Assembly (NCBI GenBank): GCA_963827685.1
Contig: CAWHBU010000006.1
Span: 192,001-256,000 of the forward strand
Direction of reading: 5' to 3'
Origin: an uncultured delta proteobacterium
GTDB taxonomy: Bacteria > Desulfobacterota > BSN033 > UBA1163
Length of the DNA: 64,000 bases
Positions 1 to 64,000 of the stretch are shown here, piece after piece. The position numbers and the translations under genes are program-made. Every line of letters starts with the position of its first letter. Positions within the stretch are counted from its first letter, which is position 1. The notes beneath the pieces were generated by a model. The model saw nothing but the letters and a program-made list of their open reading frames with translations, was not told where the DNA came from and ran no database searches.

Positions 1-119
1 ACAAGAATATGCAAAAAATACGGGTCATGAACAAAAAATGGAGCCAGGAAAAACATTATTGAAACCAACAACAAATCTGAATACCTTGAAAGAACTATCT
101 TAAAGATCACAGTCTTCAT
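1..119 (-). CDS. Branched-chain amino acid ABC permease, LivM-type (N-terminus; runs off window)
   Basis: Manual translation MKTVIFKIVLSRYSDLLLVSIMFFLAPFFVHDPYFLHIL...; hydrophobic, with a 'DPYFLHIL' LivM-like start; directly downstream of the livH-type gene. Confidence 0.7.
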   Translation of the reverse strand, partial: MKTVIFKIVLSRYSDLLLVSIMFFLAPFFVHDPYFLHIL

Positions 120-171
120 TGCAGTGGTTTCTTTGACTTTTAAAGAAGCAGCAGAATAAATTTTGCTGCCC

Positions 172-1023
172 TTATTTCCCAAACAAACCTTTAGGCCTTA
201 TAATTAAAGCTATAACAAGAATTCCAAATGCAAATGTGTCTGTGTATGCGGAAGCAATATATCCACCCCCCAAACTTTCTGCCATTCCTAGCAATAAACT
301 CCCCAAAATTATACCGATCACACTCCCCATGCCCGCCATAATAACAATTACAAATGCCTTCAATACGGGGTAGAAACCCATTTGCGGAGCAACATTATAG
401 AGCATGCCCAATAGGGCACCAATTGCTGCAGCAATTGCGGAACCAATAACAAAAGTAACGGAATACATCCTGTCCAAATTAATACCAGCCAAGGCAGCTC
501 CCAAAGAATTTTGGGAAACAGCTCTCATTGCTTTACCCACCCTAGTCTTTCTAAGGAATAATTGAAGAGCTACTATCAAAATAATGACGGTAGCAAGCGC
601 GATAAGTCGTACTTGTGTGATCGTTATGTCCCAAAAATGGTAAACTGTTTTTGAGTAGATAGTAGGAATGGACCTTATTTGTTCACCCCAAAGGATCAAA
701 GCGATGTTTTCAAAGAATATGCATAAACCAAAAGAACCAAGGATTGTTGGCAAATGGCCAAGGTGGCGTACACGCCGATATGTCAACCATTCGTAAGACA
801 TACCAATGAACCCCACAGTGACCATGGCTATGCATATAGAAGAAATCAAACCAAAACTATATTTAACTACAAAAAAGTATGTGATAAATGCTCCTAGCAT
901 GTACATTTGGCCTTGAGCAAAATCCGGAACATCTAATGTTGAAAAAATGAGTGCTAGGCCTAAAGCAGCTAGGGCATATATGCTGCTGATAATGATTCCA
1001 TTCGCTATCTGTTGTTCTAACAT
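172..1023 (-). CDS. livH: Branched-chain amino acid ABC permease, LivH-type
   Basis: NGIIISSIYALAALGLALIF...FAQG, TRVGKAMRAVSQN, C-terminal RPKGLFG motifs. Confidence 0.9.
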   Translation of the reverse strand: MLEQQIANGIIISSIYALAALGLALIFSTLDVPDFAQGQMYMLGAFITYFFVVKYSFGLISSICIAMVTVGFIGMSYEWLTYRRVRHLGHLPTILGSFGLCIFFENIALILWGEQIRSIPTIYSKTVYHFWDITITQVRLIALATVIILIVALQLFLRKTRVGKAMRAVSQNSLGAALAGINLDRMYSVTFVIGSAIAAAIGALLGMLYNVAPQMGFYPVLKAFVIVIMAGMGSVIGIILGSLLLGMAESLGGGYIASAYTDTFAFGILVIALIIRPKGLFGK

Positions 1024-1208
1024 TATTGTTTCAAAAAACCATTGATTCTTTTATATTCTTAAATATCGTAGCCACATCCAATACTCGGGATAATTGAATC
1101 CATTTGTACTTTACGAACGGCTTATCTCAAAACTGCCCCACAGGTAAACTCTAATTCGTATTGAAACCTTAAACAAATTGAATCAAATAGTCATTGAATT
1201 TATTTCTG

Positions 1209-1265
1209 AATCTATCTCTTGCGGTTTCTCAAGGTCTCCCTAGATAATCCCGCAAGAGATAGATT
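1209..1265. other. 16-bp perfect stem-loop between binding-protein and permease genes
   Basis: AATCTATCTCTTGCGG (1209-1224) / CCGCAAGAGATAGATT (1250-1265); position typical of mRNA-stabilising hairpins after SBP genes. Confidence 0.55.
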
Positions 1266-1355
1266 GACTCCTTTTCACCCTCCAGATGTAAGAGTAATAA
1301 ATTCGCCACTTCTCTTCGCTGGGTTTTCGCCGTGCCATTAACTTCATGGGGTTGG

Positions 1356-2549
1356 TTATAATCCCATTGGCTTTGTAAGCTTCACGAGTTCCATTTTGTC
1401 CTTGCGAAACTGTTTGATGGCTGCCCCAAAATATACTTCGTTTTTAGCGTTAAAGATTTTCCCATTAACTGTTGGGTAATCAAGGACCATCTCAGGGAAC
1501 CTTCCCAGATTTTGTAAAGCAGTTCTAATCTTCACTAAGTCGGTTACACTGCCTGCTTTTTCCAGCGCTTTGGCCACCATATAGACCACATCGTACGATT
1601 TCATCCCGCCCGGTGAGCTAGGGGCCACACCAAACTTCTTTCTGAATTTCTTGTCGAACTCGATAGCCTTCTGGTTCTTAAGCTGAATTAGGAGCTCCAA
1701 GGTGGTAGCTGCAACATCATAAAAACCCTCAAGAATGTCTGCACTTGCCACCGCTAAGAACTGTTCGGTAGTTCCGGAAGTCCAGGTTATACGATTTTTC
1801 GGTTTTATCCCAAGCTCATACATTTGCTTCAACATAAGAGCCCCCTGGTCCGGATAACCAGCATAGAATATAGCATCGGGTTTATTTGCCCCAAGTGCTG
1901 TAAGCTGAGGGTACGCGTTAGTTGCATTCAAATCAACCCAATCGACTGCAAGTTTCCTTCCTTCTCTTTTAAATTCTTTTTCAAGCATCGGCAAAATTTC
2001 ATATGAAAATTGAATTTTGGCAGCTAAGAAACCCAAATTCCGTACGCCCAAATCTTGCGTCATGAAATCAATCGCTGCCTGTGTTGTCGCAACACAACTT
2101 GTGTGGGGTCTAAATATGTTCGGATTTCCGAGCTCCGTATACCCTGAAGTAACCGTCCCCGTAGTCATTATTATTACCCGGTCGCCAATTTTGGGAGCGG
2201 TCGCGGTGATAACGTTACTGCAAACGGGGCCCAGTATTACTTTTACCTTGTCACGGCTAATTAATTTTTCCAACACAGAAACACCTTCCGCTGGGGTACA
2301 CTTATCATCATACACAACTAAATTGAAAGTATATTTTTCCCCAGCGACTGTAACCCCCCCTTTTGAATTAATTTCTTCTACAGCCATTTGCATCTCATCC
2401 AGTTGCGGAATTCCATATGTACTACCAGTCCCACTCAAAGGAAGAGTTACCCCTATCTTGAATTCTTCGGCTGCTTCTAGTGAGCCCGTAGGTAAAAAGA
2501 AACTATAAGCCACAAACATTGCTAACAAAACTATTATCCCTCTTTTCAT
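1356..2549 (-). CDS. ABC transporter substrate-binding protein (LivK/LivJ-like)
   Basis: Signal peptide; KIGVTLPLSG..G, AVEEIN..GG, YDDKCTP, ILGPVCS, YDVVY motifs. Confidence 0.9.
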   Translation of the reverse strand: MKRGIIVLLAMFVAYSFFLPTGSLEAAEEFKIGVTLPLSGTGSTYGIPQLDEMQMAVEEINSKGGVTVAGEKYTFNLVVYDDKCTPAEGVSVLEKLISRDKVKVILGPVCSNVITATAPKIGDRVIIMTTGTVTSGYTELGNPNIFRPHTSCVATTQAAIDFMTQDLGVRNLGFLAAKIQFSYEILPMLEKEFKREGRKLAVDWVDLNATNAYPQLTALGANKPDAIFYAGYPDQGALMLKQMYELGIKPKNRITWTSGTTEQFLAVASADILEGFYDVAATTLELLIQLKNQKAIEFDKKFRKKFGVAPSSPGGMKSYDVVYMVAKALEKAGSVTDLVKIRTALQNLGRFPEMVLDYPTVNGKIFNAKNEVYFGAAIKQFRKDKMELVKLTKPMGL

Positions 2550-2727
2550 TTTCTTACCTCCTAATAAATCGTGTTATGAGTCAAAGCCAAAAGTTTGTTT
2601 ACATCTCCCGAAATCACCTGTGGCCAACGACCTTTGGCAAAATTCCTACCTCCTTTCTTGATTGAAGATGAATCTTATTTCGGAATCCCGCGTATACAAA
2701 AGAATTCCCTAAACAATACTTCTCGGG

Positions 2728-5532
2728 TCATTCCCGCTCCCTGGACTTGTCTCTTATCGCCTTCAATAATCGCTCCGGTGTTATGGGAACTCTTTTTATT
2801 CTCACTCCAACCGCATCATAAATAGCATTTGCAATAAGGGGGGCTACAATATTAGTCGACGCTTCTGATAACCCCTTTGCTCCAAAAGGACCCAGCGGAA
2901 ATCCAGATTCGTCGAACAGGATATTAATATTTTCAGGTATGTCGGCAACAGTAGGAATTAAATAGTTTGAGAGGTTGAGTGCTACCGGATCTATAGACGG
3001 ATATTGCGGATACATATCTTCCAAAAGAGTAAATCCTATACCATGGGCTAATCCACCCTCCATTTGTGCCGATAAGAGCAATGGATTCACGACCCGGCCG
3101 GCGTCGAAGCAAACGGTCATGTCTGTTATCTTTATTTGGCCCGTTTCTCGATCTACTTTGACTTCGGCTGAACCCGCAGCATAAACATAGCAAGGAGTGG
3201 GTTCACCTTGACCCGTCTCAGGGTCCATATGAACCTGTGGGGGTACGTACATCCCTCTCCCCAATACTACCGCACCTTTTTTTGAATAAATGTGGCGTGC
3301 TACCTCGGCTATTGTAATCCAATTTGCTGGAGAACTACGGAGGATGATCTTGCCATCAGCAAATCCGAGGTCGGTTGGCGACGCCTCCATCAGCTCAGCG
3401 GCTACCTTGGTTAATATCTGACGAACTTCATCTGCAGCTTCAACCACAGCATTTCCAGTGACCCAAGTAACCCGAGCAGAGGCTGTTACGGTATCATAGG
3501 GAGTAACTTGGGTGTCAGTGGTAGTCACAGTAATTTGACTCATTGGAACGCCCAAGCGCTCAGCCACCATCTGAGCAAGAACAGTTTTGGAGCCTTGCCC
3601 CATATCGATTGAACCTGTCTGCAAAACCACACTTCCGTCAAGTTCAAGCTTAACCGCTGCTGCGGAGGGGTTAGGATTATTGAGAATGCTCGAGGAATAT
3701 ATAAAGGCACCGATGCCGCGGCCCTTTGCATACCTTCCTGAGGTAGATTTGAATTTCTTTCCGGGCGTATAATTTTTACTTTTCGCCAACTTCTCAAGGC
3801 ATGGCCTTATGGCAACAGCTTTTGGCCTTTGCCCTACTGCCAAGCTATCTCCCTCAACTAAAGCGTTCTTCAGTCTGATCTCTAGTGGATCGATACCCAG
3901 TTCCGTGGCGGCGGTGTCTAGTTGTGCTTCCAAAGCAAAAGTTTCTTGGGTCATTCCAAACCCGCGCATAGAACTTCCTAACTGTTTATTGGTGTATATC
4001 ATGTAACCGTCTGCCCACACATTGGGAATCCGATAAGGGCCAGTGCAGAGAGCAATAGTTTTTTCCATGACAAATGGGCTGCGGAGACAGTAGGCGCCAA
4101 CGTCTTGATAGTTAGTTACGCGTTTTGCAGTTATAGTCCCATCTCTCTTAAGCCCTATTTCATGCTTCATAATAAAGGGGTGACGTACCCCGGAGCAGAG
4201 GAATTCTTCCTCTCGGGTCCAGCGCCACTTAACAGGACGCCCGGTCTTGAGAGCCAATAATGCCACGTGCGGTTCTATAGTCATGTCATTTTTTCCACCA
4301 AAACCGCCTCCGATAGTAGGTACGATGATCCTTATCTTAGACGCAGGCTTTTTAAGAACATAAGCAAGCTCGGGCGTCCTAACGTAGGGTCCCTGGACCA
4401 CACTGTAAATTGTGACAACACCTTGTGAGTCCAATGTACCAACGGCTACATGTGGTTCAAGGTGTACGTGCTCATTCATGGCACTCGTGTACGTTTCCTC
4501 CAACACTAAATCGGCCTCTCGAAGACCCTGATCAATATTGCCTTTTCGTACCTGCACACGGTTATTCTTTCCCCAGGGGACTAGATTGCCATGTGGATGA
4601 ATTTGAATTGCATCCGGTTTCATGGCCTCCAGCGGATCGAATATGGCTGGCAATTCCTCATATTCCACCTCGATGAGTGACACTGCCTCTTCAGCAATAT
4701 CTGGATCCTCTGCCGCGACTACAGCGACTATATCCCCAAGATGACGAACTTTATCCTGACAAAGGATGGGCTGGTCCTTAACATAATAACCATAAAAATT
4801 GTTTGGGATGTCTTTAGCTGTGAGCACTGCTGCAACTCCTAACAGACGTTGCGCCTTGCTCACATCAAGCTTCCGTATCCAAGCATGATGGTGTTTGCTG
4901 AGCAGTGCTTTGGCGTGCAAGATGCGAGGAAATACCAGATCGTCTACATACCGGACACGAGCCGTAACCAAGTCTTCCCCATCTATCCGAAGTACAGGTT
5001 TGCCAACAAAAGTCAGATCAGATTCCTTCAGACCATAGTCCTCTTTTCTCTGAGGAGTGATGTCCCCACGACTGGCACCGTAGACAGCCTCAATGGGCTT
5101 TAAGTAGCCGGTACAGCGACAAAGGTTTCCTGAAAGTGCCTCCCGAATGTCTTCACGCGTAGGTTTCACGTTTCGATCTAGAAGCGCCTTTGCGGAAAGG
5201 ATCATACCTGGAGTGCAGAAGCCACACTGTACGCCTCCAAACTGGTGGAATGCCTTCTGAAGGGGATGAAGAGCATTCCCCTCACTAATCCCCTCTAGCG
5301 TTCCAACCTGGTCTTTTTCATTGAGGGTGGCTGCGAGAACCAAGCAAGATGGGACCGGATTGCCGTTCAGAAGAACCGTACATGCTCCGCATTCACCCGC
5401 AGCACATCCTTCCCGAACGCTTGTTACCTGAAGTTGTTCTCTTAATACACGCAGGAGGGTCCAGTGTTCCCTGATTTTCAGTTTTAAAAGAATCCCATTA
5501 ACAGCAAAAGAAACATCTATCCAATTGTCCAT
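2728..5532 (-). CDS. Xanthine dehydrogenase-family molybdoenzyme, fused 2x[2Fe-2S] + molybdopterin-binding subunit
   Basis: GCAAGECGAC..C, QCGFCTPG, NLCRCTGY; GGGFGGK, MRGFG, DMGQGS, GAKGLSE (catalytic Glu position). Confidence 0.92.
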   Translation of the reverse strand: MDNWIDVSFAVNGILLKLKIREHWTLLRVLREQLQVTSVREGCAAGECGACTVLLNGNPVPSCLVLAATLNEKDQVGTLEGISEGNALHPLQKAFHQFGGVQCGFCTPGMILSAKALLDRNVKPTREDIREALSGNLCRCTGYLKPIEAVYGASRGDITPQRKEDYGLKESDLTFVGKPVLRIDGEDLVTARVRYVDDLVFPRILHAKALLSKHHHAWIRKLDVSKAQRLLGVAAVLTAKDIPNNFYGYYVKDQPILCQDKVRHLGDIVAVVAAEDPDIAEEAVSLIEVEYEELPAIFDPLEAMKPDAIQIHPHGNLVPWGKNNRVQVRKGNIDQGLREADLVLEETYTSAMNEHVHLEPHVAVGTLDSQGVVTIYSVVQGPYVRTPELAYVLKKPASKIRIIVPTIGGGFGGKNDMTIEPHVALLALKTGRPVKWRWTREEEFLCSGVRHPFIMKHEIGLKRDGTITAKRVTNYQDVGAYCLRSPFVMEKTIALCTGPYRIPNVWADGYMIYTNKQLGSSMRGFGMTQETFALEAQLDTAATELGIDPLEIRLKNALVEGDSLAVGQRPKAVAIRPCLEKLAKSKNYTPGKKFKSTSGRYAKGRGIGAFIYSSSILNNPNPSAAAVKLELDGSVVLQTGSIDMGQGSKTVLAQMVAERLGVPMSQITVTTTDTQVTPYDTVTASARVTWVTGNAVVEAADEVRQILTKVAAELMEASPTDLGFADGKIILRSSPANWITIAEVARHIYSKKGAVVLGRGMYVPPQVHMDPETGQGEPTPCYVYAAGSAEVKVDRETGQIKITDMTVCFDAGRVVNPLLLSAQMEGGLAHGIGFTLLEDMYPQYPSIDPVALNLSNYLIPTVADIPENINILFDESGFPLGPFGAKGLSEASTNIVAPLIANAIYDAVGVRIKRVPITPERLLKAIRDKSRERE

Positions 5533-5536
5533 GATT

Positions 5537-6397
5537 TTAAACCCCCTCTATTCCTGCAGCTGCAGATAGAGCTCTTATCGTGTAAACACGCGCCATCTCC
5601 TTTCGGTACCATGAAGAGGCTCGAACGTCCGAGATCGGAGTTATCTCTTCCGCTGCAATATTCGCAGATGTAGCTATGGTTTCAGGGCTAATTTCTTTTC
5701 CAGCTAAGTAATTGCTGGCGGCATTTGCCAAGAGAGGTACAGGCGCTACTGCACCAAGCGATATTCGAACTCTTCTTGCCATACGATCTCCGTCCAAAGT
5801 CATGGCCACAGCGACACTGACGATCGAAATATTCACAGCATTACGTAGACCTATTTTCATAAAAGTCGTTCTCATCCCTAAGGCTGAGACTGGTATGGAA
5901 ATACCTGTTACCAAAGCTGTTGGTGGTAAGGCTGTAGCGTTAACGCCTTTGAAAAATGCATCAAGGGGGCATCTCTGTTCGTTGCCTCGTTCTTGCCAGA
6001 TAATCTCTGCACCTAAACTCAACAATGGTGGAGCTGTATCTGCAGCCGGCGATGCCCAGCATAGATTCCCTCCAATAGTTCCAAGATTACGTATGAGCGG
6101 ACTGCCCACCAACGAAGAGGAGATAGCCAAGGTTTCTGCCTTCTCACGCACCATAGGAGAGTTCGCTAAGAAGGCGTGTGTCGTAGACGGGCCAATCATT
6201 AGCGCATCACTTCTCTCCTGAATGGAATCCAATTCTTCAATATTCCTGATAGAAACAAGAACCTTAGGTTTTATTTGGCGACGGTTGATCCTAGGCATTA
6301 GATCAGTTCCTCCCGCCAATACTTTTGCCTCAGGTCCAAAATCCCCTAATATGCTTATGGCCTCAGAAATAGTCTTAGGGCTAAAAAACCTCATCAT
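5537..6397 (-). CDS. Xanthine dehydrogenase-family FAD-binding subunit (CoxM/XdhB-like)
   Basis: LAGGTDL, IRNLGTIGGNL..ASPAAD, PISDVRAS.WYR. Confidence 0.92.
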   Translation of the reverse strand: MMRFFSPKTISEAISILGDFGPEAKVLAGGTDLMPRINRRQIKPKVLVSIRNIEELDSIQERSDALMIGPSTTHAFLANSPMVREKAETLAISSSLVGSPLIRNLGTIGGNLCWASPAADTAPPLLSLGAEIIWQERGNEQRCPLDAFFKGVNATALPPTALVTGISIPVSALGMRTTFMKIGLRNAVNISIVSVAVAMTLDGDRMARRVRISLGAVAPVPLLANAASNYLAGKEISPETIATSANIAAEEITPISDVRASSWYRKEMARVYTIRALSAAAGIEGV

Positions 6398-7158
6398 CCT
6401 ACCTCCTCAAAAATTGCGACTACCCGGCACCAACCAGCTCCAGCGCCCTCAATGTTTATTGGAAAGGCAGCCACCTTAAACCCGTAAGGTCGAGGCAGTT
6501 GACCCAAATTTGCTAGTTTTTCAATGTGAAAATACTCCCGTTCCCTCCCAAGCATGTGAGACGGCCAAAGGGCATTTTTAATACCTTTCTTGTGTTCCTC
6601 CCCCATCACTTTAAATGGCTTATCAAAACCAAATCCGTCTGTACCCATTAGTTTCACTCCTTGATCGATCAACCACATTGTTGCTTCTCGAGACATTCCA
6701 GGGTGAAGATCTGTATAATCGAGCCGATTCAAGTACTGATCCGCACCGGTTCTGATCAATACGATATCGAAAGGCCTGATCGTATAATTAATCCGCTTTA
6801 AGCCGGCCTTGAGGTCTTCAACCGTGATTGCCTCACCGGCCTTTCTATGGCTAACGTCTATAACGACTCCATTTCCATAGCACCATTCCAATGGAACATC
6901 GCTGATGGTTTTGGAAGGTTTCCCTTCACAGGTCGGACCATAGTGCCACGGCGCATCTAAATGAGTGCCTGCATGGACACTTGCAGTCACTGTTTCAAGG
7001 GCTTGCGACAATCCATCTGGAAAATCATCCGGATTTACTCCTATCCTTCCTCCCAGCTGCCTAGCTCCCTCTCTGTGATTGAGGCGGTGGATTGAAATTG
7101 GCTGAGCAAAGGAGGCCTGCTCCATTGGAACACTAAGATCAAAAATTTTTGTGGCCAT
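6394..7158 (-). CDS. Cyclase-family metal-dependent hydrolase (kynurenine formamidase-like)
   Basis: HAGTHLDAPWH motif, DIVLIRTG, HIEKLANL; start MATKIF chosen for upstream AAGGAGA RBS. Confidence 0.88.
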   Translation of the reverse strand: MATKIFDLSVPMEQASFAQPISIHRLNHREGARQLGGRIGVNPDDFPDGLSQALETVTASVHAGTHLDAPWHYGPTCEGKPSKTISDVPLEWCYGNGVVIDVSHRKAGEAITVEDLKAGLKRINYTIRPFDIVLIRTGADQYLNRLDYTDLHPGMSREATMWLIDQGVKLMGTDGFGFDKPFKVMGEEHKKGIKNALWPSHMLGREREYFHIEKLANLGQLPRPYGFKVAAFPINIEGAGAGWCRVVAIFEEVG

Positions 7159-7183
7159 CAAAATGTCTCCTTTCTTTAGAAAT

Positions 7184-8413
7184 TTACTTTGTACCACAAA
7201 TCTCATGAGCTATTTTGGTAAAAATATCGTCATCAACGTTGCCTTTTCTCAATAAACCTTCCTGCTTTATTCGGTCAGTAATCTCCGTGAGCTGGTCGGC
7301 ATTACATTCAATACCCATCTCGTGAAGCTTATTCCGAACGGCAGCTTTACCAGTCATTTTGCCCATTACTATCTTGTACCCTGGCCGTCCGATCAAATTC
7401 GGTCGTATTGGAACATATCCGTGCGATCTCCCCGCCGCGCTAATCTTATTAAAGACATCTATACTAAGGCCAGTCGAATAAGTAAAGAGATTGTCACCAA
7501 TAATCGATTTGCCACCAGGAATGGGGACCTTCGACAGATCTTGTGCAAGCTTGCAAACATAATGAATTTGGCTCAAATCGGCCCCGGTGTTAACCCCAAG
7601 AAGTATTTCTAGGTTTACAAGTACCTCTTCTGTAGCAGCATTTCCACCTCTTGTACCGTATCCACACAAAACGGTATGTACCCCGGAAGCTCCTCCCATA
7701 ACTGCTGACAACATAATTGCTGTGGCCATTCCAGTGTCATTATGGCCATGCATTTCAATAGGGATCCCAGGTATCCAACTTCGAACAGTCTTAATGATAT
7801 AGGAGGTTGTTAATGGAAGCCCGACGCCAGAAGTGTCTGCTATTGTTATCCGATCCGCCCCACCTTCGAATACAATTGCTTTGCATAAACGCTCAAGCAA
7901 TTGCAGAGGACATCGGAACGCATCCCACAGCATAACGGTCACGTTGAGTGCGTTTTTCTTTGCATACCGGGTTGCATTCACAAAATTCACGACGGTCTGG
8001 TCTTCTGAGAGCCCATATACTACATGGTTTAACCATGGATTGCAGGTATTCTCTATCTCTATTGCTTTTGCCCCACAATCCAGGACAACGTCTATGTCCT
8101 GGGTCAACCACCGAGACAAACACCTTATCTGTGCACGTAAATTCATCCGCATGAGCTCTACCGTCACTTCTTTGTCCTGAGGAGAGACAACAGGGAAAAT
8201 TTCGATACTCGAAACTCCAAGCCTGTCTATGGCCTTAGCCAAGGCTATTTTTTCGTCTGGCTTAAAAACAATTCCTGGAGCTTGTTCTGCCTCTCGCAAG
8301 GTACATTCATGAACCCATACCTTCTCTGGTAATTCCATCCCTTTCCTTACTTCTGGTAACCAATTGAACTCACTTACCCAATAGTCTTCCGTTAGACACT
8401 TTTTCTGTTCCAT
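7184..8413 (-). CDS. DRE-TIM metallolyase (homocitrate/isopropylmalate synthase-like), divergent
   Basis: ECTLREAEQAPG (cf. DTTLRDGEQ), ADTSG, HGHNDTGMA, GTRGGNA, GKMTG. Confidence 0.8.
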   Translation of the reverse strand: MEQKKCLTEDYWVSEFNWLPEVRKGMELPEKVWVHECTLREAEQAPGIVFKPDEKIALAKAIDRLGVSSIEIFPVVSPQDKEVTVELMRMNLRAQIRCLSRWLTQDIDVVLDCGAKAIEIENTCNPWLNHVVYGLSEDQTVVNFVNATRYAKKNALNVTVMLWDAFRCPLQLLERLCKAIVFEGGADRITIADTSGVGLPLTTSYIIKTVRSWIPGIPIEMHGHNDTGMATAIMLSAVMGGASGVHTVLCGYGTRGGNAATEEVLVNLEILLGVNTGADLSQIHYVCKLAQDLSKVPIPGGKSIIGDNLFTYSTGLSIDVFNKISAAGRSHGYVPIRPNLIGRPGYKIVMGKMTGKAAVRNKLHEMGIECNADQLTEITDRIKQEGLLRKGNVDDDIFTKIAHEICGTK

Positions 8414-8518
8414 CTAGAATCCTCCCTCCTTAAAATAATTTTGAAATAGTCTAGGAACCTGTTGGAGCAGTTAAGGTGACGTAAGTGCTCCGACCCACTA
8501 CTAAAAATATTCTGTTTC

Positions 8519-9016
8519 TCACTTCAGGGATTTTCTCAATTTGTTCAATATATCTATTAGCATGCGTTGTTCATCGGGTCCAAGGCAGTCCGTTATCATT
8601 TGGTGTAAGAAAGCCCTATGCTTACTAATAATTTGGGGGGCGAGTTCACGACCTTTTTCCGTAAGGCGGACCCTCTTAACTCTAGAATCTTTTTCAAAAT
8701 CAACCCGTTCAACCAGTCCATCTCGTATCATACGCTTAATGAGGCCTGTTACGTTGCTATTTCCTCTAAATATTAGGTTACTAAGTTCCGATAGCGGCAG
8801 AGACTCATGATCGTACAAGTTCATAATTACCCCATATTGTGGGACGGTCATAGCTTGTTTGTATAGCTTTCTGGAAACGATGCGATTCAAACTATCATGT
8901 GTTCTTCTGATGGCTAGATAGGCATTAATTGCTTCGGTTACTGGAAAACATTGATCAGATTTAATTTCGAAATATTCCATTTGTAAACATTCTACATACA
9001 AATTATTTTTTGTCAA
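8519..9016 (-). CDS. MarR-family transcriptional regulator
   Basis: TVPQY.V...L, NVTGLIKRM.RDGLV.R..DSRVKRVRLTEKG; true start may be 8980. Confidence 0.88.
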   Translation of the reverse strand: MTKNNLYVECLQMEYFEIKSDQCFPVTEAINAYLAIRRTHDSLNRIVSRKLYKQAMTVPQYGVIMNLYDHESLPLSELSNLIFRGNSNVTGLIKRMIRDGLVERVDFEKDSRVKRVRLTEKGRELAPQIISKHRAFLHQMITDCLGPDEQRMLIDILNKLRKSLK

Positions 9017-9688
9017 GAAAAAAATTATGTTCCTTGCACTCTCAATCCTCTCCTATGATGCGGAAAAGCATCTTCATGATCAGGGTATCTACAAAATGGT
9101 GCCGGGAACAAAGAATGGAGGCGTTTCTTGTTATGAATATTGTTCAAGTTTTTCTGCTTTTCCGGGATCTACTCAAATCCTTAATAGGCCTCGTTCGATA
9201 ATTGATATGGTCATGATGGGGCATTTTATCGAATTTCGAGATGGCTGCCGATTCTTGATTTGGCTTTCACAATGGAAATTCTTTCTTTACACGTAAAAAA
9301 TCAATATGTTAAATATATCTTTGATTAATAATTCACAGTAGATTTTGCTTATGCCCCACCTCATTAGTCAAAGTATGGTGATCTATTTTGGAGATATTAG
9401 TCCGTACGGATAACAGAGATGTCAAGTGCAGGAAATGTGGATACCATTGGAAAGAGAAATAGTGCTTGGCAAACAATCAGACTGTCATGCTTACTCTGAT
9501 GGAAAGTCGCATTGTCCAGATAAAAAAGGAAAATTAGATCGTAAGATTTTGTCCTTATTCATTTGATCAATACTAGAAACTTCACTGCCAGGCCATTCAA
9601 TCCATTTTAATTAAGAATAGCCATCATTCAATTTGACAAAGTCATCCTTGTAATAAATAATTATAATCCTAAAAGGAATGACAACAAA

Positions 9689-10837
9689 ATGAACAAAAAG
9701 GCATTGGCTATTCTCAGCGTAGGCCATTTAGTCACGGATATCAATCCAGGAGCCCTTCCCGTCCTTCTCCCCTTCTTTAAAGAAGTCTTAAATCTCTCCT
9801 ATACGATGGCAGGGACTATTCTTCTTTTTGGAAATCTCACTTCCTCTGTCATCCAACCTGCATTTGGATTCCTCTCTGATAGACGCCCAACAAAATGGTT
9901 TCTTCCTCTGACCCCTCTGATTGCATGTTTAGGAATTTCCATCGCTGGTTTTATTCCTAGCTATTCCCTTCTGCTCATTTGTGTCATTCTAACTGGTATT
10001 GGGATTGCAAGCTTCCACCCAGAAGCATTTAAAATAGCCAATTTTTTTGCAGGAGAAAAAAAGGCAACTGGGATTTCGATCTTTTATGTGGGTGGAAATT
10101 TAGGGTTTGCGCTCGGTCCGATTTGGGTATTAACACTTGTCACCTCCTTTGGTCTCAAGGGAACATTATGGATGATCATCCCAGGAATTTTATTGACCGT
10201 GATTTTATTGTTTTCCATGTCCTGGTTAACTACCCCAGTCCATTCTGCCTTTAAACAAGAAAAGAAGATCAAACAGCCTCTTTCAAAAAGGCAGATGGTA
10301 CCGCTCCTTCTTTTAATTTGTATTGTCATTGTTAGATCATGGGCCCACCTTGGTTTAATCACTTACATTCCTTTCTATTACATAAACTATCTAAAAGGGG
10401 AACCCCTTTATGCAGGGAAACTTGTTTCGACCTTCTTGTTTACAGGTGCCGTAGGTACAATCGTTGGAGCTCCAATCGCTGATTGGTGGAGTCACAAAAA
10501 ATTTCTTTTGATTACGCTGATATTGACATTTCCTCTCCTTCTCCTTTTCTATAACAGCAGTGGCCCCATGGCTTTTATCTTCTTGGGAATTTCGGGAATG
10601 GTATTAATCTCCTCATTTTCCCCTGCGCTCGTAATGGCACAGACCCTCCTCCCTGAACATTTGGGAATGGTCTCAGGGCTGATGGTTGGGTTTGCCGTGG
10701 GTGCCGGAGGAATTGGAGTCACACTTCTCGGGACGATCGCAGATACCTGGGGAGTACCTATGGCGTTGAAAACTATCTTTGTGATGCCCTTGATCGCATT
10801 TGGCCTCGGTCTAATGGTAAAGTATCCTCCGAAATGA
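9689..10837 (+). CDS. MFS transporter, Fsr (fosmidomycin resistance)-like
   Basis: GHLVTD...LP.LLP, QPAFGFLSDR, FHPEA, GGNLGFALGP; multi-TM. Confidence 0.85.
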   Translation: MNKKALAILSVGHLVTDINPGALPVLLPFFKEVLNLSYTMAGTILLFGNLTSSVIQPAFGFLSDRRPTKWFLPLTPLIACLGISIAGFIPSYSLLLICVILTGIGIASFHPEAFKIANFFAGEKKATGISIFYVGGNLGFALGPIWVLTLVTSFGLKGTLWMIIPGILLTVILLFSMSWLTTPVHSAFKQEKKIKQPLSKRQMVPLLLLICIVIVRSWAHLGLITYIPFYYINYLKGEPLYAGKLVSTFLFTGAVGTIVGAPIADWWSHKKFLLITLILTFPLLLLFYNSSGPMAFIFLGISGMVLISSFSPALVMAQTLLPEHLGMVSGLMVGFAVGAGGIGVTLLGTIADTWGVPMALKTIFVMPLIAFGLGLMVKYPPK

Positions 10838-10854
10838 CTGGTAATAGATAATTA

Positions 10855-10953
10855 ATGATCTTGGTGATGAGTGGAGCAGGTTTTATCGGTTCCCATCTTT
10901 GAGGCCAACTCCTCAAGGATGGATACCATCTGATTTGTCTGGGCAACTTCAAC
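10855..10953 (+). pseudogene. Remnant of NAD-dependent epimerase/dehydratase N-terminus
   Basis: MILVMSGAGFIGSHL*GQLLKDGYHLICLGNF matches the ILVTGGAGFIGSHLC..LL..G..V.CLDNF consensus; internal stop, truncated. Confidence 0.7.
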
Positions 10954-11619
10954 AGAGAGTATTTCTCAAGAACACTATTTCCTCAGAACCTTTTCATTTA
11001 TCAAAGGACTAACGGTTTAAACTACCGTGAAGCGGTTTCGTTCATCTTGCCACTATACGTAACTCCTTGAAAGTTGCAATATAAAAACCGTATTGAAACC
11101 CTTGCCCCAAAGAACCTCCCTCCCTTTATTCCTTCCTTTCACCCCCAGTATTTTTCTCAGATAAAGAATCAGGGATAAGTCCAATCAGCTAAATATATAA
11201 ATTTTCGATCCGACCATTTTCTTCATCGAAAGCACCAGAGAACCCCCTCAATCCGAATAGCCATCTTTGAAGCTTCTAACCAATTTTGAGGCAGTAGGTT
11301 TCATAGGTAAACCCCACCCTGGGGCTACAGTAGACAGGAGGATTCTGCTCTCGGCCCTGATTCTACTGTGATTACTCGCGATACCCCTCCAGAATCCATC
11401 CTTCAAATAATTGGCTTGTCCTAAAATACCTGTCCCATTTCCCCCTCACACCCGCCAGAATAATCCAAAGGTTCCCTTGCTCTCTTGATCCAGTAACCCT
11501 TACCTATTTGTAACCCCTTCGACAAGGCTACCTGCCCAATAGTCTCTTCCTTTTCGGATTCGAAGCAACGTTCCTTCTTCATACAGTGAAAAAACAATTC
11601 AACAAGAAAGGAGGCTTCC

Positions 11620-12114
11620 ATGAACTCAGTTCCAGAAATCCGCAGAGAAAAAGTTTTCATTCCTCCAGAAATGCCAGTGCAAGAAATTAAGGAGAAATAC
11701 TGTTTGTCATCAAAAAGGGCACGAGAAGCTATGAAACAAGGTTTCTTCGTGAAGAACTATTCCAAGAAGCAAATCATCATCGACCCTGAAAATTTCGATC
11801 CAGCCGTTTCATACTCCACTGCGAAGAGGGTCTACTGGAAGAACTTTTCCTTGAATAAAGTGGCACAAAGTATCAAAGATGACTTAATTCAAGAGGCCGT
11901 GACGAGAATGTATGAATTGAGTGGGAAGGTCAAGGAGAGAGCGAATGAAAAATATGGTATTGGCTATGCCTATTTTTACGTAGCGCATAATGCAATGCTG
12001 GCCTTTCTCAAGAGCTGGCAGCGTCACACCAGATCCAGAATTCCTGGAGATATTGGGGATACGGAGGTGCTTACAAAGATTTACAAATCCAAGAAACCGA
12101 TGTTGATTTCATGA
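11620..12114 (+). CDS. Hypothetical protein with sigma-70 region-2-like C-terminal half (MGE-like)
   Basis: Strong RBS AAAGGAGG; DDLIQEA..RMYE...YFYVAHNAMLAFLK resembles ECF/phage sigma region 2. Confidence 0.55.
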   Translation: MNSVPEIRREKVFIPPEMPVQEIKEKYCLSSKRAREAMKQGFFVKNYSKKQIIIDPENFDPAVSYSTAKRVYWKNFSLNKVAQSIKDDLIQEAVTRMYELSGKVKERANEKYGIGYAYFYVAHNAMLAFLKSWQRHTRSRIPGDIGDTEVLTKIYKSKKPMLIS

Positions 12115-12246
12115 TGGAGGATAGGCTGAGGGTCTGGTCGTCTATCGATAATGTCAAAGATGGTTTGGGAGACAAAACACAAATTCTATTTATTAGACGG
12201 CGATCCGCTTGTGGGGGAACTGGTCTCTACTGACCGGACACATTTT

Positions 12247-12821
12247 TCAAATTGTCAAAGCAATCTTAAATTGTCTGAGGACGTACCTCCACTCACTTTG
12301 TGGGGGAACATTTTGTCGGTCGATTGTGATCCGATTCACCAAATGCTTATCATGGATCATAAGGAGATTCTCAGCATCATTCTCCTCAGCAGCCTTGGTG
12401 AAATTGAAAGACCCGGTAATCACTGTCTCCCCATCTATTATCATCACTTTATTGTGGGCTATGGCGTATTGAGCATCTATTTTGACAGGTATCCCTTGGT
12501 TATAGAGAGAAAGGTGGCTGATGAATACTTCTGTGTCCTTTGGCTCTTATCCAGAATGACTTCTATCTTGACCCCGCTTTTGTTGGCATTCAACAGGGCT
12601 TTAGCAATTGGTGCGGATGTGAAAGAGTAGGCTTGGACGAGGATGCTGCTCTTGGCTTTATTCAATTCCCGGATAATGGCATCTGTGCAGCCTCCGTGTG
12701 GGGAAAAGTAAACTTCCCAGGTGCAGGCGGTAGGTTTTTCTTGGGATATGGTGGTGGGCGGGGATAAAGCAATCCAGAGGGTAATGGTGAAGAGCGCAAG
12801 TAAAGCGGTTATTCGATTCAT
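12247..12821 (-). pseudogene. Phospholipase D-family (Nuc-like) secreted nuclease, frameshifted
   Basis: Signal peptide + EVYFSPHGGCT..AYSFTS..ILDKSQ; removing 2 nt in a TCTCTCT run (~12505) restores FLYNQGIPVKID..AHNKVMIID..TGSFNF (HKD motif). Confidence 0.85.
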
Positions 12822-12948
12822 TCTCCCTCAGGTACTAATCCCCATATCCTCTTCAAGGGTAACTCTGCCTTTAGCTCATCATCGAAGTGTTCCCTTTACT
12901 TTATTTTCAAGAGTATCCCTATCAAATCCCTCCTCAGACTCTTTCCCA

Positions 12949-13305
12949 TCAAAATGGTACGTCCTCATTCTCTTGTGTCTCATTGATCGAGCCTGCAATG
13001 GGTGCTATTCCCACATCACTATCACACGCTTCAAAGATTAAACTATTTAGTTTGGGATCGCCCCTCTCAAAATATTTTAACTCGGCCCAAAGACTAGAGA
13101 GGTGTATAATTATTTCTTTTTCAACTCTTTCTTTGTTTCCTCTGATTCCAATTCTAATTGATTTGTTCCTTCTTAATATCCCGCCCATGGGAGGTTCATA
13201 CACCTGAATGTAATTAAATCGTAAGCCAAAAACATAGTGTGCCACTGCGTGACTCGCTTCGTGGATAGCCGTTCCTAATAACATTTTTTCCGGTTTCATC
13301 TTCAT
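12949..13305 (-). CDS. Small HExxH metalloprotease-like protein (M41/M50-like), possibly truncated
   Basis: TAIHEASHAVA motif. Confidence 0.55.
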   Translation of the reverse strand: MKMKPEKMLLGTAIHEASHAVAHYVFGLRFNYIQVYEPPMGGILRRNKSIRIGIRGNKERVEKEIIIHLSSLWAELKYFERGDPKLNSLIFEACDSDVGIAPIAGSINETQENEDVPF

Positions 13306-13668
13306 CTCTATTACCCTCCGTTACTTTCTTGGGAAGGACGCTCTGGTTTTTTGTTGTCAGTCACAACTCCTTTATCGCCTCCCATAATAGAAATACCGGC
13401 CAAAGCTGGACCACAAAACCGAAAAGATCATCAAGGGTGTAGATGCTACATAGAAATGTCCGTCGGGGTATAAATGTAGAGAACTTTTCTTTGAGATAAG
13501 AAAGTCTTGAAGGAGGGCGAACCGATAAGAAGGAATGATTTACGGGATTGCGTCCCTATTCAGAATCTATACCCATTTCACTCAAACGAGGAACACCCTG
13601 AGTAGATTTACTGATCCTCGGCACCACTACTGCTTTGTTAGGAGGGCGTTGTGGGAGTGAGTTTGGGT

Positions 13669-13717
13669 GGGAGACCAATGGGACAAAAAGTTTCTGAGGG
13701 AGAACATTTGGAGAACA
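13669..13717. other. Short direct repeats resembling tyrosine-integrase arm sites next to ssrA 3' end
   Basis: GGGAGACCA, ATGGGACA, GGGAGAACA, TGGAGAACA clustered 60-110 bp beyond the ssrA CCA. Confidence 0.4.
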
Positions 13718-13733
13718 GAAATTCAAAGAGGTC

Positions 13734-13772
13734 AAAAAGAAAAAGCCCTTTAATTTCAAGGGCCTTTTCTTC
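13734..13772 (-). terminator. Intrinsic terminator after ssrA
   Basis: AGAAAAGGCCCTT-loop-AAGGGCTTTTTCT followed by a U run on the minus strand. Confidence 0.75.
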
Positions 13773-13778
13773 TCAATA

Positions 13779-14133
13779 TGGTGGAGGCGGCGGGAATCGA
13801 ACCCGCGTCCGAGAACCTTCCGGCAGAGCATCTACATACATAGCCTATGTTTTAGATTCGCCCTTCCAAACTCCCACAGGCAGGATTCCAGAAGAACTAG
13901 CTTATGAAGATTCGCTCCTCACCCTATAAGCGTCGGGGAGAAACTATCCTGTTTTTCTGACATCCCTTTCCACCCCACAGGAAGGAATGGGAGGGACGCT
14001 AGCTGCGCTTAGGCAGCCAGGGCATAATCGTAGTTGTTTGCGATTATGTTTAACCCCATTTGTTTTACGAGCCAATGGGACCTCGGCATGCAGCCCTGAC
14101 GTCAACGATCCCCGTCGAACCCTTTTCGCCCCC
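13779..14133 (-). ncRNA. ssrA: tmRNA; tag peptide (A)ANNYDYALAA* at 14009-14041
   Basis: 5' GGGGGCG..GGTTCGAC; 3' GGTTCGATTCCCGCCGCCTCCACCA; acceptor stem with G3.U; tag ends YALAA. Confidence 0.97.
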
Positions 14134-14563
14134 TTTCCATCTCACGTTCCATGGTTCTCTTCTTGAGAGTCTCCCTCTTATCAAAGAGCTTCTTTCCTTT
14201 TGCGAGAGCGAGATCAACCTTAACCCTTCCATCGACAAAGTAGAGCTTGATCGGAATCAGCGTATACCCCCTCTGCTCCACTTTGCCAATGAGGCGCTTG
14301 ATCTCCTTCTTGTGAAGGAGGAGTTTCCTTGTCCTCAATGGATCGTGATTCAATCTGTTTGCCTGGGGATAAGGGCTGATATGAGCATCGACAAGAAAGA
14401 CCTCACCTCTTTTAATATCGCCGTAACTATCGCCCAGGTTGACTTTTCCGTCCCGTAAGGACTTGACCTCGGAACCAAGCAAGGATATCCCGGCCCGGTA
14501 TGTCTCTTCGATGAAGTAATTATGAAATGCCTTTTTGTTCTGACAAATCAACTTTTCTCCCAT
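14102..14563 (-). CDS. smpB: SsrA-binding protein
   Basis: [40 protein letters not shown]; last 32 nt lie within tmRNA. Confidence 0.97.
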
Positions 14564-14782
14564 CTCTCAAAACCACGCATAGAGCACAGCGCTAAGCGCA
14601 TAGCGATAACAAAGTCAAATAGCTAGGTTAATAGGAAAATCACCTTCTTGGCTATTTATATTTATTTTAGCGGAAAAATAGATTTAAATCAAAGAATTCC
14701 TTCACTCTAAATGCTTTCCTCCCATCAAGGGAAAGGAGAAAAGAGGTCAATTTGCTGGTGGGTTCTTACGCCATGCCCCATG

Positions 14783-14815
14783 CCTGCCTGCACGAAGCGT
14801 TTCGGCGAAGGCAGG
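14783..14815. repeat. CCTGCC...GGCAGG palindromic repeat (other copies 17794-17827, short form ~54872-54890)
   Basis: CCTGCCTGCACGAAGCGTTTCGGCGAAGGCAGG vs CCTGCCTGCGCGAAGCCGCTTCGGCGAAGGCAGG. Confidence 0.75.
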
Positions 14816-14836
14816 CGCTCTGCGCTCTGCGTTCTT

Positions 14837-17008
14837 TTAAACATGGACGGGGAGTTCGATGAGGAAGGTCGTGCCTTTGGGTTTGTTGTCCCGTACCCGG
14901 ATATATCCGTTGTGATCAGAGATGATGGCATTGACAATGGCCAGCCCTAATCCCGTCCCACTTTTTTTGGTGGAGAAATAGGGCTCGAATAGTCTCTCTT
15001 TGTCCTCTTCAGAGATCCCACAACCATCGTCACTCACCTCAAGGTGGACTGTCTGCAATTTGGGATTGTAGCTTGTCTGGATTCTGATCTTCCCTCCGTT
15101 TTCGATGGCGGCAAGACTATTTTTGACCAAATTGATCATCACCCGCTTCATCTGATCCCGGTCGACATTGAGGACAGGAAGCTCGTTGGGAACAAATTCA
15201 AAATGGACTTGTTTTTGGAATCCCTGAAAGAGCGCGAGCGTCTCCTGAATGATCTCATTGAGATGATTGGGAGTAGGTTGGGAAGCGGGCATTCGAGCAA
15301 AGTTTGAGAATTCATTAACCATCGTTTTCAATTCTTCAACCTGTTTCACAATCGTCCGGGTGCACTCATCAAAGACCGTCCCATCGGGTTGAACTTTTTC
15401 CAAGTACCTTTTCCTCAGCCGTTGGGCAGAAAGTTGGATAGGGGTCAAAGGATTTTTGATCTCATGGGCAATCCGGCGGGCCACCTCCCTCCAGGCCGCC
15501 ATCCTCTGGGCTTTAATCAACTGGGTGAGGTCGTCGAAGACAGCCACGATACCGAGCGATTTTCCCTCTTCATCCTTGAGGGTCGTCAGATTGATCAACA
15601 GGGATAAAGATTTTCCCTCCAAGTTCACAACGACCTGTCTCTCAATGGAATCTTTCCGAGCAGATTTGAGTTCGTTCAATAATCGCTCAATCTGTCCCAC
15701 ATACTCCTTTGGCAATACCTGGGAGAAATCTTTCTCCAAGACTGCTTCTCCTTTGATCTCTAACATCTGCTCCGCGGAAGTGTTGATTGTCGTCACATTT
15801 CCTTTCTCATCGATGGAGATCACTCCAGCGGCCACATTTTTCAGGACGATCTCCATGTATTTCTTTCGTTGTTCCAACTCAGAACGGCTCACCTGGAGGT
15901 CCCCCGTCATCTGATTGAAGGATTGGACAAGCATCCCAATCTCATCGGCCGCTTTCATCTGAATTCGGAAATTGAGATCTCCTGAAGCAATCCGAGAGGT
16001 GGCCTCTGCCAAGTCTTTGATGGGAACCGTAATATCCTTGGCTAAATGGAAACCGAACCAAGTGGCTGAGAAGACGATGAGAAGGGTCACCATCAGCAAA
16101 GCCATCATGTAGCTAAACTTGATCGGCTTTTTCAAAATCTTCAATTGCTTATATTCCACAAAAGCCTGCGAGATCTCACGCATCTTGACCGTTAGACTTT
16201 TCGGAATAAAATGCGATGCCACAACGATTCCCACTACCCCCCCTCCTTCCGAAACGTTGAAAATGGGGGCGATACCAGTAATCATCTCTCCTTCTCCCAC
16301 AGACAAAATTCTGGAAACCTCTTTCCCTGATAGCCCTGCATCTAAAAAATCCTTTGGAAGTTGGAGAGAAACAGGTTTGAGCGTGGGATCCTCTACTCGA
16401 ATCATATTCCCCTCTCCCTCCAAAAATATCCCGAGGGTGCTGAGATAGTATTCTTTTCGTTTGGCTTCCAGCTGTTCCCTCAAAAAGTTCAATTCTCTTG
16501 ATCCCTTGTGAATACCTTGTTCGGAGAGGGACTTACTGACCTGTTGAGCGGCGGAGACCACGTCGTTGGCAAAATCTCGATAATAGGTCTGCGCCACTTC
16601 TAAGGATCCTTGAAGGGACTGCTCTACCTGGGCGCTAAACCAATGTTCCACACTATTGGTGATGAAGCCCACGGCTACCAAAAAGAGAAGGATGGTTGGA
16701 ACGAGGGAAAGGCTGACAAAAGCCACCACCAATTTGGTCCTGAGCCTGGCTCCCAGAACTTTCCGTTTCCGCTCAAAGATCAGTTTTACAAGATTCCGGA
16801 TCACCAAAAAGATCAGGAGGAGAATCAGGATGATGTTAATATTAATGAGGCTGAAGATAATGATATTGTTGGCAACAGGGATTTTCCCTCCTATTTGGGG
16901 GAATTTCATCTCGATGGTTGTAAAGATGAGAATGAGGATGGAGATGATCCCAATGATAATTAGCTCATTTCGGCGTCTTCTTGCATCAGGGGAAAGTGCT
17001 TTCTTCAT
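14837..17008 (-). CDS. NtrY-like HAMP/PAS sensor histidine kinase
   Basis: RLRTKLV.AFV.LSLVP, AWREVARRIAHEIKNPLTPIQLSA, FEPYFSTK..GTGLGL. Confidence 0.9.
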   Translation of the reverse strand: MKKALSPDARRRRNELIIIGIISILILIFTTIEMKFPQIGGKIPVANNIIIFSLININIILILLLIFLVIRNLVKLIFERKRKVLGARLRTKLVVAFVSLSLVPTILLFLVAVGFITNSVEHWFSAQVEQSLQGSLEVAQTYYRDFANDVVSAAQQVSKSLSEQGIHKGSRELNFLREQLEAKRKEYYLSTLGIFLEGEGNMIRVEDPTLKPVSLQLPKDFLDAGLSGKEVSRILSVGEGEMITGIAPIFNVSEGGGVVGIVVASHFIPKSLTVKMREISQAFVEYKQLKILKKPIKFSYMMALLMVTLLIVFSATWFGFHLAKDITVPIKDLAEATSRIASGDLNFRIQMKAADEIGMLVQSFNQMTGDLQVSRSELEQRKKYMEIVLKNVAAGVISIDEKGNVTTINTSAEQMLEIKGEAVLEKDFSQVLPKEYVGQIERLLNELKSARKDSIERQVVVNLEGKSLSLLINLTTLKDEEGKSLGIVAVFDDLTQLIKAQRMAAWREVARRIAHEIKNPLTPIQLSAQRLRKRYLEKVQPDGTVFDECTRTIVKQVEELKTMVNEFSNFARMPASQPTPNHLNEIIQETLALFQGFQKQVHFEFVPNELPVLNVDRDQMKRVMINLVKNSLAAIENGGKIRIQTSYNPKLQTVHLEVSDDGCGISEEDKERLFEPYFSTKKSGTGLGLAIVNAIISDHNGYIRVRDNKPKGTTFLIELPVHV

Positions 17009-17084
17009 CGTTACCCTGTTTCTCCTATTAACTTGCCCAATCCCCACCGCTCCCTTTTAGCAAGAGGGGACGGGGGAGGATTTT

Positions 17085-17657
17085 TTATGACGGAAGAGGT
17101 TCGAGATGCCAATCGGTTTCAAAATCCCATAAAGAGACGAAAAAGAAGAGATACTCTAAATGTAGAGGAAGCCTGACCGGGTCCAATTCAGCCTTGATCC
17201 AAAAATAAGCAGGAGCTCCTGGTTTGAATTGGGAGGGAGTTTGAAATTCCAACTCTTTCACTCTTGACATCAGCCTTTTGGCCTCCTCCAAACTTGAAAC
17301 GGCCAACGGGGGATGCTTCTCTCCTAATTTTACTTGATACACTTTTTGAATGGGATGGTACTGAACTGTGTGATGAAACTCGACAGAGGCAACTTTCCGA
17401 TCTTTCCACCAACTTCTCTTCTGATAAAGACGAACATAAAAGGTAAAGGTCGTCCGCATTCCTGACTGGATAGCCTCCTCCATCTTATTTGTGAAACAGT
17501 TCTCTACATCAAAACTGACCTTCCAAACTCTATTCGTCCCCTTCACATTGACATCTTTGATGGCAGCTTTTTGGCAGAGGGCCGAAAGGGGATGAATCAA
17601 GATTAGAAGGAAAACCACCCCTCCGATTATCCACTTTTTAGGAATCCGAAGTTGCAT
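17085..17657 (-). CDS. DUF4390-like exported protein
   Basis: Signal peptide, MEEAIQSG...F, C-terminal WDFETDW; usual neighbour of ntrY. Confidence 0.7.
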   Translation of the reverse strand: MQLRIPKKWIIGGVVFLLILIHPLSALCQKAAIKDVNVKGTNRVWKVSFDVENCFTNKMEEAIQSGMRTTFTFYVRLYQKRSWWKDRKVASVEFHHTVQYHPIQKVYQVKLGEKHPPLAVSSLEEAKRLMSRVKELEFQTPSQFKPGAPAYFWIKAELDPVRLPLHLEYLFFFVSLWDFETDWHLEPLPS

Positions 17658-17717
17658 GCAAACCCTTTAAATTTAAAATCCGAAATTTGGATCCCCCGAC
17701 CCTTTCCTTCCCCTCAA

Positions 17718-17994
17718 GGAACTGTGTCGTAATGGGGATAAGTGGCAGAAATTCTAAAAAACGGGATAGACAGACGGGTGAGAAAGCTTTAGACCTGCCT
17801 GCGCGAAGCCGCTTCGGCGAAGGCAGGGCGCAACCTTTGAACTATGAGACTCAGGAATTTCAAGGTCATAAAAGAATTGATTTTCTTGTGACAACGACAA
17901 TGACCTCTAACCTTAAACGTGCGCATTCTAAAGCTTTGCAATCCGGCTGCTTGTTCCGTTTTTACCTACCTCCATTCGATTACGACACACTCTC
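17718..17994. mobile_element. MITE-like element inserted in a REP-like palindrome
   Basis: Terminal IR GGAACTGTGTCGTAAT / ATTACGACACACTCTC; flanks CCTTTCCTTCCCC and GGGGAGGAAGGGG are complementary; no convincing ORF. Confidence 0.6.
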
Positions 17995-18026
17995 CAGGTG
18001 GGGAGGAAGGGGATGATATAAAAAAA

Positions 18027-18610
18027 GGGGAGCCGAAGGGAACCATAAGCCGAGTTCTGTCATCCCGACCCCGCTTTTCAGCGGGAATCGGGAGGATGGC
18101 CATTTATCTAGGGCCCTGATTGCCCAGGGTCTCAAGCGACCTTACCCGTTCCGCCTTTGTCCCGATGCAATAGCCTCGGGAACAAATTTGAATGGGCTTT
18201 TCTTATCCTCCCAGTGGAATAGGCGAAACCGCCATTCCACTGGGGGAAGCGGAACCTATTTGGTCTTGCTCCAGGTGGGGTTTACCTAGCTACCCCAATC
18301 GCTCAGGGTACTGGTGAGCTCTTACCTCACCTTTTCACCCTTACCCACCAAGGCTCTCGCCTTGGAGTTCGGAGTTGATAGTTCGGAGTTAAAAGCACTA
18401 AACTCTTAACTCTTCACTCATAACTCTTAACTCCCCGCTATCAGCGGGGCAGGCGGTATGTTTTCTGTGGCACTTTCCTTATCCCGCCTTAGCGGGACAG
18501 TCCGTATTACGGACCACCCTGCCCTGTGGAGCTCGGACTTTCCTCCCCTCCTGATCTCTACTTCACGTGATCTCAGAAGGAGCGACCATCTACTTCCCTT
18601 CGACTCCCCC
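18027..18610 (-). ncRNA. rnpB: RNase P RNA, type A, expanded (~580 nt)
   Basis: GAGGAAAGTCCGAGCTC, AGTGCCACAGAAA, GGTAAACCCC..GAGCAAG, ACAGAACTCGGCTTA; P1 GGGGAGTCGAAGGGAA/TTCCCTTCGGCTCCCC. Confidence 0.95.
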
Positions 18611-18671
18611 CTTTCCTGAGATTTCTGAAAACACCTCGAGATCTCTAATCAAGAGAGCCCATCGTATTTTT

Positions 18672-19118
18672 TCAGAGCCTTCTTCCTTTTTCCTTTGCCA
18701 TCCTCTTCTGGATGGCCTGATTTGCCAAACGGTCTGCCTCTTTGTTCTCTTCCCTTGGAATGGATTGGATCTCAAAGGATGAAAAAGTTTTTAAATTCTG
18801 GAGTACTCTTTTGTGGAGAGTCTTTAAATTCAAATCCTTCACGCGATAGACCCCCTTAATTTGTCTTTCGACCAGTTCCGAATCCGTGAAGATTTTGACG
18901 GTGCCACCCCCCAATCGCTTCGCCTCCCTCAGCCCTAAAAGAAGGGCCCAGTATTCTGCCTCGTTATTCGTCTTGTGGCCGAGAAATCGGCTCACCTCCG
19001 AGACTTTCCTCCCTTCTCCATCCGTAATCCAAATTCCTGCCCCTGCCCTTCCGGGATTTCCCCTGGAGGCCCCATCAATATAAATAACCAATCGACTTTC
19101 TGGCCCCAGGGATTTCAT
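18672..19118 (-). CDS. rnhA: Ribonuclease HI
   Basis: DGASRGNPG.AGAG, TNNEAEY, TDSELV, REENKEADRLAN; ATGA coupling to upstream gene. Confidence 0.9.
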   Translation of the reverse strand: MKSLGPESRLVIYIDGASRGNPGRAGAGIWITDGEGRKVSEVSRFLGHKTNNEAEYWALLLGLREAKRLGGGTVKIFTDSELVERQIKGVYRVKDLNLKTLHKRVLQNLKTFSSFEIQSIPREENKEADRLANQAIQKRMAKEKGRRL

Positions 19119-19855
19119 TTCTTGTTTCGATCTCCGTCCCAATAGAGAATTCGGTTGCAGTTGGGACACCGGACGAGGGTATTATTTTTTTGAACCTCGA
19201 TGAACATCTGAGGGGGGACGTGTACAAAACAGCCCTGGCAGGTCTCATGCTTCGCGCTGACCACACCCACCCCTTGCCTCTTTTCCTTCAGGGTGTTATA
19301 GAGCTTGAACAGTTTGGATTCGATCTGTTTGGAAAGAACCTCCCTTCGTTCCATCTGTTGGTTCCAGGCCTTCTCGTCATGGGTCATCTTTTCCTGAAGC
19401 TTTTTTCTCTCCCCTTCAATTTTTTCCAAGGTGACCCCCATTTCCTTTTCCCTTTTAGAGAGATCCTTCTTGAGCTCATCGATTTCGTCCATGACCTGGA
19501 GCACTTCCTCTTCTATCCGGCTGTTCGCCTCCTTGATGGCATCGATTTCGCTGAGGAGAGCCTGATACTCTTTGTTGGTCTTTACTTCAGACATTCTTCC
19601 TTCTGCCCGCTTGATTTTTTCTTGCTCTAAATTGAGATGTCCCTCTTTCTGCCTCCGGGCCTTCTCTAAGGATTCGATCTTTTCCTTTTCCTTCTGAATC
19701 CTTTCCTTCTCGATCTTCTGTTTCTCATCCAACTTTTTCATCTCCTTGGGATACCGATCTTTTTCCTCCTTAATACTCTTCAGTTCAAGATCAATTTTTT
19801 GAAGTTCCCAAAGCAGTTCTAATTGCTCCCTCAACCCTTGCCTCCTATCTGCCAA
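19115..19855 (-). CDS. C4-type zinc ribbon coiled-coil protein (DUF164)
   Basis: LQKID, long coiled coil, KTNKEYQAL, CQGC...CPNCNRILY. Confidence 0.9.
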   Translation of the reverse strand: MADRRQGLREQLELLWELQKIDLELKSIKEEKDRYPKEMKKLDEKQKIEKERIQKEKEKIESLEKARRQKEGHLNLEQEKIKRAEGRMSEVKTNKEYQALLSEIDAIKEANSRIEEEVLQVMDEIDELKKDLSKREKEMGVTLEKIEGERKKLQEKMTHDEKAWNQQMERREVLSKQIESKLFKLYNTLKEKRQGVGVVSAKHETCQGCFVHVPPQMFIEVQKNNTLVRCPNCNRILYWDGDRNKK

Positions 19856-19996
19856 ATTCTGTAGGAATAGATCCTAAATGGCTCGTCCCAAATAAAAAGA
19901 GTGCACCCCCTTGGGTGCACTCTTTTTGTCCCGTCCAGACTCACGGAGCATCCTCTCTTTTATCCCCAAGGAGTGCATAAAAACTGTCCTCTCTCC

Positions 19997-20072
19997 TGGT
20001 GGGCCCACCTGGGTTCGAACCAGGGACCTACCGGTTATGAGCCGGTGGCTCTTCCAGCTGAGCTATGGGCCC
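19997..20072 (-). tRNA. tRNA-Ile2 (CAT anticodon, lysidine type)
   Basis: GGGCCCATAGCTCAGCTGGAAGAGCCACCGGCTCATAACCGGTAGGTCCCTGGTTCGAACCCAGGTGGGCCCACCA; typical position downstream of rpoD. Confidence 0.9.
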
Positions 20073-20193
20073 TCCCTTATTATAGGCTATCCCGCAAAGG
20101 TGTCAACCCCAGCTCAAATGCGGATTGCGGATTGTAGATTGCGGAATTTGAATTTAAGTTTTAACTCCGCATTCCGAAACCCGAATTAGAATA

Positions 20194-21990
20194 CTATGTT
20201 TCTAAAAAGCTCTTCAGCTTCTTGGCCCGGCTGGGATGTCGCAATTTCCTTAACGCCTTTGCCTCGATCTGTCGGATTCTCTCCCGGGTGACATCAAAAT
20301 CCTGTCCCACTTCCTCTAGCGTATGATCATATTTTTCTCCAATTCCAAACCGCATCCTCAAAACCTTCTCTTCTCTGGGGGTGAGACTGGCCAGGACTTT
20401 TCGAGTCTGTTCTGATAAATTGGCGCTGATCATTGCTTCCTGGGGAGAGATGACTCCTTTGTCTTCGATGAAATCCCCTAAGTGGCTGTCTTCCTCCTCG
20501 CCGATGGGCGTTTCAAGAGAGATGGGCTCTTTGGCAATCTTCAACACCTTCCTCACCTTATCCAAGGCCATATCCATTTTCTCAGCGATCTCTTCAGGAG
20601 TCGGCTCTCTCCCTATCTCTTGGACGAGGTATCTGGAGGTCCGGATCAATTTATTGATTGTCTCGATCATATGAACGGGGATCCGGATGGTCCGCGCCTG
20701 ATCGGCAATGGCTCGTGTGATCGCTTGCCGGATCCACCAGGTCGCGTAGGTACTAAATTTATAACCTCGTTGGTATTCAAATTTGTCCACGGCTTTCATC
20801 AATCCGATATTGCCTTCTTGAATGAGGTCTAAGAATTGCAGCCCACGATTGGTATATTTTTTGGCAATGGAGACGACCAGTCTTAGGTTCGCCTTCACCA
20901 GTTCACTCTTGGCTTCCTTGGCTTTGGTCTCCCCTTCCACGATAGCCCTCACCGCTGTCGCCAATTTGCCAGCAGTCAGGCCGCATTCCGTTTCCACCTT
21001 GTGGATCTTCTTTTGGACATTCAGGGTCGCTCTGGAAATCTCTTGGAGATCGGCTTTACTCAATTTTCGGGTTCTGAGAAGTTTTTTCTCTGTCAACCTC
21101 CTTGCCCTCAACTTCTTCAGATAGGTCCGCGCCTCCTGGACAGAAATCCCCCATTTGTCTCCAATCTTCTCAATCTCGCTTTCCCCCTTTTGCACCCGGT
21201 TCAGCATCTGTTTCATCTTTTGAATGACCTTATTAATTTGAGTGTCCCTCAGATTCATCTGGTTGAAAAATGCCAGGATCTCTTCTCGTTTCTTTTTAAT
21301 CTCTGTCTGTCTCTTTTTGTTTCCCTTCTGCTGCTGCTTCTTCATCCACTTTTGCTTCTTCTTAACCTGTTTTTGAACCTTCCTCTTCAACAGGGCCTTC
21401 CCTCTCAGGAGCCTCCGAATATCTTCATCTTTTCGCTTCATCTTTTCGATGAGGTCCAGAATCTTTTTCTTCTGGATCTGTTCTTCCTCAAAGCTTGTCT
21501 CCTCTTCATCGATCTCGTTGGTCACTTCCCGGATCTCCACCTTGCCAGCCTTAATCAGGTTACCCAGATTGATTACCTCTTTAACCGCCATGGGACAGTT
21601 CAAGACGACGCTCAGCACTTCTCTCTTACCGCTTTCAATTCTCTTGGCAATCTCCACTTCTCCTTCTCGGGTGAGGAGAGAAACGGATCCCATCTCACGG
21701 AGATACATCCGGACAGGGTCCGTGGCCCTGCCAAAAGTCTCCATTTCCAATTCATCGCCTTCCTCCTCTTCTTTCTCTACGGCCTTCTCTTCCTCCACTT
21801 TCAACCCCTGGAGGTCATCGACCACATCGATGTCCATCTCATCGAACATCATGAGGACATCATCAATCTGATCAGAGGAGACGATATCGTTGGGAGGGAT
21901 ATCACTTGCCTCATCGAAGGTTAGAAATCCCTTCTCCCCTTCCATAGGAACCAATTGCTCAACCTCTTTGATCTTTCCTCCCTTGGCCAT
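20194..21990 (-). CDS. rpoD: RNA polymerase primary sigma factor
   Basis: [57 protein letters not shown]. Confidence 0.98.
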
Positions 21991-22001
21991 GAACCCCTCT
22001 C

Positions 22002-23804
22002 CTACCCTTTCCGAAGGCTATCTTTTTGAAGGTCTTTCTCCCTCTTCGCCAGTTCCTGGTGCTCCCTTAAAAGAGGGACGAGCCTTTTCCCCTCTGGTTG
22101 TTTCTCGGCCTCTTTAATTCTCTTGAGCAACTCGCCTTTTTCCTTTTTTAGCCTCTTTTCACGAATCTTTTGGATACAGTCCTGCAAGATCTTTGCTCGA
22201 TCTCCTCCCTCCAGTCCACCTTCCTGAAAGGCAAACTCACACAACCTCCCTTTGAGATCTTCCTCAAAATGGGCTAAGGCTTCCGGCAGATCAAGCCTTC
22301 CTTTTTTCTGATAAAGACCTTCCAGCGCCTCAGCGATGCTTTGTAGGATCGGGCTCTCAAACTCCTTCAGGATACCCTCCTTTGAAATGCCTGGGATGAC
22401 TTCAGGATGGTGAACCATGAGACGAATCACCATTTCTTCTGACTTTGGAAAAGCCCTCTCTGTGGATGCCTTCTTAAAATCCTCTCCCGCCTTGGACGGC
22501 CCCTTGGGGGAGGATTGGAGCATCTCATAAAGAAAGGATTCTTTGACGTCCAGCCTCTCTGCCAAAGCCTTCGCATAAAAATCTCTTCGAATCTTGTCTG
22601 GGATCTTATTGAGAAGGGCCACGCCTTCTTTCGCTATTCTAACCTTGCCGTCGACGGATTTCACATCATAGGTCTTCATCAGTTGTTCAAAAAAGAAATC
22701 AACGAGGGGTACAGCACGCTCGACCCTTTTCCCGAAGTCTTCCAAATTTCCTTTTCTTAGAAACCCATCCGGGTCCTCCCCTTTCGGAAGGACGACCGTC
22801 TTTCCCACCACTTCCTCTTCTAAGAAGAGAGGAAGGGAGCGAAGGGTCGCCTGGACCCCTGCCTGGTCCGCATCAAATAGGGTGATCAAATTTTTTGTAT
22901 ATCGCTTTAGGGTTCGAATATGTTGTGCGGTCAGCGCCGTTCCTAACGTGGCAACACTATGCTTCAATCCATATTGGTGGAGGGTTAACAGATCAAAATA
23001 ACCTTCGACAATGACAACACAATCCTTCTCTGTAGCATAACGCTTGGCCACCTGCAGGCCATAGAGGACCTCTCCTTTATGATAGATACTCGATTCAGGA
23101 GAATTGAGATACTTGGGTTCCCCCTCTCTGATCACCCTTCCCCCGAATCCAACGATCCGTTGATGGAGGTCAAAGATGGGAAAGAGGATCCTCCCTCGAA
23201 AGGCATCGTACCAGCCTTCTCTCTTCTTGGGAAAGATCAAACCCAGTTCCCAGGCCAGCTCGAGAGAAACTTTCTTCTCCTGCAGATGCTGGACCAATCC
23301 ATCCCAGCGGTCGGTGGAATATCCTAACCCATGTTCCCCAATGATCTCCTGGCTGATCCCCCTTTGGGATAAATACTTCCTACCCAGTTCGCCCTCTCGC
23401 CGCTTCGCCAAGAGATCGCCAAAATATTCTGAGGCGATCTGATTGATCTGGAAGAGGACCTCTCGCTTCGCCATCTCCTTCTTTTGGGTTGCAGAAAGTT
23501 CACGGGCAGGGAGCTTTACGCCATAGCGTTTTGCCAATTCCTCCACGGCCTGTGGAAAAGAAAAATGCCCCGCCTTCATTAAAAAGGTGAAGACATCTCC
23601 TCCTTCCCCGCAACCGAAACAGTGGAAGATTTGCTTTTCCTCATTGATCATAAAGGAGGGGGTCTTTTCGGAATGGAATGGACAGAGTCCCTTATAGTTC
23701 TTCCCCGTCTTTTTAAGGGCCACATAATCCGAGACCACTTCCAAAATGCTGGACCGGTCCCGAATTTCCGAAACCTTTTCTTCGGATAAAAATCCCGTAG
23801 CCAA
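22002..23804 (-). CDS. dnaG: DNA primase
   Basis: [15 protein letters not shown] zinc finger, [25 protein letters not shown]. Confidence 0.97.
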
Positions 23805-23833
23805 ACGATTTCTCCCCTAAGAAAGTCCTGCCA

Positions 23834-24015
23834 TTTACCCCGTTAGAAAGGCCCTCCATGTATCACGAGGATGACATGAATAAAGATTCAATTCCTTGCC
23901 CCGGTAAAAAAACCACGTATTTTCTAACGGGGTTAATGGAGGGGATAATATAATAAAATGTTTCAGCTTCTTATTGAGGAAGAGGTCGAAACCCTGCTCC
24001 TTCTAACGGGGTTTA
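23834..24015. repeat. ACCCCGTTAGAAA / TTTCTAACGGGGT inverted-repeat element plus a third half-site
   Basis: Copies at 23834-23849, 23921-23936 and 24001-24015 (the last overlaps the mutS2 stop). Confidence 0.75.
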
Positions 24016-26361
24016 CCTCAATTCCACGATCGTGATCCCACGACCACCTTTCAGCGTCTCCCCAGGAGAACAACTCTTAACAGCCCGATGTCCCTTCAGG
24101 TATCGACCGATTGCATTTCGCAACCTCCCGGAACCCACTCCATGGATAATTTGGACTTTCTCCAATCCATGGAGAAGGGCTTGATCGATAAATTTATCAA
24201 CCTTGGGAAGGGCATCCTCTACGGTCAGACCGATGACATTTAATTCAGAAGAGGGCTCCTCGCCAACCCCTTTCAAAAAGGGCTGCCCGTTCTGAATCCC
24301 TCTCTCTTTTTTCTTTTCCCCGTCCGTCATCTGAATAATCTCAGAGAGAGGGGCTTTCACTTTGGCTCTGTCCGTCAACACCTCCGCTCGATTCAACGGT
24401 TTGACGACATTCGTCAGAATCCCATCGCTCCGAAGGCTCTCAATTCTAACACGCTCCCCCACCTTCAAGCCACCCGGGATCGCAGAGCGTCCTTTTCTTC
24501 TGAGGGGTGGGAAAAATTTCTCTTTGATCTCCTGGAGTTCTTTACGCTGAAGGCCGAGAGGGGGTTCCTCTTTCCTGCGACGAACCCATTCTTTCAACTC
24601 CTCCTCAATCTTCTGGACCGCCTTTCTTGCCTTCTCTTCAGCCTTGGAATAAATTTCCAGTCTCCTCTCCTTGATTGTCTCCAGTATTTTTTTCAGTCTC
24701 TGCTGTTCAAGCCCAACCTCCTCCTTCATCTTGGACGCTTGCAGCTTTTCTCTTTCCGCATCCCTCTTCAACCTCTCCAAGGTCTCTAAAGCGCGGGCTA
24801 CTTCTTCACCGCTTCCATCTTGATAAGTATGGGCTGCTTCGAGGACCTTTTCTGAAATCCCCAGTTTCTCAGCAATGAGAAAGGCATTGCTCACCCCTGA
24901 CGTTCCATAGGTAAGTGTATACTTGGGCTCCAAGGTCTCCTCATCAAACTCAACCGCCACATTCTCCGCATCTGGATGAAGGTAGCCATAGGCTTTAAGC
25001 CGATCGAAGTGAGTGGTGACCACCACCGAGGCCCCGCTCTCTCGGAATCGATCCAAAAAGCCCATGGCCAGCGCGCATCCCTCTTGGGCGTGGGTTCCCA
25101 CTCCCAGTTCATCCAAAAGGACGAGGGAATGGGGCCCTGCTTTTTCTAAGATTTGACTCACATGGAGGAGATGACTGGAGAAGGTGCTCAGATTTTCTTC
25201 GATATTCTGTTCGTCGCCGATCACTGCAAAGATGTCTTGGAAGATCCCAACCCGGCTTCCCTCTGCGACAGGGATGGGGAGGCCGGACTGTACCATTAAG
25301 GTGAGAAGTCCCAATGTCTTCAGAGCCACCGTCTTCCCACCTGCATTCGCTCCGCTCACAATGAGAACCCTCTTCCCATCTCCCATGCGGAGGTGGATGG
25401 GAACCACCTGATCTTCACGTTGAAGCGTGAGGAGAGGATTTCGAGCTTCCCTCATCTCAATCCTGCTCTCCTCATTCAAGAGAGGGCAAACCCCTTTCAA
25501 GCGGAGGGAGAGATTTGCCATTGCAAAGAGAAGATCCAGTTCACCCAAACTTTCAAAGTCGTTCCATAGGTTCTGCCTTTCCTCTCGAATTTTATCCGAA
25601 AGATCTGCCAGAATTCGATATTCTTCCTCTTTCTCCTCTCCCATGAGGATATTGATCTCGTTGTTAAGAGCCACGGCTTGAAGGGGTTCGAAGAAGAAGG
25701 TCATCCGGCTTTGGGACTGATCATGGATGATCCCTTCCAGCCGATTTTCAGAATCGGATTTGATCAGAACAACGTATCGTCCGTTTCTTAAAGTAATAAA
25801 CTGTTCCTGAAAGATGGACTGAAGATTTTCTTGATGGAGAAGGGATTCGAGCACTCCCTTCGCCCTTTCTCTAACCCCTCCCAGCCGGTGGCGGATATCC
25901 AAAAGGGCTGGGCTGGCTCGGTCGAGAATCTCACCTTTTGTATTGATCGCCTGAAGGATCTCCTTCTCCAATGCCTTTTGGTTAGAAAGCCTGGAGATCT
26001 TTTCCTGAAGATGAGGAACTTTAGGAGGCTCCAGCTTTTGGAAGAATCGCCTGAGGCCTTTGCACAATACCATCTGATGATAGAGATCCAATAATTCCTG
26101 AACATCGAGAGTGGATCCCTCGACTTCTAATTTATTTAGAATTCCCCCAATATCTTTCAACCCTCTCAAGGGAATTTCTCCCTCTGTTTCAAGGATTTTT
26201 TTAAGCTCCATCACGACAGCCAATCGGGATTGAATCAAAGGAAGGTCTCTGGAAGGTCTCAAGGCCTCGCAGCGTTTTCGGCCTAAGGAGGAGATAGAAT
26301 ACTCTTTCAAGATATCTAATAGATGATAAAACTCTAAAAGCTTGAGGGAACGATCATCCAT
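24013..26361 (-). CDS. mutS2: Endonuclease MutS2 (ribosome collision sensor type) with Smr domain
   Basis: SGANAGGKT Walker A, IGDEQ, LSTFSSH, LLDELG.GT, IIHGVGSGRLR. Confidence 0.95.
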   Translation of the reverse strand: MDDRSLKLLEFYHLLDILKEYSISSLGRKRCEALRPSRDLPLIQSRLAVVMELKKILETEGEIPLRGLKDIGGILNKLEVEGSTLDVQELLDLYHQMVLCKGLRRFFQKLEPPKVPHLQEKISRLSNQKALEKEILQAINTKGEILDRASPALLDIRHRLGGVRERAKGVLESLLHQENLQSIFQEQFITLRNGRYVVLIKSDSENRLEGIIHDQSQSRMTFFFEPLQAVALNNEINILMGEEKEEEYRILADLSDKIREERQNLWNDFESLGELDLLFAMANLSLRLKGVCPLLNEESRIEMREARNPLLTLQREDQVVPIHLRMGDGKRVLIVSGANAGGKTVALKTLGLLTLMVQSGLPIPVAEGSRVGIFQDIFAVIGDEQNIEENLSTFSSHLLHVSQILEKAGPHSLVLLDELGVGTHAQEGCALAMGFLDRFRESGASVVVTTHFDRLKAYGYLHPDAENVAVEFDEETLEPKYTLTYGTSGVSNAFLIAEKLGISEKVLEAAHTYQDGSGEEVARALETLERLKRDAEREKLQASKMKEEVGLEQQRLKKILETIKERRLEIYSKAEEKARKAVQKIEEELKEWVRRRKEEPPLGLQRKELQEIKEKFFPPLRRKGRSAIPGGLKVGERVRIESLRSDGILTNVVKPLNRAEVLTDRAKVKAPLSEIIQMTDGEKKKERGIQNGQPFLKGVGEEPSSELNVIGLTVEDALPKVDKFIDQALLHGLEKVQIIHGVGSGRLRNAIGRYLKGHRAVKSCSPGETLKGGRGITIVELR

Positions 26362-26412
26362 AGAGCATAAAGCGTGAAAAAAGGAATTGGACTACCTATC
26401 GAGAGGGGGAAT

Positions 26413-26859
26413 TTATGGGGAAAGCCTTTCTTTCACCAATTGATTAATCAGTCTTCCATCGGCTTTCCCCCCAATTTTGGGCATGACTGATTTCATCACT
26501 TTTCCTATGTCCTTGGGGGATGAAGCTTGGGTCTCTTGAATGCTTTGATCAATGATATTTAATATCTCTTCCTGGCTAAGGGGTTGAGGTAAAAAAGATT
26601 TTAGTATTTCTATCTCCTTTTTCTCCTTCTCGACAAGGTCCACCCGTCCACCTGTCTGAAATTGTTCAACAGACTCTTCACCCTTTCTCATCATCACCTG
26701 AATCACCTTTATCACCTCTTCATCCTCCAATTTCTTTCTCAGTTCAATCTCCTTATTTTTCACCGCTGAACGAATCATCCGGATGGTGGAAAGGCGCAAT
26801 TTGTCATTGGATTTCATGGCTCGTTTCATTTCCTCGACCAGCTTCTCTTCCAAGCTCAT
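26413..26859 (-). CDS. yqeY: GatB/YqeY domain protein
   Basis: AMKS.DKLRLSTIRMI, FLPQPLS, DIGKVM, GKADG. Confidence 0.92.
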   Translation of the reverse strand: MSLEEKLVEEMKRAMKSNDKLRLSTIRMIRSAVKNKEIELRKKLEDEEVIKVIQVMMRKGEESVEQFQTGGRVDLVEKEKKEIEILKSFLPQPLSQEEILNIIDQSIQETQASSPKDIGKVMKSVMPKIGGKADGRLINQLVKERLSP

Positions 26860-26862
26860 CCT

Positions 26863-27066
26863 TTATCCCCTCTCCGTCATTTTCCTCATTCTTTTCATTG
26901 CCCTTTTCTTGGCGGCCAATGCTTTCTTCTTTCGCTTTATGCTGGGTTTCTCGAAATGCTCCCTTTTCCGAACCTCCGACAATATCCCTGTTTTTTCTAC
27001 CTGTTTTTTAAACCGCCTGAGTGCACTTTCAAAAGATTCGTTCTCCTTAATCTTAATCCCTGGCAT
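26863..27066 (-). CDS. rpsU: 30S ribosomal protein S21
   Basis: [35 protein letters not shown]. Confidence 0.97.
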
Positions 27067-27106
27067 CCATCTTCCCCCTCCTTTCACGAAGGATTTTAAA
27101 CATGTA

Positions 27107-27134
27107 ATTATATTATTTCATGTTATAAAGTCAA
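27107..27134 (-). promoter_or_regulatory. Sigma-70 promoter of rpsU operon
   Basis: TTGACT-16 nt-TATAAT about 40 nt upstream of the rpsU ATG. Confidence 0.65.
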
Positions 27135-27150
27135 CTATTTTTATCGCTTC

Positions 27151-28580
27151 TGTCAAGCCAAAATAGAAATGTCCTCTTCTTACCAAAATAGAAATGTCCT
27201 ATTCTTCAGATTTGAGATTCTAAGAGTTTTTCTCTGTTATAGGGATGTTTCCTAATCTTGAACTTCCTCCAAGGATGATCAGCCGGAGGAATGTAAGTCT
27301 TCCTCCTTCTCACAATAGCCGGCTGTTTCTTCTCTCTTAGTGGTCTCTCAGTGATCTCTTTAAATCTCAAAGCTCGACCTTTATGGGTCATGACCATTGA
27401 TCCGTCGATTCGATCCTGAACCATCACCTTGGAGGCCTTGATCGTATCCTCAACCTGATAGAGCTTCCTGTTATGAGCCACCGTAAAGTCATTTCTCAGT
27501 GCTCGCTCTGTCTTAATGCATAAGATCGCATCCAGATCCACCCCCTTAGGTAAGGGCCTGTGGAAATCGTCTTTCTCCTGGGGCCAAACAGAGAACCTCT
27601 TGTTATAGAGAGGAAGATATTCCTCTAAGAACTGATTGCCTTCCTCAATCGTCCTGATCCCTCTTAAACGCATCTCCTTGACCAGCCTGTCCTGAAGGGT
27701 CCGAAAGAGTCGTTCAATCCGCCCCTTGGCCTGCGGCGAATGGGCATGACTGACCTCTACCCCCAACTCTTTTAAGGCCCTCTCAAACTCACTTAACGGC
27801 CCCACGTCATTTAACTCGTCCTCGATCGTTGGCTTGGCCGTCGACTTATAGGTCGAATGCTTATCCAAATACACCTTCATCGGTAAACCGTTTTTCTTGA
27901 TATAACGCTTGAAGCTATCCATCGCCGGGATCGTCCCCTCATACTCATAGAACCTCCCAAAGGCTTCCCCGGTAGCATCGTCAATATAGCTCATCAGAAC
28001 ACAGGGGCCACCTCTGTCCTCAAACCAAGCGTGATGGGACCCGTCCATCTGTACCATCTCGCCGTAATGATGCTTCCGCTCCCTCCACTGACGATGCCTC
28101 CCTCTCTTGCGGCTCTTCTTCCAATCCCCCGCCTCGATGAGCCACCTCCGTAAGGTCTCATCACTGATCTCTATCCTACCCCTTTCCAGAAGCTTCTCCG
28201 AGGCCAGGGTCGGCCCAAAACCCTTGTACTGTGCCCGGTAAAGTCGGATCACCCTGTCCTTAATCTTATAGGGTATCCTCCGGTTTGATGGCCTCCCTCT
28301 CGATTTGTGTATGACTCCCCTGTTCCCTTCATTCCTGATCCGCTTCACGATCCTCCGAATTTGCCTACCACTCAAGGAAAGAATCTCTGCTGCCTCTACC
28401 CGCTTGATGACCCTCTCCAGGACCTTCTGGATGACATGTAACCGCTTTAACTCTCCCTGACGTACCATGATCATGTCCTCTCCTGCCATCATGCCCTCCT
28501 CTGAAAAAGGGCATCTTAGCATGTCGAAAAGAGGACATTTCTAAATTGGTCAATTAGGACATTATCATTTTGGGATTACA
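27151..28580 (-). mobile_element. Complete IS1202-family (ISNCY) insertion sequence with 16-bp target duplication
   Basis: TGT...ACA ends, repeated AAATGTCCT sub-terminal boxes at both ends, DR CTATTTTTATCGCTTC at 27135-27150 and 28581-28596. Confidence 0.92.
27206..28492 (-). CDS. IS1202/ISNCY DDE transposase
   Basis: FGPTLASEKL, GEMVQMDGSHHAWFE, IDDATG, YLDKHS, SPQAKGRIERLFRTLQDRL, PPADHPWR. Confidence 0.93.
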   Translation of the reverse strand: MMAGEDMIMVRQGELKRLHVIQKVLERVIKRVEAAEILSLSGRQIRRIVKRIRNEGNRGVIHKSRGRPSNRRIPYKIKDRVIRLYRAQYKGFGPTLASEKLLERGRIEISDETLRRWLIEAGDWKKSRKRGRHRQWRERKHHYGEMVQMDGSHHAWFEDRGGPCVLMSYIDDATGEAFGRFYEYEGTIPAMDSFKRYIKKNGLPMKVYLDKHSTYKSTAKPTIEDELNDVGPLSEFERALKELGVEVSHAHSPQAKGRIERLFRTLQDRLVKEMRLRGIRTIEEGNQFLEEYLPLYNKRFSVWPQEKDDFHRPLPKGVDLDAILCIKTERALRNDFTVAHNRKLYQVEDTIKASKVMVQDRIDGSMVMTHKGRALRFKEITERPLREKKQPAIVRRRKTYIPPADHPWRKFKIRKHPYNREKLLESQI

Positions 28581-28685
28581 CTATTTTTATCGCTTCTCTA
28601 CTTTCCCCTTGACAAAGGACTCCGACTCTTTTAACGTCTCAACTTATACAACAATCTTGCCTGTTCCTCATACGAAGCAACCAAA

Positions 28686-29825
28686 ATGAAGGACGTAGAA
28701 AAAGAGAGATTGATGATCAGAACGGCTGCCGAGAAAACTGCCCAAAGGATTGTCCAGCCCCGGGCGGCAAAGATCGATATCACTGGAGAATTTCCCCGTG
28801 ATTTAGTAGAAGCCTTTGGTAGACAGGGTTATCTCTCCCTTCTGCTCCCTGAATCCTATGGTGGAACCGAAGGAGACCTGACCTCATTCTGTATTGTCAT
28901 CGAAGAGATTGCAAAGGTTTGTGGTTCCTCATCCCTTATCATCCTGGCCCAAGGGCTCGGCATCCTACCCATTCTATTAGGTGGCAATTCTTTTCAAAAA
29001 AATCTCTATTTCACAGAGATTTCTGAGAAGAACAGCCTCACCGCCTTTGCGCTCAAAGAACCGGGAGGAGAATTAGAAGCTTCTTCTATCAGGACGATAG
29101 CTGAAAAACAAGGGAAGGATTACCTGATCAACGGGCGTAAATGTTTCATTACTCATGGGAGTCTGGCCAAATTTTACTCTGTCTTCGTAGTGACCCGGCC
29201 AGAACGTGGAGCAGAAGGAATTTCTGCTTTCGTCGTGGAAGATGGAACATCTGGCCTCCTTTTCGGCAAGAGGGAGGAAAAGATCGGGATGAGGGGTTCC
29301 GTGACAACAGATGTGATCTTTGAAAACTGTCGAATAGCTCAAGAAAACCGCCTCGGAGACGAAGGAGAGGGTTGGAAGATCGCGATGAATACACTCAACA
29401 TGTCGAGACCAGCCATTGGAGCGCAGGCAGTAGGCATTGCTCAAGGAGCCCTTGACTTCGCCATTCACTATGCCAACGAACGGATCCAGTTTGGGAAACC
29501 CATTTCGTCATTTCAAGCCATTCAATTTATGATCGCGGATATGGCCACCCGAGTGGAAGCTGCTCGAGCCCTGGTCTACAAGGCAGCCGCTCAGATCGAT
29601 GAAAAACTTGAAGAGACAGAAAAACTCTCAGCGATCTCAAAATACTTTGCCTCCGATATCGCCATGGAAGTGACCACCGACGCCGTTCAGATCCTCGGAG
29701 GTTATGGATATATGAAAGATTATCCTGTGGAGCGGATGATGCGGGATGCCAAGGTCACCCAGATTTATGAAGAACCCAATCAGATTCAACGCTGGATGGT
29801 GGCCCAACAGTTACTAAAAGATTAA
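28686..29825 (+). CDS. Acyl-CoA dehydrogenase family protein (divergent motifs)
   Basis: INGRKCFIT, EEKIGMRGS, ERIQFGKPI.SFQAIQF, QILGGYGY, ERMMRDAKVTQIYE. Confidence 0.9.
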   Translation: MKDVEKERLMIRTAAEKTAQRIVQPRAAKIDITGEFPRDLVEAFGRQGYLSLLLPESYGGTEGDLTSFCIVIEEIAKVCGSSSLIILAQGLGILPILLGGNSFQKNLYFTEISEKNSLTAFALKEPGGELEASSIRTIAEKQGKDYLINGRKCFITHGSLAKFYSVFVVTRPERGAEGISAFVVEDGTSGLLFGKREEKIGMRGSVTTDVIFENCRIAQENRLGDEGEGWKIAMNTLNMSRPAIGAQAVGIAQGALDFAIHYANERIQFGKPISSFQAIQFMIADMATRVEAARALVYKAAAQIDEKLEETEKLSAISKYFASDIAMEVTTDAVQILGGYGYMKDYPVERMMRDAKVTQIYEEPNQIQRWMVAQQLLKD

Positions 29826-29841
29826 ATCCCTTGAGGCGGAA

Positions 29842-32355
29842 ATGAGCGGAACTTTTCGCCTTCCTCTCATCCCTATTTTCGTCGTTTATGCCCTTGGCAT
29901 TTATTTTGGCCATTTTGACCTTCCTCTCCTTCCTCAAAGAAACATTCCTCTCTTTATACTCTTGGGTTTTTGGATTCTGCTGCTCGTCATAAAAAGAGCT
30001 CGAATGGGTTCTTGGGCGGCGTTCGCTGTTTTCTTCGTTCTCGGAATTTTTTCAATCCAGCTCTATCTCCATCCGCAACACTCCCCCTCTCACATCTCCC
30101 ATTTCACGGGCCTGGAAAGAATCTCATTGGAGGGAATTATCGATCGTCCCCCTGAACACTCCCAAGAAAGAACCCAATTGCTTATTCGTTCGCAAAAGGT
30201 CATTCTGCCGAACAGCCGCATTCCTGTGGACGGTCTTCTCCTTATCTTCCTTAAAGAGAAGAACCCCTCACTTCGAGTGGGGGATCGCCTTCGGCTTTCT
30301 TGTAGACTTTATCCCCCTCGTGGATTTCATAACCCAGGTGGATTTTCTTACGAACGCCATCTTGCCCTTGAACGGATCCACACCATTGGATTCTTATCCG
30401 AGAAGAAAGCGTGGGTCAAATTGGGGGAGGGGTTTAAAAATCCTGTTACCCGACAGGTAGAGCGCTGGCGGGATCGTATCCGGGATTTTCTGAATCGAGA
30501 AGCCAATCCTCCCGCTTCGAGTATCTTCAAGGCCCTTGTCTTGGGTGAACAGGGCGATATTCCAGAAGCGATAAAGGAATATTTTATTCTTACCGGGACA
30601 GCTCATCTTCTGGCCATTTCAGGAGATCAATTCGGAATTGTTGCCCTCCTTTCCTTCTCTCTGCTGATCTGGATTTTAAAGCGTTCAGAATTTCTTCTTC
30701 TCTCTATCTCCGTTAAGAAGTGGGCGGCTGGCCTGACAATCCCCTGCATCGTCCTCTATGCGTTCATCGCAGGCGGAGGGATTTCGGTGGTCCGAGCCGC
30801 CATCATGGTGATCACCTTCCTCTTTTCCATCTTGCTCAATCGGGAGAGAAACCTGATCCACACACTCGCGCTGGCTGCCTTTCTCATCCTCATCTTTTCA
30901 CCTCCTTCCCTTTTCGATGTTTCCTTCCAGCTTTCCTTCCTCGCCGTTCTTTCGATCCTTTTTCTCGTGCCACGCATCCTTCAAGAGTTCAAACAAGAGG
31001 GAATTTCCCTTCTTCTAAAAACCTCTTGGAAGAAGAATCTCTCTAAATATATCATGCTCTCCCTTCTCGTCACAGGAGTGGCCATCATAGGGACTGCACC
31101 TTTTGTTGCCCTCCATTTCAACCGTTTCGCTCCCATTGGATTCTTCACCAACCTCTTCATCGTCCCCTGGGTGGGCTTCCTGATCGTCCCGCTGAGTCTC
31201 GCCGCTTCCATCTTCTCTTTTTTCTTCACTCCCTTCGCTACCCTCCTGATCAACATCAATAGTTTCATCACCCTGATTCTCCTCCAAGTATTGGCCTTTT
31301 TTGCCTCCCTACCTTTTGCTTCATTCTTTGTCTCAACCCCAAGCATTTTTGAAATTGTCCTTTTTTACCTTCTCCTTTTCCTCGTCGTTCACATTAAGAA
31401 ACGGAGGATGACCCGATATCTTTTTGGGGGGGTGTGCGTTATCCTTGCCCTCGATCTGACATTCTGGAATTTGAAAGATTTATTCCAGAAAGATCTCAGG
31501 TTGAGTTTTATAGATGTCGGGCATGGAGATTCCATCCTGATTGAATTCCCGAAGGGGGAAAGAATGCTCATCGATGGAGGAGGTCTTTATGACGATCGTT
31601 TCGATATTGGAAAGAATGTCATCGCCCCCTTTCTGTGGAGCAGGAAGATACGAAGGATCGACACCCTTGTCCTCACCCATCCTGACCCAGACCATTTGAA
31701 AGGTTTAAACTTCATTGCCTCACAGTTTTCAATTGGCCAATTCTGGGATAATGGTTTTCAGACAGAATCAGAGTCCTATCTCCAACTGAGAAAAATTCTT
31801 AAGGAGAAGAAAATCAAGACCCAGTCGCTTAACGAAGAGACACTCCCTCAAATCATCAATGGAGTTGAGATTTCTGTTCTCAATCCACCGGTGTGGAAGG
31901 CAATGGAAAGGAAGGTCCATCATCATCATCATATGGACCTGAACAATTCCTCTCTGGTTCTGAAGCTTCGATTTAAAAATGTTTCTGTCCTCCTGACAGG
32001 GGACATTGGAAAAGAAGCAGAGGAACGGATACTGAGAAAAGATTATCTCCTCAGATCTGATATTTTAAAGATCCCCCATCATGGAAGTTCCTTTTCGAGT
32101 TCCCCGCTTTTTCTGGAAAGGGTGAAACCTACCTATGCCGTTCTCAGTGTGGGCGAAAGGAACATCGGAAGGCTTCCCCATCCAGAAGTATTGAAGAGAT
32201 ACCAACAATTGGGCACGACCCTATTTAGAACTGACAGACACGGCGCCGTCACAGTAAATACAGATGGGGAAAATATTGACGTGAAGACATTTCTTGAAAA
32301 ACGGAAAGGAATATCCCGGAGAGGACCGAATGGGAGCAACTCTGGAAGTGGTTGA
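29842..32355 (+). CDS. comEC: DNA uptake competence protein ComEC/Rec2
   Basis: NPGGF.Y, GTAHLLAISG, SFQLSF, DVGHGD, THPDPDH, PHHGS, RTDRHGAV. Confidence 0.93.
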   Translation: MSGTFRLPLIPIFVVYALGIYFGHFDLPLLPQRNIPLFILLGFWILLLVIKRARMGSWAAFAVFFVLGIFSIQLYLHPQHSPSHISHFTGLERISLEGIIDRPPEHSQERTQLLIRSQKVILPNSRIPVDGLLLIFLKEKNPSLRVGDRLRLSCRLYPPRGFHNPGGFSYERHLALERIHTIGFLSEKKAWVKLGEGFKNPVTRQVERWRDRIRDFLNREANPPASSIFKALVLGEQGDIPEAIKEYFILTGTAHLLAISGDQFGIVALLSFSLLIWILKRSEFLLLSISVKKWAAGLTIPCIVLYAFIAGGGISVVRAAIMVITFLFSILLNRERNLIHTLALAAFLILIFSPPSLFDVSFQLSFLAVLSILFLVPRILQEFKQEGISLLLKTSWKKNLSKYIMLSLLVTGVAIIGTAPFVALHFNRFAPIGFFTNLFIVPWVGFLIVPLSLAASIFSFFFTPFATLLININSFITLILLQVLAFFASLPFASFFVSTPSIFEIVLFYLLLFLVVHIKKRRMTRYLFGGVCVILALDLTFWNLKDLFQKDLRLSFIDVGHGDSILIEFPKGERMLIDGGGLYDDRFDIGKNVIAPFLWSRKIRRIDTLVLTHPDPDHLKGLNFIASQFSIGQFWDNGFQTESESYLQLRKILKEKKIKTQSLNEETLPQIINGVEISVLNPPVWKAMERKVHHHHHMDLNNSSLVLKLRFKNVSVLLTGDIGKEAEERILRKDYLLRSDILKIPHHGSSFSSSPLFLERVKPTYAVLSVGERNIGRLPHPEVLKRYQQLGTTLFRTDRHGAVTVNTDGENIDVKTFLEKRKGISRRGPNGSNSGSG

Positions 32356-32454
32356 TGCCCACTATTTTACGGGCACAACCAGATGTCGATCTTAAATGGC
32401 GGGCCTACCTGTACTCAGTATCATTGCCAAATACACCGGCACACTGCCGGTTGT

Positions 32455-32670
32455 TCATACTCCTCAGGACCCTCCATAACCAACGGTAACCTTGCTTCCC
32501 TCAACAACAACAGGCACGTTCCGAACACCCTTGGAATGCTTTAACATCTCCTCTAATTTTGTATTGTCTGCTTCGACATCATAGTATTTTGCATTATTGC
32601 CATAGGCTGACCTAGCCTTTTCCGTATAGGGTCAACCTCCTTTACCGTAAATAATAACCTTCTCCTTCAT
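32455..32670 (-). CDS. UXX-star-type glutaredoxin-like selenoprotein with two Sec (71 aa); absent from ORF track
   Basis: RBS AAGGAGG; MKEKVIIYGKGG-U-PYTEKAR...RNVPVVVEG.KVTVGYGGS-U-GV*; UGAs at 32632-34 and 32464-66, each followed by a SECIS-like hairpin. Confidence 0.88.
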
Positions 32671-32784
32671 AGGACCTCCTTTTCGTATAGATTGTAATAC
32701 CCAACTAATACTTAAGACTACATTTTTAGTCAAGCATTAAATTTTTTCCTTTTTAACACTTTCAGAAAAGAAATCCACAATTGA

Positions 32785-32813
32785 TTGACAGATTCTACAT
32801 TTCTTGATATAGT
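32785..32813 (+). promoter_or_regulatory. Sigma-70 promoter upstream of riboswitch
   Basis: TTGACA-17 nt-TATAGT with extended TG. Confidence 0.65.
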
Positions 32814-32835
32814 GATAGTCAAATAATTCATAATG

Positions 32836-32922
32836 GGTCACGCGAAAAAGCCAAACCCTTCGTAAGAAGGGGGCGGAAAGCGGCGGGTCTTTTATGACGA
32901 AGATGGCCGAGTTGCCGAAGGT
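32836..32922 (+). promoter_or_regulatory. Cyclic di-GMP-I (GEMM) riboswitch
   Basis: AAGCCAAACCCTTC-GTAA-GAAGGGGGCGGAAAGC..GGGTCT...AGATGGCCGAGTTGCCG; GNRA tetraloop; compensatory C21-G46 pair. Confidence 0.85.
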
Positions 32923-32994
32923 TGAACCTCAGATAGTCCGGCCATTTTGTTTCGCTAATTATTCCTAAGGTGAAGGAACTTAGGAGGTGATACC

Positions 32995-33675
32995 ATGCAA
33001 AAAACAGTTTTAATAGCTGCGTTAACCGTTGCTTTTTTAATGGTCCCTTTCTTAATTCATGCAGAGGTTTATAAATGGATCGACAATAAAGGAACCATCC
33101 ATTTCACCGACAACAATTCCAATGTACCGGAGAAATACCTTCCGGTTGCTGAAACTCAACCGTTCCTAAAAGAGAGCCCTCTTCCAAGCATCCAGGAGAA
33201 ATCAGCTCCTGTTCACGCTCCCAAGAGCTCTGAACCTTTGGGACAGGAACTATCACGATTGTTCAGCGGTTTGATTAATGGAGTTGATGGTTCAGGAAGG
33301 TCCATTACTGTTATGGGCGAGGGGAAGGAGATGGTTTTTACCGTCTCCGAGGATACAAGGATTACAACTGATTATGGAAAGAATGTGTCTTTTAGCGAAT
33401 TAAAAAATGGGAGCCCGGTTACAATCGAATACATAGAAAAGGATGGCGACTATCAAGCACGGAGCGTGAAAGTTAGCCTTTTGTTAGCGGGAACAACAAA
33501 TGCCGTCGAAAACGATCAAGCGGGAAAACCAAATCCTGGGCCTGGGCAATTGGAAAACCCTGGGAAAACTCAAGAGGGTGTCTGGGATGACCAACAAGCA
33601 CATCAAACACTGCCAGACGGAACCCCAACTAAACCACCACAGTTTAAACTACCTAAACAACCATCTAAAAAGTAA
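32995..33675 (+). CDS. Exported DUF4124-domain protein with OB-like second domain
   Basis: Signal peptide, AEVYKWIDNKGTIHFTD...VPEKY; RBS AGGAGG. Confidence 0.8.
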   Translation: MQKTVLIAALTVAFLMVPFLIHAEVYKWIDNKGTIHFTDNNSNVPEKYLPVAETQPFLKESPLPSIQEKSAPVHAPKSSEPLGQELSRLFSGLINGVDGSGRSITVMGEGKEMVFTVSEDTRITTDYGKNVSFSELKNGSPVTIEYIEKDGDYQARSVKVSLLLAGTTNAVENDQAGKPNPGPGQLENPGKTQEGVWDDQQAHQTLPDGTPTKPPQFKLPKQPSKK

Positions 33676-34059
33676 TGTTTTGCTTTGGTCGTTAACAAAG
33701 GACAAGATGTAATACCTCCTTTAGGCTGTGTACATTTCTTCCAGATGCATTTCCGTCTTTTGCTTCGCTACGATCTGGATTAAAACTCCCGTCCTCAGTC
33801 GAAGAATCACACCCAGTTTGCTGTAGACGGGCGATAGCAAATAGAGAGGAAAGCAGAGGAAAAGAGTTATCCGAAAGAAACGAATAAGCCCGCGATAGAT
33901 TGTTTCCCACCCTTCACAAAAGTAAACTTCCCAAAAAATGGAGACAACGATAGCAAAACCAAAATCAGAAAGGCGAGCCAAGCTTCTTTGGGCCACCGAT
34001 GAAAATTCTTTGAAGGCATCAAATGGACCATCCTTCTTCCTACCTATGAGGGAACCCAT

Positions 34060-35241
34060 CTATAGGACAATTAAGGAAATCACCGTTCCTGCCAGGACGA
34101 CCCACAGGATATCTACCTTCAAAATCAGGGCAACAAAGGCTGCGCCTGAAAGAAAAATACGAGGAACATCCCAGGGAATGTCCAAGGCAAATCGGATCGT
34201 TACTGTCAGAAGAAGGCCTACAAAAGAACACAAGATGCCTGTCATAACCTTTTTAAAATACGGAGAACCGCGTAACCGGTCAAAGTAAGGCACGACTCCA
34301 ACAACCATCATGAAAGAAGGCAAAAATACACAGATGGTGGCAATAAGCCCTCCAAGAGGACCTTTCAGCAAATAACCCACGAAGGTTGCCGTCATCACAA
34401 TCGGGCCCGGGGTCACCTGTCCCAGAACGATTCCATCCAGGAGAGTCTGCCCATCTAACCACGAGCGAGCCTCAACCACCTCGTGGTACATCAAAGGAAC
34501 CGAAGCGAATCCACCTCCAAACGCGAATAAATCTATTCTGAACATGAGAGCAGCAAGATCGAACAGGCCCCGGCCGAAAAGGTAAAGCAGGACAAATCCT
34601 AATGCAGCCCCCGATAATAATATAGAAGCAGACCTGAAAGAGGATGATTTTCTTGTTGACGTGCCCATTGGGTTAGGGACAGGCTGTCCGCCAAGAAATA
34701 GAAATCCTAAGAGAGCAGCCAGAACGATTACCAGAATGGGATTGACCTTCCATCCAAACATGGTCGCAGCAATAATGGCAATGACTACGCTTTTCCAGTT
34801 TTTGACGGAAGTCTTGCCAAAAGAAAGCGTAGCATTGGCTACAATGGCAACGATGACGGCCTGAAGCCCCTTGAAGGCTGAAACGACTGCTGGGAGTGTA
34901 TGGGCGCGCTCATATAACGCTGAAAGCACCATCATGAAAAGAAAGGCAGGGAGACCAAACCCTATGAAACTTGCTGCAGCACCCGCCACTCCCTTTGCTC
35001 TTAAACCTACGTAGGCAGACATTTGCATCGCCGTCGCCCCGGGGATCGTCTGACAAAGGGCGACCCCGTCGCGAGCGGATTGATCGTCGAGCCAGTGCTT
35101 CTTTTCAACTGCCATCTTTCGAATGTAAGCAACCATTGCCGGACCACCAAATGCAGTAGCCCCCAGTCTTAAGAATGAAGTGAACAAGCGGAATAATGAT
35201 GGGGTTGGATTGTGATGTTGGTACTGTGCCCGCTCCATCAA
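34060..35241 (-). CDS. chrA: Chromate efflux transporter (long-chain CHR)
   Basis: Two repeats: FLRLGATAFGG..CQTIPG and LFAFGGG..GQVTPGP. Confidence 0.9.
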   Translation of the reverse strand: MMERAQYQHHNPTPSLFRLFTSFLRLGATAFGGPAMVAYIRKMAVEKKHWLDDQSARDGVALCQTIPGATAMQMSAYVGLRAKGVAGAAASFIGFGLPAFLFMMVLSALYERAHTLPAVVSAFKGLQAVIVAIVANATLSFGKTSVKNWKSVVIAIIAATMFGWKVNPILVIVLAALLGFLFLGGQPVPNPMGTSTRKSSSFRSASILLSGAALGFVLLYLFGRGLFDLAALMFRIDLFAFGGGFASVPLMYHEVVEARSWLDGQTLLDGIVLGQVTPGPIVMTATFVGYLLKGPLGGLIATICVFLPSFMMVVGVVPYFDRLRGSPYFKKVMTGILCSFVGLLLTVTIRFALDIPWDVPRIFLSGAAFVALILKVDILWVVLAGTVISLIVL

Positions 35242-35358
35242 GAAATCTCCTCTAACAATTTGAGTATATCAAACGGCTCTATCGACACTTCCTTGACTTC
35301 ACATCATAGCTCGGCCAAATAACGGTACGTTCGAGTAATAGCCTACACCTCGTCCTAT

Positions 35359-36612
35359 TCAGAACATCGGTGTTGGCACAGTGCCCCAACCACTTCCTGT
35401 GGGTGTATCGCGCACCTGGAGAATCTCCCCCGTGTGAAGATGCACGTCAACAAAGAAAACGGGTGTTCGTGTGTTGTTGATATTAAAATCATCGAATGGC
35501 GAGTTAACCTCTCCATCATTGGCGGATACTTCCACAAAAATAATTCTCCGTTTCATTGCCGGGCTGTCGTGCATCCCTGAATGATGAGCCTCCATTGGGG
35601 TATAGTGGGGATGTTCTCCCGTTAAATGACCAAAGGGATGAAGAATATACTCAGTAATCATACCGATGGTTTTATGCTGCTCGAACAGCTTCCATTCCCC
35701 TCCCGTATCGGCGATCATGCCTTGCATCACGTAGTCAATCGGAATGAAATAGGCAAGAAGGCGATGTCCTTTGTGATTTCCAATCGTTTTCAACTTTGAA
35801 GCAACAACAGAATCCCGAAGTACAGGAGGAAGCAGTTGTCTTGCCGTTGTTAAATCTTCTTTTGTTATTGTCATGACATCAACATGGTCGACTTGATCTA
35901 GTGGAAGATGGTGGACTGTGTAGGCTCTTAAAATGAAACCGCTTCCTACTGCAACCACAAGAAATACCAGAAAGATGACAATGGCTTTGCGGACGGTCAG
36001 ACGCTGTTGTGGTTTTCGATTTCCCATCCATACCTTCTCAACAGAATGGGGGAGGAACATTCCCGTCCGATTTATGTAGGCGATGTAGCTTTCTCCGAAA
36101 CGATTGATCATCCGACGTTCCTCGTCTTTAGCAAGAAGGTAATACAAAAAGAGCATGATCGCAAAAAGCCCCAGTGTCAGGAATCTGGGCCACATGATAG
36201 CCAGTCCCAAAGCTGCCAATCCAAGTCCGAGATATTGAGGATGGCGAATAAGGGTATACAATCCTTTTGTGGCCACACCCTTCTTCAGCAACTTACCCAT
36301 GTAAACTTGTACAGCGCAGACGAAAAATATCAGCATCCCGACCACAAAAAACACAGATCCTAAAATACGAAGTACCGTCAACGCCTCATTTGGTGGAACG
36401 ACCATATGAGGAAGAAAAAAAGCCGTCAGCCAGCGAGTCATCCACGATTGATTCAGAACAAGTAAAAACGGGTTGAATGCTGCATAGAAAAAGAACGCAA
36501 AAGGACTGATCATAATGACAATTTCCAGCCCCACGATGAACGAAAGAAGAATAGCGCTAATCGCTGCCACCCTCTTGCCTTTATTGTTATATGACTTTTT
36601 TTGCTGTGCCAT
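35359..36612 (-). CDS. Isoprenylcysteine carboxyl methyltransferase/PEMT-family membrane protein with soluble C-terminal domain
   Basis: TKGLYTLIRHPQY, EERRM..RFGESY..Y...TGMFLP. Confidence 0.8.
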   Translation of the reverse strand: MAQQKKSYNNKGKRVAAISAILLSFIVGLEIVIMISPFAFFFYAAFNPFLLVLNQSWMTRWLTAFFLPHMVVPPNEALTVLRILGSVFFVVGMLIFFVCAVQVYMGKLLKKGVATKGLYTLIRHPQYLGLGLAALGLAIMWPRFLTLGLFAIMLFLYYLLAKDEERRMINRFGESYIAYINRTGMFLPHSVEKVWMGNRKPQQRLTVRKAIVIFLVFLVVAVGSGFILRAYTVHHLPLDQVDHVDVMTITKEDLTTARQLLPPVLRDSVVASKLKTIGNHKGHRLLAYFIPIDYVMQGMIADTGGEWKLFEQHKTIGMITEYILHPFGHLTGEHPHYTPMEAHHSGMHDSPAMKRRIIFVEVSANDGEVNSPFDDFNINNTRTPVFFVDVHLHTGEILQVRDTPTGSGWGTVPTPMF

Positions 36613-36730
36613 TTTGAATCTCCTTTGTATGTATTGTAAGCGCGGATCGTTATGAAGAAAATAGTAAATGGAATATCTTTACAAAACAATCCTACGAATG
36701 GTTTAAATAGATAAATTGCTTTAATGGAAG

Positions 36731-37039
36731 TTAGCAGCGAAGAGGAACAGAATTGAAGGTTAAATTGGAATGAATGGAGTCAGGATCCAAAACCTTGATA
36801 TCGAATGAAGGTGTTGATTCCTTTTCGATTAGAGATGAATTTAAACTTGGGATATCAAAATCATCTTGGGAGACAATCGAATGGAAAAGACAAGAACTGG
36901 CCCTTTGTATTTGCTTGCATTGAGGAAGTGGGCATCGGCTCGATAGTTTTTGAACCAAGTTCATCGGTGTCATCCCAACAAGAACAGGGATGAGTATGAT
37001 TGTGGAGACGAGAAATAATGTTTTGTGTCTGCTTAACAT
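36731..37039 (-). CDS. Small TM/Cys-containing protein ending in ...SVPLRC
   Basis: N-terminal hydrophobic helix, CPLPQC...CLFH, C-terminal LRC; precedes the 35359-36612 gene. Confidence 0.6.
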   Translation of the reverse strand: MLSRHKTLFLVSTIILIPVLVGMTPMNLVQKLSSRCPLPQCKQIQRASSCLFHSIVSQDDFDIPSLNSSLIEKESTPSFDIKVLDPDSIHSNLTFNSVPLRC

Positions 37040-37364
37040 GGAGAACTCAGTCCAGTATAGGACGAACTTAAGCTTAAAACAAGCAACTTTAATACCAAAA
37101 TCTAAGAATCTTTGAAATGAGGAAAATATCAAATAATTGCATGAAGTTAATAATTTCTTGGAAAATCCGGACTTTCGCCCTTTAATCGAATCTTTTCGAC
37201 AATTGAGTCGATGGCAAAAATGCCAAACGTCAAATTTTCGATTTAATACCGTTGCGTTATGAATGTATCGACAAAACTTTCCGCGATCTCGACAAGGCTG
37301 TCGCAGACTCTTCCTTCAAGAATTTAGAAAATGTCCATCACTCCATGTTTAGAAAAACAATAAC

Positions 37365-38393
37365 TTATTCCATTGAGGGCAGTAAAGGAACGTTTAGAAC
37401 ACCTTCAGGAATCTTCCCTGTTAAGGATTTCAAAAATGAAATGATCTCTTCAATCTGGGGTTGAGTGAGATCCTTTCCCAATTGAACTTTGCCCATTATC
37501 CTAACCGCATGCTCAAGTTTGTCAACGGAACCATCGTGAAAGTACGGAGAAGTTTTTGCGACATTTCTTAGCACCGGAACCTTAAATACATATTTATCCA
37601 AATCATTTTTCGTGACCACAAATCTTCCTTCGTCGATCTCTTCGCTCTTAGTATATTTCCAATATGGCTCAAATATTCCAAATTTTTGATACATCTGCCC
37701 CCCAAAGTATGCGCTTGAATGGCAGGTCATACATCCTGTTTCGATGAATGCTTTAAGCCCTCTTTTTTGAGGATTCGTAAGGGCGGCCTGATCCCCTTTT
37801 GCAAAGGCGTCGAAACGAGAAGGGGTAACTAATGTTCTTTCAAAGGCCCCCACTGCCTTCGAGAAGTTATCAACGTTAACCGGATCCTTTTCCCCAGGGA
37901 AGGCCTTTTCGAACAGTGGGGCATACCCCTTTATTTCCTTGAGTTTCTTCTCCACTGCCTCATACGACGGCATCCCAAAAGAGGGTGGCCCGATCACCGA
38001 TTGTTTTGCCTGGTCTTCCACATCTGCCCGGTTTCCTATCCAATGTGCGGAAATCTGTCCTGCTGCATTCAAAACGGTGGGGGCATTTCTCGGATTGACT
38101 TTGCAATTATCCCCTATCGACTTTCTTAATCCATCCGCCGCATATAAACCGATCGGGTGGCATCGAGAACAGCTCACCGTTCCGTCTACAGAAATCCGTG
38201 TCTCGTAAAAAAGCATTTTCCCTAATTTGACCTTTTCAGGGGTAATAGGATTTTTTTCGGATACCATTGCTTTCGGTAACGAGCCGAAAATCTGGTTGGC
38301 CTGTTTTAGCAAGTTTTCATCTCCATCGCTGCCGAATGACATGCCAGCAAGAAACAACGTTGAAATGACGACAATAATCTTTATCTTAAACAT
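37365..38393 (-). CDS. Di-heme cytochrome c peroxidase (CcpA/MauG family)
   Basis: CSRCH and CMTCH, LGKMLFYE.R.S, RNAPTVLNA, FKVPVLRNV..T.PYFHDG. Confidence 0.92.
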   Translation of the reverse strand: MFKIKIIVVISTLFLAGMSFGSDGDENLLKQANQIFGSLPKAMVSEKNPITPEKVKLGKMLFYETRISVDGTVSCSRCHPIGLYAADGLRKSIGDNCKVNPRNAPTVLNAAGQISAHWIGNRADVEDQAKQSVIGPPSFGMPSYEAVEKKLKEIKGYAPLFEKAFPGEKDPVNVDNFSKAVGAFERTLVTPSRFDAFAKGDQAALTNPQKRGLKAFIETGCMTCHSSAYFGGQMYQKFGIFEPYWKYTKSEEIDEGRFVVTKNDLDKYVFKVPVLRNVAKTSPYFHDGSVDKLEHAVRIMGKVQLGKDLTQPQIEEIISFLKSLTGKIPEGVLNVPLLPSME

Positions 38394-38449
38394 GATAACT
38401 TCCTCTCTTTGCTTCCCATGATTAACGCAGCTTGACCCATGCAATTCGT

Positions 38450-39265
38450 CTATTCTTCAAGCAACAAAGGGCTCAAAGATTTCGGTTCGGCGCGGATGCG
38501 TGTCCCTTTGCCGAATCCCCCCGTCCAGTAAAGGCCCAGGTAGCCAATAGTATGCCTGCCCCCCGCGAGCGTGTGACCCCCGGAAAAAAGGAGTTGGAAG
38601 TTTGGCGTGATTTTAAAGAGGCCCCCGAGATTGAAAACTACGAAGGAACGGACATCGTCGCTGCTCTTCCCCTGGGCGAAAATCTCGCCGCCCAGAGTCA
38701 GCCGTTCGCCGAAATCGCGTTGAAGGAGCCACCCGCCAAAGAAGTGATTGCGCTGCTTGGAGGCGGGATTGATGACATAGCCGCCTCCCCCGTAAGTAGT
38801 CCATGCTCCCCAGCTCTTCTGCAGCCATAATGGCAACCTCCACCATGCCTGGCCATTCCCCAAGCCACGATCAGCATCCCCTGTTGGGATCTCGATCATC
38901 GGAAAGATACCCACCATCGGCCAATGGTCCGTTTCTTGAATAAAGCGATATTTTACGCCAAACTCAATATCCCCCAATCCATAAGCGCTGGCGGCGTCTG
39001 CGGGGGAGGCATAGACCATGGGTATGACCAGGTGGACCTGTAGGTTGGGGAGGGCCCCCACGTTGAATTCAAACGCCGGCCCCATAACGTCGGTCTGCTT
39101 GCGCATAGCATCGACGGTGGAAAACAGGTAGACCTCCAGGTGCTTGAATGGTACAGGCTCGGGGTCGTCGGTCAGAAAAGGAGGTCCGGCGAATGCGGTT
39201 GCCGTTAAACCCGGAATCAGCCATAGAAAGAACATGAGGAGAAGTAAGGACCGGAAACCGCGCAT
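38450..39265 (-). CDS. Putative outer-membrane beta-barrel ('transporter'/MetA-pathway-like)
   Basis: Signal peptide, GPPFLTDDP, GLGDIEFGVKYRF, PTGD..RGLG.G. Confidence 0.7.
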   Translation of the reverse strand: MRGFRSLLLLMFFLWLIPGLTATAFAGPPFLTDDPEPVPFKHLEVYLFSTVDAMRKQTDVMGPAFEFNVGALPNLQVHLVIPMVYASPADAASAYGLGDIEFGVKYRFIQETDHWPMVGIFPMIEIPTGDADRGLGNGQAWWRLPLWLQKSWGAWTTYGGGGYVINPASKQRNHFFGGWLLQRDFGERLTLGGEIFAQGKSSDDVRSFVVFNLGGLFKITPNFQLLFSGGHTLAGGRHTIGYLGLYWTGGFGKGTRIRAEPKSLSPLLLEE

Positions 39266-39457
39266 ATGGCCTATTTCATGCAACACTAAAGACTTATGAG
39301 ATAAAGCTACCGAAATATCCTTGAAAAACAAATAAGGTGAATTTTGTATTTTTCAATAAATTGTGATGTATTTTGTGGCCGGGTCTACGTTTCCATCCCG
39401 TCGCCAGACAATGCTAAAGGGGTCATTCCTTGATTTAACTCTCCCATTTCTTTTAAA

Positions 39458-41197
39458 ATGAAAATAATGAAAGGCTTTTTTAATCAACTTCTTCGAATCG
39501 ATCTCTCTAAGCAAAAGTCTACGGTCGAACCCATTCCTGAATCGATTCTCCGATCCTATCTGGGTGGAAAGGGTTTAGGGTCCTATCTTCTTCTTAAAGA
39601 AAATCCACCCCATATCGATCCCTTTTCACCGCAAAATCGCCTTATCATCACATTAGGTCCCTTAGCGGATACCCCTTTTTATGGCTCCAGTCGTTACGCC
39701 GTCTTCACCAAATCTCCTCAGACTGGAATCTATTCTGAATCCTATTCTGGAGGAAAGATTACCCTCTCCCTCAGCCGAACCGGTTATGACGCCATCATCA
39801 TTGAAGGAAAATCGAATCATCCCATTTTTCTCGAGATCAGCGACAAAGAGGTCGTCTTCCACTCTGCCTCAAGCCTCTGGGGAAAAGTGACCTACGAGGC
39901 AGAAGAGGCCATTCTCAAGAGGGTTGGTAAAGATTCTGGGGCTTTGGTCATTGGCCCGGCGGGTGAGAATTTGGTCAAATTTGCCGTGATCGGGAGTGAG
40001 CGCTGGCGTTCCCTCGGAAGAGCCGGAATCGGTGCGGTGATGGGATCAAAGAAGTTGAAAGGGATTGCCTTTCACGGAAAGAAGCGCCGGGAGATTGCTG
40101 AACCCTCTTCTCTAAAAAGATTGGCCCTGAAGTTTAAAGATCGAGTCAAAGGCAATGAGATCATTCACATGTATAAAAAATATGGAACCCCCATGCTGGT
40201 TTCCATCATGAACACCATTGGCGCCTTTCCTACGCAATATTGGTCCAAAGGGACCTTGGAGGGGTGGGAAGGAATCAGCGCCGAGAGCCTGATGGAACGC
40301 TGTCAGGTGAGTTCGATCGCCTGCCCTCATTGCTTCATGGCTTGCGGGAAAATCTCTGAGGTCAAACAGGGAAGGCATCGAGGCCTTCGCATCATGGGAC
40401 CGGAATATGAAACCATTTATGCCTTTGGAGGACTTTGCATGGTGAACTCCATTGAGGAGATCATTTATCTTAACGATTTATGCGACCGTCTGGGAATGGA
40501 TACTATTACAGCAGGAAACTTGGCGGCGTTTGCCATCGAGGCTTCAAAAAGAAGGAAGATCAAAGACAACCTCCAATATGGAGATGTGGATGGCATTGCG
40601 GCGATCTTAACCAAAATTGCATATCGAAAAGGAGTGGGGCGTATCTTGTCAGAGGGAGTCCGCCATGCCGCAAAGGTCTGGGAGATGGAAGAGAAGGCGA
40701 TTCATGTGAAAGGCCTGGAGCCTGCGGGCTTTGATCCCAGGGTACTGAAGGGAATGGGGCTTGCTTATGCCACATCGGATCGAGGGGCCTGCCATCTCAG
40801 GGCGACCTTTTATAAGTCCGAACTTTCTGGTCAGATTGATCCTGATCAGATAAAGGGGAAGGCCAAGCTTTTTGTGGATTATGAGGACAAGATGACCCTG
40901 TTCGATGCCCTGATCCTCTGCCGCTTTTATCGGGATTTAGTCACCTGGAAGGACCTTCAAGAGATTATAAAATCTACTTGCAACCTTTCACTCAAGAAGA
41001 AAGAACTAAGAGCCATGGCCTCTGGAATTATCAATCTCGCCAGGGCTTTCAATCAACAAGAGGGGTTGACAATCAAAGAGGACAAACTGCCTCGTCGATT
41101 CTTTCGAGAAGTTCTCCAGGAGACAGGAAAAACGATCCAACCCGAAGATCTGAAATTCATGTTGAAGGAGTATTACGAATTGAGGGGCTGGAAGTGA
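39458..41197 (+). CDS. Tungsten-containing aldehyde ferredoxin oxidoreductase family protein
   Basis: YLGGKGLG, KSPQTG, IGPAGEN, GRAGIGAVMGSKKLK, C..C...C, PEYET, DRLGMDTI, RGACH. Confidence 0.93.
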   Translation: MKIMKGFFNQLLRIDLSKQKSTVEPIPESILRSYLGGKGLGSYLLLKENPPHIDPFSPQNRLIITLGPLADTPFYGSSRYAVFTKSPQTGIYSESYSGGKITLSLSRTGYDAIIIEGKSNHPIFLEISDKEVVFHSASSLWGKVTYEAEEAILKRVGKDSGALVIGPAGENLVKFAVIGSERWRSLGRAGIGAVMGSKKLKGIAFHGKKRREIAEPSSLKRLALKFKDRVKGNEIIHMYKKYGTPMLVSIMNTIGAFPTQYWSKGTLEGWEGISAESLMERCQVSSIACPHCFMACGKISEVKQGRHRGLRIMGPEYETIYAFGGLCMVNSIEEIIYLNDLCDRLGMDTITAGNLAAFAIEASKRRKIKDNLQYGDVDGIAAILTKIAYRKGVGRILSEGVRHAAKVWEMEEKAIHVKGLEPAGFDPRVLKGMGLAYATSDRGACHLRATFYKSELSGQIDPDQIKGKAKLFVDYEDKMTLFDALILCRFYRDLVTWKDLQEIIKSTCNLSLKKKELRAMASGIINLARAFNQQEGLTIKEDKLPRRFFREVLQETGKTIQPEDLKFMLKEYYELRGWK

Positions 41198-41473
41198 CCT
41201 TGCCTACCCCCAGTTTTTAGAAGTACTGAGCTTTTTAGGAGCAAGCCACCCGGCCGAGCCCCTCAGAGAGGCTTCACAGGCCGCACCGCTTTGCGCTTGG
41301 GTACATGGACCTCAACGTTATAAGGAAGTTCCCCTATGTTCCTCGGTCAGGTTACAAAATACTCTCTAAGAAATCGGCCTTATGAAGCCTTGAAGAGGGG
41401 GTTGGCCAGGTGGCAAGTTACATCCATTCCACCCAGCCTGGAGAGGATAATGAAAAACTGGAGGTGGGCAAGG
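41198..41473. mobile_element. 276-bp non-autonomous element (21-bp TIR, 9-bp TSD) enclosing a rod-shaped structured RNA candidate
   Basis: TIR CCTTGCCTACCCCCAGTTTTT / AAAAACTGGAGGTGGGCAAGG (19/21); DR TGGAAGTGA at 41189-41197 and 41474-41482. Confidence 0.8.
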
Positions 41474-41568
41474 TGGAAGTGACCACTTTACCTCCTGTCA
41501 TTCAAATGGTAATATAATAGAAATGCTAAGCGCTTAGCGCATTGCAGTGAACGATATAGGTAAACGCG

Positions 41569-43161
41569 ATGGGCTTCTGGAACTTGAAGAAGAAGATCAT
41601 TCTCAGCGTCGTCATGGTGGTCCTGGTGATCGAAGGGATTTTCCTCTACCTGAATATCCGCTCCCTCTCCCGACAGATTCTCAACAAGACGGAAGAGGAA
41701 GCCTTCAACCTGAGCGAAACGATCCGCTTGAGCATTCGTAATGCCATGATCTTAAATCGAAGAGATGAATATCAAAGAATTATTGATGACGTTGCCCAGA
41801 GGAAAGGGATTGCACAAGTCAGAATCTTTAATAAGGTGGGCGAAATCACCGTCTCCTCCGACAGATCCAAAGTCGGAACGGTGGTCGATAAGAAGGCAGA
41901 GGCTTGTTATGGGTGCCACAGAGAGAACGAGGCAAAAGTGCTCCTGCCCTCCGACAGTAAAACCCGCATCTATCACACGGAAAAACAGAGTCTCCTGGGT
42001 CTGATTAATCCTATTTATAATGAGCCCTCCTGTTACCCTTGCCATCCAAAAACCCAGAATGTCCTTGGCGTCTTAGACACAACGATCAGCCTTGAAGGTT
42101 TTGAAAAGGAGAAGGCCGAAATTTACAACCGCATGATCATCTCGGGAATTGTCAGCGTCATCATTCTCAGTTTTCTGTTGAGTCTATTACTCACCCGATT
42201 TGTGAACCGACCCATTGATAAACTCTTGGCGGCTACGAAGACAGCGGCTCTTGGAAATTTGGATCAGACCGTGTCCATACGTTCTCACGATGAACTCGGA
42301 GAACTTTCTGACTCCTTTAACAATATGATCTCCGAACTCAAGCGCTCTCGCGATGCCATCGAAGAATGGACTCAAACCTTGGAACGTCGCGTCTACGAGA
42401 GGACCCAGGAACTCCAGCGGGTCCAAGATCAGCTCATCCATGCCGGCAAGATGGCCGCTCTCGGAGAACTGGCGGCTGGCGTCGCTCATGAGATCAACAA
42501 TCCCCTCACCGGTGTTCTTACCTTCAGCTCCCTGATGCTCAAAAAGGTGGATGAAAACCACCCCTGGAAAAAAGATTTAGAAAACATTGTCCAACAGACC
42601 ACTCGATGCAGGAATATTGTAAAGGGCCTTTTGGACTTTGCTCGGCAGAGAAAACCGGATAAGAAAAAGTGGGATATTCATGCGTTGATTGACAATACGC
42701 TCACCCTTGTTGAAAAACAGGCCCCTTTCCAGAATATCAAAATTGAAAAACAATTTAAAACGGTGATTCCCATGCTCTTTGTTGATGGAGACCAGATCCA
42801 GCAGGTCTTTATGAATATCCTTCTCAATGCCGCAGATGCCATGGCTGGAAACGGTGGGACTCTGACCATTAAAACAGGCTTTAAGGATGGATTGACAGAG
42901 GTCTCCTTCATTGATACAGGGGGTGGGATTGCGAAAGAACACCTCTCTAAACTCTTTGACCCTTTTTTTACCACCAAGGAAACCGGCAAAGGAACGGGGT
43001 TAGGGTTGGCGATCAGTTATGGAATTATTCAAAGCCACGGTGGAGATATTGTAGTGGAAAGTGAGGTGGGAAAGGGATCTACCTTCCGGATCAAACTTCC
43101 AATTGAAAAACAAAATGGGGAGTTAAGGCGATCGGGAGATGTGGGGAATGAAAGAGTGTAG
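41569..43161 (+). CDS. HAMP sensor histidine kinase with di-heme c periplasmic domain
   Basis: CYGCH and CYPCH between two TMs; [26 protein letters not shown]. Confidence 0.9.
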
Positions 43162-43218
43162 CATTCCGGTTAAAACCGAAACGGAATTCTATCCTTTCGC
43201 CCCCAATAAATGGGGGCG

Positions 43219-44229
43219 CTACCATTTTATGTTCCTCACAAATTCAGCCAAGAGATTTTCACCCTCATCCTCTTTTTCAAAACCGACCATCCCCAGAAGA
43301 TAAACCCCTTTCTGAAGGACGAAGACTTTTCCCTGATAGGGATCCTCCCCTCTCAACGCCAAAGTCTTAAATTCAATGATACTTCCTGAAAATACATTCC
43401 CTTTTTTGGAGAGGTCCTCTTTATAAACCTTCAGAGCGCTCATCGCCTCTTGAGAATCCTTATAAATAGCTAAGAAAAGCTTAAACTCTTTATTCTCAGT
43501 TTTCGCTTTTGTTTCATCCTCAGCATCTTTTTTGTCCTTGTCCTCAGCCTTAACCTTAACCTGAGCCTTATTCCAAACCTCCACCTTTTCCTTTGCCCCA
43601 TCCTTCTCTATATAGATCCCTTGGAAACCCTTTTTTAAGAATTGATGTCCTAAAAGGCCTTCGGGAAAGTATTGAATAGAGCCTGGTTTGAGTCCGTTCT
43701 TAGGGAAGTAGTTAATCTCCTTGGGAGGGGGTGAAGGGTCAATGATCCTTGAGGCAATTTTCGTTGCCCATTGTTTTAAGGCTGAGGAACTTGACTCTGT
43801 AGCATAGAGCAAGACAAAATACTTACCTTTGTAAAAGAAAGCGGAAGAGTCATCAAGGTATGAATCCAACCCAAAGCCTCCGGGGCGATCCTCATTTCTA
43901 AACCTTGAAAATATCCCAAAGGCCTGAAGCACATTTTCCATATCGTAGATGTCCAATTCGATCTGATGTTTTGGGTTCTTCCTGTTTTGATAGATCGCGA
44001 AGATCGACTTTTGAAATCCATATTTGAGATAGAGCTCGGCCTGACCATCAATATGTTTAAAGAGGGTCTTCTTGGTATAGGTTTGAGGGCCGTCAATGAG
44101 TGCCCATCCGTCTGGTAGATCTTTCTTGGGCATAAGGGACTCCAATGGCACTGCCCATGATGACGCTTCGAACCACACAAATATCCCTGCTAAAATAGAA
44201 AGAACTATCAATTTTCGATGAGCCATCAC
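43219..44229 (-). CDS. Exported hypothetical protein (DUF6599-like)
   Basis: Signal peptide, TLFKHIDGQAELYLKYGF, ELDIYDM...AFGIFS. Confidence 0.65.
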   Translation of the reverse strand: MMAHRKLIVLSILAGIFVWFEASSWAVPLESLMPKKDLPDGWALIDGPQTYTKKTLFKHIDGQAELYLKYGFQKSIFAIYQNRKNPKHQIELDIYDMENVLQAFGIFSRFRNEDRPGGFGLDSYLDDSSAFFYKGKYFVLLYATESSSSALKQWATKIASRIIDPSPPPKEINYFPKNGLKPGSIQYFPEGLLGHQFLKKGFQGIYIEKDGAKEKVEVWNKAQVKVKAEDKDKKDAEDETKAKTENKEFKLFLAIYKDSQEAMSALKVYKEDLSKKGNVFSGSIIEFKTLALRGEDPYQGKVFVLQKGVYLLGMVGFEKEDEGENLLAEFVRNIKW

Positions 44230-44245
44230 TTTATCCCTCCAAATA

Positions 44246-45388
44246 TTAACTCCGAACTATGAACTCTTGTGCCATCTTGATCTGTGCCCGGACATCTAAC
44301 CCCCTCCTGCAGATAACGGAGCAGGATGGGCACTCTGAACAATGTTGAATGTCCTGTCTCGTAATCATTTGTGGCGATTCTCTCAGTAGAGAATCATTCT
44401 CATATCCATCGTGATACATCACCAGCCTTAATAGATCGCCATGAGGCACCCCATAAGGGCATTCTCCAATGCAGTCTCCGCACATCGTACAGGTTCTTCC
44501 CTGAAGGAAGGATTGATACTGTTTCAGTGCATCTAAATCTCCTTTTGAGAAGGAAATCCCCATGACAGCAGCACATTCCTCGATCTGCTCAATCGTGGTC
44601 ACCCCTGGAACAGCGCAGGATACATTCTGATCCATCAGGACATATTTGAGAGCTGCCTGGTGAGGGCTGAGGCCTCCCATCTTCTCCTTCTTGTACCCCC
44701 CTGCCTGAGTCTTCATGGCCACAATGCCTATCCCTGATTTGGCTGCCAAGGCCACGGCCTCTTTCAAATCCTTTGAATGGGTGAAATTATAGGAGACCAA
44801 AGCAACGTCGTGAAGATTCGATTTTGCCGCTTCCCTTAAAAGGGAAGCCATGCGGCTATGGGCGGAAAATCCAGTAAAGCGAACCTTCCCTTCTTTTTTC
44901 ATCTTCGACATGAATTCAAAAAGCACAGGGTCCGAAACTTCTTCCGGAGAAGAGTGACCATGCCATACTAAAACATCGATGTAATCCGTCCTCAATCGCC
45001 GAAGGCTCCTCTCCACAGAGGCTCGCATTTTCTTTTCATCGTGAATATGGACCTTTGTCTGAATGAATACCTTTTGCCGCTTTCCTTCGAAGACCTTGCC
45101 TACCATCTCTTCGTTACGGCCCCTCATGTAACAGTCTGCGGTATCGTAGAAATTGATTCCGAGATCATAGGCGCGAAGGAGCACAGCCGGATCGCTGCAA
45201 TTCATCACGCCCATGCTCACAGCTGTTACTTTCAATCCTGTCTTGCCGAGGGTTCGATATTCAAGGGCTGGTTCCTTTTCTGCATGAGCCACTGGAAGGC
45301 TACTCCAAAAATGGCTTGACACTACTCCCAAAAATACCGAAGACATATTCTTCATGAATTTTCTTCTTCCCATCTTTTCTGAAAACAT
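44246..45388 (-). CDS. Tat-signal aldo/keto reductase with C-terminal Fe-S domain
   Basis: GRRKFMK, YRTLGKTGL.V, GINFYDTA..Y, SLRRLRTDYID, CTMCGDCIGECP, CSECPSC...C. Confidence 0.9.
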   Translation of the reverse strand: MFSEKMGRRKFMKNMSSVFLGVVSSHFWSSLPVAHAEKEPALEYRTLGKTGLKVTAVSMGVMNCSDPAVLLRAYDLGINFYDTADCYMRGRNEEMVGKVFEGKRQKVFIQTKVHIHDEKKMRASVERSLRRLRTDYIDVLVWHGHSSPEEVSDPVLFEFMSKMKKEGKVRFTGFSAHSRMASLLREAAKSNLHDVALVSYNFTHSKDLKEAVALAAKSGIGIVAMKTQAGGYKKEKMGGLSPHQAALKYVLMDQNVSCAVPGVTTIEQIEECAAVMGISFSKGDLDALKQYQSFLQGRTCTMCGDCIGECPYGVPHGDLLRLVMYHDGYENDSLLRESPQMITRQDIQHCSECPSCSVICRRGLDVRAQIKMAQEFIVRS

Positions 45389-45540
45389 CGGATTCTCCCC
45401 ATCTATTCAAATTTCTTAAATTATACCTTACCCAATTGATTTATCAATCCTTTTCATAGTAAGAAATAAAAAGGCTTGCAAGACCACCCAATGTTATGGT
45501 AATAAATGAAAAATTCTCAAGCCGCAAAAGGAGGTCAGTT

Positions 45541-46233
45541 ATGGAAAGAAATGTTTCGAAACTCAGTCTCATGCTGATCTTGGGATTGATGGTCGCCATG
45601 CTGCTTCTGCTTTATGGGGAAGACCAATGGGTGTTCGCCCAAGAGAAAAGTAAAAAAGAGACCATTAAATTGCCTCCACCAAGATATGAGAGTAATGTAT
45701 CCATCGAAAAAGCCTTGCTGGAGAGAAGATCCATCAGGAGTTATAAACAAGAACCGTTGACCCTCAATGAGATTTCCCAAATCCTCTGGGCTGCCCTGGG
45801 GATTACAGAACCGAAGAGAGGTTTGAGGACATATCCTTCGTCAAGGAGACTTTTCCTCCTCCAGGGCCATGTGCTCCCAGGAAATGTGACCAATCTCCCA
45901 AAAGGTATTTACAAATATCAACCTCAGGGCCATCAACTGATCAAGACAGCGGATGGAGATAAGAAGGCTGAACTGTTTAAGGCCGTCGGTCAGGCTTCCA
46001 TTAGAGACGCTGCCGTAGTCCTGGTGATCTCCGGTATAACCGAGAAAACTCAAAAGCCAAACCGGAGGGTTCTTGAGGCAGGTCATGCTGCTCAGAATGT
46101 TTATCTGCAAGCTTGCTCCCTGAATTTGGGAACCGTTGTAATGGCGGGTTTCATAGAAGAAGAGGTCAGGAAAGTATTAAACCTTCCAGAAGAAGAAGTG
46201 CCATTTTATATCATGCCCATTGGCAAAAAATAA
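45541..46233 (+). CDS. SagB/ThcOx-family nitroreductase-like protein
   Basis: KLPPP, ERRSIRSY, SQILWAA.GIT, RTYPS, LEAGHAAQNVYLQ. Confidence 0.85.
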   Translation: MERNVSKLSLMLILGLMVAMLLLLYGEDQWVFAQEKSKKETIKLPPPRYESNVSIEKALLERRSIRSYKQEPLTLNEISQILWAALGITEPKRGLRTYPSSRRLFLLQGHVLPGNVTNLPKGIYKYQPQGHQLIKTADGDKKAELFKAVGQASIRDAAVVLVISGITEKTQKPNRRVLEAGHAAQNVYLQACSLNLGTVVMAGFIEEEVRKVLNLPEEEVPFYIMPIGKK

Positions 46234-46240
46234 TCGGAGC

Positions 46241-46567
46241 CTACGCTTCTTCAACGAGGGGGTAACCTGCTTTTTTCCATGCCTCCACACCGCCGGCGAG
46301 GCATCTAACGTTCTCGTATCCCTTTGCGATGAACTTCACTGCCTGACCGGCAGCACTCCCTTCGTTGGGTCAGGCTCAGTAGAAGACAATCTCCTGATTT
46401 TTTGACAAGGAAGAAAATTTAGACTTAAATTCATTGAATGAAATCGCTCCTTGAAGTCGCATCTTTCTGAACCTCGATTCGTCTTCGTAGGCGCAGACAA
46501 GTAATACTTTTCCTGCTTCTAACTTCTGATGAACTTCTTCTGGAGTGACACGTTTAGGTTCTGCCAT
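46241..46567 (-). CDS. Rhodanese-like selenoprotein candidate with U-A-U motif (108 aa)
   Basis: ...QEIVFY-TGA-A-TGA-PNEGSAAGQA...GYENVRCLAGGVEAWKKAGYP; rhodanese C-terminal signature in frame after two UGAs; SECIS-like hairpin at 46338-46354. Confidence 0.8.
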
Positions 46568-46736
46568 GACGTTTTCTCCTTGTTCTAGGATCACCTTTCC
46601 CCAATATTCTATATCTGATCTGAGTAAATGATCAATGCTTTTCAAACGGAGGACAGTTCCACGTTTGAAGCTACTGCTTACCGCAGGGACCCCGCCTATC
46701 CGGCTTTAGCGGGACGGGGCACTTGTCGGTCGAGGT

Positions 46737-47129
46737 TTAGCTTATGTTGATTTTATAGGTATCCTCTTTATCGTAAACCTGAGGGCTGTATTCAATCACA
46801 AGGGTGTTTTCCAACCCATAGAAGAGATGGCCGCAGCGGGGCTTAACTCTTATTCTGTTTCCTTTTTCAAGAATCTTTTCTTCCTTCTGAAGAGTATCCA
46901 TATCGATAAACGAGGCTTTTATTTTTCCCTGAAAGACATAGAAGATTTCTTCCTTCTTTTCATGGTAATGGTTACCCCGTGAGTGCCCTTTTTTGATCTC
47001 AAAAGCAGCTAAATGGTGCATCGCTTCGTCATAGGCAACCTGAACGAATTCTCCCCTTTCCTCTTCCCATCTTTTTGCCCCCTGGATTTCTTTTGTGTTA
47101 GGCAGTTTCTCAATGGTCAATCTGTCCAT
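46737..47129 (-). CDS. Cupin-domain protein
   Basis: RGNHYHEKKEE.FYV.QG...P..GH. Confidence 0.8.
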   Translation of the reverse strand: MDRLTIEKLPNTKEIQGAKRWEEERGEFVQVAYDEAMHHLAAFEIKKGHSRGNHYHEKKEEIFYVFQGKIKASFIDMDTLQKEEKILEKGNRIRVKPRCGHLFYGLENTLVIEYSPQVYDKEDTYKINIS

Positions 47130-47243
47130 AATATCCTCATACCTCAGACAAAATTTTCGTGATGGTGTTATCACCCACAAATCATGGGAATAAGTAATCC
47201 CCCCGATCCCCCTTTGCTAAAAAAAGGGGGGGGATTTTGGAAA

Positions 47244-47969
47244 TCACAGAAGAACATCCACCAGGAGAAGTTCCGCATCTTCTTCGGCATCAACAGCAAC
47301 CTTCATATCCTCGCTTAGCTTTGCTGCACCAAGGAGTGGAACTTGATGTCCATTCACCTTCACGGGCCCACCTTCCATCACGTAAAGGTAGCCTCCCCGC
47401 TTAACACGGATCCGGTGTTCCACCCTTCGTCCTGCTTGAAGGAAACAGGAATAGACGTCGGCATCTGAAAATATCTTGAGAGCACCTGAATGATTGTTAG
47501 AGACCAAGAGGAGGAAACGATTTGTCCGGTTCTTCTTCTCCACTGCCTTCTGCTCCATGGACGGCTTCAGATCTTTTCTTGAAGGGAAAAACCACATCTG
47601 AATGAACCGCATTGGCATATCTGGCTTATTATTAATCTCTGAGTGCCACATGCCACTGCCGACAGTCGTATGCTGTACCCACCCTTTCTTGAGGATACCG
47701 CCCTTTCCATTCTCATCCTCGTGGCGGAATTCCCCATCAGCGCAGTAAGTCACCACCTCAATCTCCCGATGGGGATGGAGGGGCCATACAGCGCCGGGAG
47801 AAAGGGTATCGTCATTGAAAACGCGTAAGGTCCCAAAGTTCATGTATTCCGGATCGTGGTACTGGTCAAAAGAGAAATGCCAACGACCGTGGAAAGTACC
47901 ATTCTGAATGGCACCATGGGCCTGGTAAATACTTTCTGGTTTTCGAATAACAATTCTGTTTTCCATCAT
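47244..47969 (-). CDS. Pirin-family protein
   Basis: FGTLRVFNDD, HPHREIEVVTY, HED..G, GSGMWHSE.N, QMW. Confidence 0.9.
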   Translation of the reverse strand: MMENRIVIRKPESIYQAHGAIQNGTFHGRWHFSFDQYHDPEYMNFGTLRVFNDDTLSPGAVWPLHPHREIEVVTYCADGEFRHEDENGKGGILKKGWVQHTTVGSGMWHSEINNKPDMPMRFIQMWFFPSRKDLKPSMEQKAVEKKNRTNRFLLLVSNNHSGALKIFSDADVYSCFLQAGRRVEHRIRVKRGGYLYVMEGGPVKVNGHQVPLLGAAKLSEDMKVAVDAEEDAELLLVDVLL

Positions 47970-48000
47970 TTGACCTTCTTTTTCTAACCATGAACCCAAT

Positions 48001-49059
48001 CTAATCATTCCCTCTGGATTTGGATTCCTCGGGGATAATCCCGAGATTCAGTTTCTCCGTGCGTCGTATAATCGTCAGCGTTGTTTTTACTCCTACCTTC
48101 TCTTCTGTTAATATCTTATGCAGATCATCAATACCAGTAATGGGCTGACCATCAAAACCGACGATCATATCCCCTTCGGAAAGACCGGCTTTCTGTGCCG
48201 GGCTACCCTCTTCGATGGATACCACCAGGATACCACTTTCCACGGGCAAACGGTGGAAGCGAACAATCCGGCGATGGAGCTGAACATTTTGTCCCCCCAG
48301 CCCTATGTAGCTCCGCCTGATCTTTCCCTCTTTGATGAGCTTGGCGGCAACAAACTTGGCCGTATTAATCCCGATGGCAAAACAGATCCCTTGGGCTGCA
48401 AGAATCATCGCTGTATTCACTCCTATGACATCTCCTTGGGACGTGACAAGCGGGCCGCCCGAATTCCCGGGGTTCAGGGCAGCGTCGGTTTGGATGACGT
48501 TGTCGATCAGTCGGCCAGACATCGACCTGAGAGAACGCCCAAGCGCACTGATCACTCCAGAAGTGACAGTATATTGGAAGCCGTAAGGGTTTCCAATGGC
48601 GATCACCAGTTGACCTACTCTTATCCTCTGGGAGTCGCCCAAGGGCACGGGCACAAGGTTTGGCCCGTTAGTTCTAACGACTGCCAGATCAGTGTCCGGG
48701 TCATCTCCTACAATGTCTGCCTGAAAACGTCGTCCATCCGAGAGAGCAACATCGATCCTGTCTGCATGATGCACAACGTGGCTGTTGGTCAGAATAAAAC
48801 CATCTGGCGTGAAGATGAAACCAGAACCATTACCGCGCAGCTCTTCGGGGAGGCGAAAGGGAGTCGTCTGTTTTCCTTTCAGATTCTTATGAACGTCAAT
48901 ATTCACAACCGACGGACTTACCTTCTCCGCCGCATTGATCACTGCCCGCGAATAGGCATCCAGAAGATCGGCGTCTGAGGGATGGGCGACATCAAGTGTT
49001 CGCGCCTCCCCTCCCCTGACTGCTTCATTTGATAGTAGTCGCACGACTTTCTTAGCCAT
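48001..49059 (-). CDS. HtrA/DegQ-like serine protease with PDZ, no obvious signal peptide
   Basis: GSGFI, LTNSHVV, TDLAV, IQTDAALNPGNSGGPL, SPAQKAGL. Confidence 0.92.
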   Translation of the reverse strand: MAKKVVRLLSNEAVRGGEARTLDVAHPSDADLLDAYSRAVINAAEKVSPSVVNIDVHKNLKGKQTTPFRLPEELRGNGSGFIFTPDGFILTNSHVVHHADRIDVALSDGRRFQADIVGDDPDTDLAVVRTNGPNLVPVPLGDSQRIRVGQLVIAIGNPYGFQYTVTSGVISALGRSLRSMSGRLIDNVIQTDAALNPGNSGGPLVTSQGDVIGVNTAMILAAQGICFAIGINTAKFVAAKLIKEGKIRRSYIGLGGQNVQLHRRIVRFHRLPVESGILVVSIEEGSPAQKAGLSEGDMIVGFDGQPITGIDDLHKILTEEKVGVKTTLTIIRRTEKLNLGIIPEESKSRGND

Positions 49060-49236
49060 TTTTACGTCTCCTGCAGTCCATTTCCTCAATTTCAGATGAG
49101 CTTTAATCAATTACCCCAAACAATAATTTAATCATTCGAAACCATTTTTTCAAACTGATCCCTTGTTTCTTGAAGATGGTTCCTTATTGATTATCCAAGT
49201 TTTTTGAATTATGATGCTTTATAAAAGAGGGAATAG

Positions 49237-49638
49237 ATGGAAGAATACAGAGACAAACACGCTCGTTCGGGGATTGATACCCCGCTTCCAAAAATCGAAT
49301 GTTTCGAAAATCAGTTCAGGAGCTATGAAATTGCAATCTCTATCCCGGAGTATACTTCTGTCTGCCCACGAACAGGGCTGCCTGATTTCGGAACGATTAC
49401 AATCCGCTATATTCCTGATAAATGGTGCGTCGAATTGAAATCTCTAAAGATGTACGTCCTCGCCTACCGGAATTTGGGGATCTTCTACGAAAATGCGGTC
49501 AACCGAATCCTCAGGGATTTCGTCAAGGCCTCCAAGCCCATTCAAGCGGTTGTCACGGGTGAATTCAATGTCCGTGGAGGAATGAAAAGTGTTATCGAAG
49601 CTTCCTATCCTCCAAAGAATCGCCCGAAGAAAAGCTAA
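49237..49638 (+). CDS. queF: PreQ0 reductase (type I)
   Basis: PEYTSVCPRTGLPDFG, ELKSLKMY...YRN.GIFYE, F.VRGG. Confidence 0.93.
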   Translation: MEEYRDKHARSGIDTPLPKIECFENQFRSYEIAISIPEYTSVCPRTGLPDFGTITIRYIPDKWCVELKSLKMYVLAYRNLGIFYENAVNRILRDFVKASKPIQAVVTGEFNVRGGMKSVIEASYPPKNRPKKS

Positions 49639-49641
49639 ATA

Positions 49642-50100
49642 ATGGCAGGAACTAAAAAGGTCCTCTTTCTCTGCACAGGAAACTCAGTCCGGAGTCAGAT
49701 GGCCGAGGGTTTGTTGAATGCTTTCGGTTCCGGTCAATGGAAGGCCCAGAGCGGAGGGGTCATCTCATCCTATGTCCACCCCCTGGCCATTCAGGTGATG
49801 GGAGAAATAGGAATTGATATCTCCAAGAAGACCTCTAAATCCATGGATCAATTCATCAAACAAAGATTTGATTATGTGATCACCCTTTGTGACGAGGCGG
49901 CCAAATCTTGTCCGAGCTTCGGTGGCCAGGGCAAGAGACTCCATTGGCCTTTTGAAGACCCTGCGGCGGTCATGGGAACCACTGAAGAAAGATTAGCGGT
50001 ATTTCGAAGGATAAGAGATGAGATTAAGAAAAAGATCGAAGAATTTTTAAAGTCTGAATCTTTTGAACCCATCGATCCGATTGCTTCATTTAAATTTTAA
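49642..50100 (+). CDS. arsC: Arsenate reductase / LMW phosphatase family
   Basis: LFLCTGNSVRSQMAEG, VITLCD...CP, HWPFEDP. Confidence 0.85.
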   Translation: MAGTKKVLFLCTGNSVRSQMAEGLLNAFGSGQWKAQSGGVISSYVHPLAIQVMGEIGIDISKKTSKSMDQFIKQRFDYVITLCDEAAKSCPSFGGQGKRLHWPFEDPAAVMGTTEERLAVFRRIRDEIKKKIEEFLKSESFEPIDPIASFKF

Positions 50101-50975
50101 GCTCCAGCCTTTCTCATTAGCCTCTTCCAGGTCTTCTCCACATTTTCTTGAATCACTTCAATTTCCGAATTGGTCAAGTGGCTGAAGCGGCCCTGAAGCT
50201 TTAAATACTCTTTTACGGGAACGACATGAGATTCTTCTTGAATGGTGTAAGATATCCCATTCTCGATTTCATAAAGAGGAAAGACCCTTGACCGCACGGC
50301 AAGCCTTGAGACCTTGACGGTGAGCTCTGAAGGCATCCTCCAACCTGGAGAACAAGGAGAAAGGAGATGGATAAATCGGGTTCCTCGGATGCTCTTCGCT
50401 TTTTCCATCTTTCTTAACAAGTCTTCCGGATAGGCAATCGTAGCTGTCGCTGCATAAGGGATCTGATGATCGGCCATGATCGCCATGATGTCTTTTTTGG
50501 GATTTTCTTTGGGCTTCGTGACCGGAGTAGTCGTGGTCCAAGCGAACAGGGGCGTGGCGGAGCTCCGTTGTGTGCCTGTGTTCATGTAGCCTTCGTTGTC
50601 GTTACAGATATAAATGAAATCTTCGTTCCGCTCGGCCGCACCCGATAAGGCCTGAAGTCCAATATCAAAAGTCCCACCATCCCCAGCCCATACCGCTACC
50701 ACAGCCTCATGATCACCCCGAATATCTAAAGCGGCTCTAACACCTGAGGCAGTTGCTCCGCCTGTGACAAAACCAGCATGAACCACTGGAATTCGGAAAC
50801 TCGAATAAGGCCAAAACCCCGGGATGATGGACCAGCAAGAAGCAGGAAAGACCATGACGGTCTTCTCGCCGAGGGCCTTGAGGGTGAGGCGCATACTCAC
50901 CGCTGCTCCACATCCAGCACAGGCGAGATGGCCATGTCCAAAATTTTCTGAAAGGGGTATCTCTGTCTTCCTCAT
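50097..50975 (-). CDS. 2-oxoacid:acceptor oxidoreductase beta subunit (TPP-binding)
   Basis: ACAGCG, GDGGTFDIG, DNEGYMNTG.QRS, SPCSPGW. Confidence 0.92.
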   Translation of the reverse strand: MRKTEIPLSENFGHGHLACAGCGAAVSMRLTLKALGEKTVMVFPASCWSIIPGFWPYSSFRIPVVHAGFVTGGATASGVRAALDIRGDHEAVVAVWAGDGGTFDIGLQALSGAAERNEDFIYICNDNEGYMNTGTQRSSATPLFAWTTTTPVTKPKENPKKDIMAIMADHQIPYAATATIAYPEDLLRKMEKAKSIRGTRFIHLLSPCSPGWRMPSELTVKVSRLAVRSRVFPLYEIENGISYTIQEESHVVPVKEYLKLQGRFSHLTNSEIEVIQENVEKTWKRLMRKAGA

Positions 50976-51014
50976 TCTTCCCTCACCGCATTGAAAATTG
51001 AAAAATGCAAAATC

Positions 51015-51100
51015 GAGATTGCCACGTCATCCCGTTATCCGGGACTCCTCGCAACGACATATTATAAAGGATGTCATTGCGAGCGAAGCGAAGCAATCCC
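51015..51100. repeat. REP-like palindrome pair between alpha and beta genes
   Basis: GAGATTGCCACGTC...CTCCTCGCAACGAC and TGTCATTGCGAGCGAAGCGAAGCAATC. Confidence 0.6.
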
Positions 51101-51133
51101 TTATTTTAGCCACTACTGATTTTGCTTTGATCC

Positions 51134-52288
51134 TTATCTTTTCAGCCCCAGCCACAAAATCTCCTCTTCAGGACGGGGGTGTTCCGCTGTGTATTGGATC
51201 GCTTCTTCAATCAGTTCTGGAGTGATGTCCCTCCCACCGAGTCCTGAGATGAATCCAAAGACTTGAGGCCTCTCCTCTCTCGAATAAAGAGAGGCTCTTA
51301 ATTCTTGGGCAAAGATGCCTCCCACTCCTGCCGAGAGATTTCTATCAATGACCGCTACCTTCTTTGCTCCTTTAATTTCCTTATAAATTTCTTCAATGGG
51401 GAAGGGTCGAAATCTCTTAATCTTTAATCCGGCGACACTGTTTCCTTTCCCAATCAGTTTCTCGATGACGATCCTCGAGGTGCCAGTCACCGTGCCGGAG
51501 GTCATCAGAAGAATTTCTGCTTCCTCTTTTCCATATCTCTCAATCGCCCCATACCCGCGACCGAATCGCGATCTGAATTCATCATCCACCTTTTTGGCGA
51601 CCTCCGGAATCTGTTCCATCGCCTTTTGAATTTTGTATCGAAACTCCAAAAAGTGGTCCGGCGTGGCGATCGTTGAAAAGGCCATGGGTTCTTGAGTATC
51701 GATGGGATACTCCGGACAGTAGGGCGGTAAGAAGGCGTCCACCTCCTCCATCGTGGGAATCTCTACAGGCTCGGAGGTATGGGAGAGGACATACGCATCG
51801 AGGACAACCATCACGGGAAGCTTGACCGATTCTGCAATACGATAAGCCTGGAGGACGGTATCGAGGACTTCTTGATTATGTTCGCAATAGAGTTGAACCC
51901 ATCCTGTATCCCGCTGAGAAAGGGAGTCACTCTGATCGCTCCAGATATTCCACGGTGGGGCAATGGCCCGATTGACATTCACCAGCACAATAGGAAGGCG
52001 CGCACCAGAGGCCCAATGGAGCATTTCATGCATATAGGCCAATCCTTGAGAGGAGGTCGCCGTAAAGCATCTCACCCCTCCCGTGGAGGCTCCAATCAGA
52101 GCCGCCATGGCGGAATGCTCTGACTCCACCTTTAAGAAGACCGTTTTCATGCGACCGCTTGCGATCAGCTCTGATAGCTCTTCAACGATCGTTGTCTGCG
52201 GGGTAATGGGATAGGCGGAGATGACGTCGACACGGCTCAAGATCACTCCATAGGCCACCGCTTGATTTCCTGTGATGACCTTTTTCAT
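51134..52288 (-). CDS. 2-oxoacid:acceptor oxidoreductase alpha subunit
   Basis: GNQAVA, AYPITPQT, VESEHSA, ATSSQGL, GLGGRD. Confidence 0.93.
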   Translation of the reverse strand: MKKVITGNQAVAYGVILSRVDVISAYPITPQTTIVEELSELIASGRMKTVFLKVESEHSAMAALIGASTGGVRCFTATSSQGLAYMHEMLHWASGARLPIVLVNVNRAIAPPWNIWSDQSDSLSQRDTGWVQLYCEHNQEVLDTVLQAYRIAESVKLPVMVVLDAYVLSHTSEPVEIPTMEEVDAFLPPYCPEYPIDTQEPMAFSTIATPDHFLEFRYKIQKAMEQIPEVAKKVDDEFRSRFGRGYGAIERYGKEEAEILLMTSGTVTGTSRIVIEKLIGKGNSVAGLKIKRFRPFPIEEIYKEIKGAKKVAVIDRNLSAGVGGIFAQELRASLYSREERPQVFGFISGLGGRDITPELIEEAIQYTAEHPRPEEEILWLGLKR

Positions 52289-54030
52289 CTCGCCTCCTCT
52301 TTTAACGAAATGGCCCCCCGGGGACATTCGGAAAAACAGATTCCACAACCTTTACAAAAATCGTAATCCACCTGATGGGAGAGGACTTCTCCTGTTTTGA
52401 TGATGGAGGCATCAGGGCAGAAGACATAACAGTTCTTACATTCAATACAGGTCCCGCAACTGAAACATCTTTCCGCCTCTTCTAATGCGACGCCCTCTGT
52501 GAAGCCCGAGGTCACCTCTCCAAATCCTTTGATCCTCTTTTTGACTAAGCCTTTAGATTCCCTTTGCCTTCTTGAAGGTTCAAAGTAGTCCGTATTCAAT
52601 TCGTCAAAGGTGACAACATGGGGATTCATCAGCCTCTCTTGGGGATGGAGATATCTGAAGATCGAGAGTGAAGGACCATCTCCTATCAGAATTTGACGGA
52701 GCGCTTCTTCTGAGTCTTTGCCTTTCAAGTAACAATCCATAGCCAGGGCAGCCTTTTTGCCCGAACCAATGGCATGGGCTACGGTTCGCTGGTTTGAAGT
52801 GAGATCCCCTCCTGCGAAGATTCCTTTGATACCTGTGCTTCCATCTCTCTGCGTGAGAACAATCCCTTCTTTCTTCTCCAATCCTTTTGGAAAAAAGGAA
52901 ACTTCTATCTCTTCTCCTGCTGCAATGATCACACTCTCTGCTTCGAAGAAAAAATTGGAATTAGGAATGGGAACAGGTCTTCTCCGACCACTCTCATCCT
53001 TTTCTCCAAGCTCCATTCGCAAACACTCCAACCGTTTCATGCTATCTTTTTGTTGAATACGGATGGGATTGACCAGATATCTTATCTTCACCCCCTCTTC
53101 AATGGCTTCCACCATCTCATCTTCAAAAGCAGGCATCTCCTCCTTTGAACGGCGGTAAAGAATGGTCGCCTTCTTTCCCAATCGGATGACTGATCGTGCC
53201 ACATCGATGGCCGTATTTCCCCCGCCGATGATAGCAATCTTGTCACCTAACTTTACTTTCTTACTTAGGTTGATCTTCTTCAGGAGGCCAAGACCGCTAA
53301 AGACACTCTTTCCTCCCTCGCCGGGGATATGAAGGCCTCTGCTTCGATGGGCTCCTGTGGCAATGAAGATGGCTTGATAATCCTTTAAGTCATCTAATTC
53401 TAACTTTTCACCAAATGGCATTTCTGTTCGAATCTCCACCCCCAACGCCACAATATTTGAAATCTCCCTATCTAAAACATCTTTCGGCAATCGATAAGAC
53501 GGGATTCCTGTCCTCAACATACCACCCGCTAAAGAGGAAGATTCAAAGACAGTGATATCATAACCAAGTTTTGCCAGATGATAGGCACAACTCATCCCGG
53601 CAGGTCCAGATCCTATAATAGCAATCTTCTCCTTCCTTACTCCTGGTATTTTTTCTATTCTCTTATTCAGGTCTAAAGCAAAATCTGAGACGAACCTCTC
53701 CAAGGCATGGATGGCAATCGGTTCATCATAGCTTGCCCGATTACATTTCGACTCGCAGGGATGAAAGCAGACTCTGCCACAGATTCCTGGAAAAGGATTC
53801 TCCTCCTTGATTAGATTCCAGGCCCCTTCAAAATCTCCTTGCGATGTCTTCTGTATAAATCCGACAATATCATTTCCCACCGGACAACCGGCACTGCAAG
53901 GCGATGTCTTGTCTTCATAAAAAGGACGCTGTGCCCTCCACGCCCCCGTTTTATTCCAGTCCATATCTCCTAAAGAAATGGAAATCATCGGCATTTCAGA
54001 GGCACCTTTGAACGTAAACTGTTTTGTCAT
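52285..54030 (-). CDS. Delta (ferredoxin) subunit fused with GltD/NfnB-like FAD/NAD(P) oxidoreductase
   Basis: N-terminal NKTGAWR..RP; PC...CP, CGRVC.HPCE..C, GSGPAG, GGGNTAID; C-terminal CIECKNC..FCPD, CKGCGIC..ECP. Confidence 0.88.
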   Translation of the reverse strand: MTKQFTFKGASEMPMISISLGDMDWNKTGAWRAQRPFYEDKTSPCSAGCPVGNDIVGFIQKTSQGDFEGAWNLIKEENPFPGICGRVCFHPCESKCNRASYDEPIAIHALERFVSDFALDLNKRIEKIPGVRKEKIAIIGSGPAGMSCAYHLAKLGYDITVFESSSLAGGMLRTGIPSYRLPKDVLDREISNIVALGVEIRTEMPFGEKLELDDLKDYQAIFIATGAHRSRGLHIPGEGGKSVFSGLGLLKKINLSKKVKLGDKIAIIGGGNTAIDVARSVIRLGKKATILYRRSKEEMPAFEDEMVEAIEEGVKIRYLVNPIRIQQKDSMKRLECLRMELGEKDESGRRRPVPIPNSNFFFEAESVIIAAGEEIEVSFFPKGLEKKEGIVLTQRDGSTGIKGIFAGGDLTSNQRTVAHAIGSGKKAALAMDCYLKGKDSEEALRQILIGDGPSLSIFRYLHPQERLMNPHVVTFDELNTDYFEPSRRQRESKGLVKKRIKGFGEVTSGFTEGVALEEAERCFSCGTCIECKNCYVFCPDASIIKTGEVLSHQVDYDFCKGCGICFSECPRGAISLKEEAR

Positions 54031-54039
54031 CTTATCAGC

Positions 54040-54210
54040 CCTACCCCCTCACCCCCTCCCTCTCCCCGAGGGGCGAGGGGGATAACAATGTTAGAAAAAA
54101 CCCTCCAAAAATCTCCCCTCCCCTGGCGGGAGGGGAAGAAGGGGAGGGGGACTGAAATTCTTTTTGTCCACCCCTACCCTAACCCTCCCCCGTCAAAAGG
54201 GGGAGGGAGA
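54040..54210. repeat. CCCCTCACC..CCCTCTCCC..GGG(A/C)GAGGG REP-like hairpin family
   Basis: Related copies near 14710, 17040, 47200, 55015-55105, 55915-55962, 58880, 59284-59378. Confidence 0.75.
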
Positions 54211-54303
54211 TGGTTAGATAAACTTCAAATATCTTTGGCTGGGATTCATTTGAAATTTGGTCCTTCCATATCGCTATGCTCTATGCGCCATGCGCTATGC
54301 TAT

Positions 54304-54852
54304 TTAAAACCTTACCTCTTGAAAGGCTTCTCTTGCAGCTTTCGCGTTCTCGTCCTTCTTCCCTGAAAGCTCTTCACGAATGGCCAACGCGATGGAATCG
54401 ATTCCTACAAGGCCCGTCACCTTTGAAAAGGCTCCTAGGATGGCTGTATTAACAATTGGACTCGTTCGTGAACCTAAGCCGTTCCGGATGGCAATCGAGG
54501 TGGCGTCGACCGTAGCCGTTCTAAAACCCTTCAGATCACTAAATACCTCAGGAGGCTGGTGTGAATTGATGAGGATCCATCCATTCGGTTTAAGCCCTGA
54601 CGTGACATCGATCGCGCCAATCAGCGTTGGATCAAGAACAACGATATGATCGGGTTCATAGATATTGACCCTTAAATGAATGCGTTGCCGATCCACCCTC
54701 AAGAAGGCCATGACAGGTGCCCCTCGCCTTTCAACTCCAAAGGCAGGGAAGGACTGGACATAGAGGTTTTCATGGAAAAAGGCGACGGCAAGCACCTTGG
54801 ATGCCACCACAGCTCCCTGACCACCTCTTCCATGAAATCGAATCTCAATCAT
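54304..54852 (-). CDS. 2-oxoacid:acceptor oxidoreductase gamma subunit
   Basis: [40 protein letters not shown]. Confidence 0.93.
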
Positions 54853-55123
54853 TCTCTTTAACTAACGTGCCCCTGCCTACCGCAGGCAGGCGTGACCGTC
54901 ATCCGTGTCCGAAACCTCAATTTGAAAAGTCCATTTAAAAGCAATTATAAAATTTATCCCGATAGATTAAAAGTCGACCTTGGGCCTCTCCTATTTCAGA
55001 AGGCATTCCACATTATCTCCCCTCCCCTGGCGGGAGGGGATGAAGGGGAGGGGGGACCATTCTATTTCACCTCCACCCATCTCTCCCCCATCAAAGGGGG
55101 AGAGGAAGAGAAGGCATTGGGTA

Positions 55124-55780
55124 TCAAAAGTCGACCTTCTGCCTCTGCTCCTTCAAGGGTTTGAGATGGCAAGTCTCATTCATCAGCGATAGGATGTATT
55201 TCCCATTCCTGTATTGAATGAAGTTAATGGCCGTCGTATCTTGAGTGATCTGCCAGAAATGGGAGTTATCCAGACCGAGGATGGCACAAATCAAAACTTT
55301 GCAGATGACGCGGTGAGTAACGAGAATAAGGGTCTTTCCAGGATGATTTCGGATCACCTCTTCTATTGCAGCCATCGCCCTTACTCTGACATCATCCAAA
55401 CCTTCCCCGCCCGGAAGCCTGACCAGATGGGGCGTTTCCACCCATTGGCGATAGGTCTTACTGTCATTCTCCCGAATCTCTTGATGCGGACGCCCCTCCC
55501 ATTTTCCAAAGCTCATATCAATTATTCCTTGGAGTGGTTGAACCTTTAGGTCGTGAAATTGGGTAACCTTCTCAGCTGTCTGCCAGGCCCTGGATAGGGG
55601 ACTCGAGAAAACCCCGTCAATCTCCATTCCCTTGAAATATTGTCCTACCAACTCTGCTTGCTTCAGGCCGGTTTCATCAAGGGGAACATCTGTTCTTCCC
55701 CGAAAGATCTCTTCCTTATTCCATGCCGTCTGTCCGTGACGGACAAGGTAGACGGAAGTTATAAGGGATCCCTTTTCCAT
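55124..55780 (-). CDS. Histidine phosphatase (phosphoglycerate mutase/CobC-like)
   Basis: LVRHGQT.WN, SSPLSRA.QTA, FGKWEG, LVTH, NETCHL. Confidence 0.9.
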   Translation of the reverse strand: MEKGSLITSVYLVRHGQTAWNKEEIFRGRTDVPLDETGLKQAELVGQYFKGMEIDGVFSSPLSRAWQTAEKVTQFHDLKVQPLQGIIDMSFGKWEGRPHQEIRENDSKTYRQWVETPHLVRLPGGEGLDDVRVRAMAAIEEVIRNHPGKTLILVTHRVICKVLICAILGLDNSHFWQITQDTTAINFIQYRNGKYILSLMNETCHLKPLKEQRQKVDF

Positions 55781-56144
55781 AGAAATTGTGTTGGAAAATA
55801 AGTTGAGACTTTTATCTCGTAAAATTAGCGAACAATTTCTCTTCTAATTGATATCATTCTCAATGATTACTTATTTTCCATACCATTTTCTGATACCGAA
55901 ATGCAATATCTTTTACCCCCCATCCACCCCTCCCCCTCGAGGGGGAGGGCGAGGGTGGGGGTGATGTCATTTAATCCAACTCGTTTGTTTTAATGTCATC
56001 GCTAAACCTCTTCGTTACCCTCTTCTGGAAATTTTACCTTCCCTAAGAGTTAAGAAAAGTGTATATTAGAAACGTAAATTGGCAATGGAGAAAGAAGCCA
56101 AAAGTTTTAATTTTGTGAAAAGTATGGCTGCAAAATAAGAAATA

Positions 56145-56817
56145 ATGTTGATGCAGGAGAATGAGATGCGGAAACTTACGGTTGACCTTCTTAAGGACGA
56201 GGCTAAGGCTTTCGCCGGAAAGGAATCACGACACAAAGAGGAATCACTCTACGGTGTTACGGACGGCAAAGCGGTCGGCACTTATTTGGAACACAAGTTT
56301 CAGGAAGTGCTACAGAGGAAGTATGAGTATACACGAGGTTCTTCAGCGAAAGGTATAGACTTTCCGAAACTCGGCGTTGACGTCAAGGTGACAAGCATGC
56401 GGCAGCCACAGTCGTCTTGCCCTTTCAAGTCAGCGCGGCAGAAGATATATGGTCTTGGTTATTCTTTGCTGGTATTTGTTTATGGCAAGAAGGACGACTG
56501 AAATACACGAACTGCTACCTTGGACATTAAACACGTCATCTTTATTGAAGGCAGTCAGACCGGAGATTTTCAGACTACGACTGGAATCTTAAAGATTCTG
56601 GATAATAAGGGTAACGCGGATGACCTCATCGCATTTATGACGGAGCGATTTCTGCCAGTGGATGATATTCAGGCCAAAAAAACTAGCGGAAGAAATCCTC
56701 AGGACTCGGCCGCAAGTTGGTTATCTGACAATTTCAAATGCACTTCAGTGGCGACTTCAGTATTCCAGGGTGATTGCGGAGGCGGGCAAAGTGAATGGCG
56801 TTCAGCGCATAGTATGA
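56145..56817 (+). pseudogene. Type II restriction endonuclease (NspV-like by recollection), inactivated
   Basis: GVTDGKAVGTY.EHKF, GIDFP..VDVKVTS..QPQSSCP; in-frame TGA 56499-501; +1 frameshift in A7 (56676-82); restored tail ...SNALQWRLQYSRV...V* overlaps the MTase ATG (ATGA). Confidence 0.8.
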
Positions 56818-58385
56818 ATATGGCAAAGGTAAAAAGCAAAATCGAATATGGTGATTTCCAGACGCCACGCGTTCTGGCGGACTCGATTGTGGCTTTCCTC
56901 CGCAACGCAGGAATATCTCCATCTGTTATCGTTGAACCGACATGCGGGCTTGGGAGTTTTGTCTTGACCGCAATTGAGGGTTTTCACGCCGTCCACCAAG
57001 TGTTCGCATACGACATCAAAGCGGACTACGTCTCCGCTTTGCGGAAGACGCTTCGCGATACAAATGGGGTTCATTGTCAAGTGGCTCAACAGGATTTTTT
57101 CATCTTCAACTGGAAGGAATTCTTCGCTGCGTTTCGAGGGGAAATCCTTGTCCTCGGAAATCCTCCGTGGGTGACCAACGCCGCCCTCGGGGCGCTTGGA
57201 AGCAACAATCTTCCCAAGAAAACGAACTTCCAAAACCGCTCCGGTTTTGCGGCCAAAACGGGCAAAGCGAACTTCGATATTTCGGAATGGATGTTGATCA
57301 AACTCCTTGAATCCCTTGATGGTCAACGCGGTTGTGTTGCCATGCTCTGCAAGACAGCCACCGCACGGAAGGTGCTGCGGCATGGATGGGTCAACCGCTT
57401 CAACATCGGTCGGGCGACCATCCATCTAATCGACGCAGCCGCGTGCTTCGGTGTTTCAGTTGGCGCATGTCTGCTCGTTGTACATACGGGCGTCCCCGAC
57501 CTGTCTCCCACGGCGGGAGTTTACTCGGATCTGACCTTCGACCACAAAGTAACTACGTTCGGCCTTATAGGTAGGGAACTCGTCGCGGACGTTGACGAAT
57601 ATAATCGCCTTAGAGACCTCGACGGACTTGCCTATTATACATGGCGATCCGGTGTGAAGCATGATTCGGCTTCTGTGATGGAGTTCAAAAAGGATGGTTC
57701 CACTCTTATCAACGGGCTTGGTGAACGCATTGAACTCGAACAGACCTACATGTATCCTTTGCTGAAGTCATCCGACCTTGCCAATGGCAGGCTCACGCCA
57801 AAACGCTACGTCCTTGTCACTCAGTGCAGGCCTGGGGATGACACGAAGGCTATTTCAAAGGCTGCTCCGAAGACTTGGTCTTATCTACTGCGCCACGCAG
57901 ATGTTCTGGATCGACGCCAGAGCATCATCTATCAGAAGCGATCAAGGTTCTCAGTATTCGGTGTGGGGGACTACACATTCTCCCCCTGGAAAGTTGCAAT
58001 CTCCGGACTTTACAAGAACTGCCGATTCGAGGTCGTCGGCAAGTACCAGAACAAGCCCGTGGTCTTAGACGACACATGCTACTTCATCCCCTGCAGTTCT
58101 GAACAAGAAGCATCCTTCGCGTGCCTGCTACTGAATTCAGACCTTGCTAAGCGGTTTCTTCATGCACTCGTGTTCTTTGATGCAAAGAGACCGGTTACCA
58201 TCGACGTGCTTAACCGAATCGACCTGAAACGAGTCGCGGAGAGACTCGGCTTGGAAAGTGATGCACGCAAGTATTTCCGCGACGCTGCCTTTTTCGAGGG
58301 ACGTCAAGGTCTCCTCGTCTTTGAAAAACAAGAAAAATATCGAACAAAGGCATCCAGCAGACGTCACGTTCCACCCCGCCGCTGA
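56814..58385 (+). CDS. N6-adenine DNA methyltransferase (type II R-M, gamma class)
   Basis: EYGDFQTP, VEPTCGLGSF (motif I), GNPPW (motif IV), SGVKHD; true start 56814, not 56520. Confidence 0.87.
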   Translation: MNMAKVKSKIEYGDFQTPRVLADSIVAFLRNAGISPSVIVEPTCGLGSFVLTAIEGFHAVHQVFAYDIKADYVSALRKTLRDTNGVHCQVAQQDFFIFNWKEFFAAFRGEILVLGNPPWVTNAALGALGSNNLPKKTNFQNRSGFAAKTGKANFDISEWMLIKLLESLDGQRGCVAMLCKTATARKVLRHGWVNRFNIGRATIHLIDAAACFGVSVGACLLVVHTGVPDLSPTAGVYSDLTFDHKVTTFGLIGRELVADVDEYNRLRDLDGLAYYTWRSGVKHDSASVMEFKKDGSTLINGLGERIELEQTYMYPLLKSSDLANGRLTPKRYVLVTQCRPGDDTKAISKAAPKTWSYLLRHADVLDRRQSIIYQKRSRFSVFGVGDYTFSPWKVAISGLYKNCRFEVVGKYQNKPVVLDDTCYFIPCSSEQEASFACLLLNSDLAKRFLHALVFFDAKRPVTIDVLNRIDLKRVAERLGLESDARKYFRDAAFFEGRQGLLVFEKQEKYRTKASSRRHVPPRR

Positions 58386-58400
58386 TGCTGGTCCTTTGCA
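58339..58400 (+). other. Degenerate integron attC-like site
   Basis: ATCGAAC (R''), GCATCCAGCAGACG / CGCCGCTGATGC (L boxes with extrahelical C), degenerate R' CTTTGCA. Confidence 0.55.
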
Positions 58401-58425
58401 TATATTACTGAAGGCAGGTGAAACA

Positions 58426-58743
58426 ATGAAGATTGATATCGACAAGCTTAGCGAGGCAGAGCTCATCGCCCTCAACAACAGGATCGTTGAACGTTTGCGT
58501 TTCCTCAATCAGAAGCGCGCACATGAGCAAATGCTGAATTTCCGGATCGGCGACCGCGTCACTTTTCAGCCGGAAGGGCGGCCACCGGTGGTAGGAATGC
58601 TGACACGCTACAACAGGAAGACTGTAACCATTATCACCGAGGAGGGGCAGCACTGGAACGTATCGCCACGTCTCCTTCGGAAGGCCGTCTCTGAAAACGC
58701 GGACATTACCAGTACCAACGTAGTTCGGCTGAGAAAAGAATAA
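58426..58743 (+). CDS. Hypothetical protein (cassette-like)
   Basis: MKIDIDKLSEAELIALN.RIVERL..., FRIGDRVTF, G.LTRYNRKTVT, WNVSP.LL; RBS CAGGTG. Confidence 0.75.
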   Translation: MKIDIDKLSEAELIALNNRIVERLRFLNQKRAHEQMLNFRIGDRVTFQPEGRPPVVGMLTRYNRKTVTIITEEGQHWNVSPRLLRKAVSENADITSTNVVRLRKE

Positions 58744-58749
58744 GCGGCG

Positions 58750-58811
58750 TCCCCACTTAAGGCTATTCAGCTGATTGGTTATAGCGTCGGCTAATCTTGA
58801 GCATTATGGCA
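58750..58811 (+). other. Second, more decayed attC-like site
   Basis: AAGGCTATTCAGCTGA...CGTCGGCTAATCTTGAGCATTATG, just after the stop codon. Confidence 0.3.
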
Positions 58812-58951
58812 CTTCCTCCATTCAATTATCATCAGCTTTTCGAAGAATACGGGACAGGAAAAGGATACCAAAGAGGAGAATTCCTCCCTTTCGTAAAGGG
58901 AGGGGGGAGGGATTTAGTCTCAGCGTCCATACAATTATCGACTGATTAGAA

Positions 58952-59089
58952 GTGAGAAATGTTACGCAAATGTTGATAGGGGGCGTTATCATCCTGTTCA
59001 TTAGCGGATGTGCAAGCCAACCACCGGTGAAAAGTGTTGTCTCTGAAAGAGAAGCTGCCGAAATTCACCTGATGGGAGGAGGTCCATAA
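58952..59089 (+). pseudogene. Short lipoprotein-like ORF, probably a remnant
   Basis: MLIGGVIILFISGC lipobox, then ends after about 25 residues. Confidence 0.3.
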
Positions 59090-59692
59090 GACCCAGAGTC
59101 TAGGTTATCCAGTACGTCCAGGATTTCTCAAAACTCTTCCTGAGACCACAGGAAGACAAAGATGAACAAGGACTACTTCCTGTAATCCTTGTTTTTGAAT
59201 CTCGTCAGGCAATACAATATTTCTAATGGAAATCAATAATAAACCTTTCCCATTAATTTGCAAATTACTTACGTAGAAAATACCTCCTCTCCCCTGGTGG
59301 GAGAGGATTGAGGTGAGGGGGATATGAGTTCAATTGTTCACCCCTACCTTCACCCTCCCCAACAAGGGGGAGGGGACTTAGTCATATTTTCATGGTTTGT
59401 GGGTGACGAACCCGTCATGTAAAATTTGTTTAAAAATAAAACTTTAAATCTGGGCCTGAAGAGATCATCCAACCGGAAATTCTTGTCGAATTCATCATCA
59501 AAATTGTCGAAACCCGTTATCAATCGAAATCTAAGAAGAAAGCATTTACTGCTTCAAAAGGATCGACAAACCATTCCGGTTTAAAACTAAGCCTTAAGGC
59601 TCCATTTCTTACAAGAATTGAATTTATCCAACTGTCAAAGGCCTTAATAAGCCAATGAATATTTTAAATAAATCGGCCTGAGGATGCTCAGG

Positions 59693-59905
59693 AATATGTT
59701 TTGAATTCTTTTGAAAATGGATTGGCACAGGAGTTGCTGTCATATCAAATGTGCAGATGTTTCGCTTGGAGATGGAATGTAAATGCTTAAATTTTTGGAA
59801 GCGTAAGGAGTCATGAATAAAAGGCCTAAATAATACGTCAAAAGAAGAAAAAGAGGAGAGGAGGTAAGATTTATGAAAAAGGCAATCATTGCATTAGGGT
59901 TGGTA
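59693..59905 (+). repeat. ~210-bp direct repeat, copy 1 (copy 2 at 62869-63081)
   Basis: Near-identical promoter, 5' UTR, RBS and first 11 codons. Confidence 0.92.
59723..59738 (+). promoter_or_regulatory. Sigma-54 promoter
   Basis: TGGCAC-AGGAG-TTGCT, exact -24/-12 spacing. Confidence 0.8.
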
Positions 59906-60355
59906 ATGGTAATGTTTTTTGGTGTTTCATATGTCTATGCGCAAGAGCAGGGTGACCCTCCAAGGCATGGGTGGATGCACGGCGAGAAATCCTGGGGCCA
60001 AGGGAAGAGACTTAACCTCACCCCGGAGCAAAAGGCAAGGTTCCAGGAATTGCGTCGAAAGTTTATAGGAGAAAACGCTCAACTCATAGGTGCACTTGTG
60101 GTCAAAAGGCTGGAACTCAAGTCACTTTGGACCGATCCAAAAGCTGATTCCCGGGCTATTCTGGCTAAGGAGAGGGAGTTGAGAGACCTTAAAAACAGGA
60201 TGAAGGACAAGATTGTGCAGTATAGATTGGAAGCTCGCAATTCCCTCACGCCCGAACAGATTGAGAAGCTTGGAATGATGGGAGGAATGGGCTTTGGTTT
60301 TGGTCGTGGTTTCCACCACCGCCATGGCCAAGGAATGGGCCACCCTGGAATGTAG
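59873..60355 (+). CDS. Spy/CpxP/ZraP-family periplasmic chaperone / metal sensor
   Basis: Signal peptide, two LTPEQ motifs, Gly/His/Met-rich tails. Confidence 0.85.
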   Translation: MKKAIIALGLVMVMFFGVSYVYAQEQGDPPRHGWMHGEKSWGQGKRLNLTPEQKARFQELRRKFIGENAQLIGALVVKRLELKSLWTDPKADSRAILAKERELRDLKNRMKDKIVQYRLEARNSLTPEQIEKLGMMGGMGFGFGRGFHHRHGQGMGHPGM

Positions 60356-60519
60356 CAGTAGGAATGCGCATCAATTGGAATATAAGTAACCTCAAAAAAA
60401 GGAACCCAGATGAAAATAATAAACGGGAAAGAACGCGATTTGGATAACAGACTATCGGAAGGGGTCTGAAGCGGATTAAATCAACCTGCGCAGGACCTGG
60501 AAGCTGGATGGAGTAATCC

Positions 60520-60834
60520 GTGAGAAAGATTTTCCAAAGAAAATCGTTTCGGTTCACTCTTTTCATCCTTTTGTTTGCTGTCTGTGTCTATCCCCCTTTT
60601 CGGTTAATGACAGAGGCCAGAATTACTGCGGAACGGAAGTGGGAGTGTATTTTCACAGCACTCTCAACTCCATATGAAGTGCCTGAAGTTGATTTCGGAA
60701 TGTTGCTCATTGAGGCGATAATAGCTATTCCATTAGCCATCGGGATTTCTTTGATTTCTTGCGCTATCAAAACCGCCTTAAGACGAATAAACGTTGAAAG
60801 ATTAAAAGGACACTATCTCAGCAGAAAACTTTAA
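60520..60834 (+). CDS. Hypothetical 2-TM membrane protein
   Basis: Two hydrophobic segments, YPPF...W..IF; GGAG RBS before GTG. Confidence 0.5.
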   Translation: MRKIFQRKSFRFTLFILLFAVCVYPPFRLMTEARITAERKWECIFTALSTPYEVPEVDFGMLLIEAIIAIPLAIGISLISCAIKTALRRINVERLKGHYLSRKL

Positions 60835-60956
60835 TTCCATCGAAACAAACGTTTCGTGAAAAATCTGAGACGGGTGGGTATGTCCGCGTTGGGGCGTATT
60901 TGTAAATTTTTTCTATTGCCACTAAAAACAAGTTCGGTAAAAGGAGATGAGAAGAG

Positions 60957-61334
60957 ATGGAAAGAAAGAGGATAGTCTGTCTATTTCTTTTTGCTGTTCT
61001 TATTCTCGTTTTTTCTTCCTGCCACCCTCGTCATGTTTCAGACGTTAGACCTAACATGACGAAAGAAGAAGTGGTCTCTTTGTGGGGGAGGACAGATCTT
61101 ATCAGTTTTAGGACTGTTAATGGGAAAGCTGTTGAAACCTGGGAATATCACTTTTCAAACACCGATTCTATCTGTTGGGTCACTTTTTCTCAAGATAGAG
61201 TAACGGCTACGGAATGCCGTCGCCCTCCACGAGGTGGATATCGTTACCCATACCCATACTACCCATATTATTACCCATATCCATACCCTTATTACTACCC
61301 TTACTACTATCCCTATTTCCGTCATTGGAGGTAA
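60957..61334 (+). CDS. Lipoprotein (SmpA/BamE-like core) with Tyr/Pro-rich tail
   Basis: FSSC lipobox, MTKEEV..LWG, ETWEY; tail YPYPYYPYYYPYPYPYYYPYYYPY. Confidence 0.75.
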   Translation: MERKRIVCLFLFAVLILVFSSCHPRHVSDVRPNMTKEEVVSLWGRTDLISFRTVNGKAVETWEYHFSNTDSICWVTFSQDRVTATECRRPPRGGYRYPYPYYPYYYPYPYPYYYPYYYPYFRHWR

Positions 61335-61763
61335 CAAATGGCTTGTATGTCCATAAAGGGGGCGTTAAGGCACGGTGGCCTATGAATTTTACTGGTGAGA
61401 CTCAACAAAAGGGTATCAGCGGATTAGACCACTCCCTGAAAGGAGAAAGAACCCTGCAAGGATAACCCAGGAATCGGTTATGAATTGGGTGAGAAAGATT
61501 TTAGGCGAGAATATAGATTTTAACGACATCTTTTTCATCACAATAACGATATATAAAAATTCGGGTGAAATTCTTAGATTTAAGGAGTAAGGGGAATATT
61601 GAGAAATAAATCAATATTCGTATTCAACTGTCAAAGAACGTCTGGTAGTTCCAATAGATTAGGTTGTAAAATGCAGAGCGGGTCTTTATTTAACAGACTT
61701 CGTAGGAAGACTGGAGTGCGAGAAGACTTTATCATGGTCAGCAAGAGAGTGGAGGTGAGACTA

Positions 61764-62339
61764 ATGAAAAAATTACTTTCCATAGGTGCTACAGTTTTTT
61801 TGGTCTTGATACCATTAATGGTTAACGCACAGTCAGAGCAGAACAAACCGGGATCCCCTCCGATTGAACAGAGTTTGGTCCGTGAAGGTTCTTTTGCAAT
61901 GAAGCTGGCTGAGGCACTGAAGATGGGGCAGGCCAAGAGCGAGGCAGAAGCGGAGAGTAGGCTGGCCTCAATGGGCATCGCGCCACGGAACGGATGGATT
62001 GCTGATTATCCGGTGACGCCCGATATTATCGGAGAGGTGCGAAATGCTATCGGTGTGGCACTGGATTCCGGCAAATTAGCGATGAACAAAGACGAGGCGT
62101 TGATGGCGGTTCAGGTTCTTATTGATAATCAGTGGAGGCTGGCGGTTGCACCTAATAAAGAACAAGCGAGACAATACGGTGAGTATCCACCTGCTGTCTA
62201 TGAGGGATATGAAGGGGGATATGAACCATATTATTACCCCTATTATTACCCATATCCATACTACTACGGTGGTTATTACTACCTTGGTGGTTTTGGAGGC
62301 AGAGGATTCCGAGGAGGTGGTGGCAGAGGACACCGGTAA
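61764..62339 (+). CDS. Exported protein with Tyr/Pro- and Gly/Arg-rich tail
   Basis: GGAGG RBS, signal peptide, LVREG.FA..LA..L, GIAPRNGWIADYPVTPD; YYYPYYYPYPYYYGG...GGRGFRGG. Confidence 0.75.
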   Translation: MKKLLSIGATVFLVLIPLMVNAQSEQNKPGSPPIEQSLVREGSFAMKLAEALKMGQAKSEAEAESRLASMGIAPRNGWIADYPVTPDIIGEVRNAIGVALDSGKLAMNKDEALMAVQVLIDNQWRLAVAPNKEQARQYGEYPPAVYEGYEGGYEPYYYPYYYPYPYYYGGYYYLGGFGGRGFRGGGGRGHR

Positions 62340-62501
62340 AGATAAGGGGTAATGAGGAGGGAATATGCTCTTACTCCCGACTTTGAAACCAATTGGGGAA
62401 GAAGATTCGGGATTATTTTTGCCTCCTTTTTCAGGTGCGTAGAGAGGAGGCAAAAAATTCCGGTCTCTTATGGCTCATGATAAAATAGGAGGTGGAAAAA
62501 G

Positions 62502-62762
62502 ATGAAAAGAGTTTTATCAATAAGCACTTTCTTCCTGGTCTTTTTCCTGGCAACCGGTATAGCTTCGGCGCGGGTCTTTTTCGGTTTTGGATTCTTTCCC
62601 CCAGCTGTTATCGGTCCTCCAGTGATTGTCGCCCCCCCTCCGGCCTACTACCCGTATCCTTACGGTTATCGGGTGTGGGTGCCGGGCTACTGGAATAATA
62701 TATGGACTGATTACGGTTGGGAGAAAGTCTGGCATCCGGGACATTGGGAGTATCGTCCTTAA
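62502..62762 (+). CDS. Small exported Pro/Tyr-rich protein with WxPGxW repeats
   Basis: AGGAGG RBS, signal ending ASA, VAPPPAYYPYP, VWVPGYW, VWHPGHW. Confidence 0.75.
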   Translation: MKRVLSISTFFLVFFLATGIASARVFFGFGFFPPAVIGPPVIVAPPPAYYPYPYGYRVWVPGYWNNIWTDYGWEKVWHPGHWEYRP

Positions 62763-62898
62763 AAAGAGAGGTAGTCCATGTTGGATTTTGAAGCCAGGGT
62801 CAGAAGCATCGGGCCGCAGCCCTTTTGGATATCGAGCCGAGGCTGAGGAAGGTAAAGGGATATAGATAAATATGTTTTGGATTCTTTTGAAAATGGAT

Positions 62899-62914
62899 TG
62901 GCACAGGAGTTGCT
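62899..62914 (+). promoter_or_regulatory. Sigma-54 promoter (duplicate)
   Basis: TGGCAC-AGGAG-TTGCT. Confidence 0.75.
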
Positions 62915-63048
62915 GTCATATTAAATGCACAGATGTTTCGCTTGGGGATGGAATATAAATGCTTAAATTTTTGGAAGCGTAAAGAGTCATGAATAAAAAG
63001 CCTAAATGATACGTCAAAAAAAGAAAAAGATGAGAGGAGGTAAGATTT

Positions 63049-63920
63049 ATGAAAAAGGCAATAATTGTATGAGGATTGGTAGCTGGATATATCCCAAGAA
63101 CGATAATTTAGGAACCTCTGGCACTAATGTTGGTACCCATTATAAGAAATGGAGCCAGGGGGACTACCCAAGGAGGTTGTTTTATGAAGAGGAGGATGTT
63201 CATAGGATTATTTGTTGGAACGATGTTTCTAACATTGATGGGTCTCTCAAATAGAAGTTTTGCTCAAGTGAATATAAATGTCGGGATAAATGTCCCTCCG
63301 CCGCCACCCCTTGTCATTCCTGCACCGCCACCCATGTTCGTAATACCCGGGACATATGTCTACTTTGCCCCCGAGGTTGAAGCAGACATCTTTTTTTACC
63401 ACGGTTACTGGTACCGGCCCTATCAAGGGCACTGGTATCGATCTGGGAGCTACAATGGGCGTTGGGTTTATGTTGCTCCCCCCAAGGTGCCCACTGTTTT
63501 ATTAAATCTGCCGCCAGATTTTCGCCGTGTGCCGCCCGGACATCAACGCATCCCACATGAGCAACTTAAAAAGAACTGGAGGACATGGGAGAAAGAAAAG
63601 TACTGGGAAAAACATGAGCGTGAACATGGGGAAAGAGAGAGGCACGACTGAGAAAATTGGGGACATAAACGAGGCAAAGGAAACCACGACAATTAAATAT
63701 AATTGTATTTATGCTCATCCCGAGGCGTAAGGGGTTATTTATCACTTGCAGCATGGCAGCCTCGGGACAGACCTTGTTTTTTTTCTTGCCTTTTGTAAAT
63801 ACAGGATAGTCATTTTAGAAAGTTAGAGGTTTATAGAAGATAGTGGGTGGAGTGGGCCTTGGTTTTGGTCGTGGTTTCCACCACCACCATGGCCAAGGAA
63901 TGGGCCACTCCGGAATGTAG
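63049..63920 (+). pseudogene. Split second copy of the Spy/ZraP-like gene (5' piece 63049-63081, 3' piece ~63843-63920)
   Basis: MKKAIIV*GLV and GLGFGRGFHHHHGQGMGHSGM* match the ends of 59873-60355; middle replaced by unrelated DNA. Confidence 0.8.
63184..63651 (+). CDS. Exported Pro/aromatic-rich protein
   Basis: AGGAGG RBS, signal ending SFA, VNINVGINVPPPPP, FFYHGYWY...GHWYRS..YNGRW, His/Glu/Arg tail. Confidence 0.75.
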   Translation: MKRRMFIGLFVGTMFLTLMGLSNRSFAQVNINVGINVPPPPPLVIPAPPPMFVIPGTYVYFAPEVEADIFFYHGYWYRPYQGHWYRSGSYNGRWVYVAPPKVPTVLLNLPPDFRRVPPGHQRIPHEQLKKNWRTWEKEKYWEKHEREHGERERHD

Positions 63921-64000
63921 CAGCGATTAGGATACATATCAATTGGAGTAAGAAAAAAAAGGGGGAGGGAAAACTTTCCCTTTTTCTATATATAGACAAT

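Follow-up and report, generated by a model that had tools for sequence, protein, structure and literature searches.

The smpB gene ends inside the downstream ssrA gene, which encodes tmRNA, in a 64,000-nucleotide stretch of DNA from an uncultured delta proteobacterium (this whole analyzed stretch is called the window here). The arrangement is retained throughout the bacterial family to which the window belongs. We propose that smpB and ssrA probably form one transcription unit, in which maturation of the tmRNA by RNase P separates the smpB reading frame from its stop codon, so that SmpB output would be coupled to how tmRNA is synthesized and processed.

The smpB stop codon lies within the mature tmRNA

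The elements of the locus are as follows:

13779..14133, minus strand: ssrA, tmRNA of the standard one-piece form (ARAGORN and Rfam RF00023)
14102..14563, minus strand: smpB coding sequence, 153 codons plus TGA (ORF, Pfam and NCBIfam)
14102..14133, minus strand: dual-use stretch of 32 nt, tmRNA nt 1-32 and at the same time the 3' end of smpB
14009..14041, minus strand: tmRNA tag reading frame, ANNYDYALAA plus stop (ARAGORN gene positions 93-125, converted to window coordinates)

Nucleotides 1-32 of the tmRNA thus also supply the final two bases of codon 144 in smpB, followed by codons 145-153 and TGA as the stop codon. The minus-strand sequence across the junction is ...GAG ATG GAA A/GG GGG CGA AAA GGG TTC GAC GGG GAT CGT TGA, with the slash marking the start of the tmRNA, and SmpB therefore ends in ...GFDGDR. 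A stop codon inside the tmRNA and an overlap of 32 nt had been claimed in a first-pass annotation, and both were confirmed in every detail by ARAGORN, by RF00023 and by the minus-strand sequence. The two programs agree on 14133 as the 5' end of the tmRNA, and the RF00023 match (219.8 bits, gathering score 47) spans model positions 1-374 without truncation. The same annotation had described the pairing of the tmRNA ends, and the acceptor stem was indeed seen as GGGGGCG/CGCCUCC, followed by ACCA and including the G3.U pair. With its full-length covariance-model match, its tRNA-like ends with G3.U and CCA, and its tag reading frame, the RNA is a standard one-piece tmRNA.

The ORF at 14102-14563 on the minus strand is the sole SmpB ORF at the locus. 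Its product scored 208.7 bits against Pfam PF01668 (cut-off 27), with residues 6-145 aligned to positions 1-140 of the 143 in this profile. The scores against two NCBIfam equivalogs were 215.6 bits for NF003843 (cut-off 130) and 193.8 bits for TIGR00086 (cut-off 119.1). The tail contains the motifs KGKK at residues 122-125 and DKR at residues 128-130, followed by 23 residues, the final 10 of which are encoded by tmRNA nt 1-29. The C-terminal tail of E. coli SmpB, as described in the relevant sections of PMC4151336, likewise consists of the KGKK and DKR motifs and about 20 further residues, with KGKK at 131, DKR at 137 and a tail helix at 142-160. The tmRNA-encoded residues 144-153 would match about the last eight residues of that helix. 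A single smpB gene and a single tmRNA above the cut-off were found in the 5.23 Mb genome, which is a metagenome-type assembly of 14 contigs with 94.5% completeness and 7.98% contamination.

The overlap is conserved throughout the family

The family of the window is represented by 55 species genomes, of which 49 yielded an smpB match, and matches were obtained in 20 of 21 genera. The distance between the smpB stop codon and tmRNA nt 1 was measured on the extracted loci using tblastn and ARAGORN. In 43 of the 43 family genomes in which both gene ends were visible, the identical 32-nt overlap and the TGA stop codon were found. For 42 of these genomes the overlap was determined by script (19 of 21 loci in one set and 23 of 26 in another), and for one (G050) by hand, as its smpB gene is frameshifted; the last piece ends 32 nt inside the tmRNA. 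The frameshift splits this gene (G050:C32:7256-7709) into pieces covering residues 3-90 and 87-153. In four assemblies (L011, L019, L144 and L147) the contig ends fall within or just past the overlap, and the tail is unchanged. The remaining two smpB matches of the family are N-terminal fragments at contig edges. One family genome contains a second smpB with 45% identity on a separate contig (G003:C708:35-463), possibly as a result of contamination.

In a metagenome-type assembly with 14 contigs and 7.98% contamination, an apparent overlap of this kind could be an artefact, caused by a sequencing or assembly error, by the loss of a stop codon in one assembled genome, or by a miscalled 5' end of the tmRNA. 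The family survey already contradicts this explanation. Neither chance nor error would give the same junction in 43 independent species genomes, two programs are concordant on the tmRNA 5' end, and the coordinates from Infernal and ARAGORN also agree in other families with overlapping genes. We thus attach hardly any weight to an artefact. The first-pass annotation had named close relatives with a stop codon before 14133 as the observation that would speak against its reading; no such relative was seen among the 43 genomes.

Within the family, the identity to the SmpB protein of the window is as low as 73%, so the overlap has been maintained through substantial divergence. The tmRNA-encoded tail is the same throughout the family, apart from two single-residue exceptions (L022 and L139), and the family genomes have sizes of 1.8-6.5 Mb. 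The synonymous positions were analyzed in 43 distinct family sequences. The mean synonymous-codon entropy was 1.14 bits for codons 2-129 and 1.18 bits for codons 130-143, and it dropped to 0.0 for codons 144-153; the pattern was the same in a set of 21 sequences. The synonymous constraint thus starts precisely at tmRNA nt 1. Since the constraint on the tmRNA alone suffices to account for the invariance of the tail, there is no sign that the tail or the overlap is under selection for the sake of the protein.

The overlap is derived and arose at least twice

Two sister families of the same class were used for comparison. In one of them (f2), ssrA is located 37-107 nt downstream of smpB in all five loci with a visible tmRNA, whereas in the second no tmRNA was found within 1.5 kb of smpB (5 of 5 loci). 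The SmpB proteins of the sister families have 152-153 residues and end in ...EREMERSFKGRRIR or ...ERSYRGARIKL. As the sister families lack the overlap and have tails of equal length, the overlap in the family of the window is derived. The comparison indicates that the last ten smpB codons were replaced by tmRNA sequence with retention of length, and that no extension was gained. The tmRNA of f2 has the same first 22 bases as that of the window's family, and the TGA is already present at nt 30-32. We infer that a deletion in the ancestor of the family took out the intergenic spacer together with the last ten or so smpB codons. This deletion would have joined ...ATGGAA-A to G1 of the tmRNA, such that the reading frame met the pre-existing TGA at tmRNA nt 30-32, and use of this stop codon would have kept the length of the SmpB tail normal.

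The distribution of overlaps was further analyzed in a broad sample that drew 80 SmpB loci from named assemblies across several phyla. It was devoid of members of the window's family, and the highest SmpB identity was 66% (labelled Desulfomonile tiedjei or delta proteobacterium). The ssrA gene was found downstream on the same strand in 53 of the 80 loci, at gaps of 1-760 nt, five of which were 1-10 nt. In one uncultured delta proteobacterium assembly (L059, about 2001-2576), SmpB has 191 aa, the usual stop codon is lost and the frame continues for 72 nt into the tmRNA. The spacer at this locus holds a good promoter (TTGACC-16-TAATAT). The read-through was seen in a single assembly and is possibly a sequencing error.

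The phylum of the window was sampled with 151 genomes, of which 129 contained a tmRNA and 147 an smpB match. In 72 genomes, smpB is located directly upstream of ssrA within 500 nt, as calculated by hand from two coordinate tables. The exact distance was measured for the 35 pairs with the smallest distances; in the other 37 pairs at least 52 nt separate the end of the Pfam match from the tmRNA. An overlap was found in 13 of the 35 exactly measured pairs. It occurred in 5 of 5 pairs from the window's family, in 4 of 4 pairs from family f17 (28 nt; ...ALL/GAKRARRE, TAG), and in 3 of 3 pairs from family f16 (25 nt; ...DHV/GAKRFRR, TGA). In a locus of family f28 (L165, G092:C71) the overlap is confined to 1 nt, the G of the smpB TAG being G1 of the tmRNA, and RNase P cleavage would leave ...UA, an incomplete stop codon. 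Searches of whole families revealed the overlap in 6 of 6 f17 genomes with smpB (the family has 9 genomes) and in 3 of 3 f16 genomes. Both families fall outside the class of the window's family, and their frame and junction are different, which argues that the overlap arose at least twice. Because related genomes are not independent, the numbers of overlaps are not frequencies of events.

Of the other exactly measured pairs of the phylum, 19 have gaps of 1-28 nt and two have gaps of 67 and 71 nt. Hence, the phylum as a whole holds smpB and ssrA nearly touching, and with short spacers throughout, the recurrence of overlaps could reflect a deletion bias rather than selection. The purine-rich 5' end of the tmRNA encodes basic residues in both frames that are used, RGRKG... 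in the window's family and GAKRARRE or GAKRFRR in f17 and f16. SmpB tails are usually basic.

smpB and ssrA are likely to be co-transcribed

The following transcription signals were assigned:

14664..14692, minus strand: putative sigma-70-type promoter of the smpB-ssrA unit, TTGATT-17 nt-TAAAAT (pattern scan and 21-locus alignment)
14564..14663, minus strand: presumed smpB 5' untranslated leader, a lineage-variable insert present in the window and its closest relatives (21-locus alignment)
13734..13764, minus strand: intrinsic terminator after ssrA, GC hairpin and T run (sequence and hairpin scan; fold -24.8 kcal/mol)

The -35 motif TTGATT was found in 19 of 21 aligned family loci and a TAAAAT-like -10 motif in 20 of 21. 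The two rows without the -35 motif do not reach the site, because of a contig start (L020) or the 150-nt extraction window (L017). In the window and its closest relatives, the promoter and the smpB ATG are separated by an insert of about 100 nt, which contains repeated GCTATGCGC-like motifs. The insert is missing from 5 of the 21 family loci (L023 and L027-L030), in which the -10 box is 6-10 nt away from the smpB start codon, and there the smpB mRNA may be leaderless or nearly so. In accordance with the first-pass annotation, the sole terminator is that after ssrA, at about 13734-13764 on the minus strand, and the genes have no spacer. The hairpin scan listed it on the plus strand, the stem being palindromic, and the T run follows on the minus strand. 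A comparable hairpin and T run were found in 11-12 of the 18 family loci with at least 70 nt of downstream sequence. As smpB and ssrA are not separated by a spacer, there is no room for a terminator between them.

Internal promoters were sought within smpB. Synonymous variation in the 43 family sequences is normal through codon 143, and therefore the 42 nt before the tmRNA 5' end contain no conserved promoter or leader element. Among 21 family sequences, no sigma-70-like site inside smpB was positionally common to at least four of them, except for one at positions 18-45 of the coding sequence, which occurred in seven sequences and is driven by codons. This site is located at 14546..14519 in the window and matches the sigma-70 consensus in 10 of 12 positions. 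It was rejected as a promoter, because it is produced by the codons for I-C-Q...H-N and recurs in 7 of 21 relatives. Six lineages with short gaps (L109, L119, L074, L075, L103 and L031) have -35 and -10 boxes in the last smpB codons or in the short spacer, which would start transcription at or near G1 of the tmRNA; nothing comparable was found in the window's family.

The rpoD gene for the housekeeping sigma-70 factor is present in the window. As the single conserved sigma-70-type promoter precedes smpB and the single terminator follows ssrA, an smpB-ssrA co-transcript is likely, and a single transcript is the simplest reading of the locus. In Corynebacterium diphtheriae, RNA-seq shows that the tmRNA is co-transcribed with smpB, as stated in the pertinent part of PMC5784534.

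The RNA data came from sequencing runs in the form of assembled contigs, each run with about a fifth of the sampled words. Contigs with tmRNA sequence occurred in four RNA libraries from four studies, with summed depths of 10^3-10^5 that include conserved tmRNA parts of other organisms. Just beyond 14141 the depths were 108.7 (X3), 36.3 (X4), 0 (X5) and 5.22 (X9). Because assembled contigs show neither ends nor strand nor level, and because foreign tmRNA is included in the sums, the drop in depth past 14141 allows no conclusion. One contig of library X9 (record 32, 255 nt long, with a depth of 5.22 and 16 differences) spans 14106-14355 and extends 28 nt past the tmRNA 5' end, which is below the 31 nt required of a bridging contig.

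Maturation of tmRNA would generate a non-stop smpB mRNA

The 5' end of tmRNA is generated by RNase P, according to PMC3985003. The window contains a gene for the RNase P RNA (RF00010, 260.1 bits, 18030-18602, minus strand), and the predicted cleavage site is:

14133..14134, minus strand: predicted RNase P cleavage site A14134/G14133, inside smpB codon 144 (from the two-program 5' end and PMC3985003)

With the tmRNA 5' end inside codon 144, maturation by RNase P must part the smpB frame from its stop codon. In the proposed mechanism, smpB and ssrA would be one transcription unit from the promoter upstream of smpB to the terminator after ssrA. Cleavage of the co-transcript would release an upstream fragment ending in ...GAG AUG GAA A, devoid of a stop codon, and full-length SmpB would be completed solely on precursors that have not yet been cut. 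Ribosomes that are on the 5' fragment, or load onto it later, would reach a 3' end without a stop. A ribosome at the stop-less end of an mRNA is the textbook substrate of tmRNA-SmpB. Rescue by tmRNA-SmpB would yield SmpB residues 1-143 followed by the tmRNA-borne alanine and the encoded tag, and the product would then be degraded. Conversely, a ribosome positioned over the first 32 nt of the tmRNA would keep the acceptor stem from forming. The yield of SmpB would be set by a race between translation and processing, and by the rescue capacity. If cleavage is fast compared to translation, little full-length SmpB can be made, and thus the balance would have to favor translation. Cutting of the co-transcript by RNase P, formation of a non-stop smpB mRNA and tagging of SmpB are here deduced from general knowledge of tmRNA maturation. 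Taken together, we consider it probable, by a modest degree, that the genes form one unit, that maturation yields a non-stop smpB mRNA, and that SmpB output is coupled in this way to tmRNA synthesis and processing. The first-pass annotation had put forward such a feedback, which the comparisons between genomes support in part.

Alternatively, the stalled ribosomes might be handled by an ArfB-like release factor, which would free untagged SmpB 1-143. The genome encodes two small proteins with a GGQ release-factor domain and a basic C-terminal tail, of 119 and 131 aa (L153, G000:C3:257267-257548, and L154, G000:C2:913094-913396). Their layout is ArfB-like, and with 45.4 and 62.3 bits against the ArfB equivalog NF006718 (cut-off 100) they were not filed as ArfB. 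One of them could stem from the 8% contamination of the assembly. A search for ArfA in the genome, which is 94.5% complete, was negative.

The proposed coupling would be marginal if ssrA had its own promoter within smpB that was not recognized by the scans. A weakly conserved promoter, or one that is not of the sigma-70 type, would supply most of the tmRNA from a separate transcript, read-through from smpB would be minor, and cleavage would rarely touch smpB. Such an arrangement has parallels in the short-gap relatives L109 and L119, which carry an ssrA promoter embedded in the 3' end of smpB, and the depth of the tmRNA contigs was at least 100-fold that of smpB in four libraries, although such depths cannot rank genes and a stable RNA accumulates anyway. 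However, the last 14 codons before the tmRNA start are free of synonymous-site constraint, the 3' 400 nt of the gene contain no positionally conserved sigma-70-like site, and, because no terminator separates the genes, transcripts from the smpB promoter must still enter ssrA. We regard a separate internal promoter as quite improbable.

It might also be that the overlap is neutral compaction, a tolerated by-product of the spacer deletion. SmpB would then be made on nascent or uncut transcripts, and the few non-stop products would be waste without any role in regulation. The phylum commonly shows gaps of 1-28 nt, and 5 of the 53 adjacent pairs in the broad sample have gaps of 1-10 nt. The stop codons that are used (TGA at nt 30-32 and TAG at nt 26-28) are already found in the tmRNAs of non-overlapping relatives, and the invariance of the tail is wholly accounted for by the constraint on tmRNA. 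All of this would be expected of neutral compaction. It would not by itself explain why the overlap shows no exception in 20 genera and down to 73% SmpB identity, why neither a spacer nor an earlier stop codon has come back in any lineage, and why there were at least two origins in different frames. Moreover, any cut co-transcript gives a non-stop smpB mRNA, so some coupling is unavoidable, and a purely neutral overlap seems rather unlikely to us. The overlap might instead be a selected and repeatedly evolved self-balancing circuit, in which SmpB is made in step with new tmRNA and excess SmpB is tagged. The purine-rich and near-universal 5' end of tmRNA, pre-adapted as the basic end of an SmpB tail, would explain the convergence of independent lineages. 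This possibility is put forward tentatively, and we regard it as less likely than not.

Comparison with known systems

The idea of a feedback at this locus is not new, as it was published for Candidatus Carsonella ruddii a decade ago. The smpB-ssrA overlap of this endosymbiont was described by Mao et al. 2009, cited in Hudson, Lau and Williams 2014 (Front Microbiol 5:421, PMC4131195). The passages of the latter paper on this locus state that maturation is expected to give a non-stop smpB mRNA that would serve its own product as a substrate, and speak of an 'interesting feedback situation'. They also state that the overlap occurred nowhere else in 2031 genome projects, and set the idea aside as 'not widespread'. 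The same passages report 250 cases in which an upstream coding sequence overlaps a t(m)RNA gene on the same strand, out of 115,660 genes of this kind, and identify ssrA as the gene that is found next to smpB most often. Our literature search, which covered papers without their supplementary files, yielded no report on an smpB-ssrA overlap beyond PMC4131195, and the examined sections of the 2025 tmRNA database paper (PMC11915505) contain no mention of it. No paper was found on any of four tag peptides.

Carsonella and the family of the window have in common that the smpB coding sequence enters ssrA on the same strand and that its stop codon lies inside the mature tmRNA. They differ in several respects, as far as the passages on Carsonella go. 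The Carsonella genome has 157-174 kb, in contrast to 1.8-6.5 Mb in the window's family. Its SmpB is devoid of the central loop and the C-terminal tail, whereas the SmpB of the window covers the full profile and has a tail of normal length. The extensions into ssrA are variable in Carsonella and read as random sequence, but the junction is identical in all examined members of the window's family. In addition, the overlap is present in half of the Carsonella strains, and in one strain ssrA is decayed.

Compared to this published case, several aspects are new. The overlap occurs outside a degenerate endosymbiont, and its fixation extends to an entire family whose SmpB and tmRNA are intact. Borrowed tmRNA sequence preserves the length of the SmpB tail, and the overlap arose more than once in the phylum. 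The sole published case concerns a decaying genome with a tail-less SmpB, whereas the genomes of the window's family are of ordinary size. The family is thus a natural system in which feedback can be tested, namely a rescue system that would limit its own protein subunit via the maturation of its RNA subunit, with sister families that have spacers of 1-107 nt as built-in comparisons. The overlap also matters for genome annotation, as pipelines that do not let a coding sequence overlap an RNA gene would shorten or lose the smpB of this family.

The proposed mechanism resembles the control of arfA in E. coli in its logic only. There, an endonuclease makes the mRNA of a rescue factor non-stop, and the product is repressed when trans-translation is active, as described in PMC10107115 and by Garza-Sanchez et al. 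2011, cited in PMC4131195. The nuclease is RNase III, which acts at a hairpin, and the factor is a back-up of tmRNA. At the locus of the window, cleavage would instead be the step by which RNase P matures tmRNA, and the target would be the partner of tmRNA itself.

Overlaps of coding sequences with downstream tRNA genes likewise are on the same strand, are conserved within clades and are expected to give non-stop mRNAs. Table 4 of PMC4131195 lists 44 FtsW/RodA/SpoVE cases, all of them with one tRNA-Ile gene in Helicobacter. In those cases, nothing links the cut mRNA functionally to the rescue system that has to deal with it, unlike in smpB-ssrA. In smpB-ssrA operons of the Corynebacterium diphtheriae type, as far as described in PMC5784534, the stop codon is located upstream of the tmRNA 5' end, and processing leaves a complete reading frame.

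Genes flanking the smpB-ssrA locus

In five family assemblies (L011, L019, L023, L144 and L147), a contig break falls within ssrA or directly at it. Past ssrA, 6 of 18 family loci (L013-L015, L025, L027 and L028) have a sequence that bears no relation to the terminator region usually found there. Both observations are as expected if mobile elements integrate at the 3' end of tmRNA. A scan of the 64-kb window that allowed up to 3 mismatches revealed no further copy of the 26-nt ssrA 3' end. Downstream of ssrA, the window contains short, mutually overlapping ORFs at 12151-13305, which may be gene remnants. They include a partial PLD-like domain (12477-12821, 40.3 bits) and a sub-threshold M50B-like match (12949-13305, 19.4 bits, cut-off 26).

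Upstream, the order of genes on the minus strand is rpoD, CT398-like, RNase H-like, rnpB, DUF4390, NtrY-like, smpB and ssrA, with the following positions:

20194-21990, minus strand: rpoD
19115-19855, minus strand: CT398-like coiled-coil/zinc-ribbon protein
18672-19169, minus strand: RNase H-like protein
18030-18602, minus strand: rnpB, RNase P RNA (RF00010, 260.1 bits)
17085-17657, minus strand: DUF4390 protein
14837-17047, minus strand: NtrY-like histidine kinase

The rnpB gene has 573 nt compared to the 367 positions of the model, and thus it contains insertions. It is located 3.9 kb upstream of ssrA on the same strand, such that the gene for the RNase P RNA and its presumed substrate ssrA are near neighbors in the window.

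Follow-up and report, generated by a model that had tools for sequence, protein, structure and literature searches.

A mobile insertion cassette with a conserved rod-shaped module and a probable promoter-proximal target rule

The 276-bp element located between an aldehyde ferredoxin oxidoreductase (AOR) gene and a sensor histidine kinase gene is a non-autonomous DNA transposon of the MITE kind, for which mobile insertion cassette is the more precise term. It has terminal inverted repeats (TIRs) and a target site duplication (TSD), is missing from the same site in relatives and shares its ends with an insertion sequence (IS), and its family keeps a fixed 13-nt spacing to a -35 hexamer. Taken as a whole, we consider it quite probable that the element is a MITE of an IS4-type IS with a promoter-proximal target rule, and that its rod-shaped interior is selected cargo and not a detectable 6S RNA. 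A preliminary description of the locus had proposed a mobile cassette with a 6S-like decoy of RNA polymerase as cargo; the mobile cassette is supported, the decoy is unsupported, and the element should not be annotated as 6S RNA.

Results

Anatomy of the element

In the window, the 64,000 nt of DNA analysed here, the element spans positions 41198-41473. The AOR gene lies upstream (39458-41197, plus strand; Pfam AFOR_N, 2.1e-72, and AFOR_C, 5.3e-111) and the sensor histidine kinase gene downstream (41569-43161, plus strand; Pfam HAMP, HisKA, and HATPase_c), and the element accounts for a gain of 285 bp between the two. The ends were as previously proposed, with 21-nt TIRs at 41198-41218 (plus strand, CCTTGCCTACCCCCAGTTTTT; family consensus CTTGCCCNCCCCCAGTTTTT) and 41453-41473 (minus strand) that are complementary at 19 of 21 positions (a 22-nt arm, 91%, in the repeat search). 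The perfect 9-bp TSD TGGAAGTGA is found at 41189-41197 and, by the same search, at 41474-41482; relatives have a single copy of it at the empty site. The TGA at 41195-41197 within the left copy is the stop codon of the AOR ORF, so the duplication does include that codon, as stated before. The direct repeat extends to 11 nt only because the TIR begins with CC and the flank also goes on with CC.

On either strand, the predicted fold of the whole element is one long hairpin (-122.2 and -123.4 kcal/mol; z = -6.6), and none of 200 shuffles was as good. The long internal pairing described earlier was recovered as a long imperfect hairpin, the rod, at 41245-41414. The inner stem GGGTACATGG/CCTATGTTCC from the same description did not hold up; it is weak (approximately 7/10 complementary by eye), unused in the predicted fold, and unconserved. 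The element had been described as having no ORF, but a 48-aa ORF is present at 41336-41482. ATG-started ORFs of at least 30 aa are missing from two of the six genome copies and differ among the other copies, and we therefore regard the element as non-coding: the ORFs are short and unconserved, and there is no transposase coding capacity. Neither the family alignment nor a simple promoter and terminator scan revealed a conserved promoter or terminator inside the element, and the terminator scan of its plus strand gave no terminator.

Copies and empty sites

The genome contains six full copies (the window copy and five others that are 88-91% identical), besides a copy with an internal deletion and a divergent one. 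Most copies in the genome and the family have 9-10-bp direct repeats on their flanks, not all of them perfect, as judged by eye (C5:273936 was unclear). The TIR pattern gave 135 matches in 26 of 55 family genomes, compared to 11 for a reversed-pattern control. The AOR-kinase site is empty in all 14 same-genus genomes, and none of the nine listed has the element. A search for further copies and empty sites had been suggested as a check, and with copies, TSDs, and empty-site alleles all found, the notion of a mobile mini-transposon was borne out.

Short length with TIRs, TSDs, several copies, and presence/absence polymorphism place the element among the MITEs. It is not of the REPIN/RAYT type, in which a Y1 (RAYT) transposase moves a hairpin that has no TIRs or TSDs, as TIRs and TSDs are present and the partner is a DDE transposase. 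Similarly, TIRs and a 9-10-bp TSD separate it from IS200/IS605-derived PATE/omega-RNA elements, which have neither and insert 3' of a tetra- or pentanucleotide, and no Rfam HEARO or IS605-type RNA matched the element. The insertion at the window site postdates speciation and lies between the AOR stop codon and the conserved histidine kinase promoter.

Partner insertion sequence

An IS with the same ends, as had been called for, was found in metagenome contigs, but no copy was found in the genome or the genus. Nine elements of 1588-1905 bp on these contigs bear the TIRs of the window element (family A ends). In the two copies examined (L247 and L175), the partner IS of approximately 1.6 kb has ORFs for DUF6788 and DDE_Tnp_1 (Pfam PF01609; 1.6e-09 and 1.1e-11). 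The signature Y-2-R-3-E-6-K, which we take to define the IS4 family, can be read as LYRSRMRIEQGFRDWK in the L175 ORF. The partner was thus assigned to this family, with the TSD length (approximately 9-12 bp for IS4) taken from the MITE copies; matching TSDs were seen at one of the eight full-length IS copies with both flanks, on metagenome contigs that may be chimeric.

A single protein query with the partner transposase gave no homologue in the genome or in 14 other genus members, and only fragments (29-47% identity) in six of 54 other family genomes. A fuzzy TIR search of the genome yielded no end pairs beyond MITE size, and none of the 15 ORFs adjoining solo ends is a transposase. Other candidates from the genome were discarded. 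C4:712445-714296, the sole candidate of a looser and mostly noisy TIR search, is not an IS; the IS beside the solo end at C3:811170 is unrelated and has its own inverted repeats; and none of the four multi-copy DDE_Tnp_1 IS groups shares the ends of the element. In the mechanism that we propose, the element would consist of the 20-21-nt ends of an IS4-family IS around a foreign non-coding hairpin module, and a DDE transposase given in trans would bind these ends and cut the target with a 9-10-bp stagger.

Target site

Among 83 distinct family A ends, which stem from sequences across relatives so that the counts are not independent, 34 have a TTGACA -35 hexamer, one mismatch being allowed, some 13 nt (12-14) to their outside, i.e., roughly one end per element. 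The exact hexamer was found 12-14 nt outside 24 of the 83 ends, and in 20 of these the distance is exactly 13 nt, while the control offsets gave no exact hexamer and one with a single mismatch. Six of the nine full-length IS copies show the 13-nt spacing as well. In most cases a -10 box comes 17 nt after the hexamer. A TAnnnT motif at a spacer of 16-18 nt follows 23 of the 34 targeted hexamers; the genomic baseline is 278 of 941 intergenic (29.5%) and 104 of 2380 coding TTGACA. This -10 enrichment could partly come from the survival of insertions and not from target choice.

The window copy lies beside a sigma-70-type promoter (41487-41515, plus strand). Its TTTACC (41487-41492) starts 13 nt past the last base of the element and is followed by a 17-nt spacer and TAATAT (41510-41515); this promoter scores 8/12, too low to be called by the simple promoter scan. 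Eight of the nine relatives listed retain TTTAC[CT] at the orthologous empty site, and N17 followed by TAAAAT was read in four of them (G002, G003, G006, and G011). Neither the promoter (16 vs. 12) nor the neighbouring ORFs, for which crude ORF calls were used, revealed a clear rule of orientation. With the cut made 3 bp before a -35-type hexamer, the element would end 13 nt from TTGACA, whichever way round it lies.

Structure and conservation of the rod

On the plus strand, the alignment of rods and the pair counts delimit a 5' arm (41245-41283) and a 3' arm (41375-41414, CGGCCTTATGAAGCCTTGAAGAGGGGGTTGGCCAGG), which enclose an apical domain (41284-41374) of variable sequence. The segments 41245-41276 and 41383-41414 are 78% complementary over 32 nt. 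In the 5' arm, helix 1 is followed by a purine-rich 3x3 loop; next come helix 2 (GGCTTCA), a CA bulge, and finally helix 3 (GGCCG). Overall, the rod retains its three helices, in which compensatory changes occur, and its two purine-rich loops. The 3' arm is the most conserved stretch of the element and the sole part matched at approximately 90% identity in distant relatives. For the apical domain no consensus structure emerged; it contains the short conserved strings CACCGCTT and GGTTAC. The rod is better conserved than the spacers beside the TIRs, and its outer part resembles the TIR (GGGGGTTGGCCAGGTGG vs. GGAGGTGGGCAAGGTGG, 82% identity).

Covariation among copies, another check that had been suggested, was evident, as the helices are kept by compensatory changes. 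In the rod alignment, 88.9% of cells are paired compared to 83.0% in shuffles, and none of 500 shuffles reaches the observed value, a control that overstates significance because the copies share descent. Cells changed on both sides number 90 (31 in shuffles), and 12 of the 33 pairs show changes on both sides. Sliding the pairing gave 57% at most. This level of pairing is retained though the copies are only 65-75% identical. G.U exceeds A.C by 111 to 53, or by 68 to 51 when two conserved G.U columns are left out, and family D rods have 20 vs. 12 plus three conserved G.U positions. The evidence for a strand asymmetry of the rod is weak.

Distribution of the rod among MITE families

A model of the rod (R1) matched 40 of 54 family genomes and none of 13 sister-family genomes. 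The R1 rods number several hundred (150 among the matches listed and 340 beyond), with up to 39 matches in one genome. The same architecture, with other helix sequences and other ends, was found in three further MITE families (B, C, and D). In families B and C, helix 2 reads AACTTTA/TAAAGTT and AGCTTTA/TAAAGCT by eye, compared to GGCTTCA/TGAAGCC, and full-length scores with R1 are 32-58 bits. Family D MITEs have different ends and a 4-bp TTAA-like TSD. Their 35 ends showed no exact TTGACA at any offset, and the search for an autonomous family D partner gave pairs of only approximately 220 bp, in three genomes. Since family D has the same rod and no promoter association, the rod is not the promoter guide of family A.

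All nine full-length IS copies and 10 of 22 same-ended MITE-sized metagenome elements have no rod. As the rod occurs with other ends and is missing from these same-ended MITEs, it is cargo and not transposition machinery, and the structured non-coding cargo of the preliminary description was therefore found as such. Of the 44 matches to the rod motif in the genome collection, 33 fall in MAGs whose labels read delta proteobacterium, Thermodesulfobacteriota, or Syntrophaceae. The other taxa account for 11 matches, which were taken as chance, since none appears in the alignment of full-length rods. The locus C3:1110281 was considered as an ancestral host gene for the rod and rejected: it is a family D insertion, which G009 also has and G006 and G012 lack.

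Search for 6S RNA

A search of the whole window with all Rfam families at the gathering score gave four unrelated matches and no 6S RNA. At permissive settings, the region 41100-41600 had only chance-level matches (best E = 1.1) and a second rod nothing relevant, with no 6S RNA at E <= 10 in either, so that the Rfam comparison proposed earlier gave the 6S reading nothing. The 6S model (RF00013) gave no match in the whole genome at E <= 0.001 or E <= 10. In a control, this search detected 6S RNA in just 5-7 of 14 known genomes, and the genome-wide blank is therefore weak evidence either way. The 6S landmark ygfA (PF01812) was not found in the genome. The minus-strand strings that had been likened to 6S motifs are present, but their 6S flavour is not backed by any Rfam match. 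Furthermore, the rods are multi-copy and the loci examined are insertions, unlike a single housekeeping gene in a stable context.

Discussion

On balance, it is somewhat more likely than not that the transposase or its DUF6788 partner reads the -35 hexamer directly, and targeting via promoter-bound RNA polymerase or a sigma factor seems improbable. The association with promoters might also be due to selection alone, with random insertion and survival just upstream of promoters. Insertions into genes would be purged, and a transposase that reads the hexamer would not need the -10 box, which follows the targeted hexamers well above the intergenic baseline. The spacing, with 20 exact hexamers at offset 13 against 0-3 elsewhere, is sharp to one base and beyond what survival would give, and the family D MITEs of the same genomes are without such a pattern; we hence regard selection alone as highly improbable.

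If the target rule holds in an assay, a natural transposon would be finding the upstream edge of sigma-70 promoters to the exact base. The rule would bear on the way in which mobile DNA reaches places where insertion is safe or useful and on promoter rewiring, with upstream activator and UP-element sites being pushed approximately 280 bp away, and it could provide promoter-directed insertion tools. In the openly accessible literature searched, neither insertion directed to a -35 hexamer nor these repeats came up.

Several known systems share features with the element. MIC231 elements are mobile insertion cassettes with ends of IS231 (IS4 family) in the Bacillus cereus group. They likewise have IS4-family ends around unrelated DNA, a transposase encoded elsewhere, and a TSD of approximately 10 bp, and the first bases of the IS231 end, C-A/T-TGCCCA, resemble those of the TIR of the element. 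MIC231 cargo consists of genes, whereas that of the element is a non-coding hairpin; the partner IS described here also has the additional DUF6788 ORF, and insertion takes place at a set distance from a -35 hexamer. Correia elements are Neisseria MITEs with TIRs and a TSD and duplicate TA, and REP/REPIN elements have neither TIR nor TSD. Correia, REP/BIME, and ERIC sequences resemble the element as short, intergenic, multi-copy palindromes; their transcripts form long hairpins and influence the transcripts next to them. In contrast to the element, Correia elements duplicate TA and are not known to lie at a fixed distance from promoters, and the rod differs from both Correia and REP in its conserved three-helix, two-loop layout across MITE families with other ends. 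6S RNA (RF00013) is likewise a rod of approximately 170-180 nt with internal loops, and the position of the elements beside promoters provides a loose link to sigma-70. The rod differs in giving no covariance-model match, in being multi-copy and mobile without a conserved neighbourhood, and in its occurrence in MITEs that ignore promoters. IS1202-group elements are reported to insert 5 bp from XerC/pdif sites (PMC10132070), and some IS to target REP sequences (PMC1525189). As in the present system, a DDE-type IS is placed a fixed few bases away from an identifiable host sequence, but the landmark of the present element is the sigma-70 -35 hexamer and the element is mostly a MITE.

With regard to the rod, the interior could be neutral filler of a plain MITE whose structure goes back to a palindromic ancestor. 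The relatedness of the copies by descent, and hence the overstated shuffle significance, would fit such a filler. It has very little probability in view of 88.9% pairing among copies that have diverged so far, changes on both sides at 12 of 33 pairs, the same helix-and-loop layout with other helix sequences in families B and C, and conservation above that of the TIR-adjacent spacers. A role at the DNA level only, as a fold-back or cruciform or through inner protein-binding sites that aid excision, synapsis, or replication of the MITE, is rather unlikely. The near-symmetric fold-back with equal folding on both strands, the free insertion orientation, the modest G.U vs. A.C bias, and the resemblance of the outer rod to the TIR speak for it. 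However, the autonomous IS has no rod at any of nine loci, nearly half of the same-TIR MITE-sized elements (10/22) are without it, and it occurs with different ends and TSD lengths, such as the 4-bp TTAA-like TSD of family D. Moreover, the two arms show consistent differences at the internal loops, and conservation is higher in the 3' arm than in the 5' arm, which two identical protein-binding half-sites would not lead one to expect. The five conserved wobble positions, too, are G.U on one and the same strand.

A trans-acting small RNA, 6S-like RNA included, is quite unlikely. Specifically, a 6S-like RNA that acts as a promoter decoy by binding sigma-70 RNA polymerase, and that might tether the transposition complex to promoters, is very improbable. 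The length of approximately 170 nt, the long closing stem, the small internal loops, and the large, poorly paired apical domain fit loosely, no 6S RNA (E <= 10) or ygfA was detected in the genome, and family A elements are located at sigma-70 promoters. Against these points stand the missing 6S match for the element and the second rod, the multi-copy and mobile nature of the rods (even C3:1110281, which has no family A ends, is absent from G006 and G012), the family D rods without exact TTGACA at 35 ends, and the lack of a conserved promoter or terminator. Furthermore, full-length IS copies without a rod still lie 13 nt from TTGACA, and promoter targeting is therefore independent of the rod. 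With these points combined, the decoy is left unsupported.

We thus favour the rod as cargo that would be kept by selection on base pairing and be common to at least four MITE families. Tentatively, it may act in cis as a REP- or Correia-like RNA hairpin on neighbouring transcripts, for 3'-end protection or as a processing site; as both strands fold equally well, this action would work in either orientation. A covarying module that is better conserved than the transposon ends and recurs with different ends and duplication lengths makes an old question testable, i.e., whether the interior of a MITE is filler or a functional RNA or DNA. A broader reading is possible but doubtful, in which an IS4-type system (DDE transposase and DUF6788 protein) and its MITEs integrate by reading promoters, with a cut 3 bp before the -35 hexamer, possibly via a sigma-like DNA reader or promoter-bound RNA polymerase, and one bacterial family harbours a structured RNA of approximately 170 nt as cargo of several unrelated MITE families. 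If true, promoter reading would be a bacterial counterpart of the promoter-directed integration of yeast Ty elements, and the rod RNA of these MAGs (Thermodesulfobacteriota/Syntrophaceae) would be comparable to SINEs but spread by DNA transposition, and would have its own function.

One RNA run (0.04 of the sampled words) gave three contigs of 90-95% likeness, a kind of match that cannot show transcription. Two of them cover parts of the rod and then continue into unlike sequence, and are thus copies from relatives.

The Mobile Element and its Empty Sites

The left terminal inverted repeat (TIR) of the 276-bp element (41198-41473), CCTTGCCTACCCCCAGTTTTT (41198-41218), is complementary to 41453-41473 at 19 of 21 positions; a repeat search returned a 22-nt arm at 91%. 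The target-site duplication TGGAAGTGA is located at 41189-41197 and 41474-41482, and its left copy includes the TGA stop codon of the ORF 39458-41197, identified by Pfam as aldehyde ferredoxin oxidoreductase (AOR). Both the ends and the 9-bp duplication were therefore as in the preliminary description. By eye, the junction of left duplication and TIR (41189-41204, TGGAAG-TGACC-TTGC) matches a sigma-54 -24/-12 element in its GG-N10-GC spacing, probably by coincidence because the duplication differs at other copies.

The assembled source genome (G000; 5.23 Mb, 14 contigs, 94.5% complete) contains the window copy and five more full-length copies at 88-91% identity, as well as an internally deleted copy of 92 bp, a divergent copy, and solo ends. 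Most copies of family A, as we term the MITEs with these ends, are flanked by a 9-10-bp direct repeat of their own. The TIR pattern CTTGCCCNCCCCCAGTTTTT with ≤2 mismatches was matched 135 times across the bacterial family, in 26 of 55 genomes and 13 of 21 genera, compared to 11 matches for the reversed pattern as control.

The interval between the AOR gene and the downstream histidine kinase gene was devoid of the element in all 14 genomes of the same genus, with a spacer of 52-196 bp in 11 of them versus 400 bp in the source genome. In the nine relatives whose intervals were read, the element was missing, the duplicated stretch occurred once, and a conserved promoter came after it, as in the genomes G002 (GGGGTTGGAAGTAGACC-TTTTACC-N17-TAAAAT) and G003 (...TTAGCCCCC-TTTACC-N17-TAAAAT); TTTAC[CT] was retained in eight of the nine. 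In view of these empty sites, the window insertion took place after the source genome and its closest relative (AOR identity 92%) had diverged. At least one other insertion (contig C3, C3:892445) is common to the source genome and the genomes G009, G004, and G005, as judged by flank sequence. Six full copies, flanking duplications, and empty sites bear out the mobile cassette proposed earlier; the suggested searches for genome-wide copies and for empty sites were both successful.

Other small palindromic repeats (...CCCTGTTAGAAAT.../...TTTCTAACGGGG...) were seen in the AOR-kinase spacer at the loci L103 (G003) and L109 (G008), and G008 carries an additional gene in this intergenic region. The spacer is a recurrent landing zone.

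The Partner Insertion Sequence

Paired family A ends 1-3 kb apart were found neither in the 55 genomes of the bacterial family nor in the source genome. The multi-copy DDE_Tnp_1 insertion sequences (IS) of the latter fall into four groups (7 copies with a 413-aa ORF, 5 with 529 aa, 6 with 497 aa, and ~15 with 441-525 aa), which were rejected as partners on account of ends unlike those of the MITE. The neighbours of solo ends were also dismissed: the 15 adjoining ORFs were housekeeping genes, and none was a transposase.

A search of metagenome contigs with the exact TIR matched at least 127 stretches, and the analysis was performed on 78 loci. These comprised 22 distinct MITE-sized end pairs (109-455 bp) and nine distinct long ones (1588-1905 bp). 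The two long pairs examined, L247 and L175, each code for a DUF6788 protein of 110-133 aa and a DDE_Tnp_1 transposase; that of L175 shows the signature Y-2-R-3-E-6-K, which we take to denote the IS4 family. An IS with the same ends, for which the preliminary description had recommended a search, is thus at hand. By type, the element belongs to the MITEs, or mobile insertion cassettes, of the IS4 family; MIC231, a cassette bounded by IS231 ends, is a precedent.

With one protein query, no homologue of the partner transposase was detected in the source genome or the 14 other genus members; in the present assembly, the window copy is therefore an orphan. Transposase fragments (29-47% identity), of which some contained stops or lay at contig ends, were present in six of 54 other family genomes, including the MITE-rich G025 and G028. 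In contrast to the MITEs, most copies of which showed duplications, a matching duplication was seen at one (L178) of the eight full-length IS copies with both flanks; the others include L175, L177, L200, L212, L215, and L251. Full-length copies without duplication may be chimeric metagenome assemblies across the repeat.

At L251:1029-1100 and L201:849-920, as well as at the right ends of L215 and L200, the partner IS has a TTGACA 2 nt inside one TIR. A TGTACATGTACA-type palindrome comes next, then the DUF6788 ORF. By its sequence, this arrangement looks like an operator-controlled transposase promoter, and the internal TTGACA may bear on the recognition of TTGACA in targets by the system.

Insertion Upstream of -35 Hexamers

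In the loci analysed, 83 distinct ends were read outward from the CTTGCC end. Exact TTGACA occurred at an offset of 13 nt in 20 of these ends, at 12 nt in three, at 14 nt in one, and at any other single offset in 0-2. With ≤1 mismatch, the hexamer was found at offsets 12-14 in 34 of 83 ends, versus one of 83 for each of two control offset sets. Only one of an element's two ends faces the hexamer, so that these 34 ends correspond to most family A elements. The hexamer lies 3 nt outside the 10-bp duplication and so is part of the target, not of the element.

When the flanks were aligned on the hexamer, T-A-n-n-n-T emerged as a further signal, separated from the hexamer by 17 nt. TAnnnT was present at a spacer of 16-18 nt in 23 of the 34 hexamer-bearing flanks, whereas the same test in the source genome gave a baseline of 278 of 941 for intergenic TTGACA (29.5%) and 104 of 2380 for coding TTGACA (4.4%). 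Measured against this baseline, the family A targets are for the most part full promoters of the sigma-70 type. The rule also applies to the window copy, with a weaker hexamer (end at 41473, 13 nt, TTTACC, 17 nt, TAATAT), in a promoter that is conserved in relatives. The promoter-side end was on the 3' side of the internal hairpin module (the rod) 16 times and on its 5' side 12 times, with no rod nearby in six cases; orientation relative to the promoter is therefore free.

The 13-nt spacing was also seen at six of nine full-length IS copies, with TTGCCA in one, and the target rule is a property of the IS system. Such one-base-sharp placement upstream of -35 hexamers is unusual; a literature search at the level of titles and abstract openings returned no report of insertion directed by a -35 hexamer. 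What the analysis adds above all to the first reading is this promoter-directed rule, together with the IS4-type partner.

Conservation and Covariation of the Rod

Within the rod (41245-41414), the inner arms of the window copy (41245-41276 and 41383-41414) are 78% complementary, and either strand of the 276-nt element folds into a single long hairpin (-122.2 and -123.4 kcal/mol; z = -6.6, with no equally good fold among 200 shuffles). In whole-element alignments, the TIRs and both rod arms were best conserved, the 3' arm CGGCCTTATGAAGCCTTGAAGAGGGG foremost, while spacers and apical domain were variable. The inner stem described previously proved weak and lacked conservation. The element had also been described as free of ORFs; a 48-aa ORF is in fact present (41336-41482), its sequence is not conserved among copies, and the rod is non-coding.

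RNAalifold recovered the rod from an alignment of 41 modules from 12 genomes. A hand-drawn structure (33 pairs, three helices) was 88.9% paired versus 83.0% in shuffles, and 90 cells versus 31 were changed on both sides of pairs (each reached by 0 of 500 shuffles), figures that overstate significance because the aligned sequences are relatives. Slid controls were all ≤57% paired. R1, the covariance model of the rod, matched 40 of 54 other family genomes, with up to 39 matches in one, and none of 13 genomes from two sister families. Of 44 rod-motif matches, 33 were in Thermodesulfobacteriota, delta proteobacterium, or Syntrophaceae MAGs, and the remaining 11 included no full-length rod. Four of five long family A elements searched (443-559 bp; L042, L043, L044, L054, and L060) contained two oppositely oriented rods.

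R1 also detected rods without family A ends in the source genome. The families share a layout in which a purine-rich loop separates helix 1 from helix 2 (7-8 bp) and a small asymmetric loop lies between helix 2 and helix 3 (4-5 bp), after which comes (C/A)ACC(G)YTT; they differ in helix sequence (A, GGCTTCA/TGAAGCC; B, AACTTTA/TAAAGTT; C, AGCTTTA/TAAAGCT) and in their ends. Family B (C2:574378, C3:321478, C6:332722, C2:958337, C2:721229, and C4:112931) has inverted ends of roughly TAAACCTTAACGTTGCAT, and family C (C4:364088, C2:199197, and C2:572502) of roughly GACTGTGTCATAATGA. The MITE of family D measures 220 bp. Its ends are CCCRSMWGTTGCA, and its duplication is TTAA-like and 4 bp long; the variants TAAA...TAAA and ATAA...ATAA identify this duplication as a direct repeat. 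Family D is carried by G027, G077, G030, and the source genome (C3:1110281), where it is itself an insertion, the same site being filled in G009 and empty in G006 and G012. A covarying hairpin module common to MITE families with different ends and duplication lengths in one bacterial family is unusual.

Possible Roles of the Rod

The rod is dispensable when the family A system transposes, as R1 found no match at E ≤ 1 in nine full-length IS loci and, of the 22 MITE-sized elements that carry these TIRs in the 78 metagenome loci, 10 had no rod by nhmmer; a model search of these elements gave only one match, of 16.5 bits. Nor does the rod direct elements to promoters, since exact TTGACA was absent at any offset from 35 family D ends. 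Judged from sequence, the rod is most likely a hairpin maintained by selection on pairing, independent of the mobilising transposase. The excess pairing and the absence of the module from the IS support the earlier proposal of structured non-coding cargo in a mobile cassette.

A single-stranded form is suggested by arms that differ consistently at internal loops, by the better conservation of the 3' arm, and by conserved wobbles that are all G.U on the window plus strand (two in family A, three in family D) and never A.C; outside these columns, the bias of G.U over A.C was modest (68:51 in A, 20:12 in D). On the other side, the window copy folds as well from one strand as from the other, and neither a conserved internal promoter or terminator nor an orientation rule toward neighbouring ORFs was seen. 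Our best, tentative guess is a cis-acting RNA hairpin on neighbouring transcripts, similar to REP or Correia elements. Action as a DNA fold-back is rather unlikely, and a trans-acting RNA, 6S-like included, would be quite improbable. The rod matched no family in a search of Rfam, 6S among them. The 6S-like RNA-polymerase decoy suggested earlier found no support, and the family D control speaks partly against it.

Other Features of the Window and Genome

A bacterial RNase P class A RNA was located at 18030-18602 (minus strand); with 573 nt against a model of 367 positions (260 bits), the gene probably contains a large insertion or expansion, and R1 had no match at this locus. Rfam gathering scores were reached by a tmRNA (13779-14133, minus strand), a c-di-GMP-I-GGC riboswitch (32841-32920, plus strand), and a tRNA (20000-20072, minus strand).

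The intergenic DNA of the source genome also contains other recurring families of short palindromic repeats, for example ...GTGCCCCTTAACCCCGC...GCGGGGCAC... and CCCTCTCCCC...GCAGGCAGGCAAGGGGAGAGGGG; such repeats lie at L031:690-790 and L033:190-250 (contigs C3 and C6) and at L032:520-580. An unrelated IS-like unit with a 433-aa ORF between 26-nt inverted repeats TGTGTTAGCAAAGTAGAAATGTCCCC (L031:1301-2841; C3:811900-813440) adjoins a tRNA gene and one of the solo ends of family A.
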